Virus record (IMG/VR): IMGVR_UViG_2681813273_000006 | DNA: 6,030 nucleotides | From: a virus | Taxonomy: Duplodnaviria; Heunggongvirae; Uroviricota; Caudoviricetes | Direction: 5' to 3' (one strand) | In this document: piece by piece, positions 1 through 6,030 of the stretch | Numbering within the stretch: position 1 is the first letter of the stretch | Layout: every line of letters starts with the position of its first letter | Position numbers and translations under genes: made by a program | Notes under the pieces: model-generated | Database searches by the model: none | What the model was told of the DNA's origin: nothing | What the model saw: the letters and a program-made list of their open reading frames with translations, nothing else

Positions 1-151
1 AATGGGTTAAGTGATAACAGGTGTCTGGAAATATAGGGGCAAATCCAGCGTTCATCAGCCCCCGCATTGCCGACAGGATCACAGACGGGGGGCGCAACTG
101 GTTGTCGTTCAACTGGCCCAGCTACCGTTCTTGTATCAGAGGTGTGGCTGC

Positions 152-1543
152 ATGACAACACCAGTCTGGCGTAATGATGACCTGGAAGGCGCTGTCATTG
201 GCGCATTCTTTCTGCGTGGGGCAGATCATGAAGTGATGGATATTCTGATCACACTACCGGCGGACATTTTTTCTGTACGAGCGTATCGGGATATCTACAC
301 AGGCATCTGCAGACAGGCCCGTGTTTCAGGAGTGATTGACCCCGTGCTGTTGTGTAATGAGATGCCGGAACTTGCCCCGGTGATTACTGATACCGGGCGT
401 AAAACCTGGGTGAAGTCTTCACTGGAGCACTATGTTGCAGCGTTGCGGCGCAATGCCGCACTGCGCGATGCAGAAAAAACACTGAATGAGGCGCTGCAGA
501 AATTACGTGATGCGCATACCTGTGAAGCAGCTGAAGATGCCCTGAAGGATGCGCAGAACATGATGGTCACACTGTCGACAGGAAAGGGCGTCATTCAGCC
601 GGTACATATTGATGATGTGCTTCCGGAAGTGGTTGAGCGTGTTGAATGCCGGAATCAGGGGCTGGAGAAATCCAGGACGTTGATGACCGGTATTGATGAA
701 CTGGACGCAAAAACAGGCGGTATGGAGCCCGGAGACCTGGTATTCATTGCCGCCCGTCCTTCGATGGGGAAAACCGAACTTGCGCTGGACATCATCGACA
801 AGGTGACTGAGCAGGGGCATGGTGTGCTTCTGTTCACCATGGAGATGGCGAACATCCAGATTGGTGAACGTATGGTGTCTGCGGCTGGAGGGATGCCAGT
901 ATCACGCCTGAAATCTGTGGCTCACTTTGAAGATGAAGACTGGGCGCGTTTCTCACAAGGGGTGGGGCGGATGACCGGGCGCAATATCTGGATGGTGGAC
1001 CAGGCGAACCTGACCATTGATGAGATATGCGCAACAACGAAACACCATCTGATTAAACATCCGGAAACGGCGCTGGTGGTGGTTGATTATCTCGGGCTGA
1101 TAAAAACCCGAACCACGGGGCGTCATGACCTTGCCGTGGGTGAAATCTCAAAGGGGCTTAAAGGCCTGGCAAAATCCGGTGGTTTTCCGTTGATTGCGCT
1201 GAGCCAGCTCTCCCGCGGTGTGGAGTCCAGACCCAATAAACGTCCCATGAACTCAGACCTGAAAAATTCCGGAGAAATAGAGGCGGATGCAGACATCATT
1301 CTGATGCTTTACAGGGATGAAGTGTACAACCCGGATACACAGGCTACAGGCATAGCAGAAATTAATATCACGAAACAACGTAACGGTTCTCTGGGGACGA
1401 TTTACCGGCGTTTTTATAACGGACATTTTCTGCCTGTGGACCAGGAAAGCGCACAGGTTCTTTCCACCCCAATGCGGCAGCCCCAGCCGCGCAGATACAG
1501 CAATACACGTACCGACAGCAGTAAGATGGAGCGTTTCTTTTGA
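152..1543 (+). CDS. Phage-encoded DnaB-family replicative DNA helicase (P22 gp12-like). Start could instead be the GTG at 11.
   Basis: Long ORF with recognisable DnaB motifs: Walker A-like IAARPSMGKTE, and [43 protein letters not shown] closely resembling the E. coli DnaB C-terminal region. ATG at 152 has a GAGG Shine-Dalgarno 9 nt upstream. The ORF stays open back to GTG at 11, just after an in-frame TAA at 8-10. Confidence 0.85.
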   Translation: MTTPVWRNDDLEGAVIGAFFLRGADHEVMDILITLPADIFSVRAYRDIYTGICRQARVSGVIDPVLLCNEMPELAPVITDTGRKTWVKSSLEHYVAALRRNAALRDAEKTLNEALQKLRDAHTCEAAEDALKDAQNMMVTLSTGKGVIQPVHIDDVLPEVVERVECRNQGLEKSRTLMTGIDELDAKTGGMEPGDLVFIAARPSMGKTELALDIIDKVTEQGHGVLLFTMEMANIQIGERMVSAAGGMPVSRLKSVAHFEDEDWARFSQGVGRMTGRNIWMVDQANLTIDEICATTKHHLIKHPETALVVVDYLGLIKTRTTGRHDLAVGEISKGLKGLAKSGGFPLIALSQLSRGVESRPNKRPMNSDLKNSGEIEADADIILMLYRDEVYNPDTQATGIAEINITKQRNGSLGTIYRRFYNGHFLPVDQESAQVLSTPMRQPQPRRYSNTRTDSSKMERFF

Positions 1544-1554
1544 ACAACCAGACA

Positions 1555-1647
1555 ATGACTTTTACCTCTGAACAATTGCGTAAACACGCGCAGGAAATGT
1601 TGCGACAGGCGGAACAACTGGAAAAAACAGGTGTAACAAAAGATGCC
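1555..1647 (+). CDS. 5' fragment of the small helical protein gene, cut off by the N-run; identical to 2780-2872
   Basis: ATG at 1555, 12 nt after the helicase stop. Sequence is identical to the start of the complete copy at 2780-3022 and runs into the gap at 1648. Confidence 0.5.
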
Positions 1648-1658
1648 NNNNNNNNNNN
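1648..1658. other. Assembly gap (11 N)
   Basis: Run of n characters in the sequence; sequence on either side is not collinear. Confidence 0.95.
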
Positions 1659-1682
1659 GTATTAAGACTATCACTTATTTAA

Positions 1683-1844
1683 GTGATACTGGTTGTCTGG
1701 AGATTCAGGGGGCCAGTCTACGGACATTTTCTGCCTGTGGACCAGGAAAGTGCACGGGTGCTTTCCACTCCCATGAAGCCCGGCAATCCGCGCAGATACA
1801 GTAATAAACGAACTGACAGCAGTAAGATGGAGCGTTTCTTTTGA
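1683..1844 (+). pseudogene. Helicase remnant in paralogous copy B: 53-codon in-frame ORF joining an N-terminal-proximal segment to the helicase C-terminal tail
   Basis: 1679-1720 aligns at about 70% identity to window 7-50 (TAA-GTG-ATA...). 1721-1844 aligns to the helicase 3' end 1420-1543 ([18 protein letters not shown]) in the same frame with the same stop. No internal stop codons. The roughly 1.4 kb helicase core is absent. Confidence 0.45.
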
Positions 1845-1855
1845 ACAACCAGACA

Positions 1856-2098
1856 ATGACTTTTACCCCTGAACAATTGCGTAAACACGCGCAGGAAATG
1901 CTGCGTCATGCTGAACAACTCGAAAAAACGGGCATAACAAAAGACGCTATCCGTAAAGATATGGTACCCGCGCTTCGGGAACTGATGCAGGCGAAGCATC
2001 GCGCACAGAAAGCAGTAGATGAGCTGGTGGACTGTGTGGCAGAGCTGGAAACCAGAGTCGGAAAGTTTGAAAAACTGGTGCAGGAGGTGCTGCGCTGA
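1856..2098 (+). CDS. Small alpha-helical phage protein (80 aa), copy B, function unknown
   Basis: ORF with ATG at 1856. Protein is about 92% identical to the copy at 2780-3022, with differences mostly conservative (I/V, R/K, L/M). Its stop overlaps the rusA start in a TGATG arrangement. Confidence 0.6.
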   Translation: MTFTPEQLRKHAQEMLRHAEQLEKTGITKDAIRKDMVPALRELMQAKHRAQKAVDELVDCVAELETRVGKFEKLVQEVLR

Positions 2099-2438
2099 TG
2101 CGCCATGAGTTTATTTTACCTTATCCGCCGACGGTGAATACTTACTGGCGACGTCGTGACAACACATATTTTGTATCAAAAGCCGGTGAGCGTTATCGCC
2201 GGGATGTGGCGCTTATTGTCCGTCAGCAGCGACTGAAATTAAGCCTGTCCGGAAGACTGGCGATAAAGATTATTGCAGAGCCACCGGATAAGCGCCGTCG
2301 TGACCTGGACAATATCCTGAAAGCACCACTGGATGCACTGACACATGCGGGAGTGTTAATGGACGATGAGCAGTTTGATGAAATCAATATCGTTCGTGGT
2401 CAGCCAGTATCTGGTGGACGTCTGGGGGTGAAGATTTA
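2098..2438 (+). CDS. rusA: RusA-family Holliday junction resolvase, copy B, 3' end truncated at the ambiguous base / contig join
   Basis: Translation matches RusA motifs ([41 protein letters not shown]). The ORF-track product reads through the n at 2439 into helicase-tail sequence, which is not a real protein. Confidence 0.6.
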
Positions 2439-2439
2439 N

Positions 2440-2768
2440 GCGGTGTGGAGTCCAGACCCAATAAACGTCCCATGAACTCAGACCTGAAAAATTCCGGAGA
2501 AATAGAGGCGGATGCAGACATCATTCTGATGCTTTACAGGGATGAAGTGTACAACCCGGATACACAGGCTACAGGCATAGCAGAAATTAATATCACGAAA
2601 CAACGTAACGGTTCTCTGGGGACGATTTACCGGCGTTTTTATAACGGACATTTTCTGCCTGTGGACCAGGAAAGCGCACAGGTTCTTTCCACCCCAATGC
2701 GGCAGCCCCAGCCGCGCAGATACAGCAATACACGTACCGACAGCAGTAAGATGGAGCGTTTCTTTTGA
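2440..2768 (+). pseudogene. 5'-truncated copy of the helicase C-terminal coding region; likely an assembly duplicate, not an independent gene
   Basis: Identical to helicase 1215-1543 and begins immediately after the n at 2439. The listed 2445-2768 ORF simply starts at an internal Met. Confidence 0.55.
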
Positions 2769-2872
2769 ACAACCAGACAATGACTTTTACCTCTGAACAA
2801 TTGCGTAAACACGCGCAGGAAATGTTGCGACAGGCGGAACAACTGGAAAAAACAGGTGTAACAAAAGATGCC
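2440..2872 (+). repeat. Exact 433-bp direct repeat of 1215-1647 (helicase 3' end plus start of the small ORF); probable contig overlap
   Basis: Base-by-base comparison of 1215-1647 with 2440-2872 shows identity at a constant offset of 1225. The repeat is bounded by the single n at 2439 and, in the first copy, by the N-run at 1648. Confidence 0.85.
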
Positions 2873-3022
2873 ATTCGTCGGGATATGGTGCCAGCGCTCA
2901 GGGAACTGATGCAGGCGAAACATCGCGCACAAAAAGCGGTGGATGAGCTCGTTGATTGTGTGGCAGAGCTGGAAACCAAAGTTGGAAAGTTTGAAAAAAT
3001 GGTGCAGGAGGTGCTGCGCTGA
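2780..3022 (+). CDS. Small alpha-helical phage protein (80 aa), copy A, function unknown
   Basis: ORF MTFTSEQLRKHAQEML...VQEVLR with ATG at 2780. Stop overlaps the rusA ATG (TGATG). No clear Shine-Dalgarno, so the start is uncertain (TTG at 2765 is an alternative). Confidence 0.65.
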   Translation: MTFTSEQLRKHAQEMLRQAEQLEKTGVTKDAIRRDMVPALRELMQAKHRAQKAVDELVDCVAELETKVGKFEKMVQEVLR

Positions 3023-3393
3023 TGCGCCATGAGTTTATTTTACCTTATCCGCCGACGGTGAATACTTACTGGCGACGTCGTGGCAGCACATATTTTGTAT
3101 CAAAAGTTGGTGAGCGTTATCGCCGTGATGTGACGCTAATTGTTCGCCAGCAGCGGCTGAAATTAAACCTGTCCGGAAGGCTGGCGATAAAGATTATTGC
3201 AGAGCCACCGGATAAGCGCCGTCGTGACCTGGACAATATCCTGAAAGCACCACTGGATGCGCTGACGCATGCCGGACTACTCATAGACGACGAGCAGTTT
3301 GATGAAATCAATATTGTGCGCGGTCAGCTCGTTCCTGGTGGGCGACTGGGCGTGAAGATTTATGAAATCACAGGTGATAACGATGGCGCGTGA
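3022..3393 (+). CDS. rusA: RusA-family Holliday junction resolvase (endodeoxyribonuclease RusA)
   Basis: 123-aa ORF with RusA signatures, including the acidic motif RRRDLDN and the DDEQ / GGRL region; resembles E. coli prophage RusA. AGGAGG lies 10 nt upstream of the ATG. Confidence 0.85.
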
Positions 3394-3769
3394 TATTCAG
3401 CAGGTTATGGAACGGTGGGGGGCTTGGGCTGCAAACACTCATGAAGATGTATCCTGGGCGTCGATCGCTGCTGGTTTTAAAGGGTTAATTCCGTCGAAAG
3501 TGAAATCACGCCCTCAGTGTTCTGATGATGATGCAATGATAATTTGTGGCTGTATGGCCCGGTTGAACAAGAAAAATCAGGATTTGCACGATTTGCTGGT
3601 GGATTATTACGTAGGTGGAATGACTTTTATGAGTCTGGCACGGAAACATGGGTGTTCGGATACCTGTATTGGCAAGCGCCTGCAGAAAGCGGAAGGGGTT
3701 ATTGATGGCATGTTGATGATGCTTGATATCCGGCTGGAGATGGACAGATACGTAGAACGAATTATGTAG
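3383..3769 (+). CDS. Late-gene antiterminator Q (phage 82 / DLP12 quuD-like family)
   Basis: [28 protein letters not shown]...[16 protein letters not shown]...GKRLQKAEG strongly resembles my recollection of E. coli prophage Q (QuuD-type) proteins. ATG at 3383 has an AGGTGA Shine-Dalgarno 5 nt upstream and overlaps the rusA stop. A strong promoter follows at once. Confidence 0.8.
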
Positions 3770-3773
3770 GTGC

Positions 3774-3803
3774 TTGACCAGACACATTGTCCGGGGCTAT
3801 ATT
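3774..3803 (+). promoter_or_regulatory. Sigma70 late promoter (PR'-like) immediately downstream of Q
   Basis: TTGACC (3774-3779), 18-nt spacer, TATATT (3798-3803). The position directly after the Q stop matches lambdoid late-promoter/qut architecture. A 6-bp hairpin CGCCAG/CTGGCG sits at 3811-3828 in the initial transcribed region. Confidence 0.6.
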
Positions 3804-3864
3804 CCTCACGCGCCAGCAAAATCTGGCGTCGGGATTGGAACCCCGGATAGAGACCGCGACAGAC

Positions 3865-3889
3865 ACACGCCGCGAGCGTGTTTTTTATT
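3865..3889 (+). terminator. Intrinsic terminator (tR'-like), ending a roughly 77-nt leader RNA from the late promoter
   Basis: Stem ACACGC / GCGTGT with loop CGCGA, followed by TTTTTTATT. Confidence 0.6.
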
Positions 3890-4243
3890 GTCGTATGCAC
3901 GCGCACATCTGAATTATGGTGGGGCGCATGGGGGAGCTGAAAAGCTCGCCGGTCGGTTTCCCGGTAGTTCCAACCCTGTGCGTCTCACCACCCGATGATT
4001 GGAACCTGACGGTGTTGACAGTTTCAGGTTTGCAGTTTACATTTCCCCGCGGTGCTCAAAACACCTCGAAAGCGGTATCCACACCCGATAGCCATGTGGT
4101 TTTTTTGTGTCCAGAATTCTTGGTTTATGACCGGGTGTGCGGCTAATACAATACCAGCAATGGAAATACGCCCGCCGACTTTCGACGGTTTTGAGCGCCC
4201 GGTCACCCTCTCAAAAGGGGTAAATCAAAATATTCGAAAGGAC

Positions 4244-4813
4244 ATGTCTATGAATCGCACGTCTATTGAAAAACTCCCGTCACTTACGCATAACCATCTT
4301 CCTGTCATGACAACAGAGCTGCTGGCTGATTTGTACGGAACAGAGCGCCAGCGTTTGACAAACAATTTCAATCGAAACAAAGAACGGTTTATAGAAGGTA
4401 AACATTTTTTCCTGATAGAAGGTGATGCGTTACGAGAGTTGAAGAACGAAAACTCTTTAAGAGTTTCTGTGAAAATTGCCCGTAACGTTCGCTCCCTCAT
4501 CCTCTGGACAGAACGTGGCGCAGCCCGTCACGCCAAAATGCTCGAAACCGATCAGGCGTGGGAAGTGTTCGAAAAACTGGAAGACTGTTATTTCAACCAG
4601 AAACAGCCACCAGCGGCACAAAACACATCTATCGAAAATGATGGATGCGCATTACTGAGCCACTTCGATAAACACGGTCAGGTTGAGTTCACGGAAAAGG
4701 TACCCGCCGATGCGATGGTATGTACTCTGGAACGGTTTAAATTTTATCTGGAGCAACACGGGTGGATCGTTGCCCGTAAAGAGCAACTGGTGGAGCGGTT
4801 GATGCGGTTTTAA
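4244..4813 (+). CDS. ORF6N-domain (KilA-N-related) putative DNA-binding / antirepressor-like protein; start may be ATG 4250
   Basis: N-terminal region VMTTELLADLYGTERQRLTNNFNRNKERFIEGKHFFLIEGDALRELKN ... LWTERGAARHAKML fits the ORF6N domain pattern as I recall it. AAGGA Shine-Dalgarno lies 7 nt before ATG 4250. The ORF-track extension back to 4052 has no start codon and covers leader sequence. Confidence 0.65.
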   Translation: MSMNRTSIEKLPSLTHNHLPVMTTELLADLYGTERQRLTNNFNRNKERFIEGKHFFLIEGDALRELKNENSLRVSVKIARNVRSLILWTERGAARHAKMLETDQAWEVFEKLEDCYFNQKQPPAAQNTSIENDGCALLSHFDKHGQVEFTEKVPADAMVCTLERFKFYLEQHGWIVARKEQLVERLMRF

Positions 4814-4889
4814 AAATTTTTTCCGAAAACTTTACGATCGTAAAAAGTTGAATATCCTGTTAAGAGTGGTTACTACGCCACACAGCTTA

Positions 4890-4915
4890 AACCCGCCGAT
4901 GAGCGGGTTTTTTTA
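4890..4915 (+). terminator. Intrinsic terminator downstream of the ORF6N gene
   Basis: Stem ACCCGC / GCGGGT with loop CGATGA, followed by TTTTTTTAT. Confidence 0.65.
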
Positions 4916-4964
4916 TACCTGAAAAACGGCACAGGACGTTAAACGTGCTGGTGGTCAGATGAGT

Positions 4965-4993
4965 TTGCAGATGTGATGACATATGGTTATTAT
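4965..4993 (+). promoter_or_regulatory. Sigma70-like promoter directly upstream of the tRNA cluster
   Basis: TTGCAG (4965-4970), 17-nt spacer, TATTAT (4988-4993). The first tRNA starts 10 nt downstream. Confidence 0.45.
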
Positions 4994-5002
4994 TCTGCCT
5001 CC

Positions 5003-5079
5003 GGCCCTTTAGCTCAGTTGGTCAGAGCGAGCGACTCATAATCGCCAGGTCGCTGGTTCAAGTCCAGCAAGGGCCACCA
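5003..5079 (+). tRNA. tRNA-Ile2 (anticodon CAT, lysidine type, ileX/ileZ-like); tRNA-Met not formally excluded
   Basis: Manual cloverleaf: acceptor GGCCCTT/AAGGGCC, D-arm GCTC..GAGC, anticodon loop CTCATAA, T-arm GCTGG TTCAAGT CCAGC, discriminator A plus CCA. Closely resembles E. coli ileX. Confidence 0.8.
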
Positions 5080-5080
5080 A

Positions 5081-5157
5081 CCACCACTAGCTCATCCGGA
5101 TAGAGCATCAACCTTCTAAGTTGACGGTGCGAGGTTCGAGTCCTCGGTGGTGGGCCA
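5081..5157 (+). tRNA. tRNA-Arg (anticodon TCT, reads AGA)
   Basis: Manual fold: acceptor CCACCAC/GTGGTGG, anticodon stem TCAAC/GTTGA with loop CTTCTAA, T-arm CGAGG TTCGAGT CCTCG, discriminator G plus CCA. Confidence 0.8.
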
Positions 5158-5159
5158 GC

Positions 5160-5235
<76 letters not shown>

Positions 5236-5238
5236 TAT

Positions 5239-5313
<75 letters not shown>

Positions 5314-5926
5314 GCGAGATTTGAGACGAAGGTTGTTATTTGCACTGACACAATATTGTGTGGGAATGTCTGACTCCTTACCATCTCCTGTTCTGTGATG
5401 TTGTTTTGTTGCAGTTCCAGTGCTCTTTTTTCAGCACCAGAATGGTGCATTGTCGGTCAGGTTACGTAGTGAACCTCTGGCAGGGGACTGATGATTCATC
5501 ATTCTGGTGTTGTAAATATCTCTTCGGACAACTTACAAAATATTCTAAGCAAACCCCGGGAACACACTCTTAACTGCCTTGGCTGGCGGTTTTTTGTACA
5601 GCGCTCGGTATGTGTGAGCTGGAAATCAGATTTTGCATGGACTGGAATCATGCTGTTATTTAGGGGCGAAGAACTGGCTTTTTCTTCCGCCTTCTCACCA
5701 GTAACGATTAGAAAAATAATGAAATGCCCCCCTCCGGGGAGGAGGACCGTAGAAAAAAGGACCCGCCAGCAAAAACATTGGGGATGAACAGCTTTCGCTA
5801 CTCAGATTGCTGGCGGGTAAAGTTCCTCATGAATTAAGAATGCTACGCGATCTTTTTTAATGGAAATGAAAATTATTGTCAATTAGTCGTGCGTGTTTTT
5901 TCATACAATATTGGTAAAGGTGATTC

Positions 5927-5960
5927 AGGCCATCAGAGTTTTGCTGATGGCCTTTTTTCT
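5927..5960 (+). terminator. Strong intrinsic terminator
   Basis: 10-bp perfect stem AGGCCATCAG / CTGATGGCCT with 7-nt loop AGTTTTG, followed by TTTTTT. The reverse strand lacks a T-run, so it is + strand specific. Confidence 0.75.
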
Positions 5961-6030
5961 TTCCGATAGCACAGGTCTGTCGGGGGGGTGCCCCTATTAA
6001 GTTGTCAAGCATGTTATGACCCCTGCGGGG

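Follow-up and report, generated by a model that had tools for sequence, protein, structure and literature searches.

False duplication in genome assemblies has been described previously (PMC2864568), and gaps lying between the members of a duplicated pair on one scaffold are among its listed hallmarks (PMC9516828). The window studied here (the whole stretch of DNA analysed, 6,030 nt) resembles the cases in these reports in that identical copies are separated by gaps on one scaffold, in that the duplicated sequence is single-copy in better assemblies from the same lineage, and in that a diverged copy of the same region has been assembled alongside. It differs from them in that the genome is haploid and bacterial, and in that the interloping copy is not an allelic haplotype but derives from a paralogous prophage remnant at another chromosomal site.

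In gene content, the window resembles the replication/nin/Q region of lambdoid prophages in Shigella sonnei and E. coli, in which genes for a DnaC-like protein, a DnaB-like helicase, an 85-aa ORF, RusA, and the antiterminator Q are followed by tRNAs and lysis genes (Table 1). Closed chromosomes, including that of S. sonnei 2015C-3566, are 99.9-100% identical to the sequence of the prophage concerned, hereafter prophage A, and phage phiP27 shows 93% identity over 45% of the window; Stx-converting phages are also among the relatives. Prophage A differs from the S. sonnei/E. coli region by strain-specific IS insertions alone: the dnaC-like gene carries IS2, and an IS110-family element lies at 5987/5988. 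The likeness to IS2, a member of the IS3 family, lies in the termini (Table 1), in a 5-bp target duplication at a second insertion in a related prophage remnant (hereafter B), and in the annotated transposase with programmed frameshift of the matching element. The window retains the IS2 termini alone, the IS2 bodies having been collapsed by the assembler.

Our results indicate that the window is most likely a short-read draft scaffold of a Shigella sonnei-type genome, composed of three contigs each of which stops at repeats. We consider it highly probable that the 433-base duplication it contains is an assembly artefact, in which the contigs of prophage A were left unmerged and a contig of B was misplaced between them.

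Table 1. Features of the window, with strand and supporting observations
Feature	Position	Strand	Observation
IS2 right end, last 47 nt	1-47	+	47/47 to the 1330-nt IS3-family element of locus L003; 46/47 to K-12 IS2A
DnaC-like 'ATP-binding protein' replication gene, 3' end	48-151	+	interrupted by the IS2 insertion
Replicative DnaB-like helicase, prophage A, 463 aa	152-1543	+	Pfam DnaB_C (PF03796), 7.8e-73
Repeat copy 1	1215-1647	+	suffix of piece 1; single-copy in related loci
11-N scaffold gap, piece 1/piece 2	1648-1658	.	read as a false join; closed genomes pass from 1647 to the equivalent of 2873
IS2 left end, first 62 nt, inverted	1659-1720	-	identical to L003 1801-1861; 61/62 to K-12 IS2A
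Helicase B gene, last ~124 nt	1721-1844	+	aligns to A 2645-2768; 100% to closed locus L058 from 9881
85-aa ORF, B allele	1841-2098	+	79/85 identical to the A allele; exact protein at the B locus of closed chromosomes
rusA, B allele, ending ~34 nt short of stop	2098-2438	+	Pfam RusA, 2e-16
Single-N scaffold join, piece 2/piece 3	2439	.	read as a false join
Repeat copy 2	2440-2872	+	prefix of piece 3; 3' part of helicase A and start of 85-aa ORF A
85-aa ORF, A allele, complete	2765-3022	+	same position in closed genomes
rusA, A allele, 123 aa	3022-3393	+	Pfam RusA, 7.5e-15
Antiterminator Q, 128 aa	3383-3769	+	Phage_antitermQ (PF06530), 2.2e-52; 128 aa in closed genomes
IS110-family (ISEc20-like) terminus, 43 nt	5988-6030	.	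100% to ISEc20-family elements; piece 3 ends inside

Overlap geometry and contig ends

When the window was compared with itself, positions 1215-1647 and 2440-2872 were identical at 433 of 433 nt, and the match extends by 0 nt outward on either side (C at 1214 against N at 2439, and N at 1648 against A at 2873). Just two runs of N are present, 11 N at 1648-1658 and one N at 2439, and they split the window into pieces 1 (1-1647), 2 (1659-2438, hereafter block B), and 3 (2440-6030). Piece 1 ends with the repeat and piece 3 begins with it, and an N bounds each copy. Both the identity of the two copies and the placement of the gaps, 11 N after the first copy and a single N before the second, are as the first-pass annotation had claimed. 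An exact repeat of 433 nt within 6 kb cannot have arisen by chance.

Repeats are found at all of the outer contig ends (1-47, 1659-1720, 2438, and 5988-6030). The full IS2 of which the first 47 nt are the right end is found upstream in closed genomes, IS2A 1-1331 corresponding to 6921-8251 of closed locus L051. Position 48 aligns to 4001 of the related locus L002, within an annotated ATP-binding protein CDS (3230-4108), and matches in the E. coli database also begin at query position 48, within 'ATP-binding protein'; IS2 junctions as in the window were not found in any complete E. coli genome searched. At the 3' end, all relatives read 'CGGGATATGTATCAG...' at 5988, into the lysis region, instead of the IS110-family end. 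The last 43 nt had no match among the related loci and were identified as an ISEc20-family end in E. coli genomes; at locus L066 the 43-nt match is the edge of an IS110-family element which interrupts an autotransporter gene. The junction between phage and IS110 sequence gave 0 matches in genome contigs, as did an exact 40-mer, and the lone IMG/VR match to the 3' junction (L090) was set aside, as it shares just 5448-6030 in a different context. An 82-nt exact repeat common to block B and a third rusA variant (in sister draft L045) ends at position 2438, and the next base differs; sequence shared over 82 nt that then diverges makes this a branch point of the kind where an assembly graph breaks. 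These break points are those expected of short-read assembly, and not of a biological event.

Pieces 1 and 3 in related and closed genomes

Closed chromosomes of 4.8-5.0 Mb were retrieved by lookup of the exact RusA protein of prophage A, which is present on 99 index blocks with contigs longer than 1 Mb. Four of them (L051, L053, L054, and L055) match window 1-1647 at 8205-9851 and window 2440-5987 at 9419-12966 without a single difference (100%), and 9419-9851 is the sole 433-nt copy in these loci. More broadly, the 433-mer was counted once in each of the 19 related loci that carry it (20-kb loci searched). The merged sequence, 1-1647 plus 2873-5987 (4762 nt), is base-exact in four closed, N-free chromosomes and in three independent draft contigs. 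The same layout is seen in CP022457.1 (L056), the chromosome of S. sonnei 2015C-3566 (PMC6456863). Window 1-1647 matches it at 100%, whereas piece 3 matches at 99.94% with two alignment gaps (one or two small indels), so that the merged sequence is not base-exact there; the 433-mer nevertheless occurs once, and 1101-1647 plus 2873-3400 is exact.

Draft data agree with this arrangement. A 40-mer spanning 1647/2873 has an exact match in 39 IMG/VR contigs, and in 11 of these pieces 1 and 3 form one unbroken stretch at 99.9-100% identity; in L020, for example, window 1-1647 corresponds to 19-1665 and window 2440-5987 to 1233-4780. The junction across 2439, with any base allowed at the N, gave 0 matches in IMG/VR. 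In complete E. coli genomes of ~92% identity, query 48-3800 is covered by 2528 bp, that is, 3753 minus the 1225 redundant bases, which supports merging.

These genomes also establish the gene order. At prophage A in closed genomes it is IS2, helicase, 85-aa ORF, RusA, and Q, and in the complete E. coli genomes (~92%) it is ATP-binding (DnaC-like) protein, helicase, 85-aa ORF, RusA, and Q. The helicase A gene (1392 nt) is annotated in L002 and predicted as 463 aa in L051. The 85-aa ORF matched no Pfam family above its cut-off, and both rusA alleles are predicted to encode a RusA Holliday junction resolvase (PF05866), at 56.1 bits for A and 61.1 bits for B against a cut-off of 22.8. The first-pass annotation had preferred to merge contigs 1 and 3 into the order helicase, small ORF (the 85-aa ORF), rusA, and Q, and this proposal holds: the locus is single-copy and continuous, at 100% in four closed chromosomes, with the genes in that order.

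It could be argued that the 433 nt is a dispersed repeat of prophage A and another prophage, in which case pieces 1 and 3 would run into it from different loci and need not be neighbours; the right end of piece 2 does behave in this manner, stopping at the 82-nt repeat shared with the third rusA variant. However, the repeat is accompanied by prophage A's own outer flank in 35 of 35 IMG/VR contigs for its first 45 nt and in 37 of 37 for its last 46 nt, and pieces 1 and 3 are continuous in closed chromosomes, at 100% in four. From these contigs and the 20-kb loci of the closed chromosomes, we find a dispersed repeat exceedingly unlikely. On the same counts, positions 1215 and 1647 were rejected as genomic repeat borders or branch points, so that the length of the overlap would be a product of the software rather than of the genome.

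Once corrected, the assembly comprises one contig of 4805 nt (1-1647 plus 2873-6030) and a separate contig of 780 nt. We do not regard the duplication as a genomic feature, nor as anything biologically new, and the significance of the locus is limited to quality control. A literal reading of the scaffold would add genes that are not real, namely another helicase fragment, another 85-aa ORF, and a rusA that is truncated and frame-fused; it would also misplace a prophage remnant and leave the real 85-aa ORF truncated at the gap. It is an example of how paralogous prophages and IS elements mislead scaffolders in Shigella-type genomes.

Block B and its chromosomal locus

The first-pass annotation had described the whole of 1659-2438 as a paralogue of about 90% identity. 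This is correct for 1720-2438, which aligns to 2644-3362 gaplessly at 642 of 719 positions (89.3%), but not for 1659-1720, which is the inverted IS2 left end. At the protein level, the first 113 aa of RusA B are identical to RusA A at 104 of 113 positions.

The true locus of block B was found by exact match of the 85-aa B protein to closed chromosomes. Block B is identical at 780 of 780 positions to L058, L060, L062, and L064, and lies ~1.6 Mb from prophage A on both CP104423.1 (A at 912,754-933,125 and B at 2,523,238-2,543,495) and CP045526.1 (A at ~1.84 Mb and B at ~0.20 Mb), in agreement with the earlier suggestion that contig 2 belongs to a second related prophage. In closed L058, helicase B contains a reverse-oriented IS2 flanked by a 5-bp target duplication (CGGAC), and this IS2 is itself split by an IS21-type element; beyond IS2, just ~42 nt of helicase B is left in closed genomes. 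B is an IS-riddled, decayed remnant of a prophage related to A. Past 2438, in all B-type contigs and in L001, rusA B continues 'CCCCATAATGCATGA...' into a gene for a 273-284-aa Antiterm protein (PF03589; 284 aa at the closed B locus), not Q. If the duplication is an artefact, block B followed outward from ~2300 would be expected to continue 'CCCCATAATGCATGAAGAGC...' to an Antiterm-type gene.

Block B might alternatively stem from contamination by a second strain or from a sample that was mixed, and B-type and 100%-A-type contigs do stand under different genome identifiers in IMG/VR. However, IMG/VR is limited to contigs predicted to be viral, so absence there says little, and CP104423.1 and CP045526.1 each carry exact A together with exact or 1-mismatch B on one chromosome. 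As A and B occur together on closed chromosomes, contamination is unnecessary, and we give it almost no credence.

A genuine structural variant would have the order as written in the window. In this case, a B cassette (IS2 end, helicase tail, 85-aa ORF, and rusA) would have been inserted in A and 433 nt of A duplicated in the process, with recombination of an IS2-associated or template-switching kind as a conceivable route; IS2 ends are indeed present, and IS elements drive rearrangement in Shigella-type genomes. However, both junctions consist of N rather than sequence, the junction is found in no related closed or draft genome, and block B ends at an assembly-graph branch point. Nor does the geometry agree with known routes, as the target duplication of IS2 is 5 bp and not 433 bp, and homologous exchange between A and B would connect 2438 with the equivalent of 3363 rather than with 1215. 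Accordingly, we regard such a variant as very unlikely. Less likely still is a move, confined to one strain, of the IS2-bounded B cassette into A, giving a partial triplication of helicase tail, ORF, and rusA at which short reads broke at both junctions. The genuine tandem partial duplication that the first-pass annotation had offered as its alternative likewise found no support, its junctions being N and the arrangement being absent from closed genomes.

Proposed origin of the scaffold

The overlap geometry, the single-copy state in closed genomes, and the true location of B are observed directly, whereas the cause of the misplacement is something we infer. In the artefact we favour, contigs 1 and 3 are overlapping outputs of a single locus (in lambdoid prophage A, the replication/nin/Q region), whose 433-nt overlap was left unmerged, and contig 2, derived from remnant B, would have been inserted between them with N spacers. 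Prophage A and block B have exact runs of 31, 53, 32, 83, and 80 nt in common; given such matches, the longest of 83 nt, the B contig could be linked to A through read pairs or by mapping to a reference, and short reads could be mis-mapped or a de Bruijn graph tangled. Moreover, the neighbours of B are repeats (IS2 on one side and the rusA/antiterminator repeat on the other), which leaves the 780-nt contig without unique links, and a scaffolder guided by read pairs or by a reference could insert it where prophage A is broken. Gap-filling or contig extension of A from both sides may then have written the same 433 nt twice.

Sister drafts in IMG/VR contain many single-N joins. We rejected the view that these are all simple suffix-prefix overlaps: exact duplicates of 38-1460 nt do flank them, but not in a clean suffix-prefix geometry, and their use here is circumstantial. 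In L045 and L047, the third rusA variant is joined by one N beside a B block, an adjacency absent from closed genomes.

The loci compared here are rich in IS1, IS2, IS600-like, IS4, and IS21 genes, and the B locus lies near an IpaH-type gene (LRR_TTSS plus NEL). The density of IS elements, together with the IpaH-type gene near B, fits Shigella.

Mosaic boundary at the rusA 3' end

In addition to the rusA alleles of prophage A and of block B, the latter from a second related prophage remnant, sister genomes carry a third rusA variant (L045 1657-1995 and L047 4532-4870). This variant shows 91% identity to the B allele overall, and its last 82 nt up to the equivalent of window position 2438, the very point where the homology between A and B also stops, are identical to B. 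Because these end points coincide, 'AAGATTTA', close to the rusA end, is a recurrent mosaic boundary preceding different antiterminator genes. The 85-aa ORF upstream of rusA (see table) occupies this place in all relatives examined. It uses a TTG start and overlaps with the stop codon of the helicase gene; its Pfam search gave no family above the cut-off.

Features flanking rusA and the antiterminator gene Q
Feature	Window position	Remark
85-aa ORF	1841-2098 and 2765-3022	between helicase and rusA, conserved
c4-a1b1 targets	3797-3849	Rfam, above gathering score
isrK	3810-3886	Rfam, above gathering score
C4 antisense RNA	3912-3995	Rfam, above gathering score
sRNA-Xcc1	4129-4212	Rfam, above gathering score
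ORF6N-domain gene	4250-4813	beyond the four RNA matches from Q

RNA matches and tRNA genes downstream of Q

Four Rfam matches lie in window 3797-4212, flanked by Q and the ORF6N-domain gene. Judged from these matches, the region looks like a P1-type C4/antirepressor-style RNA control module located in the leader of a lambdoid prophage's late operon. Further downstream, but before the lysis genes, four closely spaced tRNA genes (Met-CAT, Arg-TCT, Thr-TGT, and Gly-TCC) occupy 5003-5313; Stx-type phages likewise carry tRNA genes between Q and the lysis genes.

Insertion elements in prophage A

Of the eight closed relatives, three (L050, L052, and L057) have the DnaB-like replicative helicase gene of prophage A split by a ~1.26-kb IS3-family element, IS600-like as judged by gene content, at the equivalent of window position 384 (locus 7322-8584). 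Thus, IS activity in prophage A is ongoing. In the window itself, an IS110-family (ISEc20-like) element is inserted at 5987/5988, 3' of a G run and 5' of the holin gene, a site at which all closed relatives lack it. The same junction is found in one further IMG/VR contig, L090 (reverse complement, 10991-11573), where the sequence upstream is unlike prophage A. This points to one of two things: the element targets a specific site, or the two sequences have a late-region module in common.

Single N characters in sister drafts

Lone N characters occur in many sister IMG/VR draft contigs (L007, L014, L033, L038, and L044-L049). Several of these N characters have exact duplicates of 38-1460 nt on their two sides, so other false joins or duplications may have come from the same assembly pipeline.

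Follow-up and report, generated by a model that had tools for sequence, protein, structure and literature searches.

The palindrome beside a scaffold gap in prophage DNA maps to the OrfA and promoter region of an IS2 left end

The 20-bp palindrome that lies beside a gap in the window (the whole stretch of 6,030 bases of viral DNA analysed here) very probably corresponds to bp 33-52 of the insertion sequence IS2, where it spans the junction between the left terminal repeat (IRL) and the control region and forms the regulatory site for OrfA and the promoter P_IRL, in a copy of IS2 located inside a prophage helicase gene. By sequence identity of both of its ends, the element is a member of IS2 (IS3 family, IS2 group), and the region of the palindrome coincides with the OrfA-docking and P_IRL region that is already known from published work. 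An earlier note on this DNA had proposed a protein-binding site, either of a replication origin or of a regulator, and had pointed to the half-sites of lambdoid operators. A regulatory protein site is indeed found here, namely that of the IS2 OrfA/transposase at P_IRL, whereas a phage replication origin and a lambdoid operator are not.

Assignment of the palindrome to IS2 and structure of the scaffold

The palindrome itself agrees with its earlier description. The bases at 1669-1688, TATCACTTATTTAAGTGATA, form a perfect 9-bp inverted repeat with a 2-bp spacer, which in window orientation reads TATCACTTA-TT-TAAGTGATA, and the right half, TTAAGTGATA, is present again at the start of the window, as had also been noticed. 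It is the sole palindrome of the window with arms of at least 9 bp and a spacer of 0-6 bp, the chance expectation being about 0.1 such palindromes according to mononucleotide shuffles of the window. An N-run is located 11 bp to the left of the palindrome, and a lone n is found at position 2439.

Read on the minus strand, the 62 bases that separate the N-run from phage DNA, TAGACTGGCCCCCTGAATCTCCAGACAACCAGTATCACTTAAATAAGTGATAGTCTTAATAC, are bp 1-62 of IS2, with identity at all 62 positions to copies in many genomes. Window position 1721-n is therefore equivalent to IS2 bp n, which places the palindrome at bp 33-52. When the 62-mer was compared by megablast with complete E. coli genomes, 19,658 matches (90-100% identity) were found in 4,589 of 5,426 genomes, with a median of 3 and a maximum of 41 copies per genome; the matches are on both chromosomes and plasmids and mostly outside prophages, that is, they have the dispersed, multi-copy distribution of IS2. 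In the two annotated copies that were inspected, 30 bp separate the end of the 62-mer from a downstream CDS that carries the annotation 'IS3-like element IS2 family transposase' and a programmed frameshift.

A complete reference IS2 of 1,331 bp (L002 2001-3331), which is not bracketed by a 5-bp target duplication, has the 62-mer as its bp 1-62 and positions 1-47 of the window as its bp 1285-1331. These 47 bases are identical (47/47) to IS2 right ends in many E. coli genomes, with matches in 3,101 genomes, and the first 36 of them, in frame 1, encode NGLSDNRCLEI*, corresponding to the last 11 codons and the stop of orfB. Both termini carry the IS2 sequences, since the 42-bp IRL starts with 5'-TAGACTGGCCCC and the 41-bp right repeat (IRR) ends with ...GGGGCAAATCCA-3'. 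For each of these two ends, the opposite end of its IS2 copy falls in the gap or beyond the window. Concerning the orfA/orfB frameshift genes, the window holds only those last 11 orfB codons, and the interior beside the palindrome is represented by Ns; OrfA matches HTH_Tnp_1. With respect to the IS2 described by Hu et al. 1994 and by Lewis et al. 2004, 2012, the 62/62 sequence is the same, as is its placement relative to the transposase gene in the reference copies, and the right end is also in the window; what is particular here is the prophage helicase context and the interior missing from the scaffold. The coordinates of all these features are collected in Table 1.

Table 1. IS2-derived and adjoining prophage features of the window (strand "." where none applies)
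Feature	Position	Strand	Basis or remark
First 62 bp of IS2	1659-1720	-	62/62 identity; remainder replaced by N-run
IRL, 42 bp, IS2 bp 1-42, recipient end in transposition	1679-1720	-	Identity to IS2; length and numbering from PMC3299598
20-bp palindrome, IS2 bp 33-52, TATCACTTA-AA-TAAGTGATA in IS2 orientation	1669-1688	.	Left arm is the inner end of IRL (conserved element III); right arm is just inside the element
Transposase-protected IS2 bp 39-48, TTAAATAAGT	1673-1682	-	Footprint of PMC3299598, mapped by sequence identity
TAAATAA, IS2 bp 40-46, OrfA/InsA docking site as reported	1675-1681	-	Mapped by sequence identity
Extended -10 promoter P_IRL, TGATAGTCT, IS2 bp 48-56	1665-1673	-	Numbering as in PMC3299598
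N-run, scaffold gap in place of IS2 bp 63-1331 and anything beyond	1648-1658	.	
Last 47 bp of a second IS2 end	1-47	+	IRR (41 bp) is 7-47; orfB end is 1-36
Single half-site TATCACTTAA, inner end of IRR	7-16	-	Alignment with complete IS2
3' remnant of prophage replicative (DnaB-like) helicase gene, cut by IS2 left end	1721-1844	+	Homology, alignment
3' remnant of DnaC-like 'ATP-binding protein' (helicase loader) gene, cut by the other IS2 end	48-155	+	
Intact helicase gene	152-1543		Follows loader remnant; annotation of L004

Phage homology begins exactly at the IS2 termini, at position 1721 (query position 62-63) on one side and at position 48 on the other. From 1721 onward the window contains the 3' end of the helicase gene, then a small ORF and rusA, with 99.7% identity to E. 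coli FDAARGOS_944. The window as a whole consists of three joined contigs, c1 (1-1647), c2 (1659-2438) and c3 (2440-6030). Contigs c1 and c3 share 433 bases without a difference, at the end of c1 (1215-1647) and at the beginning of c3 (2440-2872), whereas the identity of c2 to its homologous segments in both is only about 89%; across the single n that precedes c3, the 3' end of rusA is followed by the middle of a helicase gene. The point of the IS2/helicase junction corresponds to 1420/1421 in c1 and to 2644/2645 in c3, and the helicase gene is uninterrupted at both. Contig c2 is presumably an allele from a second, related prophage, and we infer that the scaffolder placed it between c1 and c3, two contigs that belonged merged.

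The replication module therefore appears in three copies (A, B and C of the earlier note) because the scaffold was built from three contigs with c2 misplaced, and the palindrome is missing from copies A and C at the homologous position because it arrived by insertion. Its absence from other copies of the module had been named beforehand as a sign of an artefact; the absence is formally observed, but it reflects an insertion instead. Likewise, the assembly break beside the palindrome is the usual behaviour of a short-read assembler, because IS2 is a multi-copy repeat, and the hairpin that had been offered as the cause of the break is not needed. The stop/start junction that the palindrome was said to overlap is not one of genes: both the TAA (1680-1682) and the GTG (1683-1685) fall within non-coding DNA at the left end of IS2 and are read on the strand opposite to its genes, and the GTG-initiated ORF at 1683-1844 is a read-through from IS2 into the truncated 3' remnant of the helicase gene. 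At the start of the window, the supposedly in-frame TAA and GTG (8-13) belong to a different frame, the real one being frame 1, which encodes the C-terminus of the IS2 transposase; the half-site found there lies in the IRR, an imperfect inverted copy of IRL, and marks no gene junction. No second arm accompanies this half-site at 7-16, where the adjoining bases in IS2 orientation are CCCATT.

IS2 at either junction site is absent from all complete E. coli genomes in the collection, and both IS2/phage junction 30-mers have no match in the genome contigs searched. It was also observed that in E. coli FDAARGOS_944, the closest complete-genome relative of c2, an IS600 (L003 371-1527) interrupts the same helicase gene at a more upstream point; IS elements have thus struck the replication module of the c2-type prophage repeatedly, in different strains. 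The two related prophages of the source genome appear to have been hit by IS2 in their replication modules, one in the loader and the other in the helicase.

Other features were recorded farther along the window. On the plus strand, between the Q antiterminator gene (3362-3769) and an ant/KilA-like ORF (4250-4813), four Rfam families score above the gathering threshold within 3797-4212: c4-a1b1 (3797-3849), isrK (3810-3886), C4 antisense RNA (3912-3995) and sRNA-Xcc1 (4129-4212). As a group, these matches resemble a c4-ant immunity module of the P1/P7 type, here in a lambdoid late region. Downstream of Q, also on the plus strand, four tRNA genes (5003-5313) have the anticodons CAT, TCT (Arg), TGT (Thr) and TCC (Gly), the first being called Met and annotated as Ile in relatives. 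A tRNA cluster downstream of Q is in the usual location for Stx-type lambdoid prophages.

Control at the IS2 left end and the proposed role of the dyad

The left end of IS2 has been characterised in detail (PMC3299598, Lewis et al. 2012). IRL measures 42 bp and IRR 41 bp, and T39 T40 A41 A42 close the inner conserved element (III) of IRL; transposase preparations gave strong protection of bp 39-42 and of the adjoining bp 43-48 (ATAAGT). The same paper, citing Hu et al. 1994 (J Mol Biol 236:503), gives TAAATAA as the docking site of the OrfA/InsA repressor, and the binding of OrfA and the repression of P_IRL are results of Hu et al. 1994 as cited there. TGAT at bp 48-51 starts the extended -10 of P_IRL (PMC3299598), and OrfA is reported to dimerise via residues 58-105 (Lei & Hu 1997, as cited in PMC3219604). 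In the IS2 literature examined, including PMC3299598, the OrfA site is either the 7-bp TAAATAA or the 10-bp segment 39-48, and the words 'palindrome' and 'dyad' are not used for it.

Both TAAATAA and, one base farther on, TGATAGTCT are present in the window, as expected of an OrfA operator with P_IRL. The promoter directs transcription of orfA/orfAB toward lower window coordinates, into the gap. P_IRL was not picked up when the IS2 left end was scanned with a sigma-70 two-hexamer consensus, which fits a weak extended -10 promoter.

The IS2 literature gives each part of the palindrome a function. The left arm, TATCACTTA, is the inner conserved block of the terminal repeat; this block recurs at the right end and belongs to the domain that the HTH region of OrfAB binds. 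The centre, TAAATAA, docks the 14-kDa OrfA/InsA, which dimerises and has the same HTH as OrfAB, and the right arm, TAAGTGATA, holds the TG and the opening bases of the weak extended -10 of P_IRL, from which the orfA/orfAB transcripts originate. Since the site of OrfA and transposase overlaps P_IRL, binding there occludes the promoter, resulting in autorepression and low transposition. In the mechanism proposed here, an OrfA dimer sitting on the dyad would block P_IRL and compete with the transposase at IRL. The dyad symmetry may be attributed to a dimeric HTH protein that reads two terminal-repeat half-sites, and the entire 20-bp dyad would then be the recognition unit of OrfA; because the second half-site exists at the left end only, the left end alone would act as operator.

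Similar arrangements are found in other insertion sequences. InsA of IS1 at the terminal repeats, the N-terminal 17-kDa fragment in IS30 and the IRL promoter of IS911 are likewise cases in which the binding of the regulator or transposase overlaps the element's own promoter. The logic shared with IS1 and IS30 is that of an element-encoded HTH protein placed at the inner terminal repeat, over the promoter, leading to autorepression, and the parallel between IS30 and IS2 is drawn in PMC3299598. However, unlike the OrfA of IS2, that of IS911 is reported not to repress the promoter (PMC3299598), and in IS1 both ends are bound, whereas in IS2 the half-site that completes the dyad is found at the left end only.

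It is possible, although we stop short of calling it probable, that the operator is the whole dyad (CNCTTA-N2-3-TAAGNG, with 9-bp arms in IS2) and not the 7-bp TAAATAA, that it originated from an inverted duplication of the half-site at the left end only, that it has been conserved with compensatory changes from the Enterobacteriaceae to Pseudomonas, and that its spacer flips between AA and TT, perhaps through palindrome-templated strand switching.

The dyad in relatives of IS2 and in natural IS2 copies

Relatives of IS2 were gathered by tblastn, using the IS2 OrfA as query against plasmids and phages, and their OrfA identity ranges from 65 to 94%. Seven elements were compared with IS2: ISEc27, two elements from Salmonella plasmids and four phage-borne elements, carried by Burkholderia phage Momento, Ralstonia phage RsoM1USA and the Pseudomonas phages D14L and MD8. 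The ends of each element were set from the terminal repeats; 5-bp target duplications bracket five of the seven, and the copy in Salmonella pRSE01 has none. An Enterobacter element (L006) was dropped because it has no left end upstream of orfA, being truncated by another IS, and the protein alignment was made without L007, whose orfA is interrupted by an internal stop.

The dyad CNCTTA-N2-3-TAAGNG is found at the same position in all eight elements (IS2 and the seven relatives). Directly 3' of it, a -10-like GATAGTCT is present in six of the eight, IS2 included, and GATAGGCA in both Pseudomonas elements. Over the eight elements, 44 of the 48 inner-arm cells are Watson-Crick pairs, and paired cells amount to 80.6%, compared with 40-57% after the partner columns were shifted. 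The variable inner position is A:T in IS2 and ISEc27, T:A in Salmonella pRSE01, C:G in both Pseudomonas elements and T:G, which is a mismatch in duplex DNA, in three of the eight. At the three outer positions of the arms (TAT/ATA), complementarity is confined to IS2 and ISEc27, and the right ends of the compared elements have one half-site only. This comparison speaks for selection on the symmetry of the inner six positions of the dyad. It should be noted that changes on both sides occurred in one pair only, a value reached by 374 of 500 shuffles, and that the eight elements represent about four independent lineages, a small sample for covariation.

The spacer was evaluated in natural copies of IS2. 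A metagenome scan with OrfA alignment returned near-identical IS2 only (99%) and no diverged relatives, and it yielded 74 left ends from 80 loci (L010-L089). In the 20 bp upstream of GTCTTAATACTAG, corresponding to IS2 bp 33-52, the spacer of the palindrome is AA in 54 of these left ends and TT in 18. The TT version is the exact reverse complement of the AA 20-mer, the two spacer bases change together in all but one copy, and the change is seen on several mosaic IS2 SNP backgrounds. This pattern suggests that the spacer may have flipped by palindrome-templated strand switching, or in a single event that was then spread by recombination. Both orientations of the spacer would be tolerable under symmetric recognition, and we counted this in favour of a symmetric mode.

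A second palindrome, ACTAGT-TTTTAG-ACTAGT, was observed in the 5' leader of IS2, between the -10 of P_IRL and the ribosome-binding site of orfA (IS2 bp 61-78, L002 2061-2078); of it, bp 61-62 alone are in the window, at 1659-1660. It is kept in ISEc27 but absent from the more distant relatives.

Alternative readings and significance

Lambda operators are 17-bp pseudo-palindromes with half-sites of the TATCAC(C/T)GC type, of which TATCAC is the outer part. This hexamer is shared by the palindrome and, in addition, is found 8 times in the window where 2.1 are expected, so that a CI/Cro-type operator of the resident prophage, controlling replication or late genes, had to be considered. However, three of the 8 are accounted for by IS2 ends, and two others (1366 and 2591) are in the 433-bp stretch that is identical in c1 and c3. 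The palindrome is inside IS2, phage homology stops at 1720/1721, and the same 62-mer recurs at about 19,700 chromosomal and plasmid sites regardless of prophages. Apart from the hexamer, the IS2 site has in common with the lambda O_R/O_L sites of CI and Cro a dyad and a dimeric HTH protein overlapping a promoter; the agreement between half-sites is limited to 6 bases, the inner half-site of lambda being TATCACCGC, and TATCAC and GTGATA are 8 bp apart instead of the 5 bp of 17-bp lambda operators, which puts the half-sites out of phase. Lambda operators are phage-encoded and come as tandem triplets between cI and cro, whereas the 20-bp site is IS2-borne and single, and no cI/cro-like ORFs flank it. 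We therefore rejected the lambda-type operator, a reading that we regard as hardly credible, and an iteron of a replication origin was rejected as well because the palindrome belongs to IS2. Two direct GTGATA hexamers (3374-3379 and 3390-3395), 16 bp apart at the overlap of rusA and Q, were noted separately and add to the excess of TATCAC.

An artefact of adaptor, chimera or assembly at a contig end beside the N-run is equally negligible in our opinion. The short distance to the N-run (11 bp), the absence from the two other copies of the phage module and a scaffold that is clearly mis-joined, with c2 between c1 and c3 despite their 433 identical bases, could all be read in this sense. Against it, the 62 bp are a natural sequence, matched in 4,589 finished E. 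coli genomes and in 74 of the 80 metagenome loci, and their join to phage DNA is exactly at the IS2 terminus, as in a true insertion; an artefact or adaptor was rejected on these grounds.

The palindrome might also act as a nucleic-acid hairpin, either as an RNA stem-loop in the 5' leader of transcripts started upstream (by host read-through or from the minicircle promoter Pjunc) or as a DNA cruciform or hairpin during transposition. The single strand folds with -6 kcal/mol (z = -4 versus shuffles), the variable position pairs in all eight elements if G-U is allowed, with the inner six pairs nearly always paired, and the flip between AA and TT is typical of hairpin-templated strand switching. 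Moreover, the 17-bp spacer of Pjunc spans the circle junction (PMC3299598), and Pjunc transcripts would therefore start in the outer IRL and include bp 33-52. On the other hand, the stem is short and AT-rich, with an effective loop of 4 nt over 8 pairs, and, since it precedes the start site of P_IRL and is separated by about 30 nt from the ribosome-binding site, it cannot sequester the start of orfA. An intrinsic terminator was rejected, as the stem is not followed by a T-run and no terminator was called in a scan of the IS2 left end, and no Rfam match was found at 1659-1720. The published footprint, in turn, shows protein protection of exactly this duplex segment (PMC3299598). A hairpin role consequently seems improbable to us, and the palindrome is better read as the site of OrfA and P_IRL in the IS2 left end.

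The palindrome is thus reclassified as a textbook end of an insertion sequence, neither a new phage operator nor an origin. The IS2 reading also accounts for the N-run, for the apparent copies A, B and C and for the spurious GTG-initiated ORFs, and the apparent IS2 hits in the replication modules of both prophages are ordinary prophage decay. What is mildly new concerns IS2 itself: the dyad is kept across the IS2 subgroup, with some covariation, and its spacer exists in both orientations in natural IS2.

Follow-up and report, generated by a model that had tools for sequence, protein, structure and literature searches.

A small phage gene that ends a helicase-containing replication block, seen as two prophage alleles on one Shigella sonnei-type scaffold

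The stretch of viral DNA analyzed here (IMG/VR record IMGVR_UViG_2681813273_000006, Caudoviricetes; 6,030 nucleotides, hereafter the window) appears to hold, one behind the other, two copies of a cassette in which a short open reading frame of about 80 codons (the small ORF) runs directly into a rusA resolvase gene. We asked why the two copies lie side by side, and whether the small protein, which a preliminary description of this DNA had portrayed as always coupled to rusA, belongs with that gene at all. Our account, to which we give a probability of about 0.85, is that the window is scaffolded, that it holds the constrained alleles of two prophage remnants, that the small ORF ends a replication block, and that its product may have a partner-binding role.

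Three contig pieces, from a genome of the Shigella sonnei type, are scaffolded together in the window and separated by N runs at 1648-1658 and 2439 (Table 1). Pieces 1 and 3 overlap: positions 1215-1647 and 2440-2872 are the same 433 nt without a mismatch, and what looks like a third small ORF, incomplete (1540-1647), is copy A DNA (2765-2872) written twice. Together, pieces 1 and 3 match a single colinear stretch of loci L017/L019 at 100% (4462-6108 and 5676-9223), and piece 2, which carries copy B, matches loci L020/L022 at 100%. L016 and L020 belong to the same complete chromosome, CP104423.1, at 916-929 kb and 2,527-2,539 kb; the exact copy-A protein is encoded there near 922 kb and the exact copy-B protein, also on record in Shigella sonnei, near 2,533 kb, each amid its own phage genes. 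The origin of the copies from two related lambdoid prophages, as originally proposed, is thereby borne out, but the side-by-side reading overlooked an artefact of scaffolding.

Table 1. Features of the window, with the evidence on which each was placed
Feature	Position	Strand	Evidence or remark
IS2 right end; piece 1 begins inside	1..47	+	46/47 identical to last 47 nt of K-12 IS2A
DnaC/IstB-like helicase-loader gene, 3' remnant, prophage A, IS2-cut	48..155	+	aligns to L003 CDS end
DnaB-type replicative helicase gene, prophage A	152..1543	+	Pfam DnaB_C 7.8e-73; PHROG 19
Small ORF A, first 108 nt (duplicate of 2765-2872)	1540..1647	+	433-nt identity 1215-1647 / 2440-2872
11-N run, gap between pieces 1 and 2	1648..1658	.	
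IS2 left end, reversed; piece 2 begins inside	1659..1720	-	60/61 identical to IS2A left-end reverse complement
Helicase gene B, last 40 codons and stop, IS2-truncated	1721..1843	+	6/40 differences from helicase A C-terminus
Small ORF copy B	1841..2098	+	85 aa from TTG, or 80 aa from ATG at 1856; PHROG 2565 8e-32
rusA copy B, first 113 codons, cut by contig end	2098..2438	+	Pfam RusA 2e-16; complete, 124 aa, in L020
Single N, join of pieces 2 and 3	2439..2439	.	
Helicase gene A 3' end (duplicate of 1215-1543)	2440..2768	+	
Small ORF copy A	2765..3022	+	85 aa from TTG; ATG at 2780 = 80 aa; PHROG 2565 3.6e-30
rusA copy A, 123 aa	3022..3393	+	Pfam RusA 7.5e-15; ATG overlaps small-ORF stop (TGATG)
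Q antiterminator gene	3383..3769	+	Pfam Phage_antitermQ 2.2e-52; 11-nt overlap with rusA

Read at face value, with its copies ~0.9 kb apart from start to start, the window would suggest a genuine tandem or segmental duplication in one prophage, the helicase 3' end, small ORF and rusA being repeated head to tail. We regard this as highly improbable, given that N runs stand at both junctions, that the insert is flanked by the perfect 433-nt repeat, that copy B starts within an IS2 end, and that the sampled complete chromosomes keep pieces 1 and 3 contiguous, with piece 2 some 1.6 Mb away, the distance between copies A and B in finished Shigella sonnei-type chromosomes. The tandem form of the cassette was present in none of the loci retrieved. 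Because the N runs separate the copies, their adjacency is without contiguous-sequence support; the runs, the 433-nt duplication and the comparison with complete genomes point instead to a layout made by the scaffolder, which probably placed piece 2 between pieces 1 and 3 because the 89%-identical alleles confuse assembly.

Both loci are IS-disrupted prophage remnants. Remnant A (pieces 1 and 3) reads IS2, loader-gene stub, DnaB-type helicase, small ORF, rusA, Q, an ORF6N gene and tRNAs; remnant B (piece 2) reads IS2, a 40-codon helicase stub, small ORF and rusA. Upstream of copy A the loader gene is cut by IS2 (IS3 family), and upstream of copy B the same element has left only 40 helicase codons. 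Its ends were verified against K-12 IS2A, and the IS2 junction in piece 2 is also found in L020. What remains of the loader gene matches the end of an 'ATP-binding protein' CDS (5230-6108 of locus L003, from 6001). The rusA gene of copy B ends against the N, that is, at a contig end, and is incomplete within the window.

The two diverged copies described at 1856-2438 and 2780-3393 are real. Over 718 nt, positions 1721-2438 and 2645-3362 share 89.3% ungapped identity, with a concordant blastn result. The small ORFs differ at 29/240 nt and 6/80 residues (7.5%), the rusA genes at 31/339 nt and 9/113 residues (8.0%), and the TGATG junction between them is kept in both copies (2096-2100 and 3020-3024). 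The 15 amino acid replacements had been called nearly all conservative, which overstates the case: by BLOSUM62, 8 score positive, 3 zero and 4 negative (P/S, D/G, P/L and S/P). Purifying selection, also part of that description, is well supported. Between copies A and B, the Nei-Gojobori omega of the small ORF is 0.058 (22.5 synonymous and 6.5 non-synonymous changes; binomial p = 1e-9) and that of rusA is 0.135 (p = 7e-7). The small ORF is likewise conserved beyond its source genome, with all 38 unique alleles intact and a median pairwise omega of 0.061. Since the alleles are intact and their divergence is mostly synonymous, the small ORF and rusA are real protein-coding genes under purifying selection in phage lineages; the low omega records the history of two such lineages, not maintenance in the present host.

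It is hardly credible, then, that the small ORF is no gene and owes its conservation to its neighbors or to a cis-acting site. The protein matches no Pfam or NCBIfam family and has no assigned function, as a non-gene would predict; against this stand an omega of about 0.06 in frame, as opposed to values above 1 in the other two frames, the intact alleles, homologs reaching down to ~30% identity and including winged-helix fusions, and a Shine-Dalgarno-like GGAG at the right spacing, 8 nt upstream of a TTG at 2765. The same frame-specific omega rules out the small ORF as a shadow of minus-strand ORFs such as 2593-3030.

That TTG (1841 in copy B) lies 15 nt upstream of the ATG first taken as the start, and it is the likely start codon, giving a protein of 85 aa. 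In copy A it overlaps the helicase stop (TTGA, 4 nt), and PGAP annotates the 85-aa form in E. coli genomes. Every one of the 38 close alleles has the ATG; in a single allele the TTG reads TTA. All the stop/start overlaps of this gene series (TTGA, 4 nt; TGATG, 1 nt; rusA/Q, 11 nt) are on one strand. Such an arrangement is consistent with a model in which helicase, small ORF, rusA and Q would be transcribed from an early-right operon and the small ORF would be translated by coupling to, or re-initiation from, the helicase gene.

The rusA products are recognizable members of their family. Pfam RusA (PF05866) scores 56.1 bits for copy A and 61.1 bits for copy B against a gathering cut-off of 22.8, the product matches PHROG 34 at 1.6e-54, and the copy A protein aligns to PDB 1Q8R at 5e-22 over residues 4-116. 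In that alignment D69, D71 and D90, residues shared by copy B, fall on positions 70, 72 and 91 of 1Q8R, which we take to be the three catalytic aspartates of E. coli RusA (D70, D72 and D91). The proposal that both prophages maintain functional resolvase cassettes may hold in part: intact frames and aspartates weakly suggest competent enzymes, but the genes sit in IS-disrupted remnants and their omega values reflect phage history.

We then turn to the company that the small ORF keeps. Its neighbors were taken from complete E. coli genomes and IMG/VR because a scan of species-representative genomes, with the most distant sequence dropped, gave only 5 loci, too few for neighbor statistics. Among 5,426 complete E. 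coli genomes, 348 carry the small ORF (385 places). In 187 genomes the order is helicase, small ORF and a DUF968 HNH-nuclease gene; rusA follows in 21, and in the remaining genomes, as sampled, Q (directly) or ninH comes next. Among the 80 closest IMG/VR loci (79 evaluable), the next gene is rusA in 28, Q in 43 (42 of the PF06530 type and 1 of the PF03589 type) and ninH in 8. Upstream, by contrast with this variety, a helicase gene precedes the small ORF at 77/77 evaluable IMG/VR loci and in 38/40 E. coli records of a spread sample. Matches that span rusA and Q without the small ORF start at query positions 580-589, the junction itself. Within this subfamily the steady companion of the small gene is the phage helicase gene and not rusA, and the small gene closes the replication block. 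Where rusA or Q comes next, its start codon is overlapped by the small-ORF stop; a ninH or DUF968 gene follows after a short gap, and the module boundary is exactly the TGATG junction. The downstream slot can be filled by different genes, rusA among them, and the claim of constant coupling to rusA is refuted. The helicase adjacency is itself limited to the short subfamily of E. coli/Shigella and, in another order, to JK004-like phage-plasmids; no DnaB gene adjoins the homolog in Hafnia, Klebsiella or P2-like-GPA contexts.

In the small protein itself AlphaFold2 places helices at 5-25 and 29-79 (mean pLDDT 86), a predicted two-helix coiled-coil hairpin with no catalytic features. Foldseek searches of the short form against PDB and BFVD gave no match below E = 1, and such non-significant matches are typical of a simple helical hairpin. 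The idea that the protein might be a known nin-region family did not hold: neither Pfam nor NCBIfam has a family at its curated cut-off, Nin/Ren included, and PHROGs show no Nin/Ren relation. Both copies instead match PHROG 2565 (8e-32 and 3.6e-30) and PHROG 2539 (2.9e-17 and 1.6e-15) over the C-terminal ~80 profile positions. Long forms match both PHROGs alike and carry the hairpin domain C-terminal to a winged-helix domain. Sub-threshold coiled-coil matches in Pfam (BLOC1_2, 20 bits against a cut-off of 33; GA_3; TMF_TATA_bd) were rejected as compositional. A first homolog search returned relatives of >90% identity only; the breadth of the family came from an exhaustive search of representatives, in which it proved narrow, with 25 clusters at 50% identity among 1.84 billion proteins. 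Two matches from that search, P0129 and P0136, were set aside as spurious (repeat-rich, low-complexity). A 151-aa Cys/His-rich protein downstream of a long form (locus L112), considered as NinG-like, had no match in Pfam. The family is common in Stx-converting phages, and a literature search on its phiP27 member, L20, found no papers.

What, then, might such a protein do? Its predicted fold and setting suggest that it acts by protein-protein contact, serving in phage DNA replication or recombination as a module that oligomerizes or binds a partner, a suggestion to which we give roughly even odds. A dedicated partner of RusA, such as a regulator or co-factor of the resolvase, is the role that the window itself brings to mind, and the TGATG overlap with rusA recurs in the 21 E. 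coli genomes and the pair in the 28 IMG/VR loci. Yet rusA-like matches number 7,422 places in 3,294 E. coli genomes, of which only 21 have the small ORF joined to rusA, 327/348 small-ORF genomes lack the pair, phiP27 and Stx phages have the small ORF without a neighboring rusA, and a TGATG-type overlap is used between the small ORF and Q too; such a dedicated role is very unlikely.

Two other partners are each possible but less likely than not. One is the DnaB-type helicase, of which the small protein could be an accessory factor coupled for stoichiometry, perhaps a modulator, an adaptor or a release factor for the DnaC-like loader. The helicase stop overlaps the small-ORF start in every evaluable close relative, and JK004-like phage-plasmids encode a long form (~32% identity, shared domain) 0.14-2.9 kb upstream of dnaB; but a helicase gene is not adjacent in Hafnia phage yong2, Klebsiella phages, P2-GPA-type elements or the 171-178-aa long forms, the helicase beside copy B of S. 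sonnei is destroyed, and a DnaC-like loader is already encoded upstream. The other candidate is the recombination-nuclease gene that comes next, typically DUF968, with RusA as a non-orthologous replacement. DUF968 proteins combine an Orf-like domain with HNH and are sometimes fused to RusA (PMC4118853). In five divergent subfamilies their genes come next downstream or within three genes, and this holds even where DUF968 identity falls to 35%; the 187 E. coli genomes with the helicase, small ORF and DUF968 order fit the same idea. Against it, the gene immediately after the small ORF is Q (or ninH) rather than a nuclease gene in about 40% of the closest relatives, DUF968 is missing from the vicinity in the phage-plasmid and 198-aa subfamilies, and nin-region gene order can persist without a functional link. 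We tentatively propose for the ~80-aa protein an accessory role in the DNA transactions of the lambdoid early operon, in which it would bind the DnaB-type helicase or the DUF968 nuclease encoded after it in most subfamilies, with RusA replacing the latter non-orthologously in the slot, and with the long forms tethering the same module to DNA through their winged helix.

Because the adjacency of the copies is a scaffolding artefact and the small gene goes with the helicase rather than with rusA, the small-gene/rusA finding is ordinary. It carries two cautions: N-separated contig pieces of a draft scaffold can mimic a tandem duplication, and low dN/dS between prophage alleles tells of phage lineages, not of current function in the host. 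It also places a narrow, strongly constrained phage family where the replication block meets a nin-type nuclease slot, with mosaic breakpoints falling exactly at the small-ORF stop codon, and Stx-converting phages, among which the family is frequent, are easy to manipulate.

Several known systems bear comparison with this locus. E. coli RusA (DLP12; PDB 1Q8R/2H8C) and phage 82 RusA have in common with the window proteins the Pfam match and the three aligned aspartates. The K-12 gene is, like those of the window, housed in a defective prophage, but the window protein is far diverged from it (NCBIfam PRK09786, 83 bits against a cut-off of 200), and its upstream neighbor is unlike the small ORF, the order in DLP12 being ybcO-rusA. 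PHROG 2565 and PHROG 2539 are phage families of unknown function, and both window copies fall within both; PHROG 2539 consists mostly of long forms (171-250 aa) whose N-terminal part is a winged-helix domain absent from the window proteins. In predicted structure these long forms resemble winged-helix regulators of the BlaI/MecI, PadR/LmrR and RosR types, which have a C-terminal helical dimerization domain; the long forms are modeled as a winged helix joined by a disordered linker to a two-helix hairpin. Foldseek placed their N-terminal domain among ArsR/MarR/BlaI-like winged helices, weakly (best E = 7.5e-3); these matches concern only the domain missing from the window proteins and do not speak for homology of the hairpin to those dimerization domains. 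The first genes of lambda ninR (ren, ninA, ninB/orf; gene order as in PMC4118853) occupy the same place as the small ORF, between the replication genes and Q and upstream of a rap/rusA-type nuclease slot, a likeness that is positional only. Homologs in Stx2 phages are 64-67% identical, with DUF968/ydfU as the next gene; they, those of Stx1a phages and phiP27 L20 are annotated as hypothetical proteins. L20 (NP_543072.1) is 95% identical to copy A over 80 aa and, like it, directly follows a DnaB-type helicase gene and shares a 1-nt stop/start overlap with the next gene; that gene is Q in phiP27, where the order is helicase-L20-Q with no rusA, whereas in the window it is rusA.

Annotation of the window with Pfam, PHROG and ARAGORN, together with features of related loci, is collected in the table. 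The 6,030 bases are not continuous DNA: a stretch of 11 N (1648-1658) and one further N (2439) separate three pieces, numbered 1 (1-1647), 2 (1659-2438) and 3 (2440-6030). The end of piece 1 (1215-1647) is repeated exactly, over 433 bases, at the start of piece 3 (2440-2872). Two alleles of a small-ORF/rusA pair are present, copy A in piece 3 and copy B in piece 2, and their exact 85-aa small proteins are recorded under Shigella sonnei names. By tracing where these proteins are encoded, we reached complete chromosomes. In two loci fetched from public genomes (L017 and L019), pieces 1 and 3 form one colinear stretch at 100% identity (4462-6108 and 5676-9223), in which the 433 shared bases occur once, while piece 2 matches two other loci (L020 and L022) at 100%. 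One chromosome, CP104423.1, carries both loci 1.61 Mb apart, with small ORFs near 922 kb (L016) and near 2,533 kb (L020), and the preliminary description was therefore right to name two related lambdoid prophages as the source. The copies stand in tandem here only through an artefact of assembly; most probably a scaffolder strung two near-identical alleles into one line. The pair itself consists of ordinary prophage alleles, for which public genomes already carry the annotations hypothetical protein and RusA-family resolvase.

Features of the window and of related loci (L-numbers denote loci fetched from public genomes and phages)
Feature	Coordinates	Location	Remark
IS2 end	1-47	piece 1	46/47 positions agree with annotated K-12 IS2A
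DnaC-like loader gene, final ~100 nt		piece 1	
DnaB-type helicase gene	152-1543	piece 1	
Small ORF, initial 108 nt		end of piece 1	
IS2 end, inverted	1659-1720	piece 2	60/61 positions agree with K-12 IS2A
Helicase gene, final 40 codons		piece 2	
Small ORF copy B	1841/1856-2098	piece 2	TTG/ATG starts
rusA copy B		piece 2	113 codons as far as the N
Helicase 3' end, second occurrence		start of piece 3	
Small ORF copy A	2765/2780-3022	piece 3	TTG/ATG starts
rusA copy A	3022-3393	piece 3	
Q antiterminator gene	3383-3769	piece 3	
Promoter-/terminator-like sites	3774-3803, 3865-3881, 4889-4910, 5927-5953	piece 3	consensus matches only
ORF6N anti-repressor-like gene	4250-4813	piece 3	
Four tRNA genes	5003-5313	piece 3	downstream of Q and ORF6N gene
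Nested IS, IS21-family (rve and IstB genes) within IS2	3697-5880	L020	copy B locus in CP104423.1
Long forms with predicted winged helix (171-250 aa)	3728-4243; 3626-4222; 3063-3731	L114; L142; L007	upstream: KilA-N protein
E. coli/Shigella subfamily			upstream: DnaB-type helicase
Klebsiella and Hafnia subfamilies			upstream: Phg_2220_C/DnaD-like protein
L182 subfamily			upstream: P2 GPA-like protein
DUF968 adjacency		L110-L169, L182-L186, L005, L008, L009, L006	

Both loci are prophage remnants. At locus A, which carries copy A, IS2 cuts the loader gene 104 nt ahead of the helicase start, with non-phage genes beyond it, and in some strains another IS splits the helicase gene (L018). At locus B, IS2 has reduced the helicase gene to 40 codons, and an IS21-family element is nested within that IS2. 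The antiterminators downstream also differ: copy A is followed by a 128-aa PF06530 Q and copy B by a PF03589 protein with 284 aa. The final 43 bases of the window (5988-6030) diverge from the S. sonnei reference (L017) just ahead of the holin gene and agree with the end of a transposase-bearing element (L013/L014 7349-7379); they probably belong to a further IS end, at which the contig breaks off. The transposase ORF beside that match in L013 encodes 398 aa and was judged IS110-like from its sequence.

Copies A and B share 89.3% identity over 718 ungapped aligned bases, and both have TGATG at the small ORF/rusA junction. Between them we counted 22.5 synonymous and 6.5 non-synonymous changes in the small ORF (omega 0.058, Nei-Gojobori; binomial p for the synonymous excess, 1e-9) and 21 and 10, respectively, in rusA (omega 0.135; 7e-7), while omega exceeded 1 in both alternative frames of the small ORF. 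All 38 unique small-ORF alleles from the fetched loci were intact, with a median pairwise omega of 0.061, and the reading frames and RusA catalytic aspartates are intact. The low omega and the 38 intact alleles uphold the earlier observation of two diverged copies under purifying selection and show the small ORF to be a real, constrained gene. The low omega was built up along two phage lineages, however, and says little about maintenance in the present host. The copies differ at 6 of 80 amino acids in the small protein and 9 of 113 in RusA; to call these replacements nearly all conservative was an overstatement, as BLOSUM62 scores are positive in 8 of the 15 and negative in 4.

The small ORF can be read from an ATG, as in the preliminary description (80 aa), or from an upstream TTG overlapping the stop codon of the helicase gene (TTGA), as called by the NCBI annotation pipeline (85 aa). 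A GGAG lies 8 nt upstream of the TTG, and no ribosome-binding-site-like sequence was found ahead of the ATG. The TTG is favored because Stx2-type homologues have Thr aligned with the ATG. The ATG is kept in 38/38 close alleles, while TTA replaces the TTG in one; the TTG is thus likely, but not settled, as the true start.

In Pfam and NCBIfam, the small protein matched no family at threshold; it matched PHROG 2565 and, less strongly, PHROG 2539, two families without a known function. The family is narrow, since only 25 clusters (E <= 1e-3) turned up when 1.84 billion representative proteins were searched exhaustively. AlphaFold2, run on the single sequence, predicted helices at 5-25 and 29-79 (mean pLDDT, 86), for which Foldseek found no significant match in the PDB or BFVD. 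Several family members are longer (133-249 aa) and carry the shared domain at their C-terminus. A 171-aa long form, modeled from 24 sequences, begins with a confidently predicted winged helix (pLDDT 85-94), which a disordered linker joins to the two-helix hairpin; Foldseek placed the N-terminal domain weakly among ArsR/MarR/BlaI-type winged helices. In JK004 gene_32, a Cys-rich stretch lies between the two domains; in JK004-like phage-plasmids, dnaB lies 0.14-2.9 kb downstream of a long form.

The claim that the small protein is always coupled to rusA did not hold. Of 5,426 complete E. coli genomes, 348 carry the small ORF (385 places), joined to rusA in 21 and to a DUF968 gene in 187; rusA-like DNA occurs in 3,294 (7,422 places) and is hardly ever accompanied by the small ORF. 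Of 40 E. coli records taken as a spread sample, rusA overlaps the small-ORF stop in 3 and Q does so in 16; no gene overlaps it in the other 21. Across the 80 closest IMG/VR loci, a helicase gene lies upstream in all 77 evaluable cases, and the downstream gene is a PF06530-type Q (42), rusA (28), ninH (8) or a PF03589-type antiterminator (1). Thousands of rusA+Q matches in E. coli start at query positions 580-589, exactly the TGATG junction (window 3019-3028), so the stop/start overlap is also the border of a mosaic module.

Upstream, the replication gene varies among divergent subfamilies. Downstream, directly or within three genes, a DUF968 gene (PHROG 96, HNH endonuclease) is found in five subfamilies. 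The slot 3' of the small ORF therefore usually holds a recombination nuclease, with rusA as one occupant. The cassette idea thus survives in this weaker form, without specific coupling to rusA. The adjacency to DUF968, with gaps of ~10-50 nt, spans subfamilies with unrelated replication genes and persists even at 35% DUF968 identity; the two may possibly form a functional pair, apparently unstudied. DUF968 proteins are described as combining an Orf(NinB)-like domain with an HNH nuclease motif (Curtis et al. 2014, PMC4118853).

The small ORF has overlapping stop/start codons with the upstream helicase gene and with whatever gene comes next, and mosaic breakpoints are located at its stop codon. 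It is probably expressed from the early-right operon through translational coupling, and its product is probably a coiled-coil hairpin working by protein-protein contact. We put at about 0.5 the probability that it acts through such contact in phage replication or recombination, with the helicase and the downstream nuclease about equally likely to be its partner. The remaining probability goes to something unrelated, such as a host-directed function. The function of this phage protein family, small and narrow in its distribution, is of modest interest.

A promoter-like site lies directly 3' of the Q stop codon, followed by several hairpin and T-run terminator-like sites; judged by consensus matches only, this arrangement would suit a Q-dependent late promoter with its terminators. 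The tRNA genes are tightly packed (CAT, Arg-TCT, Thr-TGT and Gly-TCC); ARAGORN assigns the CAT tRNA to Met, versus a tRNA-Ile annotation at a homologous locus. That locus (L003 7493-8418) is the second helicase/small-ORF locus of E. coli FDAARGOS_944, in a second prophage at ~901 kb; copy B is matched at 99.7% in the same genome, at 483 kb. It reads helicase, small ORF, ninH, Q and then the same four-tRNA cluster, indicating that the rusA slot reassorts independently of the tRNA/late region.

The prophage-borne tRNA cluster resembles the clusters that precede stx in Stx phages. Deposited phages give the same picture of the small ORF's neighbors as the genome and IMG/VR counts: the gene order is helicase, small ORF, DUF968, Q in Stx2 phages and PhiR49_2, and small ORF, Dam, RusA, DUF968, Q, without a helicase gene, in Hafnia phage yong2. 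In phiP27 it is helicase, L20, Q, and the small protein is 95% identical to L20.

Follow-up and report, generated by a model that had tools for sequence, protein, structure and literature searches.

The DNA analysed here, which we call the window, is one strand of 6,030 nt from the Caudoviricetes record IMGVR_UViG_2681813273_000006. A Q gene (PF06530) ends at 3769 and an ORF6N gene lies downstream of it. An earlier note had described the interval 3890-4243 between these genes as a long untranslated leader. The distance of about 350 nt that it gave between the terminator tR' and the ORF6N start agrees with what we find, as tR' ends at 3886 and the gap to the start is about 360 nt. However, the interval is not free of genes. 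Rfam covariance models place two RNA genes inside it, a C4 RNA at 3912-3995 (71 bits) and an sRNA-Xcc1-type RNA at 4129-4212 (77 bits). We refer to the C4-type RNA and its associated elements as module 1 and to the Xcc1-type RNA and its associated elements as module 2. The protein gene that follows and its terminator are:

4250-4813, + strand: ORF6N-domain protein of 187 aa, antirepressor-type (Pfam PF10543, E 9e-21)
4889-4916, + strand: intrinsic terminator after ORF6N (8-bp stem with 5 GC pairs, T-run)

By its sequence the ORF6N protein is of the antirepressor-associated type. Throughout the relatives the cargo genes at this position encode ORF6N, P22_AR_N, AntA, KilA-N, Rha or Bro-N domains, and in genomes carrying an identical ORF6N protein the gene is followed by lysis genes. 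The ATG at 4250 is the likelier start because the Shine-Dalgarno sequence AAAGGA (4237-4242) is only 1 nt from the ATG at 4244. RefSeq uses the ATG equivalent to 4250 in E. coli EC12 (L002). The box on the Shine-Dalgarno side lies 6-11 nt ahead of the start codon in most relatives, and in most of 61 relatives it overlaps the ribosome-binding site, as it does here. The 37 nt between the Xcc1-type RNA and the ATG at 4250 contain no ORF, so a coupling ORF of the icd or orf45 type is absent there. An Rfam scan of the window gave no match to isrJ, and its weak matches below gathering, to Trp_leader (4843-4916), sR58, YrlA and Plastid-ycf2 (antisense to tRNAs), were taken as chance.

The C4-type module downstream of Q

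Module 1 begins directly after the Q gene and contains the following elements:

3774-3803, + strand: promoter TTGACC-18-TATATT, 10/12 match, directly after the Q gene
3810-3886, + strand: isrK-type leader RNA (Rfam isrK 77.5 bits and c4-a1b1 50.1 bits, above gathering)
3833-3841, + strand: a1 box GAUUGGAAC in a hairpin loop of the leader
3850-3856, + strand: b1-like GAGACCG in the leader, with one G-U pair to C4
3865-3886, + strand: terminator tR' (terminator scan)
3912-3995, + strand: C4-type antisense RNA gene (Rfam RF01695, 71 bits, E 7e-13, model 1-87/87)
3997-4005, + strand: a2 box GAUUGGAAC, complementary to C4 a' (comparison with relatives)

The promoter at 3774-3803 is probably the late promoter PR' and the counterpart of the isrK promoter. 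The C4 match exceeds the RF01695 gathering threshold of 45 bits over the full model, with the b' loop CGGUUUC at 3954-3960 and a' GUUCCAA at 3967-3973, and the duplex between the module 1 leader and C4 is predicted at -33.1 kcal/mol. The C4 of phage P1 is processed by RNase P at its 5' end, and candidate signs of processing are present here as a conserved UAU/G context and a CACC tail.

Module 1 is incomplete. The window has the a1, b1-like and a2 boxes but lacks b2 together with its Shine-Dalgarno sequence and gene. In type A relatives (L043, L006, L004 and others), C4 is followed by a b2 box at a Shine-Dalgarno sequence and, after about 55 nt, by an ORF6N gene. In the window these parts appear to be gone because of a recombination joint at about 4020-4030, which would leave the module 1 C4 without a cis target gene, so that it could act only in trans. 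Three combinations occur among the relatives, namely isrK-C4-ORF6N, leader-Xcc1-antB, and both in tandem.

Promoter, leader and antisense RNA of the second module

Module 2 is intact and comprises these elements:

4003-4030, + strand: hairpin AACCUGA/UCAGGUU around the P2 -35 hexamer (-11 kcal/mol, z -1.66)
4015-4043, + strand: promoter P2, TTGACA-17-TACATT (promoter scan; hexamers position-conserved in relatives; annotated as a promoter in the Nil2 homologue)
4050-4106, + strand: leader RNA (covariance model R1, 60.8 bits; stem covariation; complementary to the Xcc1-type RNA)
4051-4054 / 4062-4065, + strand: leader hairpin GGUG/CACC, with box a1 in its loop
4055-4061, + strand: box a1 CUCAAAA, in the leader hairpin loop
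4066-4072, + strand: box b1 UCGAAAG, adjoining the leader hairpin
4073-4075, + strand: invariant CGG directly after b1
4079-4083 / 4095-4099 and 4100-4106, + strand: terminator hairpin CCACA/UGUGG plus U7 (conserved stem and U-run)
4084-4091, + strand: conserved terminator-loop motif CCCGAUAG (comparison)
4107-4112, + strand: GUGUCC adjoining the U-run, also seen in relatives and in P1
4129-4212, + strand: sRNA-Xcc1-type antisense RNA (Rfam RF02221, 77.4 bits, E 2e-13, model 1-87/87)
4129-4139 / 4194-4204, + strand: outer stem of the Xcc1-type RNA
4179-4185, + strand: b' CUUUCGA, hairpin-2 loop of the Xcc1-type RNA, complementary to b1 and b2
4189-4195, + strand: a' UUUUGAG, 3' single strand of the Xcc1-type RNA, complementary to a1 and a2
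4205-4208, + strand: ACC(C) tail of the Xcc1-type RNA
4210-4216, + strand: a2 box CUCAAAA, complementary to a', 2-5 nt after the RNA 3' end
4234-4240, + strand: b2 box UCGAAAG, overlapping the ORF6N Shine-Dalgarno AAAGGA at 4237-4242

The earlier note had pointed to TTGACA (4015-4020), a 17-nt spacer and TACATT (4038-4043) as a promoter, and to CCACA (4079-4083), an 11-nt loop, TGTGG (4095-4099) and seven T (4100-4106) as an attenuator. All of these are there, and the hexamers match the consensus at 10/12 positions. In the single sequence each stands at chance level. The promoter scan returned 4 promoter-like sites against an expectation of 2.6 +/- 1.5, and the hairpin is weak (5 bp, -3.9 kcal/mol, z = +0.64 against shuffles) and was not called by the terminator scan because its 11-nt loop is too long. 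Only the comparison with relatives made both credible.

We found at least 9/12 matching hexamer positions 22-27 nt upstream of b1 in 54% of 48 divergent loci, compared with 2.5% of control windows. The homologous site in phage Nil2 (L001 3527-3566) is already annotated 'promoter by homology'. The module is also present at loci without an upstream Q, including L001 antB, many IMG/VR and bacterial loci, and Xanthomonas and Pseudomonas loci. At L051-L054 the upstream sequence is different, yet the hexamers TTGACA/TATAGT are kept. Near-consensus hexamers, a spacing of 16-18 nt and a conserved position mark P2 as a sigma-70-like site, with a predicted start at about 4050-4052. The hairpin around its -35 hexamer is replaced by AACAUGAA/UUCAUGUU at the same place in L002/L055, which is a compensatory change. 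The part of the earlier claim that concerned a second, Q-independent promoter is therefore upheld for a conserved site, from which we infer promoter activity.

P2, the hairpin and the U-run are parts of a conserved motif of 66 positions, with a leader of about 57 nt, for which covariance model R1 gave 74 matches in 100 sources. At least 70 distinct phage sequences have the leader motif ahead of an Xcc1-type RNA. Compensatory changes are seen in both leader helices, and a hairpin abuts the U-run in 47/48 loci, with 19 distinct terminator stems. The covariation score of the leader was 0.392 in an alignment fitted by the covariance model, which favours the structure, compared with 0.210 +/- 0.013 for shuffles, none of which reached it (0/500); slid registers all scored lower. 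Pairs were counted on this refitted alignment because a MAFFT alignment of the leaders was misregistered by one column in many rows. A lenient hairpin finder scored 43-47% of shuffled leaders, so the raw rate of hairpin detection is no evidence, and the case for the leader hairpin rests instead on the distinct complementary stems and on the slide and shuffle controls.

The leader at 4043-4106 had no Rfam match even at E<=1, with the Hfq-binding RNA isrK (RF01394, gathering 50 bits) included, and the window leader had no exact match in species-representative genomes. Judged by its sequence, the module 2 leader is a separate motif (R1), a companion of the Xcc1-type RNA that is absent from the Rfam matches here. 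When the entire read-through RNA is folded at minimum free energy, the leader is paired in cis with a' and b', and such pairing could let nascent read-through transcripts escape repression.

The Xcc1-type RNA exceeds the RF02221 gathering threshold of 53 bits over the full model. By analogy with the GenBank annotation of P1 C4, the mature RNA would end at about 4129 and about 4207. The a2 box touches the end of the Rfam match at 4212, so it would lie outside the mature RNA if the 3' end is where we predict it. Promoter, a1, b1, RNA, a2 and b2 follow each other on one strand, which is the layout of the P1 immI type.

The boxes change together with the RNA. For 78 unique Xcc1-type RNAs from IMG/VR, we compared each RNA with its own flanks and with the flanks of other loci. 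The hairpin-2 loop had an exact complement of at least 7 nt within its own downstream 70 nt in 49/78 cases (3.8% in other flanks) and within its own upstream 130 nt in 58/78 (8.6% in other flanks). For the 3' single strand the corresponding numbers were 43/78 and 45/78. None of 5000 permutations reached any of these four values (p<=2e-4). Among 76 further unique elements from bacterial genomes, the loop had complements downstream in 36/76 and upstream in 57/76, and the 3' single strand in 19/76 and 47/76, where permutations gave means of 2.9-8.6 and maxima of 10-19. Examples of co-varying pairs are CUUUCGA/UCGAAAG in the window, CUACUUG/CAAGUAG in L001, CUACUGA/UCAGUAG in L002 and CUGUUUG/CAAACAG in L091. 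The boxes thus co-vary with the Xcc1-type RNA across about 150 independent loci in two independent sets. In the window, the duplex of the RNA with the leader is predicted at -36.6 kcal/mol, which 0/1000 shuffles reach, and that with a2-b2 at -19.9 kcal/mol, which 1.8% of shuffles reach. This evidence points to linked rather than unlinked targets of the Xcc1-type RNA.

Known systems and alternative explanations

Module 2 is identical in order and spacing to immI (c4-icd-ant) of P1/P7, where a sigma-70 promoter also comes first and the cargo is an antirepressor. As in module 2, P1 immI has a1 in a hairpin loop, b1 followed by CGG, a short hairpin, a U-run and GUGUCC. P1 C4 resembles the Xcc1-type RNA in its long closing stem, two inner hairpins and CACC tail, and a2 and b2 are placed alike, in P1 3 nt after C4 and 10 nt before icd. 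The best match in P1 of model R1, which was built on Xcc1-type loci, is the P1 leader (16.3 bits, E 8e-4). Unlike P1, module 2 has an RNA that belongs to RF02221, outside the C4 clan, with no match to the C4 model at E<=1; it lacks an icd-like coupling ORF, its b2 lying on the Shine-Dalgarno sequence of the antirepressor-type gene itself; its terminator loop carries a conserved CCCG(A/U)YAG; and no C1-type operator was identified at P2. Control of an antirepressor by a processed RNA, comparable to module 2, is also found in phage N15.

The homologue of module 1 is isrK-orf45-anrP-isrJ of Gifsy-1 (Salmonella), which has Q upstream, the isrK match and an antirepressor-type gene downstream, and the C4-type RNA stands at the position of STnc1160/orf45 (PMC4825925). 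IsrK, a short terminated leader RNA, was shown by experiment to act in trans on the read-through mRNA and to activate its translation (Hershko-Shalev et al. 2016, PMC4825925). In contrast to Gifsy-1, the C4 module of the window has lost b2 and its Shine-Dalgarno sequence, its orf45-like ORF is uncoupled from the downstream gene, and a complete Xcc1-type module is inserted between C4 and ORF6N. Satellite phage P4 (CI RNA, seqA/seqC) is cited as a structural relative of IsrK (PMC4825925). Its CI RNA, like what we propose for module 2, is a small RNA processed from its own operon leader that pairs with boxes upstream and downstream; the outcome in P4 is premature transcription termination, an outcome also possible for module 2, whereas we propose Shine-Dalgarno occlusion.

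A self-contained attenuator, intrinsic or of the leader-peptide kind, could set ORF6N transcription from a Q-independent promoter with no trans-acting RNA. It would account for the conservation of the promoter, hairpin and U-run, and GCGG-nnnn-CCGC, present in most relatives, could form a hairpin competing with the terminator stem. Such an attenuator does not, however, require leader boxes that co-vary with the loop and tail of a downstream RNA, and the ORF6N Shine-Dalgarno sequence is itself complementary to that RNA. The leader-peptide version was rejected because there is no conserved small ORF, the ORFs varying in length and end point, and we regard a self-contained attenuator as improbable. 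What stands of the attenuator in the earlier note is a conserved, terminator-like hairpin and U-run; this is not a stand-alone device but forms the 3' end of a short leader RNA, which carries two boxes complementary to the downstream antisense RNA. It is also quite unlikely that the leader is passive, with ORF6N expressed only from the Q-adjacent promoter by Q-modified polymerase, P2 a by-product of the joint and the hairpin irrelevant to a terminator-resistant polymerase. Late transcription has to pass through the module, given its place between Q and the lysis genes, and this is a point for the passive leader, as are the chance-level score of P2 in the single sequence and the position of its -35 TTGACA at the joint, where type A relatives have GTGATA. 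Yet unrelated contexts, among them the loci without Q, also have TTGACA-17-TAnnnT at the same distance, and the hexamers are retained at L051-L054 despite their different upstream sequence.

The Xcc1-type RNA might instead act mainly in trans on mRNAs of the host or of other prophages, with the ORF6N neighbourhood incidental. sRNA-Xcc1 of Xanthomonas campestris (RF02221) is described as trans-acting and virulence-linked (PMC2996969, PMC12189769), and as an integron sRNA controlled by HrpG/HrpX. The Xanthomonas loci sit before symE rather than an antirepressor gene. They carry the same promoter and leader with covarying a1/b1 boxes, but a2 and b2 boxes were sought there and none found within 160 nt, so Shine-Dalgarno occlusion is not universal in the family. 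The module 1 C4, itself lacking a cis target gene here, also fits such a role. Nevertheless, the variable loop and tail of the Xcc1-type RNAs match their own flanks and change together with them, and the target box lies on the Shine-Dalgarno sequence of the very next gene; we consider a mainly trans-acting role very unlikely. Cis and trans roles of the Xcc1-type RNA are not mutually exclusive. No paper that connects sRNA-Xcc1 with c4-type control came up in our literature search, an absence that is not proof. Finally, what matters could be translation of a 76-codon ORF at 3916-4146, a homologue of orf45. Its existence qualifies the earlier statement that the interval holds no credible ORF: it starts at the AUGs of Gifsy-1 orf45 (+107 and +119 relative to the start of isrK), it is predicted by gene callers in genomes, and Gifsy-1 orf45 is translated and coupled to anrP (PMC4825925). 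As a conserved protein it was rejected, since in relatives it has 27-45 codons and differing end points, with similarity only where it overlaps the C4 RNA. It has no Pfam match, its stop at 4146 leaves 100 nt to ORF6N, which makes coupling impossible, and for Gifsy-1 itself conserved nucleotides and variable amino acids are reported (PMC4825925). We give this explanation almost no credence.

A proposed RNA switch and its implications

We conclude, with a probability of about 70%, that 3890-4243 carries, in tandem, the central part of one control module based on antisense RNA and an entire second one. It is likewise probable that both follow the logic of P1 immI and Gifsy-1 isrK, as a phage-P1-style RNA switch. 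The sequence is best read as having a second start that does not depend on Q, followed by a terminating leader, and the earlier proposal of a second promoter plus attenuator was partly right, with control apparently exerted by antisense RNA instead. Most likely, control acts mainly at the Shine-Dalgarno sequence of ORF6N, which can pair with the same Xcc1-type RNA.

In the mechanism we propose, P2 would start transcription at about 4050 and most transcripts would stop at the weak terminator at 4079-4106, giving a leader RNA of about 55 nt that displays a1 in its hairpin loop and b1 beside it. Read-through transcripts would contain the Xcc1-type RNA of about 79 nt (4129 to about 4207), which, by analogy with P1 C4, may be cut out of the transcript with RNase P acting at the 5' end. 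Its b' and a' segments would then pair with b2 and a2. Because b2 overlaps the Shine-Dalgarno sequence, free antisense RNA should block ORF6N translation. The leader RNA complements a' and b' even better and should therefore titrate the antisense RNA as a decoy, like IsrK. The direction of control, in which the antisense RNA represses and the leader relieves, is taken from P1 and IsrK. Alternatively or in addition, the antisense RNA may promote termination at the leader, as happens in P4. The net effect would be to keep ORF6N off in the lysogen, even though the promoter looks constitutive, and to release it once transcription flux outruns the antisense RNA, whether from P2 or from Q-modified read-through from upstream.

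We see about even chances for the broader reading that the whole sRNA-Xcc1 family consists of c4/CI-type, cis-encoded 'immunity' RNAs and that C4 and Xcc1 modules can be stacked before one antirepressor gene. The family occurs in Xanthomonas, Xylella, Haemophilus, Pseudomonas and STEC. If this reading is true, it would span enterobacterial and Pseudomonas prophages to Xanthomonas integron cassettes, always with its own promoter and decoy/terminator leader, and the reported virulence link of sRNA-Xcc1 would be secondary. Annotation pipelines report RF02221 as a virulence-type sRNA; here it would be a c4-like regulator of the neighbouring gene. The leader motif, absent from Rfam, could help in annotating the promoters and regulatory targets of hundreds of prophages. 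What had looked like an empty leader is now a fully parsed switch with exact, mutable base-pairing partners, which makes it directly testable. Tandem C4-type and Xcc1-type modules would form a two-key RNA lock inside a Q-dependent late transcript. Whether a prophage remains silent is decided by antirepressors, so the way they are controlled determines induction rates, including those of prophages of the Stx-phage family, in which the module sits at the position occupied by stx.

RNA genes between the Q and ORF6N genes

The window comes from a lambdoid prophage, of which it is the late-regulatory region. It contains a DnaB-like gene, RusA, a Q-family antiterminator gene (PF06530) ending at 3769, an ORF6N-domain gene and, at 5003-5313, the tRNA genes Met(cat), Arg(tct), Thr(tgt) and Gly(tcc), which separate ORF6N from the lysis cassette. 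In genomes encoding an identical ORF6N protein, the tRNAs are followed by holin, lysozyme, Rz and terminase genes. ORF6N and the four tRNAs fill the position of tRNAs and stx in Stx phages. The ORF6N start codon is more likely ATG 4250 than ATG 4244 because the Shine-Dalgarno sequence (SD) AAAGGA sits at 4237-4242, and the ATG equivalent to 4250 is the RefSeq start in E. coli EC12.

The identical protein (4250-4813) occurs in ~3900 blocks of a public collection. Of 5426 complete E. coli genomes, only 2 carry the region (best identity 87.5%), and an exact-match scan of species-representative genomes did not find the exact leader sequence. Probably the host belongs to a heavily sequenced enterobacterial species that is not E. 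coli. In its left half (1419-2943) the window is not colinear with real genomes: a segment of DnaB C-end, 85-aa ORF and RusA stands there three times at 71-100% identity, with the copies split by N runs (1648-1658 and 2439). In chromosomes with the identical ORF6N protein each of these genes is single-copy, with an IS3-family transposase nearby. Paralogous prophages appear to have been scaffolded together here or to form a mosaic.

The earlier note had described 3890-4243 as an untranslated leader. An Rfam scan instead found this part densely occupied by RNA genes, all matched at full length and over curated thresholds.

Rfam matches
3797-3849: c4-a1b1 motif, overlapping isrK, 50.1 bits
3810-3886: isrK, 77.5 bits, containing the tR' of the earlier note
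3912-3995: C4 antisense RNA, 71 bits
4129-4212: sRNA-Xcc1, 77.4 bits

A terminator after ORF6N (4889-4910) has the same position as isrJ in Gifsy-1; the scan gave no isrJ match, and a Trp_leader match (4843-4916, 24.9 bits) is below threshold and probably due to chance. In public genomes, gene callers place proteins of 72-74 aa within the leader (window 3916-4146; locus L328, 5679-5897; locus L329, 5525-5749). Because these ORFs overlap RNA genes, have no Pfam match and are not conserved in length, we rejected them as probable mis-annotations.

A conserved leader motif

The earlier note's promoter and hairpin fall exactly between the C4 and Xcc1 matches. Both are present: TTGACA (4015-4020), a 17-nt spacer and TACATT (4038-4043) match at 10/12 positions, and CCACA (4079-4083) and TGTGG (4095-4099) enclose an 11-nt loop followed by seven T (4100-4106). 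Neither is above chance in the window alone, where a promoter scan gave 4 sites against 2.6 +/- 1.5 expected and the 4079-4106 hairpin (-3.9 kcal/mol, z +0.64) is too weak for a terminator call. Comparison with relatives, however, indicates that both are parts of a conserved leader motif. When leaders were aligned on b1, one of two boxes (a1 and b1) upstream of the Xcc1-type RNA, nearly all loci had one architecture.

Parts of the leader, in order
Part 1: a -35/-10 pair
Part 2: ~7 nt downstream of the -10, a 4-5-bp hairpin whose loop contains a1
Part 3: b1, then an invariant CGG
Part 4: a 4-8-bp hairpin whose loop begins with near-invariant CCCG(A/U)YAG
Part 5: a U-run, often with GUGUCC next

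The hairpin abuts the U-run in 47/48 leaders and has 19 different stem sequences (among them CCGCA/UGCGG, CCACA/UGUGG, CCAAC/GUUGG, AUCAC/GUGAU and GCCAAG/UUUGGC). R1, a covariance model of the motif, scored 60.8 bits at 4043-4106 and gave 74 matches in 100 sources. In the refitted alignment, which is fitted to the model, both partners have changed in 8 of 9 pairs. Covariation scores 0.392, whereas shuffles give 0.210 +/- 0.013, with 0/500 as high as 0.392, and slid registers score lower in every case. Promoter hexamers with >=9/12 matches precede b1 by 22-27 nt in 54% of loci, versus 2.5% of control windows. The commonest -35 is TTGACA, and four loci with unrelated upstream sequence (L051-L054) keep TTGACA-17-TATAGT. 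The Rfam scan of the window returned no family for this leader.

The CGG (4073-4075) and CCCG(A/U)YAG (4084-4091) persist across ~50 divergent leaders in the leader alignment and could form a pseudoknot or anti-terminator pairing. A further hairpin, AACCUGA/UCAGGUU (4003-4030), surrounds the -35 hexamer of this second promoter, P2; at its position, E. coli EC12 (L002) and L055 show the compensatory change to AACAUGAA/UUCAUGUU. This hairpin could serve as an operator or, within read-through transcripts, as an RNA element.

Complementarity of the Xcc1-type RNA to its own flanks

A pattern scan of IMG/VR with the conserved family core gave ~85 diverse genuine elements. Their variable parts are the second-hairpin loop and the single strand preceding the closing stem, and both are complementary to boxes in the flanks of the same element. 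We scored exact complements of >=7 nt in the own downstream 70 nt and upstream 130 nt of 78 unique RNAs. The loop had a complement downstream in 49/78 (3.8% for flanks of other loci) and upstream in 58/78 (8.6%); for the single strand the counts were 43/78 and 45/78, against ~8%. Each observed count exceeded those of all 5000 permutations. The result held in an independent second set, 76 more unique elements drawn from bacterial genomes (Pseudomonas, Xanthomonas, Neisseria, Haemophilus, Desulfovibrio and others), with 36/76 downstream and 57/76 upstream for the loop and 19/76 and 47/76 for the single strand, where permutations had means of 2.9-8.6 and maxima of 10-19. Loop and box co-vary: CUUUCGA/UCGAAAG in the window, CUACUUG/CAAGUAG in Nil2, CUACUGA/UCAGUAG in EC12 and CUGUUUG/CAAACAG in L091. 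In most loci the loop's downstream complement stops 6-11 nt short of the start codon and therefore extends into the SD; the other downstream box lies a few nt past the CACC tail of the RNA.

Complementary segments in the window
4055-4061: a1, CUCAAAA
4066-4072: b1, UCGAAAG
4179-4185: b', hairpin-2 loop, CUUUCGA
4189-4195: a', 3' single strand, UUUUGAG
4210-4216: a2, CUCAAAA
4234-4240: b2, UCGAAAG, overlapping the SD (4237-4242)

The predicted duplex of the RNA with its leader has -36.6 kcal/mol, reached by 0/1000 shuffles, and that with a2-b2 -19.9 kcal/mol. Judged from this complementarity, the Xcc1-type RNA is probably an antisense RNA of the c4 type.

Xanthomonas-type sRNA-Xcc1 loci were seen in Xanthomonas and relatives (L212, L216, L221, L225, L243, L263, L273, L285). 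They keep promoter and leader, with a1/b1 co-varying with the RNA; a GC-rich hairpin comes next after the RNA, and no a2/b2 boxes were found within 160 nt downstream. SD occlusion would thus be a property of phage, enterobacterial and Pseudomonas members and may not extend to the family founder.

Module arrangements and proposed mechanism

Among 80 ORF6N loci from IMG/VR and annotated phage and E. coli records we found three arrangements.

Arrangements
Type A: isrK, C4, ~55 nt, ORF6N/ant gene; 933W-like Stx phages and many prophages
Type B: leader, Xcc1, ~38 nt, antB; phages Nil2 and 2851
Composite: isrK, C4, leader, Xcc1, ORF6N; window, L002, L007-L019, L051-L055

Type A has the order of Gifsy-1 isrK-orf45-anrP, studied by Hershko-Shalev et al. 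(PMC4825925). Nil2 reads isrK, C4, antA, 'promoter by homology', Xcc1, antB, and from gene order the window looks like a Nil2-like arrangement minus the first antirepressor gene. With type A loci it has only the first ~30 nt past C4 in common, including the a2 box of the C4 module, GAUUGGAAC (3997-4005). The b2/SD site and gene of that module are missing, and TTGACA of P2 stands at the site of GTGATA in type A. With its cis target gone, this C4 RNA could act only in trans; candidate targets include type A modules whose boxes are identical, such as L043. Four contigs (L099, L077, L096, L175) have two leader motifs each, in L099 at 6548-6623 and 7070-7134, each upstream of its own Xcc1-type RNA; the tandem arrangement is thus a recurrent one. 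Five consecutive sRNA-Xcc1 copies are reported in a Xylella paper (PMC12189769).

As annotated, P1 immI has the same plan as the Xcc1-type module: promoter P1c4, a1 in a hairpin loop, b1, CGG-ACAA-CCGC...GCGG-UAUUUUU-GUGUCC, C4 RNA, a2 3 nt past C4, b2 10 nt before icd, then ant. R1 was built from Xcc1-type leaders only, and its best match in the P1 region is the P1 leader (16.3 bits, E 8e-4 in 801 nt); a weak second match in the window is isrK (9.5 bits). Genes behind Xcc1-type RNAs encode ORF6N, P22_AR_N, AntA, KilA-N, Rha or Bro-N domains, often with P22_AR_C added, which by domain content is the set of phage antirepressor-type proteins.

We propose that P2 initiates at ~4050 and that many transcripts stop at the weak terminator 4100-4106, giving a ~55-nt leader RNA. 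P1 C4 is processed by RNase P; read-through transcripts would carry an Xcc1-type RNA of ~79 nt, its 3' end relative to a2 being predicted, that would be cut out likewise. Once free, it would pair with a2/b2 and block the ORF6N SD, an action that the P1 record gives for C4 on icd-ant. The leader RNA, as the stronger complement, would be expected to titrate the antisense RNA and turn translation on, as for IsrK, whose activation of translation has been shown experimentally (PMC4825925). Alternatively, the antisense RNA may enhance termination at the leader, as in P4. When 4050-4262 is folded at minimum free energy, a'/b' are paired in cis with the leader, a structure similar to the alternative ones described for isrK-orf45.

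Systems of this kind are already known from P1 immI, P4 and IsrK. Papers mentioning sRNA-Xcc1 treat it as a trans-acting, virulence-linked sRNA, at most noting that it precedes an ORF6N gene in APSE phages or symE in Xanthomonas integrons; we found in them no description of a c4-type working of the family, of its own leader motif or of tandem stacking of C4-type and Xcc1-type modules.

Since the module sits between Q and the lysis genes, Q-modified polymerase from 3774-3803 should pass all three terminators, and its passage upon induction would flood the system. The promoter directly 3' of Q and its 77-nt terminated transcript (3774-3886) correspond to the expected PR'/tR' unit and at the same time match isrK/c4-a1b1 in full; in relatives not adjoining Q, homology starts no earlier than the -10 hexamer. 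The leader RNA from the late promoter of the prophage would double as decoy RNA for the C4 module.

Follow-up and report, generated by a model that had tools for sequence, protein, structure and literature searches.

What is the role of a gene for an ORF6N-domain protein that lies between the late antiterminator gene Q and a tRNA cluster in a Caudoviricetes genome, and how might its expression be controlled? The gene is found on the + strand of the 6,030-nt stretch of IMG/VR virus record IMGVR_UViG_2681813273_000006 that was analysed here in full (referred to as the window), and an earlier note on this DNA had described it as accessory cargo (a moron) of unknown function. The reading that we favor, to which we assign a probability of roughly 60%, is that the gene encodes an AnrP-family antirepressor-like regulator carried as the payload of a mobile regulatory module, and that its translation is gated by the small RNA Xcc1, with a short leader RNA acting as a decoy. 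Taken alone, the protein is ordinary, as regulators of this kind are abundant in prophages of Escherichia, Shigella and Salmonella and one homologue has been studied, and the AnrP/ORF6N antirepressor family was known before. What is new here is the tandem leader, in which a C4 antisense RNA is combined with Xcc1, together with the interpretation of Xcc1 as a c4-type antisense gate.

The gene, its protein and studied relatives

The genes and signals that frame the locus are listed below.

3362-3769, + strand: gene for a Q-type late antiterminator of 135 aa (Pfam PF06530, E=2.7e-52)
4250-4813, + strand: antirepressor-type gene of the AnrP family, 187 aa (Pfam, PHROG, homology, AlphaFold)
4889-4917, + strand: intrinsic terminator-like hairpin (4889-4910) with T-run, end of the module (terminator scan)
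5003-5313, + strand: tRNA cluster, Met(CAT), Arg(TCT), Thr(TGT) and Gly(TCC) (ARAGORN; Rfam tRNA)

The placement of the gene between Q and the tRNAs and the presence of a terminator 3' of it, both of which had been noticed earlier, are borne out by the PF06530 match, the four tRNA predictions and the terminator scan. The start codon needs revision. The open reading frame extends from 4244 to 4813 on the + strand (189 codons plus the stop), and the earlier note had placed the start at 4244, which is 6 nt too early. We prefer ATG 4250 because homologous loci align at this conserved start, because the resulting product of 187 aa falls within the length of 185-188 aa seen for nearly all of the best 120 of the 4660 database proteins that match at E<=1e-5, and because the Shine-Dalgarno (SD) GGA at 4240-4242 is 7 nt from ATG 4250 compared with 1 nt from 4244. 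Since both the SD spacing and the starts of the homologues speak against it, initiation at 4244 is unlikely, and the upstream ATG is probably not used. An in-frame extension from GTG 4052 (253 aa) was rejected as non-coding, as it overlaps conserved RNA elements and is interrupted by frame-breaking indels in relatives. The gene does have its own SD, AAAGGA, as had been stated, and what had been overlooked is the proposed role of this SD as the target of an antisense RNA.

The N-terminal ORF6N domain of the protein is a winged-helix-like fold. The ORF6N profile (PF10543) matches residues 15-99 over the full length of the model (E=9e-21; 74.4 bits against a cut-off of 27.8), and PHROG 2379, annotated as 'anti-repressor', covers the protein from end to end (E=3e-85). 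Only the first half of the earlier ORF6N/KilA-N-type designation stands, as the KilA-N profile (PF04383) did not match the protein in the profile test. The protein is laid out as an ORF6N part (residues ~13-113), a linker (114-130) and a C-terminal domain (131-187). An AlphaFold model built from 48 sequences is confident for the N-terminal domain (pLDDT about 80-90), has a disordered linker at 114-130, and gives a weak model of two strands and two helices for the C-terminal domain (pLDDT 58-67), so that the structure prediction proposed for this domain in the earlier note led to no fold assignment. The absence of a family for the C-terminal region was confirmed in that the last ~70-80 aa have no Pfam match; in addition, an NCBIfam search with the protein returned no family, a Foldseek comparison of the whole model with the PDB gave no hit at E<=0.001, and a profile search of PDB sequences gave no match. 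The domain is rare, with 11 matches among 1.8 billion cluster representatives in an exhaustive phmmer search, and it is found also on Rha and Ash+AntA proteins. Since it is fused to these N-termini as well, it appears to be a shuffled module, and the exchange of the domain among ORF6N, Rha and AntA proteins suggests that it probably sets partner specificity.

The closest relative of the protein is from Shigella sonnei (99% identity). STM2616 of the Salmonella prophage Gifsy-1 is 49% identical over 184 of the 187 residues (97%; E=6e-58, tblastn against phage genomes), with the C-terminal domain included in the alignment. STM2616, also known as SL2578, is the AnrP protein of Hershko-Shalev et al. 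2016 (PMC4825925). The two loci have a common layout of Q, PisrK and IsrK, a C4-like RNA (STnc1160/orf45 in Gifsy-1), the gene and tRNA; the gene order in Gifsy-1 is Q, anrP, tRNA-Arg and the lysis genes. In Gifsy-1, the IsrK sRNA is made from a promoter just past antQ, PisrK drives the transcription of anrP, and transcripts that extend past the IsrK terminator form an isrK-orf45-anrP mRNA, which is not translated unless IsrK is provided in trans (PMC4825925). Expression of AnrP, which in these experiments was overexpression, increased the mRNA of the antQ operon and induced Gifsy-1 independently of the isrK locus (PMC4825925). Full-length homology to AnrP within the same layout thus offers a function where the earlier note had given none: the gene in the window is a member of the AnrP family, and its product, judged by its homologues, would promote the derepression or induction of the prophage.

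The Ant proteins of the Stx phages Phi24B, 2851 and Nil2 (antB) are 54-67% identical to the window protein in the ORF6N half, whereas their C-terminal domain is P22_AR_C in place of the AnrP-type domain. Their genes have the same isrK-C4 or Xcc1 leaders as the window but, unlike the gene in the window, are positioned in the nin region or the early-left operon. The ORF6N antirepressor gene ant of Phi24B is needed for full late-gene expression; in the ant knock-out, a pR' reporter reached 27-56% of the wild-type level after induction, and superinfection was unaffected by the deletion (PMC3064807).

RNA elements between Q and the gene

The 475-nt spacer between Q and the open reading frame holds four Rfam elements, c4-a1b1, IsrK, C4 antisense RNA and sRNA-Xcc1, all of which score above gathering. 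Its Q-proximal part contains the following features.

3774-3803, + strand: P_isrK, promoter-like TTGACC-18-TATATT, candidate PR' (promoter scan, 10/12 matches)
3797-3849, + strand: c4-a1b1 (Rfam RF03163, 50.1 bits)
3810-3886, + strand: IsrK-like short RNA (Rfam isrK, 77.5 bits, cut-off 50)
3835-3841, + strand: C4 target site b1, TTGGAAC, in IsrK (b1/b'/b2 covariation)
3850-3856, + strand: probable C4 target site a1, GAGACCG, in IsrK
3865-3881, + strand: IsrK intrinsic terminator, stem and T-run (terminator scan)
3912-3995, + strand: C4 antisense RNA of the P1/P7 immI type (RF01695, 71 bits, cut-off 45)
3954-3960, + strand: a' loop of C4, CGGTTTC
3967-3973, + strand: b' segment of C4, GTTCCAA
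3999-4005, + strand: C4 target site b2, TTGGAAC, 3 nt past C4 (covariation)

The promoter-like site P_isrK begins 5 nt past the stop codon of Q, and the C4 element is equivalent to STnc1160/orf45 of Gifsy-1. C4 has two pairing segments. Its 3' single-stranded segment, b', has complements at b1 within IsrK and at b2; the complements of a', which is the loop of hairpin 2, are a1, likewise within IsrK, and a site termed a2. Both sets of pairing segments, b1/b'/b2 and a1/a'/a2, co-vary across 51 unique C4 loci, with TTGGAAC, TTCGAAC, TTGGCGT, TTGAGAC, TTAGGAAC, TTAGCCT and TTAGCAC as variants of the b site. At loci that have C4 only, a2 lies immediately beside the SD of the antirepressor gene or overlaps with it. 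In the window, this a2/SD target of C4 is absent, the region from about 4030 having been replaced by a different segment of ~200 nt. As only b2 was kept, C4 appears to be orphaned in cis, and the loss of the SD-proximal a2 suggests that cis control of the gene has passed to Xcc1.

That a conserved regulatory module carries the gene as its payload, and that the gene is not a free-standing insert, is indicated by the presence of isrK and C4 directly upstream of 76 of the 80 family members recovered from IMG/VR phage contigs (nhmmer). Xcc1 is also present at 12 of those 76 loci, as it is in the window, and two further loci of the 80 have Xcc1 alone. The pair isrK and C4 also precedes anrP of Gifsy-1, the homologues in E. 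coli prophages, antA of Nil2 and ant of an Stx2a phage. In other phages, the module follows any of three unrelated types of Q, an integrase gene or, in the nin region, ninE; it is also part of an early-left operon. P_isrK stays with the module in all of these contexts, including those behind non-Q genes. Since the same promoter lies behind Q genes of three unrelated types and behind non-Q genes, its position does not establish that Q acts on it. The spacer of P_isrK varies with the type of Q upstream, a variation that could be explained by shared descent. A scan of genome contigs returned mainly distant ORF6N genes of Firmicutes, which are without Xcc1 or C4.

Comparison with Gifsy-1 brings out what is particular to the window. 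The antQ-isrK-orf45-anrP-isrJ locus has the same promoter, IsrK and C4-like RNA (STnc1160), with Q directly upstream and tRNA downstream, although the Q proteins of the two loci have no sequence similarity while the promoter and IsrK behind them are homologous. In contrast to Gifsy-1, the window has the extra Xcc1 module of ~200 nt between C4 and the gene, and an Rfam scan of the window found no homologue of isrJ 3' of the gene, where the terminator at 4889-4917 occupies the isrJ position. Translation of orf45 and anrP is coupled in Gifsy-1 through a stop codon that overlaps the start codon (AUGA; PMC4825925). Such coupling cannot operate in the window, since the equivalent of orf45 (3916-4146) stops about 100 nt before ATG 4250 and the Xcc1 module is inserted.

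In the immI region of phages P1 and P7, the c4 antisense RNA precedes icd and ant1/ant2, the downstream target of c4 masks a ribosome-binding site, and the payload is an antirepressor; the mechanism of P1 c4 is reportedly that described by Citron and Schuster in 1990. The window is like immI in having a promoter-proximal a1/b1 motif (C4 and a1b1 being above gathering at 71 and 50.1 bits), a three-way-junction antisense RNA that is co-transcribed with its target, targets both upstream and downstream, and an antirepressor payload. It differs from immI in having an ORF6N protein as payload, in lacking an icd-type gene, and in that C4 has b2 only, the downstream target that would mask the ribosome-binding site ahead of ant being absent, so that Xcc1, a different RNA family, would take the masking role. 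By analogy with P1, C4 may be excised by RNase P and Xcc1 may be processed in a C4-like manner. The P4 CI RNA (seqA/seqC) and the sar/ant system of P22 are similar to the window in that a small phage antisense RNA acts on its own operon in immunity. P4 CI brings about termination of transcription of the replication genes and P22 sar is a true cis-antisense transcript, and neither has a sequence match to the elements in the window.

Xcc1 in the window and at other loci

The part of the spacer next to the gene contains a second promoter-like site, a short leader and Xcc1.

4015-4043, + strand: promoter-like site of the Xcc1 module, TTGACA-17-TACATT (promoter scan, 10/12 matches)
4050-4107, + strand: short leader RNA, putative analogue of IsrK (alignments, duplex energy)
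4051-4065, + strand: leader hairpin with CUCAAAA in its loop
4066-4072, + strand: site t1, UCGAAAG, in the leader (exact complement of the Xcc1 loop)
4079-4106, + strand: leader terminator, hairpin CCACA/UGUGG at 4079-4099 followed by T7 at 4100-4106 (compensatory stem changes between loci)
4129-4212, + strand: sRNA-Xcc1 (RF02221, 77.4 bits, cut-off 53, model positions 1-87)
4178-4185, + strand: loop of Xcc1 hairpin 2, ACUUUCGA, putative antisense determinant (exact complement of t1 and t2)
4189-4195, + strand: constant Xcc1 segment UUUUGAG, possible second pairing segment
4234-4240, + strand: site t2, UCGAAAG, overlapping the SD AAAGGA at 4237-4242

Three blocks of the leader are complementary to Xcc1, with a duplex energy of -47 kcal/mol (z=-4.1), which would fit a decoy role of the leader like that of IsrK towards C4. 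Xcc1 and C4 are alike in topology, each consisting of a pair of hairpins enclosed by an outer stem, which is followed by a CACC(A/C) tail, and their covariance models gave no cross-match at E<=0.01 that would point to homology between them.

An alignment of the window with Nil2, EC12 and three other loci revealed that the Xcc1 loop, t1 and t2 co-vary; the loop CUACUU of Nil2 is accompanied by AAGUAG at both t1 and t2, and the loop CUACUG of EC12 by CAGUAG at both sites. When IMG/VR was scanned for the pattern of the constant Xcc1 core, 55 complete, unique loci were recovered, among which 37 different loops occur. Across these 55 loci, 58% of cognate pairs but 3.9% of non-cognate pairs had 7 nt or more of complementarity to the loop at the t2 site beside the SD, and the corresponding values for t1 in the upstream leader were 62% and 5.4%. 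The common 8-nt loops that were compared are each matched by their t2 site over a length of 6-8 nt, and in every case t2 continues into the GG of the SD. At 36 of 46 diverse Xcc1 loci, t1 is preceded by a promoter-like site, the end of its -10 element being 22-29 nt away from t1, and a run of at least five T residues is found 3' of t1 in 44. Every one of the 34 diverse genes found after Xcc1 encodes an antirepressor-type N-terminal domain (ORF6N, 10; KilA-N, 9; Rha, 5; AntA, 4; Bro-N, 4; P22_AR_N, 2).

Because loop, t1 and t2 covary and all 34 genes are antirepressor-type, Xcc1 looks like an antisense translational repressor of the P1 c4 type. We consider it quite likely that Xcc1 is not a host-directed virulence sRNA but constitutes a second, widespread family of c4-like antisense RNAs with an 'immunity' function, in which a programmable hairpin loop masks the SD of an antirepressor gene, a terminated decoy leader serves as the trigger, and the loop variants correspond to heteroimmune classes. 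The same judgment, made jointly, applies to the window as a two-tier version of this arrangement directly behind Q, consisting of an orphaned C4 and an active Xcc1. A paper on the APSE phage remarked in passing that Xcc1 is upstream of an ORF6N gene, and the searchable literature contains no statement of Xcc1 as an antisense gate on antirepressor genes.

A different view of Xcc1 comes from work on Xanthomonas campestris, where it was published as a trans-acting sRNA that is controlled by HrpG/HrpX and linked to virulence, with the mechanism not given. Xcc1 might accordingly act only in trans on host targets, or be a passive structured spacer, and the ORF6N gene would then be translated constitutively. 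The tandem arrays of Xylella, for which a cis target has not been described, are in keeping with a trans-acting RNA, and some copies of Xcc1 are in integron cassettes or tandem arrays that lack an obvious antirepressor gene. The window element spans the full RF02221 model at 77 bits, yet in contrast to the published role it forms part of the 5' leader of an antirepressor gene and has co-varying targets in cis. The joint changes of loop, t1 and t2 through 37 loop variants, the invariable location of t2 at the SD of the gene that follows, and the antirepressor-type character of 34 of 34 diverse downstream genes make it improbable that Xcc1 is a trans-acting RNA only or a passive spacer.

Proposed control of the gene and alternative roles of the protein

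How might the tandem leader control the gene? Transcription would start at P_isrK (3774-3803) after Q, with read-through of the IsrK terminator, and probably also at the second promoter-like site (4015-4043), and most of the transcripts would be short terminated RNAs. Read-through transcripts would hold C4, Xcc1 and the gene, and Xcc1, in cis or once processed, would pair with t2 over the SD to block the entry of ribosomes. The leader RNA (4050-4107), with t1 and the other stretches complementary to Xcc1, may act as a decoy that titrates Xcc1 and thereby turns translation on, and IsrK may have the same titrating role for C4 in relatives. The block would be lifted if the leader RNA were in excess over Xcc1 or if transcription were increased, for example by a Q-modified polymerase that ignores both terminators. 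The protein that is made could then reinforce the derepression of its own prophage and possibly that of co-resident prophages. For Gifsy-1, activation by IsrK was explained by the authors as refolding of the mRNA and not as titration of the C4-like RNA; co-expression of STnc1160 did not relieve toxicity, and the structural similarity of IsrK to P4 seqA was remarked on (PMC4825925).

The main rival to an antirepressor role is direct regulation, in which the protein would bind DNA sequence-specifically and, as a transcription factor, activate or repress phage or host promoters instead of binding and inactivating a repressor protein; we regard this as a minority possibility, with perhaps one chance in five. 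The suggestion that the gene is an accessory moron between Q and the lysis genes, with a host-directed or superinfection-control function apart from the phage switch, is weak, and we would give it about half that weight. Its appeal lies in the position of the gene between Q and the tRNAs, in the promoter-like site (4015-4043) and the terminator (4889-4910) that flank it, and in a weak match of the ORF6N domain to the candidate defense system PDC-S05 of PADLOC (E=1e-7). Both of these flanking signals form part of a regulated leader in which an internal terminator and an antisense RNA are also present, and the PADLOC matches are restricted to the shared N-terminal domain. Expression of the gene appears to be tightly gated by antisense RNAs that are typical of immunity (immI) regions, and other phages carry the same module in the nin region, beside int or within the early-left operon. 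Moreover, all of the genes found behind the same leaders are antirepressor-type, as judged by homology. Because the AnrP and Ant homologues act on induction, with the deletion of Phi24B ant leaving superinfection unaffected (PMC3064807), and because the module recurs elsewhere, the gene appears to belong to the lysis-lysogeny circuitry. The description as cargo was therefore abandoned in favor of a regulatory gene that moves together with a promoter and antisense RNAs of its own as one module.

If control of the antirepressor gene by Xcc1 is correct, an Rfam family that is currently regarded in Xanthomonas and Xylella as a virulence sRNA would gain a mechanism, and the effect of IsrK in Gifsy-1 could be reinterpreted as its titrating a c4-type RNA. 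Loop sequences could then be read as 'immunity codes', with prophages that share a loop expected to cross-regulate one another, and could be used to predict the mutual induction of co-resident prophages, including Stx phages with the same modules.

A LexA box at 4006-4021 (CTG-N10-CAG) was considered by analogy with the SOS-controlled antirepressors of the Gifsy phages and was rejected, as the right half-site is not conserved (TGATAG in relatives) and the center is GC-rich. The known antirepressor for SOS induction of Gifsy-1 is another, LexA-controlled protein, GfoA. As for the distribution of the module, part of it is matched in 1190 of 5426 complete E. coli genomes and the exact mosaic in only 2, and the exact arrangement of the window is seen again in several IMG/VR prophage contigs.

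Promoter, IsrK and putative serial antirepressor switches

The promoter at 3774-3803 and the IsrK RNA that follows it form a pair that recurs behind three unrelated Q families, and the same pair also lies behind integrase and ninE genes (window and homologous phage and prophage loci L001-L005 and L026-L105). The spacer of this promoter varies with the type of gene upstream. This promoter may correspond to PR', the late promoter that depends on Q, in which case IsrK would be the short RNA terminated soon after it.

Phage Nil2 (7911-9843 of its locus, L003) carries two switches in series, isrK-C4-antA and then leader-Xcc1-antB, with one gene per switch. Its annotators read this stretch as a single ant gene interrupted by a 'retrotransposon', but it looks like a pair of complete antirepressor modules instead of one split gene. 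Xcc1 elements occur in other arrangements in Xylella fastidiosa genomes, where tandem arrays of five copies spaced by about 380 nt are found, as is one Xcc1-isrK-C4 cluster (PMC12189769).

Proposed pairing segments of C4 and Xcc1

The C4 antisense RNA of the window retains its b2 site (3912-4005 for the two together), and the a2 target next to the Shine-Dalgarno sequence is absent in cis. It is possible that this C4 RNA acts in trans on other prophages that share its specificity, TTGGAAC/GAAACC, which is the most frequent class among the sampled loci.

Xcc1 contains a constant segment with two complements in the window:

4055-4061, (G)CUCAAAA, loop of the leader hairpin, complement of UUUUGAG(C)
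4189-4195, UUUUGAG(C), constant Xcc1 segment
4210-4216, CUCAAAA, immediately 3' of Xcc1, complement of UUUUGAG(C)

By analogy with b', b1 and b2 of C4, these three segments may constitute a second, invariant pairing block.

Region downstream of the ORF6N gene

The 3' region of the ORF6N gene (4814-4916) is closed by a strong terminator and corresponds in position to the IsrJ sRNA of Gifsy-1. An Rfam search of this region for isrJ gave no match, the sole match being Trp_leader at chance level (E=0.09). Further downstream lie:

4964-4993, promoter-like site TTTGCA-18-TATTAT, immediately 5' of the tRNA cluster
5003-5313, four closely spaced tRNAs with the identities Met-CAT, Arg-TCT, Thr-TGT and Gly-TCC

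Ile/Arg/Arg tRNAs are usual at this position in Stx phages. The CAT tRNA of the window may be a lysidine-modified Ile tRNA, which is how the Nil2 annotation gives its CAT tRNA. The roughly 700 nt beyond the tRNAs (5314-6030) hold no ORF longer than 100 aa and no Rfam match. An E. coli relative (L002) has the STnc100 and AsxR sRNAs at the corresponding position.

Repeated segments in the left half

The left half of the window (1215-3362) has the appearance of an assembly patchwork. Runs of N lie at 1648-1658 and 2439. Comparison of the window with itself showed that 1215-1647 is 100% identical to 2440-2872, and that 1720-2438 is 89% identical to 2644-3362, such that an 85-aa ORF and rusA are present as a second copy. 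Rather than a genuine tandem duplication, the repeats are probably two related prophage alleles that were scaffolded together.

Follow-up and report, generated by a model that had tools for sequence, protein, structure and literature searches.

In lambdoid prophages, Shiga toxin and other morons are located between Q and the lysis genes, a region that also contains many regulatory sRNAs by which host gene expression is rewired. In the Sakai lambdoid prophages, Hfq-bound sRNAs are arranged downstream of PR' as convergent pairs that vary in their bodies but are conserved at their ends (Tree et al. 2014, PMC4104026), and the named sRNAs at these moron sites are AsxR/EcOnc02 with EcOnc27, and AgvB (PMC4104026). 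PasA and PasC of EPEC E2348/69 are Hfq-dependent by Northern blot (PMC8550237), and pasA, pasC and pasD1 directly adjoin the holin/lysozyme operon (Zhu et al. 2026, bioRxiv 10.64898/2026.05.13.724894). PasA is located between the SASA esterase gene and the class II holin gene of PP2, on the strand opposite the latter; PasC, in PP5, is also encoded on the strand opposite the holin gene, from which it is separated by IS elements. Prophage sRNAs are already known from the Q-to-holin slot, and the interval described here is in that sense not categorically new.

Structured RNAs are also found next to tRNA genes. The 3'ETS-leuZ of glyW-cysT-leuZ is the RNA between the operon's last tRNA and its intrinsic terminator, and is released by tRNA processing. 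The tRNA cluster of phage T4 includes the stable RNAs C and D (species 1 and 2), which are structured, co-transcribed with the tRNAs and of unknown function.

Prophage context, mosaic structure and coding capacity

The window analysed here, a stretch of 6,030 nucleotides from a Caudoviricetes record (IMG/VR IMGVR_UViG_2681813273_000006), is a patchwork of lambdoid prophage DNA and comes from a genome of the E. coli/Shigella type that is rich in IS elements. Its gene order runs from a DnaB-like helicase gene through repeated NinB/RusA segments to a Q-like gene, after which come a block of RNAs recognised by Rfam (c4-a1b1, isrK, C4 and sRNA-Xcc1), an Ant-like ORF and four tRNA genes (5003-5313, +). 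The tRNA genes, identified with ARAGORN, Rfam and the RefSeq annotation, have the anticodons CAT (Ile according to RefSeq), Arg-TCT, Thr-TGT and Gly-TCC. A sigma70-like promoter for this array, TTTGCA-18-TATTAT at 4964-4993 (+), lies outside the interval of interest and defines the transcription unit; its counterpart in comparison locus L004 (TTGCAA-17-TATTAT, L004 3634-3662) is directly 5' of the tRNAs.

The interval of interest, 5314-5960, begins after tRNA-Gly. In complete genomes with identical sequence, a class II holin gene comes next after it, followed by the rest of the lysis cassette; by this synteny the interval is the Q-to-holin moron slot, which agrees with the original prediction that it occupies the position where Stx phages carry toxin genes. 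In the window itself, the holin leader (5960-5988, +) is cut at 5989 by the end of ISEc20 (IS110-family), 6 nt before the holin ATG, expected at 5995 from the equivalent in L001. Because the prophage has decayed in the window through IS2, ISEc20 and other IS insertions, its elements are possibly no longer used in the window's genome. The full interval is found at ≥99% identity in only 9 of 5426 complete E. coli genomes, with nothing annotated there (CFSAN029787 and FDAARGOS_943 have the exact sequence), and a collection of phage genomes contained no near match and two distant partial matches only.

The distribution shows the interval to be a mosaic: two non-coding cassettes, here termed modules A and B, have been inherited independently and meet at about 5599-5612. 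Module A (5314-5599, +; matched over ~5330-5598) is present at ~70% identity in 233 of 5426 complete E. coli genomes, or about 4%, and has no Rfam family; E. coli W/LY180 and ETEC1747 carry it in an intact prophage. Module B (5613-5994, matched over 5613-5988) is present at 85-87% identity in 1451 genomes, directly 5' of class II holin genes; its carriers include IHE3034 and APEC O18. About one complete E. coli genome in four has the window's variant or a close relative of it; some of these copies are relics of ~344 nt that persist next to iss, a serum-resistance gene, on ColV-type plasmids from which the holin gene is gone. In a scan of species-representative genomes both modules are confined to Escherichia and Shigella, and plausible module A copies were seen only in E. 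coli and Shigella flexneri, with chance matches elsewhere. The original prediction treated the interval as an RNA locus co-directional with the tRNAs, possibly a single long trailer. The 5' half is indeed tied to the tRNAs on the + strand, but the counts of 233 and 1451 genomes show that the interval is not one long unit. The interpretation that we favour, and judge to be fairly probable, is that the interval fills the moron slot in the late operon of a decayed lambdoid prophage with non-coding DNA, in the form of two exchangeable cassettes arranged as a convergent RNA pair.

On comparative criteria, the interval 5314-5960 is non-coding, as the original prediction had held. The ORFs 5358-5573 and 5491-5787 exist, but they are unconserved and without a Pfam or PHROG match. 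A genuine small protein encoded by any ORF of the interval is exceedingly improbable. There are ORFs of 71, 98 and 37 aa, and some RefSeq records annotate hypothetical proteins at homologous places, but a Pfam and PHROG search of the interval ORFs matched no family and none of them has a Shine-Dalgarno sequence. Homologous prophages were examined for a conserved protein gene, and no frame, start or length proved to be conserved. No ORF is common to the 26 module A representatives, the variable columns of module A lack 3-periodicity (38/59, 36/52 and 33/57), and most of its indels are not multiples of three. RefSeq annotates a 63-aa hypothetical protein in L002, a locus with a closely related module B; ATT replaces its ATG in the window, in plasmid locus L133 and in L134, and the window copy of this ORF is also frameshifted. 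Automatic annotation puts spurious hypothetical proteins on module A and module B sequences.

The predicted tRNA-linked RNA of module A

The inverted repeats, the terminator and the ORFs of the original prediction were all recovered in 5314-5960 where it had placed them. Terminator-like sites in 4800-6030 number 6, against 1.3 ± 0.9 in shuffled sequences. The 14-bp palindrome is present as described (ACACAAT/ATTGTGT, 5348-5361). GTGCT and AGCAC are found at 5421-5425 and 5433-5437, but their mutual pairing is not kept in homologues; GTGCT is part of a conserved closing helix (P1) and AGCAC part of a long hairpin. TGATGA-T-TCATCA, confirmed at 5489-5501, sits within a longer inverted repeat with 31-nt arms (5428-5458 / 5486-5516).

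Folding of homologues and a covariance model define a four-way junction at 5342-5423 (+). Helix P1 (GCACUG/CAGUGC, 5342-5347/5418-5423) closes around three junction hairpins, namely P2, which is the 14-bp palindrome (5348-5361), P3 (~5362-5389) and P4 (~5390-5417), and this arrangement is the minimum-free-energy fold of nearly every module A copy. With P1 enforced, three branches form in 36 of 38 distinct homologues, compared with 12% of shuffled interiors (mean z = -2.95). The three helices persist although the different hairpin sequences number 13 for P2, 24 for P3 and 19 for P4, with compensatory changes such as CACA/UGUG vs GCGUA/UACGU in P2. A model of the junction, R2, built from the long-form subfamily only (see below for the two forms), matches the window at 5339-5433 (+) over its full length (model positions 1-107) with a modest score of 17.9 bits (E = 0.0037, search space 65 kb), and also matches each short-form copy at the expected place.

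The topology of this junction resembles a cloverleaf, in that a helix of 6-8 bp closes around three hairpins, and it lies directly after the tRNA array, so that a decayed tRNA gene, once the fifth member of the array, has to be considered. This is very unlikely. The junction lengths of 0, 0, 1 and 1 nt differ from those of a tRNA, there are no T-loop or D-loop motifs, and compensatory change would not have maintained three helices in a pseudogene. A tRNA or tmRNA identity was rejected after ARAGORN runs with default thresholds, with relaxed thresholds and with introns allowed, which gave nothing consistent (the relaxed thresholds yielded scattered, inconsistent calls), and the junction had no match with the Rfam tRNA model.

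A U tract at 5426-5431 (+) directly follows P1, and its last bases are the foot of the long hairpin. This tract, of U6-7, is invariant across the module A alignment and is a putative termination site that would form a first terminator or 3' end. A branched hairpin would be an unusual intrinsic terminator.

The long hairpin, 5428-5516 (+), was identified by covariation and folding energy. It is rich in G·U pairs, has ~27 + 6 bp and contains a 3' internal loop, UGGCAGG, that is conserved. In an alignment of 25 sequences, 97.8% of cells are standard pairs, as opposed to 31-52% when the partners are slid, and its covariation score was reached by 0 of 500 shuffles. The hairpin 5424-5520 has a folding energy of -40.4 kcal/mol with z = -5.75, which is beyond chance; the minus strand reaches -23.2 kcal/mol, and this asymmetry, together with the conserved G·U pairs, indicates that the structure belongs to a + strand RNA. 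Model R1, built without the window, matches 5422-5519 (+) with 60.8 bits (E = 1.5e-13), compared with 34 bits on the minus strand. A reading of the hairpin as an integron attC-like element was rejected; there is no integrase, and the many G·U pairs argue for RNA over DNA. The hairpin is followed by an A/U-rich variable linker (5517-5571, +), which is of the short form in the window and carries ~100 extra nt in the long form found in other prophages, and by the intrinsic terminator that ends module A (5572-5598, +), detected by terminator search and folding. The long form of module A also has a second multibranch domain. The terminator of module A (5572-5591) and that at 5927-5953 are G+C-rich hairpins with a T run, with z = -3.3 and -4.0.

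Copies of module A were collected by an exact-pattern scan with its most conserved 20-mer, which gave at least 120 IMG/VR loci; the 20-mer lies inside the long hairpin and so inflates the apparent conservation of that hairpin, and the BLAST-derived copies (loci L003-L009) show the same pattern. All eight BLAST-derived copies inspected from those loci start just after tRNA-Gly, and the 20-mer lies 181-195 nt after the end of tRNA-Gly in 109 of 132 pattern instances among the matches listed. The terminator follows the 20-mer at +83-94 nt in the short form, as in the window, or at +172-178 nt in the long form. It was found by regular expression in 88 of the 132 pattern instances among the matches listed, which is an undercount, as the expression missed the window's own CTGCC variant. 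The 3' neighbours of module A vary, and include two-holin and M15 peptidase cassettes, TerB/DUF3927 morons and class II holin cassettes.

The fixed distance from tRNA-Gly, the covarying helices and the + strand energetics bear out the earlier suggestion that the 5' half behaves as a structured RNA co-directional with the tRNAs. Covariation across homologous prophages had been proposed as a check, and helices P2-P4 and the long hairpin do covary on the + strand; the counts come from few related lineages and are not independent events, and P1 and much of the long hairpin never vary. It is unlikely that the interval is passive spacer DNA with terminators, containing no functional RNA and conserved through recent descent and hitch-hiking with the tRNA and holin genes. 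The restriction of both modules to Escherichia and Shigella, the small number of module B variants (85-87% identity), the persistence of the module B relic beside iss on plasmids that have no holin gene and the weak folding z-score of module A as a whole (-1.7 for 5314-5600, +) are all in keeping with passive DNA. However, homologues at only 58-70% identity retain the four-way junction with differing hairpin sequences, nearly all one-sided changes in the long hairpin convert G·U to A-U or G-C and so preserve pairing, and the hairpin of module B is far better conserved than its flanks.

Module A is, by alignment and folding, a conserved structured RNA without a curated family, unusually tied to phage tRNA genes. 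Rfam 15, searched with the whole window and with the interval alone at E <= 10, gave only generic miRNA-precursor-like and weak terminator-driven matches here, and in the literature no description was found of a prophage RNA linked to tRNA-Thr/tRNA-Gly. An analogue in position is 3'ETS-leuZ, with which module A shares its place between the last tRNA and a terminator, and from which it differs in being far longer and highly structured and in having two successive terminators. As for a 3'ETS-type origin, the position matches and the alignment has no conserved -10, yet TACAAT is present in some copies. No conserved internal promoter was seen in the module A alignment, and a candidate internal promoter for the long hairpin was rejected, as the -10-like TACAAT occurs in few copies only. 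T4 RNAs C and D are comparable as structured phage RNAs beside tRNA genes, but T4 is virulent, the gene context is different and a relationship in sequence is not expected.

In the mechanism that we infer, module A would form the structured 3' portion of the transcription unit to which the prophage tRNAs belong. The tRNA promoter would drive it in the lysogen, and the Q-modified late promoter once the prophage is induced. Normal tRNA 3' processing would free it from tRNA-Gly, and it would end either at the U tract, as a species of ~115 nt, or at the terminator 5572-5598, as one of ~285 nt. The long hairpin is probably a processing or stability element, and the two terminators of module A would keep transcription from the tRNA promoter out of the lysis genes.

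It is possible, if doubtful, that module A is mainly a cis-acting processing or attenuation cassette and not a trans-acting RNA. The U tract would then attenuate transcription, and the hairpin of ~30 bp would be an RNase III site that splits the tRNA precursor from the lysis mRNA and sets the stability of the latter, an arrangement that is compatible with the main reading and resembles the tRNA-terminator-RNase III organisation of the E. coli metY-nusA-infB operon. A long imperfect hairpin of two or more helical turns that favours the + strand would suit such a role, as would its placement exactly at the tRNA/mRNA boundary in every context and the lack of a conserved internal promoter on inspection of the alignment. 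However, both arms and the internal loop of the hairpin are conserved in sequence beyond the needs of pairing alone, the further terminator downstream means that a lysogen would have no downstream mRNA to process, and RNase III cleavage is not predictable from sequence.

A bolder reading, which we regard as improbable, is that module A represents a previously undescribed class of structured phage RNA, with four-way junction, U tract and long G·U-rich hairpin, that has co-evolved with prophage tRNA genes and acts on tRNA biology. If so, it would be neither an ordinary base-pairing sRNA nor a passive trailer, and may instead act as a mimic or decoy towards enzymes that process or cleave tRNAs, or control the maturation of the phage tRNAs in lysogeny versus induction. 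Module A offers a defined target for the question of what phage tRNA operons yield besides tRNAs.

The minus strand and the holin-proximal end of module B

The comparison of module B sequences comprised five variants, namely the window, L002, L135, plasmid locus L133 and L134; conservation was calculated over four distinct variants, with L135 nearly identical to L002. The less conserved part, 5613-5751, has one hairpin on the + strand (5635-5653) and one on the minus strand (5747-5726); the latter was considered as a second element of the minus strand and rejected, as relatives do not retain it. Conservation is by far the highest in 5752-5818, with 91% invariant columns compared with 58-76% in the neighbouring non-coding sequence and 38% in the holin leader. 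This segment consists of the 12-bp stem, a 34-nt loop and an A run that precedes the stem on the + strand.

The 12-bp stem is perfect (5761-5772 / 5807-5818), as originally noted, and a U run follows it on the minus strand only. Read on the minus strand, 5752-5818 is a hairpin followed by CCUUUUUU, with the terminator stem at 5818-5807/5772-5761 and the U run at 5758-5753 by folding; the + strand has no U run 3' of the stem. About 95 nt upstream of this terminator on the minus strand there is a putative promoter at 5882-5854, with a -35 hexamer TTGACA (5882-5877), a 17-nt spacer and a -10 hexamer TAAAAA (5859-5854). Both hexamers are invariant in the five variants and the spacer differs at several positions; the -10 lacks the canonical T at position 6. 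The minus-strand unit 5752-5848 is a candidate sRNA gene with a predicted product of ~95 nt, as suggested by its conservation, its U run and a layout like that of the PasA, PasC and Esr41-like units. A GNRA tetraloop was rejected as a strand marker of this unit; the loop is AAAA in L002.

The original prediction counted the 12-bp stem as part of a + strand RNA, and this found no support: the conserved unit reads as a gene on the opposite strand, given its U run, promoter and layout. That the stem acts on the + strand after all, giving structure or stability to the late transcript, with no antisense gene present, is improbable. The stem does fold on either strand (-28.3 kcal/mol on the + strand, -31.6 on the minus strand), and it shows no compensatory change, and the single change observed (in L133) leaves a G·U pair when read as + strand RNA but gives A·C in the minus-strand reading. 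Against this, the + strand has no U run where the minus strand has an invariant U6, an invariant TTGACA-17-TAAAAA stands at the right distance on the minus strand, and the same layout is shared by PasA, PasC and the Esr41-like units, of which PasA and PasC are verified by Northern blot and lie on the minus strand relative to the holin gene.

A search for nucleotide homology to known prophage sRNAs, suggested with the original prediction, matched no family, whether with Rfam models or with blastn against the PasA/PasC/PasD loci. There was no model match in the window for AgvB and AsxR (RF02702 and RF02703; 51-60 nt with a conserved 42-nt 3' region) or for STnc100/PasD (RF02076, gathering score 47 bits), and none for Esr41 (RF02676, gathering score 102 bits) with the window (E <= 1) or with 5314-5994 (E <= 10). 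Membership in the PasA and PasC families was judged by blastn similarity to the E2348/69 genes, after Zhu et al. 2026; with a word size of 7, the PasA/PasC/PasD loci (L130, L131 and L132) gave chance-level matches only (E >= 0.49).

The layout is nonetheless that of known units. Six minus-strand units were compared (the window, L002, PP4, L077, PasA and PasC), all of which begin with TTGACAA and end 114-133 nt later in a GCCAGC/GCUGGC terminator and U run. Like PasA, PasC and Esr41, the window unit is directly upstream of the class II holin gene position on the opposite strand and measures ~115-135 nt from TTGACA to the U run; its location by the holin/lysozyme operon and its 3' stem-loop with poly-U agree with PasA and PasC, and its CGAAAG loop motif is shared with PasA. 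Base by base, the window-type promoter lines up with the promoter of the Esr41-like unit found in E2348/69 PP4 and L077, a unit that is itself a weak Esr41 match (32 bits). Unlike in these RNAs, the body of the window RNA is unrelated and the terminator loop has 34 nt with an inner hairpin. The unit is a candidate new body variant in the Esr41/PasA/PasC slot, and as such would support the view that sRNA cassettes with a common promoter and terminator are exchanged in this slot.

In the proposed mechanism, module B would contribute a minus-strand sRNA gene of ~95 nt, with promoter 5882-5854 and terminator 5818-5752, which probably acts in trans with Hfq. The strong intrinsic terminator of the original prediction was confirmed at 5927-5953 with its T run; by terminator search and folding it spans 5927-5959 (+), ~35 nt before the holin start codon, and a terminator-like hairpin and T run just 5' of the holin start is found in 11 of the 12 class II holin upstream families listed. 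A + strand promoter that might feed this terminator was rejected, its TACAAT (5904-5909) being 22 nt from TTGTCA and absent in L002. Standing directly before the holin gene, the terminator would be passed only by antiterminated polymerase, and Q-modified polymerase would read through all of these terminators after induction.

The facing predicted terminators of the window (5572-5598 on the + strand and 5818-5752 on the minus strand) give the architecture of a predicted convergent pair. The layout is that of the convergent pairs of Tree et al. 2014 (PMC4104026), with the predicted + unit ending at 5598 facing the predicted minus unit ending at 5752. The likeness to the Sakai pairs (PMC4104026) extends to the slot between Q/PR', with its morons, and the lysis genes, to two convergent units that each have an intrinsic terminator, and to a cassette-like build with conserved ends and variable bodies. 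In contrast, the Sakai anti-sRNAs are 51-60 nt, whereas the predicted units of the window are ~95 nt (minus) and 115-285 nt (+), and the + strand partner in the window is fused to a tRNA array.

In the module B relatives at 87% identity (L002 and L135), STnc100 (RF02076, 112-114 bits) stands at the place of the window's module A; over L002, L135, L007 and L077 the STnc100/PasD model scores 94-130 bits. STnc100/PasD is comparable to module A as a + strand sRNA, of ~200 nt and with its own terminator, that in L002 and L135 immediately precedes module B. It differs in having an apparent promoter of its own (by eye TTGACT-17-TATTAA, in L130 and L132) and no tie to tRNA genes. In L007, STnc100 and module A occur together.

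Structural variants of module A

The four-way junction of module A contains one helix, P4 (columns 68-95 of alignment A3), for which there are two alternative pairings. Where the homologous loci L008 and L066 have A in place of G, each of the two possible partners shows a C-to-U change, and both alternatives therefore covary. In the module A copy of another homologous locus, L028 (6563-6710), the upper half of the long hairpin is missing, cleanly deleted between its two UGCAU motifs.

In the long form of module A, the approximately 100 extra nucleotides in the linker appear to fold as a second multibranch domain. Long-form copies include those in L008 (about 2612-2750), L009 and L003 (1493-1640), among others. 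The stem that closes this second domain covaries, with GAGGUGU/ACACCUC in some copies vs GAGGCGU/ACGCCUC in others.

The tRNA-module A unit and its neighbors

Both in the window (4964-4993) and in the homologous locus L004 (3634-3662), the first tRNA is preceded, at a distance of about 10 nt, by a sigma70-like promoter. The upstream contexts differ between the two, and the recurrence of the promoter in both suggests that the tRNA array and module A form an autonomous transcription unit. In the window, the region upstream of the tRNAs includes four Rfam-recognized RNAs in tandem (3797-4212), namely c4-a1b1 (50 bits), isrK (77.5 bits), C4 antisense RNA (71 bits) and sRNA-Xcc1 (77.4 bits), located 5' of an Ant/AnrP-like ORF (about 4250-4813). 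This block and the ORF are an antirepressor control module resembling P1 immI or Gifsy-1 isrK-anrP, with the Q-like gene on one side and the tRNAs on the other.

On the downstream side, the two-holin cassettes have a minus-strand terminator-like hairpin directly 3' of the module A terminator (4321-4297 in L004 and 2831-2808 in L008), and the convergent layout thus recurs with unrelated sequence. In the LT-IIb toxin prophage fragment (L003, phage SerU-LTIIb), the unit of tRNA-Gly and module A is present twice (1276-1660 and 3182-3562), each time followed by a holin gene. The toxin genes of this prophage are found 3' of the endolysin gene, and not in the slot between tRNA and holin.

Module B relics and insertion sequences

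Module B is found at 643 places on plasmids in all. As a relic it adjoins iss on ColV-type plasmids, as in plasmid pTB201 (L133, 2501-2844), flanked by an IS3-family element on one side and by Rz/Rz1 remnants on the other; the holin gene itself is deleted there.

The final 42 bases of the window (5989-6030) are the terminus of ISEc20, an IS110-family element. Because the insertion point is 6 nt 5' of the position of the class II holin ATG in the homologous loci L001 and L126, this genome has its lysis cassette severed from the leader. The window as a whole has the appearance of a collage from a draft assembly, with N runs (1648-1658 and 2439) and three copies of a segment of about 300 nt (1419-1718, 1720-2019 and 2644-2943), comprising the 3' end of a helicase gene and the next small gene. 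Positions 1-47 and 1659-1720 resemble the termini of IS2, and in L001 an IS2 is annotated within the same replication gene.

Follow-up and report, generated by a model that had tools for sequence, protein, structure and literature searches.

In a virus of the class Caudoviricetes (IMG/VR record IMGVR_UViG_2681813273_000006), a perfect 14-bp palindrome lies just beyond a cluster of tRNA genes, and the question it raises is whether it is a binding site for a dimeric protein, a hairpin in a transcript or an accident of composition. We analyzed the whole 6,030-nt stretch that holds it (the window) together with related prophage loci. On the structural model set out below, the palindrome is probably a stem-loop arm, H1, of a conserved RNA in the 3′ trailer of the tRNA cluster, and not an operator.

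Setting of the palindrome in the prophage

The window represents the late-operon leader in a lambdoid prophage from Escherichia or Shigella. Its features outside the region of the palindrome are as follows:

First in order: RusA gene and Q antiterminator gene (PF05866, PF06530)
3774-3803: promoter-like site, from a promoter scan
3797-3849: c4-a1b1, Rfam match above the gathering score
3810-3886: isrK, Rfam match above the gathering score
3912-3995: C4 antisense RNA, Rfam match above the gathering score
4129-4212: sRNA-Xcc1, Rfam match above the gathering score
4250-4813: ORF6N-domain gene (PF10543)
4889-4910: terminator, between the ORF6N gene and the tRNA cluster
5003-5313, + strand: prophage tRNA cluster of tRNA-Met(CAU), Arg(UCU), Thr(UGU) and Gly(UCC), from ARAGORN, Rfam and the RefSeq annotation of relatives
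5572-5597, + strand: first canonical intrinsic terminator after the tRNAs, AACUGCC-UUGGCU-GGCGGUU (5572-5591) followed by UUUUGU
5927-5963, + strand: second, stronger intrinsic terminator, a 10-bp stem with a U-run, some 40 nt ahead of the start codon that the holin has in close relatives

The tRNA-Met(CAU) is labelled Ile in the RefSeq annotation. About 680 nt of the window after the tRNA cluster are gene-free, and close relatives continue past this gene-free stretch with a cassette of holin, endolysin and spanin genes (the holin at position 7164 of relative L001 corresponds to about 5995 of the window). Upstream of the tRNAs there is a weak promoter-like site at 4964-4993 (9/12), and BLAST homology with relatives of 83-87% identity starts at about 4975-5003, past the −35 hexamer of this site. 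The same uncertainty, between a promoter of the tRNAs' own and the late promoter only, has been stated for P22-like phages (PMC8022706).

Several observations concern other parts of the window. The row of Rfam RNAs at 3797-4212 lies just downstream of the Q gene and the promoter-like site and upstream of the ORF6N-domain gene, and resembles an immunity cassette of the P1/P7 c4-ant type, or else an IsrK-like module of Gifsy-1, placed in the late-operon leader. Positions 1-3400 contain an N-run (1648-1658) and a single N (2439), and direct repeats of 300 nt that start at 1419, 1720 and 2644 (71-87% identity) yield two to three diverged copies of a helicase C-terminus, an 85-aa ORF and RusA, so that the left half of the window looks like a stitched or collapsed assembly. 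At the other end, the last ~40 nt (5989-6030) diverge from close relatives, which run on into the holin gene, and phage records with the IS110-family element ISEc20 match the window end; this suggests an IS insertion or a contig junction at 5989-6030.

The palindrome, ACACAATATTGTGT, occupies 5348-5361 and equals its own reverse complement, exactly as first described; its G...G flanks leave it unextended beyond 14 bp. The tRNA-Gly (5239-5313; ARAGORN) ends 34 nt before it, in agreement with the 35 nt given in the preliminary description. That description also held such a palindrome to be unlikely by chance in 6 kb, and this did not stand. From base composition, 0.35 perfect palindromes of at least 14 bp are expected per window, and 31% of 1000 dinucleotide-preserving shuffles of the window contained at least one (mean 0.38). 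The window itself has a second perfect 14-bp palindrome, TTTACGATCGTAAA, at 4831-4844, past the stop codon of the ORF6N gene (4813) and ahead of the 4889-4910 terminator. As a bare sequence, the palindrome is therefore ordinary and statistically unremarkable. The signal that appears to rise above chance is visible only when relatives are compared, in that 5-nt arms stay complementary across diverged prophages.

The H1 stem and the structured block around it

The comparison set consisted of ~120 loci from Escherichia and Shigella prophages, with 42 distinct versions of the 5′ domain of a structured block that always directly follows the prophage tRNA-Gly and is co-oriented with the tRNAs and with the Q and holin genes. 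The predicted parts of this block and of the linker before it, all on the + strand, are as follows in the window:

5314-5341, + strand: U/A-rich linker from the tRNA-Gly 3′ end to the domain, predicted to be mostly unpaired and poorly conserved (alignments A1 and A2; window fold)
5342-5347, + strand: 5′ strand of helix P1, GCACUG, pairing with 5418-5423 and closing a four-way junction
5348-5361, + strand: H1, the reported palindrome, with arms ACACA (5348-5352) and UGUGU (5357-5361) and loop AUAU (5353-5356)
5362-5389, + strand: H1b, second arm, starting at a conserved GGG (GGGAAUG ... CAU-CUCC; single-sequence MFE folds)
5390-5417, + strand: H2, third arm, abutting the P1 3′ strand (MFE folds)
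5418-5423, + strand: 3′ strand of P1, CAGUGC, 70 nt downstream of GCACUG (alignments A1 and A2, RNAalifold, MFE)
5424-5431, + strand: conserved U-run UCUUUUUU, which separates the junction from the long hairpin and whose T columns are invariant in A2
5428-5516, + strand: H4, a long, imperfect, G·U-rich hairpin of ~89 nt, with 34 predicted pairs in the alignment (RNAalifold)

Seventeen H1 variants were found in the 120 loci, and 16 of them (117 loci) keep 5-6 consecutive pairs; the remaining variant (3 loci) is down to a 3-bp stem. The register is constant, directly after the invariant GCACUG and directly before GGG in 16 of the 17 variants. The form present in the window, ACACA-AUAU-UGUGU, occurs in 25 loci and belongs to a group that we call type A, together with ACACAU-UAU-AUGUGU, ACAUA-UUA-UAUGU and CACAU-UUU-AUGUG. 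Type B, in about 65 loci, has GCGUA and UACGU arms around a U-rich loop of 6-10 nt, with the wobble variants GUGUA, GCGUG and UGCGU. Between the two types there are five substitutions in the ten stem bases, all of them transitions that preserve pairing: pairs 3 and 4 are fully compensated (A-U to G-C and C-G to U-A), and pair 1 is A-U in one lineage and G·U in the other. The remaining stem changes are G·U wobbles, on the + strand only. Unlike the stem, the loop and the neighboring linkers carry indels and transversions, and loop length ranges from 3 to 10 nt among relatives. IMG/VR was also scanned for members whose stem has a pyrimidine as its third base or a purine as its fourth, and gave chance matches only; at position 2, the sole non-C base found in IMG/VR was U, giving a U·G pair.

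What is conserved in related prophages is thus the pairing of the arms; their sequence and the center of the motif have changed. The central ATAT, which makes the palindrome 14 bp long rather than 10 bp, is peculiar to this one variant (25 of 120 loci) and would be an RNA loop, so the 14-bp perfection is incidental.

Taken alone, H1 is a weak stem (−0.3 to −3.6 kcal/mol across variants; −3.0 kcal/mol in the window), and under a permissive search ~25% of arbitrary positions yield a hairpin of 5 bp or more, as do 23.5% of shuffled segments. In addition, the variants are kin by descent, comprising two deep lineages and a few single changes. For these reasons H1 by itself is only moderate evidence, and the case for it comes from the larger fold to which it belongs. 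Of the 42 distinct 84-99-nt domains, each folded alone, 40 have one and the same four-way junction as their MFE structure, in which H1 is the first arm; among interior-shuffled controls, only 11% give any four-way junction.

The strands of P1 are invariant, and this invariance gives no covariation support for their pairing; GCACUG is the same in all family members, including those of alignment A1, which was BLAST-derived with no pattern imposed, while two of the retrieval patterns imposed GCACTG or CAGTG(C). In strain 214-4 the 3′ strand is CAGUGU, which retains a G·U pair. The arms of H1b differ among relatives yet remain complementary in MFE folds (GGGCG/CGCCC, GGGAUGU/ACAUCCU, GGGAGCAGG/UCUGUUCUC), and in the four-pair version of H2 given by RNAalifold all four pairs show changes on both sides. 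As RNAalifold on the MAFFT alignment mis-registered H1 in some type A sequences and missed H1b, arm-level statements on H1 and H1b rest on anchored counting and single-sequence folds. In H4, 97.7% of pair cells are paired, with 216 G·U and 6 A·C cells; the window segment folds at −40.4 kcal/mol, and the hairpin ends in GGUGUUGUAAA, where homology among relatives stops.

Two sequence motifs were seen within the block. The apical loop of H1b in the window is 13 nt long, UCUGACUCCUUAC (5369-5381), and in the window (5370-5382) and most type A members it holds a conserved CUGACUCCUUAC(C), in which CUCCUUA resembles the anti-Shine-Dalgarno end of 16S rRNA. This motif is replaced by AAUCUUUAUCC in one type A variant and is missing from type B. 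A hammerhead-like CUGAUGA in H4 of the window was considered and rejected; it is unconserved in relatives and has no Rfam match.

Across the whole block, pairs were counted in 31 representative sequences on the RNAalifold structure with H1 extended to five pairs (1548 pair cells). As many as 97.3% of the cells were paired, against 33-50% when the 3′ partners were slid by 1-3 columns, and the covariation score was 0.259, against at most 0.094 in the slid controls. None of 500 shuffles matched the observed paired fraction or the covariation score, and nine pairs had changed on both sides. The block behaves as an RNA of the + strand: G·U cells outnumbered A·C cells by 293 to 19 and reading the opposite strand lowered pairing from 97% to 80%, in a structure whose prediction on the + strand by itself favors G·U counts. 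The fold of the window RNA reached −68.6 kcal/mol on the + strand (z = −2.3) and −45.3 kcal/mol on the − strand (z = −0.55), and that of a type B copy had z = −7.9.

There was no conserved reading frame in the block. The longest stop-free stretch shifts in strand, frame and position among members (at most 31 and 37 codons in two of them), and a small protein encoded by the block was ruled out, as no frame was consistent across members. A search of 5314-5570 against Rfam 15 with E up to 1 returned nothing but a chance match of a miRNA precursor to the long hairpin (E = 0.75), and a type B locus searched in the same way likewise matched no family at the block. Judged from sequence comparison, the block has the general attributes of a conserved structured RNA, namely covariation, strand asymmetry and the lack of a reading frame.

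Downstream, an AACCGCC-loop-GGCGGUU-U7 terminator was present in all of 80 distinct members, starting 50-160 nt past the block, with a conserved stem and a variable loop. Lying between tRNA-Gly and this conserved terminator, the block makes up the structured core of the cluster's 3′ trailer. In the mechanism that we propose, the H1 stem-loop (ACACA/UGUGU, loop AUAU) would form in the + strand transcript, the strand of the tRNAs and of the late operon, as the first of three arms in a cloverleaf-like four-way junction closed by P1 (GCACUG/CAGUGC), and the U-run and ~89-nt imperfect hairpin after the junction would complete a block of ~175 nt (5342-5516). The role of H1 would be architectural, through stacking in the junction, since only its pairing is conserved and not its sequence or loop. 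Once the tRNAs are excised, the block may persist, with or without the terminator, as a separate structured RNA (in this window ~250-280 nt with the terminator included); alternatively, the block may shield or insulate the transcript beyond it.

Other readings of the palindrome

A cloverleaf at the end of a tRNA array invites a further reading, that the junction including H1 is recognized by tRNA-maturation enzymes and punctuates the ends of the trailer RNA or of the lysis mRNA, with putative cuts by RNase P at the base of P1 and by RNase E in the flanks. The topology is in its favor, with a closing helix of 6-8 bp, three arms and the last of these abutting the 3′ strand as a T arm does, and there are precedents: bacterial RNase P cleaves non-tRNA RNAs of phages (phi80 M3, P1/P7 C4 and P4 CI), and RNase P substrates without a T loop have been documented (PMC5499578, PMC11143913). 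The likeness to tRNA, however, ends with the four-way junction, the terminal helix and the seat in a tRNA array. The domain is 84-99 nt long, its arms differ greatly in length from those of a tRNA, H1 adjoins P1 with no spacer bases, conserved D-, T- or anticodon-loop motifs are absent, and the P1 3′ strand is followed not by RCCA but by UCU, UGA or UAA and then the U-run. ARAGORN and the Rfam tRNA model (E up to 1) did not detect the domain in any locus; ARAGORN called only the four annotated tRNAs in the window, with no tRNA or tmRNA at the block, and none in the trailers that were searched from five relatives. A tRNA or pseudo-tRNA was rejected on these negative searches. Recognition of the junction as a tRNA mimic is, on balance, rather unlikely.

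About equally unlikely is that the palindrome is an AT-rich, self-complementary stretch of spacer with no function of its own, its apparent conservation reflecting the shared ancestry of the tRNA module. The frequency of such palindromes in shuffled windows, the second, different palindrome in this one, the ease with which the search used finds hairpins of at least 5 bp at arbitrary positions, the marginal stability of H1 and the loss of most of its stem in one variant all agree with this reading. Against it, the stem keeps the same register in both lineages despite five substitutions; those substitutions preserve pairing, in contrast to the changes in loop and linkers; and H1 forms an integral part of the fold that 40 of 42 sequences gave independently.

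The preliminary description favored an operator-like site for a dimeric protein, with the ORF6N protein as a candidate. On this reading a dimeric regulator (an ORF6N/Ant-like protein or a repressor) would bind the DNA here and control nearby transcription. Perfect two-fold symmetry over 14 bp is typical in size of sites for helix-turn-helix dimers. The operators of phage 434 are 14 bp long with ACAA...TTGT ends; the palindrome shares this length and perfect dyad symmetry with such lambdoid repressor operators and contains ACAA-TA-TTGT, but with a spacing of N2 where the 434 type has ACAA-N6-TTGT. The search for more copies or half-sites that had been proposed came back with a single copy in the window (at up to 3 mismatches, the only other match being 3306-3319 with 3) and one in a 41-kb related prophage region (at up to 2 mismatches). 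A scan of both strands placed no sigma-70-like promoter closer than ~90 nt to it; the nearest calls are 5227-5254, inside a tRNA, and 5692-5720. In relatives the arm sequences change (ACACA to GCGUA) with complementarity kept, and the arms stand 3-10 nt apart, a range that rotates and separates half-sites and that a protein dimer of fixed geometry would not tolerate; the wobble pattern, moreover, makes sense in RNA only. Linkage to ORF6N is inconsistent as well: the palindrome is also present in L001 and L004, where no ORF6N gene is annotated in the interval from the antiterminator gene to the tRNAs, and the 41-kb L143 has no ORF6N/KilA-N annotation. An operator is accordingly very improbable.

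Least probable of all is a terminator or attenuator hairpin of the tRNA cluster, for although the site lies just past the last tRNA, a likely place for the terminator of an operon, its stem has five AU-rich pairs (2 of 5 G-C; −3.0 kcal/mol) and is followed by GGGAAUG without a U-run, the terminator scan did not call it, and the canonical terminator of the whole family stands ~210 nt downstream at 5572-5591. Of the earlier suggestion of an RNA hairpin acting as a signal after the tRNAs, the stem-loop has gained support and termination has not.

Comparable RNAs, distribution and meaning of the element

The conserved RNA of which H1 is probably an arm was compared with RNAs of similar position. 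In E. coli, 3′ETS-leuZ of the glyW-cysT-leuZ unit is a sponge RNA of ~50 nt, Hfq-dependent, with a short seed and a terminator. Like it, the block follows the last tRNA of its unit in an RNA that ends at the unit's intrinsic terminator, between the last tRNA (ending at 5313) and 5572-5591, the position of a tRNA-operon 3′ETS; by analogy, release by tRNA processing and not from a promoter of its own would apply to the block RNA as well. The block is, in contrast, ~175 nt long, conserved, highly structured and separated from the terminator by a variable 50-160 nt. 3′ETS-leuZ is named in the RIL-seq tables for EPEC (PMC8550237).

The tRNA clusters of phages also yield stable small RNAs, such as species 1 and 2 of T4 (rnaC, rnaD). 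With these and with phi80 M3, P1/P7 C4 and P4 CI, the block shares the character of a structured phage RNA that is co-transcribed with tRNAs or processed like them, a likeness that for the T4 and phi80 RNAs is one of description alone. No likeness in sequence or to a model emerged, and the Rfam C4 model matches the window at 3912-3995 and not at the block. A lead toward phi80 M3 was dropped, as the DH5alpha copy of the element lies in a Rac-like and not a phi80-like prophage.

A third group is formed by the small RNAs of prophage late regions (PasA/PasC/PasD, AgvB, AsxR, Esr41, STnc100, IsrK), which occupy the same interval of lambdoid prophages between the Q antiterminator and the holin, and are likewise non-coding and found in Escherichia and Shigella only. 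Those RNAs, however, are 80-240 nt long, bind Hfq and have their own terminators, and no Rfam family of prophage sRNAs matched the block. PasA/PasC/PasD were set aside for lack of similarity to the E2348/69 pasA, pasD2 and pasC loci (by BLAST only), and AgvB and AsxR are unrelated, with no match to their Rfam models. One type B locus had a weak, sub-threshold match to STnc100, downstream of the block. The closest known kinds are thus the 3′ETS RNAs of tRNA operons and the stable RNAs of phage tRNA clusters, and by the tests run the element is in neither.

When the 220 nt after tRNA-Gly were used as query, 224 E. coli genomes matched, 215 of them at 70-73% identity and 9 at 95% or more; the tRNAs and lysis genes neighboring the block vary among these genomes. 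With the commoner type B as query, megablast found the block in 298 complete E. coli genomes out of 5,426, among them DH5alpha and EAEC 042, and a pattern scan of IMG/VR gave about 100 further loci. In GTDB, with one genome per species, the element was confined to three species: E. coli, Shigella flexneri and E. ruysiae. Neither Rfam nor genome annotation includes it, and it is apparently an undescribed structured RNA module.

Two loci deserve separate mention. A fragment of the LT-IIb enterotoxin phage SerU-LTIIb (L003) contains two copies of tRNA-Gly plus trailer (1201-1520 and 3107-3420), the first of type B and the second of type A, and a holin gene or a fragment of one comes after each; this double copy shows that duplication and exchange involve the module as a whole. 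The DH5alpha copy (L136, 2400-2610) is of type B and 100% identical in two DH5alpha assemblies, and lies in the late region of a Rac-like prophage with tRNA-Thr, tRNA-Gly and an intact-looking holin and endolysin cassette.

More tentatively, and with some doubt, the block could represent an undescribed family of phage RNAs associated with tRNA arrays, a tRNA-shaped module that would be cut from the late or tRNA transcript by the host's tRNA-maturation machinery. If so, the palindrome would be the D-arm-like helix of this module, and what is cut out would serve either in trans, as a stable RNA, or as an insulator setting both the 5′ end and the stability of the lysis-gene mRNA. As for the palindrome, the operator idea can be dropped, and what it marks instead is a ~175-nt RNA block with strong comparative support. 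Placed between the tRNA and lysis genes, the block bears on how tRNAs are released from the late transcript and how the lysis genes are kept silent in lysogens, and the predicted helices, together with the copy in DH5alpha, make this question directly testable.

Follow-up and report, generated by a model that had tools for sequence, protein, structure and literature searches.

The DNA considered here is a 6,030-nt window (the whole stretch that was analyzed, and to which all positions refer) of a decayed lambdoid prophage, in which a DnaB-type helicase gene and two RusA open reading frames (ORFs) are followed by a Q antiterminator gene, an array of four tRNA genes and, after the tRNAs, ~680 bp without a convincing gene (Table 1). 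In the left part of the window an IS2-like terminal sequence is found at 7-39, and a 300-nt unit occurs three times (at 1419, 1720 and 2644) together with the two RusA ORFs, with runs of N at 1648-1658 and 2439; taken together, these features (1-60, 1419-2943) point to a rearranged or uncertainly assembled replication/nin region. Three exact copies of the Chi octamer GCTGGTGG are present on the plus strand (1072-1079, 2023-2030 and 3595-3602). Directly downstream of Q, strong Rfam matches to c4-a1b1, isrK, C4 antisense RNA and sRNA-Xcc1 are found at 3797-4212 and run into the beginning of an ORF6N (antirepressor-like) reading frame (4052-4813); this block is a P1 immI-like / Gifsy-1 isrK-like module inside the lambdoid late region.

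The right end of the window is defined by comparison with related prophages. Nine E. coli genomes match the window sequence up to position 5988, beyond which, at a distance of 7 bp, a class II holin gene begins; the same distance from the end of the shared sequence is seen in loci L001 and L005. The window leaves such holin-bearing loci at 5988 and continues to 6030 in Shigella flexneri and in E. coli loci L009 and L011, this last segment being the end of an insertion sequence of the IS110 family; a 398-aa ORF adjoining the IS110-family end matches DEDD_Tnp_IS110 and Transposase_20. As the element begins 7 bp before the position of the holin start codon in related prophages, the holin start is displaced in this copy. 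Just inside the junction lies a plus-strand terminator-like hairpin that in related loci ends ~35 bp before the holin start. The module at the opposite end of the gene-poor interval, next to the tRNAs (5311-5612), is rare, being found in nine E. coli genomes only and absent from most homologous loci; it holds another plus-strand terminator-like hairpin, a long imperfect inverted repeat (5428-5516) and a GU-rich run (5394-5411) that presumably resembles the R1 seed of GcvB.

Table 1. Coordinates of genes, hairpins and predicted regulatory elements in the window
Feature	Position	Strand	Remarks
DnaB-type helicase	11-1543
RusA ORFs (two)			replication/nin region
Q antiterminator	3362-3769
Four tRNAs	5003-5310
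Terminator-like hairpin with third GCTGGCGG copy as 3' arm	5572-5597	+	hairpin 5572-5591; from terminator scan
Second hairpin, followed by AUUUCAUUAUUUUU	5726-5747	-	from scan; -15.5 kcal/mol in the window
U-rich tail CCUUUUUUCUA	5750-5760	-	directly 3' of stem; predicted RNA 3' end ~5753-5751
Predicted terminator hairpin	5761-5818	-	lower stem is the inverted repeat; RNA 5' arm 5818-5807, 3' arm 5772-5761
Hairpin interior, inner helix	5804-5797 with 5792-5785	-	8 bp; GAAA loop 5796-5793; from fold
Hairpin interior, unpaired parts	5784-5773	-	12-nt 3' internal loop; also a 2-nt bulge; from fold
Predicted sRNA 5' part GCGUAGCAUUCUUAAUUCAUGAGGAACUUU	5819-5848	-	weak 6-bp hairpin, 5840-5835 with 5829-5824
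Predicted sigma-70 promoter	5854-5882	-	-35 TTGACA 5882-5877, 17-nt spacer, -10 TAAAAA 5859-5854
Fur-box-like 19-mer GGAAATGAAAATTATTGTC (plus strand)	5862-5880		overlaps -35 and spacer
Terminator-like hairpin with T-run	5927-5963	+	10 pairs, 6 of them G-C; conserved in homologues
End of IS110-family insertion sequence	5989-6030	-	occupies holin gene position

The inverted repeat and the hairpin it forms

Between these two outer elements, a sequence-only reading of the window had pointed to a 12-bp perfect inverted repeat with a 34-nt loop, and the repeat is real: ACCCGCCAGCAA (5761-5772) and TTGCTGGCGGGT (5807-5818) are 100% complementary over 12 nt, lie 34 nt apart, and constitute the sole perfect repeat of at least 12 bp with a loop of 3-100 nt in the window. 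At least one such repeat appears in 52 of 2000 dinucleotide-preserving shuffles (2.6%, p ~0.03), a chance level that, for the repeat alone, is unusual but not extreme. A further copy of the arm motif GCTGGCGG had been placed at 5588-5595, just before a T-run; its true position is 5582-5589, and the T-run (TTTTTT) is 5590-5595. The motif occurs three times in the window (0.2 expected), and because two of the three matches are the repeat arms themselves the third is not significant; it was set aside as a chance 8-mer within the separate terminator of the rare module described above.

Three functions had been proposed for the repeat, namely an sRNA structural element, a recombination site and a protein-binding site, and only the first of these is favored here. 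A role of the DNA itself, as an operator bound by protein, a recombination or Chi-like site, or a target for insertion sequences, could appeal to the single base by which GCTGGCGG differs from Chi and to the insertion of an IS110-family element 170 bp away. However, arms separated by 34 bp are unfit for a dimer operator, each prophage has the repeat only once, the insertion sequence is joined at 5988/5989 and thus away from the repeat, and the arms coincide with no recombination junction between alleles; a DNA-level site is accordingly considered very improbable.

Folding gave markedly different results for the two strands. On the minus strand the repeat forms a 12-bp perfect lower stem with 8 G-C pairs, as expected of the stable G+C-rich stem of an intrinsic terminator, and above it an inner 8-bp helix (UGAGUAGC/GCUGUUCA) is capped by a GAAA tetranucleotide; the centroid structure has an energy of -28.8 kcal/mol and a z-score of -3.6 (to -3.75), none of 200 shuffled sequences being equally stable. 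On the plus strand the fold is marginal (z = -1.9 to -2.3, with 6-10 of 200 shuffles equally good) and the inner helix is absent. The latter is unable to form there because two of its pairs are G.U: the G.U and U.G pairs of the minus strand become A.C and C.A in the plus-strand equivalent. The proposal of an sRNA structural element is thus partly supported, with a specific role as an intrinsic terminator stem now proposed for it, on the strand opposite to the one on which the sequence-only reading had written it.

The sequence 3' of the stem also differs between strands. Directly 3' of the stem, and on the minus strand only, lies a U-tract (GGGU-CCUUUUUUCU in the window and GGGU-UCUUUUUUCU in other alleles), and a run of U is retained in every allele (UCCUUUUUU in the window, UUCUUUUUU in the others, with one U less in one contig). 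The plus strand instead has an A-run 5' of the stem and AAAGUUCC 3' of it, with no U-tract. Three features are therefore confined to the minus strand, namely the U-tract, the two G.U pairs of the inner helix, and the GAAA loop. In one respect the hairpin departs from the usual compact form with a loop of 3-8 nt, in that the stem encloses 34 nt comprising the inner helix and internal loops, and for this reason it is not listed by a standard terminator scan; it would represent an atypical terminator, with a stem-loop 58 nt long that is interrupted by a large internal loop. The CC that precedes the U-tract in the window allele is suboptimal and should weaken termination. A second minus-strand hairpin a short distance downstream may act as a back-up terminator, but it is not an essential part of the element, because it is weak or different in other alleles and is deleted in a metagenomic contig (L090).

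The late operon is, by gene context, transcribed through the hairpin on the plus strand, and the 12-bp stem can form in either strand, so that the hairpin might instead serve within the late transcript, ahead of the lysis genes, by affecting RNA stability, processing or pausing. In that transcript, however, the U-tract is missing, the inner helix does not form and stability is barely greater than that of shuffles, and the conserved TTGACA-17-TAAAAA on the minus strand (see below) would be left unexplained; a plus-strand function is thus regarded as unlikely. The reading that is preferred, and that we consider probable from the strand-specific features and from those described below, is that the 12-bp repeat forms the lower stem of a minus-strand Rho-independent terminator that ends an unannotated sRNA of ~97 nt encoded in a decayed lambda-like prophage.

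Putative promoter and Fur-box-like site of the predicted sRNA gene

The predicted sRNA would extend over ~97 nt from ~5848 to 5752 on the minus strand, antisense to the phage late operon. Its gene is situated in the 'moron' region of that operon (between pR' and the lysis genes), with the tRNA array on one side and the holin position on the other, and it opposes late transcription; the plus-strand hairpin at 5927-5963 lies upstream of its promoter. The putative sigma-70 promoter is found ~90 nt upstream on the minus strand. All alleles have the same TTGACA and a spacer of exactly 17 nt, even though 4 positions within the spacer differ; when alleles are compared, indels fall only outside the stretch from -35 to -10. 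The -10 hexamer, TAAAAA, has no conserved final T, and the promoter is consequently missed by a generic promoter scan; it is called here from the perfect -35, the optimal spacing and the conservation, and the sRNA start (5848-5846) is set by the position of the -10. A plus-strand promoter predicted at 5692-5720 was rejected, its hexamers being changed among alleles and indels occurring between them.

In the mechanism that we infer, RNA polymerase would start at TTGACA-17-TAAAAA and transcribe the variable 5' region, then the GAAA-capped inner helix and then the 12-bp G+C-rich stem, after which the RNA would be released within the U-tract. The hairpin and U-tail would at the same time provide an Hfq-binding 3' end of the kind typical of enterobacterial sRNAs.

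The -35 and spacer are overlapped by a 19-mer resembling a Fur box. Against the Fur consensus GATAATGATAATCATTATC (used as printed in PMC4506495) the window allele, which is the weakest, matches at 14 of 19 positions, the L074 allele at 15/19, the commonest chromosomal allele, the ExPEC-remnant (NQ3-type) allele and the ColV plasmid allele each at 16/19, and the L008-type allele at 17/19; by the same measure the K-12 ryhB promoter, a known Fur target, scores 16/19. A perfect 13-nt core (AATGATAATCATT) is present in the L008-type and NQ3-type alleles. Among 20000 shuffles of the 43-nt promoter, 115 reach the observed match in the case of the window allele, as against 0-18 in the case of the others. 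The consensus scan also picks up the iroB site known from Fur ChIP-seq in CFT073; the Fur-box strings themselves are absent from the supplements of that study, whose strain may not carry the element. The Fur-bound 'c1255' of the CFT073 data is not this element; it corresponds to the iroB divergent promoter. The Fur match was noticed post hoc, and Fur control of the predicted sRNA is held with less confidence than the sRNA reading itself; such control, suggested by the overlap of the site with the promoter, would probably repress the sRNA when iron is plentiful.

Distribution and conservation among alleles

A 221-bp core of the element is present in 1508 records from 1427 of 5426 complete E. 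coli genomes (~1/4), at 915 chromosomal and 643 plasmid places. Among GTDB species representatives it is confined to E. coli and S. flexneri, and it has no match among 50,697 records of sequenced phages. In intact prophages the core lies directly before the holin gene. In many ExPEC chromosomes and in ColV-type plasmids, a piece of ~365 bp that holds the predicted sRNA gene is joined to an Rz fragment by one shared deletion (loci L007 2372-3672, L013 1386-1978 and L016 1503-2619), and on the ColV-type plasmids the Rz fragment is followed by iss. In one plasmid the terminator of the predicted sRNA is truncated by insertion of IS1.

About ten distinct alleles were gathered from E. coli genomes, GTDB species representatives, IMG/VR and metagenomes, the IMG/VR and metagenome scans contributing only a few of them. 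The alleles are ~85% identical overall and keep the TTGACA, the 17-nt spacing, both helices and the U-tract, with variation, including indels, in the predicted 5' part and in the flanks. The 5' part of the sRNA is the most variable region (13 of the first 34 columns vary among six alleles); in the hairpin, 18 of 20 pairs are invariant among six alleles. Over the ~ten alleles, varying columns amount to 5 of 40 paired versus 23 of 65 unpaired positions (Fisher p = 0.012). Across the ~ten alleles the lower stem shows three single changes only (two A.C mismatches and one A-U to G-U), and the hairpin pairs show no compensatory double change. An uncompensated A.C mismatch of the stem is found in two alleles, one of which, the ColV plasmid allele, is common; in the L074 allele the inner helix is without its two bottom pairs. 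Conservation and co-variation of the arms had been proposed at the outset as a check on the repeat, and the first is strong in the homologues, the second not seen; because the arms are nearly invariant across the ~ten alleles, this outcome is uninformative rather than negative. Conservation is itself weak proof of function, since the alleles are young and the whole module of ~370 bp is fairly well conserved. When the loop was allowed to differ, the stem pattern was matched for the most part by G+C-rich hairpins of environmental viruses that are unrelated to the element.

These distributions bear on the explanation that the repeat is a chance or neutral palindrome, seemingly conserved through recent horizontal spread of the DNA that carries it. 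Such an explanation would accommodate the ~3% chance of one such repeat per window, the lack of covariation, the confinement of homologues to E. coli and Shigella with few, closely related alleles, and the fact that much of the high prevalence comes from one remnant, linked to iss, whose copies have the same deletion end points. It does not comport with the significantly lower variation of paired than of unpaired positions in the same alleles, nor with the position and orientation of the element, which are those of proven sRNA genes (see below). Furthermore, a joint accident is unlikely to have given every allele its U-tract, together with a suitably distant promoter and a Fur-like site. A neutral origin is for these reasons given a minor share of the probability; if the RNA is not made, the repeat is an ordinary leftover terminator-like hairpin.

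The alleles also bear on a coding role of the repeat within a small plus-strand gene. The only ORF annotated across the region encodes a hypothetical protein of 63 aa (WP_000502162.1), which RefSeq places at the counterpart of 5778-5969 in a number of genomes; many genomes, however, have no annotation at the site, the reading frame is intact in one allele group only and is broken or replaced in the window, ExPEC-remnant, ColV and L074 alleles, the alleles are separated by 1-nt indels, and the overlapping ORFs have no Pfam or PHROGs match. That the repeat lies within a protein-coding gene is hardly credible on this evidence.

Comparison with known small RNAs

In lambdoid prophages of EHEC, the moron site that follows pR' carries convergent Hfq-bound sRNAs, among which are the anti-sRNAs AsxR and AgvB (Tree et al., PMC4104026), and two further sRNAs, PasA and PasC, have been validated in EPEC (Pearl Mizrahi et al., PMC8550237). 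PasA is antisense to its neighbors and lies between esterase and holin genes (PMC8550237 table S6), and the Pas genes directly adjoin the holin/lysozyme operon and end in a stem-loop with poly-U (Zhu et al., bioRxiv 10.64898/2026.05.13.724894). Prophage late operons are thus an established location of convergent Hfq-bound sRNAs, and in EHEC and EPEC the sRNAs of lambdoid prophages that oppose the late operon are known to alter the regulatory circuits of the host; the present candidate is unannotated and not in Rfam, no family of which matches at the element. Literature and datasets searched by sequence string and by topic yielded nothing on this RNA sequence.

The closest parallels are with PasA and PasC (EcOnc51/52; EPEC and EHEC). 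Like these, the predicted sRNA gene is situated just upstream of the holin position and directed against the late operon, would give an RNA of ~80-100 nt from a promoter with a TTGACA -35, and has a 3' stem-loop with poly-U in which GCCAGC is part of the terminator 5' arm; in both cases a plus-strand terminator is found between the sRNA gene and the holin gene, and a second hairpin or gene copy downstream. In sequence, however, there is no significant similarity (best BLAST E = 1.4), and a covariance model of the predicted sRNA scores three Pas copies at 10-13 bits (E 0.5-2) as against 7.6-9.5 bits for generic terminators; homology to PasA/PasC is therefore not demonstrable by BLAST or covariance model. 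The predicted sRNA differs further in the 34-nt structured insert of its terminator and in its Fur-like box, of which the Pas promoters show none on inspection by eye. The hosts differ as well, the predicted sRNA being found in ExPEC, ColV plasmids and Shigella, and PasA/PasC in EPEC and EHEC. Rfam 15 has no entry for PasA or PasC either.

AsxR and AgvB (RF02703 and RF02702) share with the predicted sRNA a moron-site location downstream of pR'. They are arranged in convergent pairs, and in the window the plus-strand hairpin at 5572-5597 faces the minus-strand terminators; the module 5311-5612 that contains this hairpin may thus supply the plus-strand member of such a pair. The stx2 (late) transcript is opposed by AsxR (PMC4104026), just as the late operon is by the predicted sRNA, and AsxR/AgvB likewise combine a conserved 3' part with a variable 5' part (PMC4104026). 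AsxR and AgvB are 51-60 nt long and have known sponge targets (FnrS and GcvB), in contrast to the ~97 nt of the predicted sRNA, and neither RF02703 nor RF02702 gave a match, whether the window was scanned at E <= 1 or the interval 5560-5990 at E <= 10. The candidate is thus predicted to be a prophage late-region antisense sRNA gene outside the Pas, AsxR and AgvB families. Its likeness to AsxR/AgvB suggests a role in trans, as an mRNA regulator or sRNA sponge; a cis-antisense action against the late transcript is a possible alternative.

Resemblance to RyhB concerns the promoter and the terminator. The putative Fur-box-like site is of the same quality as that of ryhB (14-17/19 here and 16/19 in ryhB), the commonest chromosomal allele and the ryhB box being identical at 17 of 19 positions by direct string comparison; the size is similar, and GCCAGC is present in the terminator stem of both. 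The two differ in location, the predicted sRNA being carried in a prophage or plasmid island, and homology to RyhB was rejected (8 bits with the covariance model). A more speculative proposal, which is tentative and well short of probable, is that the module encodes a horizontally transferred Fur-repressed sRNA, a second and mobile iron-responsive riboregulator beside RyhB that is kept after prophage decay and whose companions, in ST131-type chromosomes and on virulence plasmids of the ColV type, are iss and the iro genes. If this were true, the sRNA would connect host iron starvation with virulence or with the networks of core sRNAs, one of which it might sponge in the manner of AsxR/AgvB; and if the sRNA is made and Fur-controlled, extraintestinal E. 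coli would carry a mobile iron-responsive regulator that is missed by current annotations.

A separate observation concerns the Pas loci used for comparison. In E2348/69 (locus L003 765-870) a second PasC-like copy is found directly downstream of PasA, with its own TTGACA and terminator, and this copy probably accounts for a 'minor' PasA product of 236 nt in PMC8550237 table S6.
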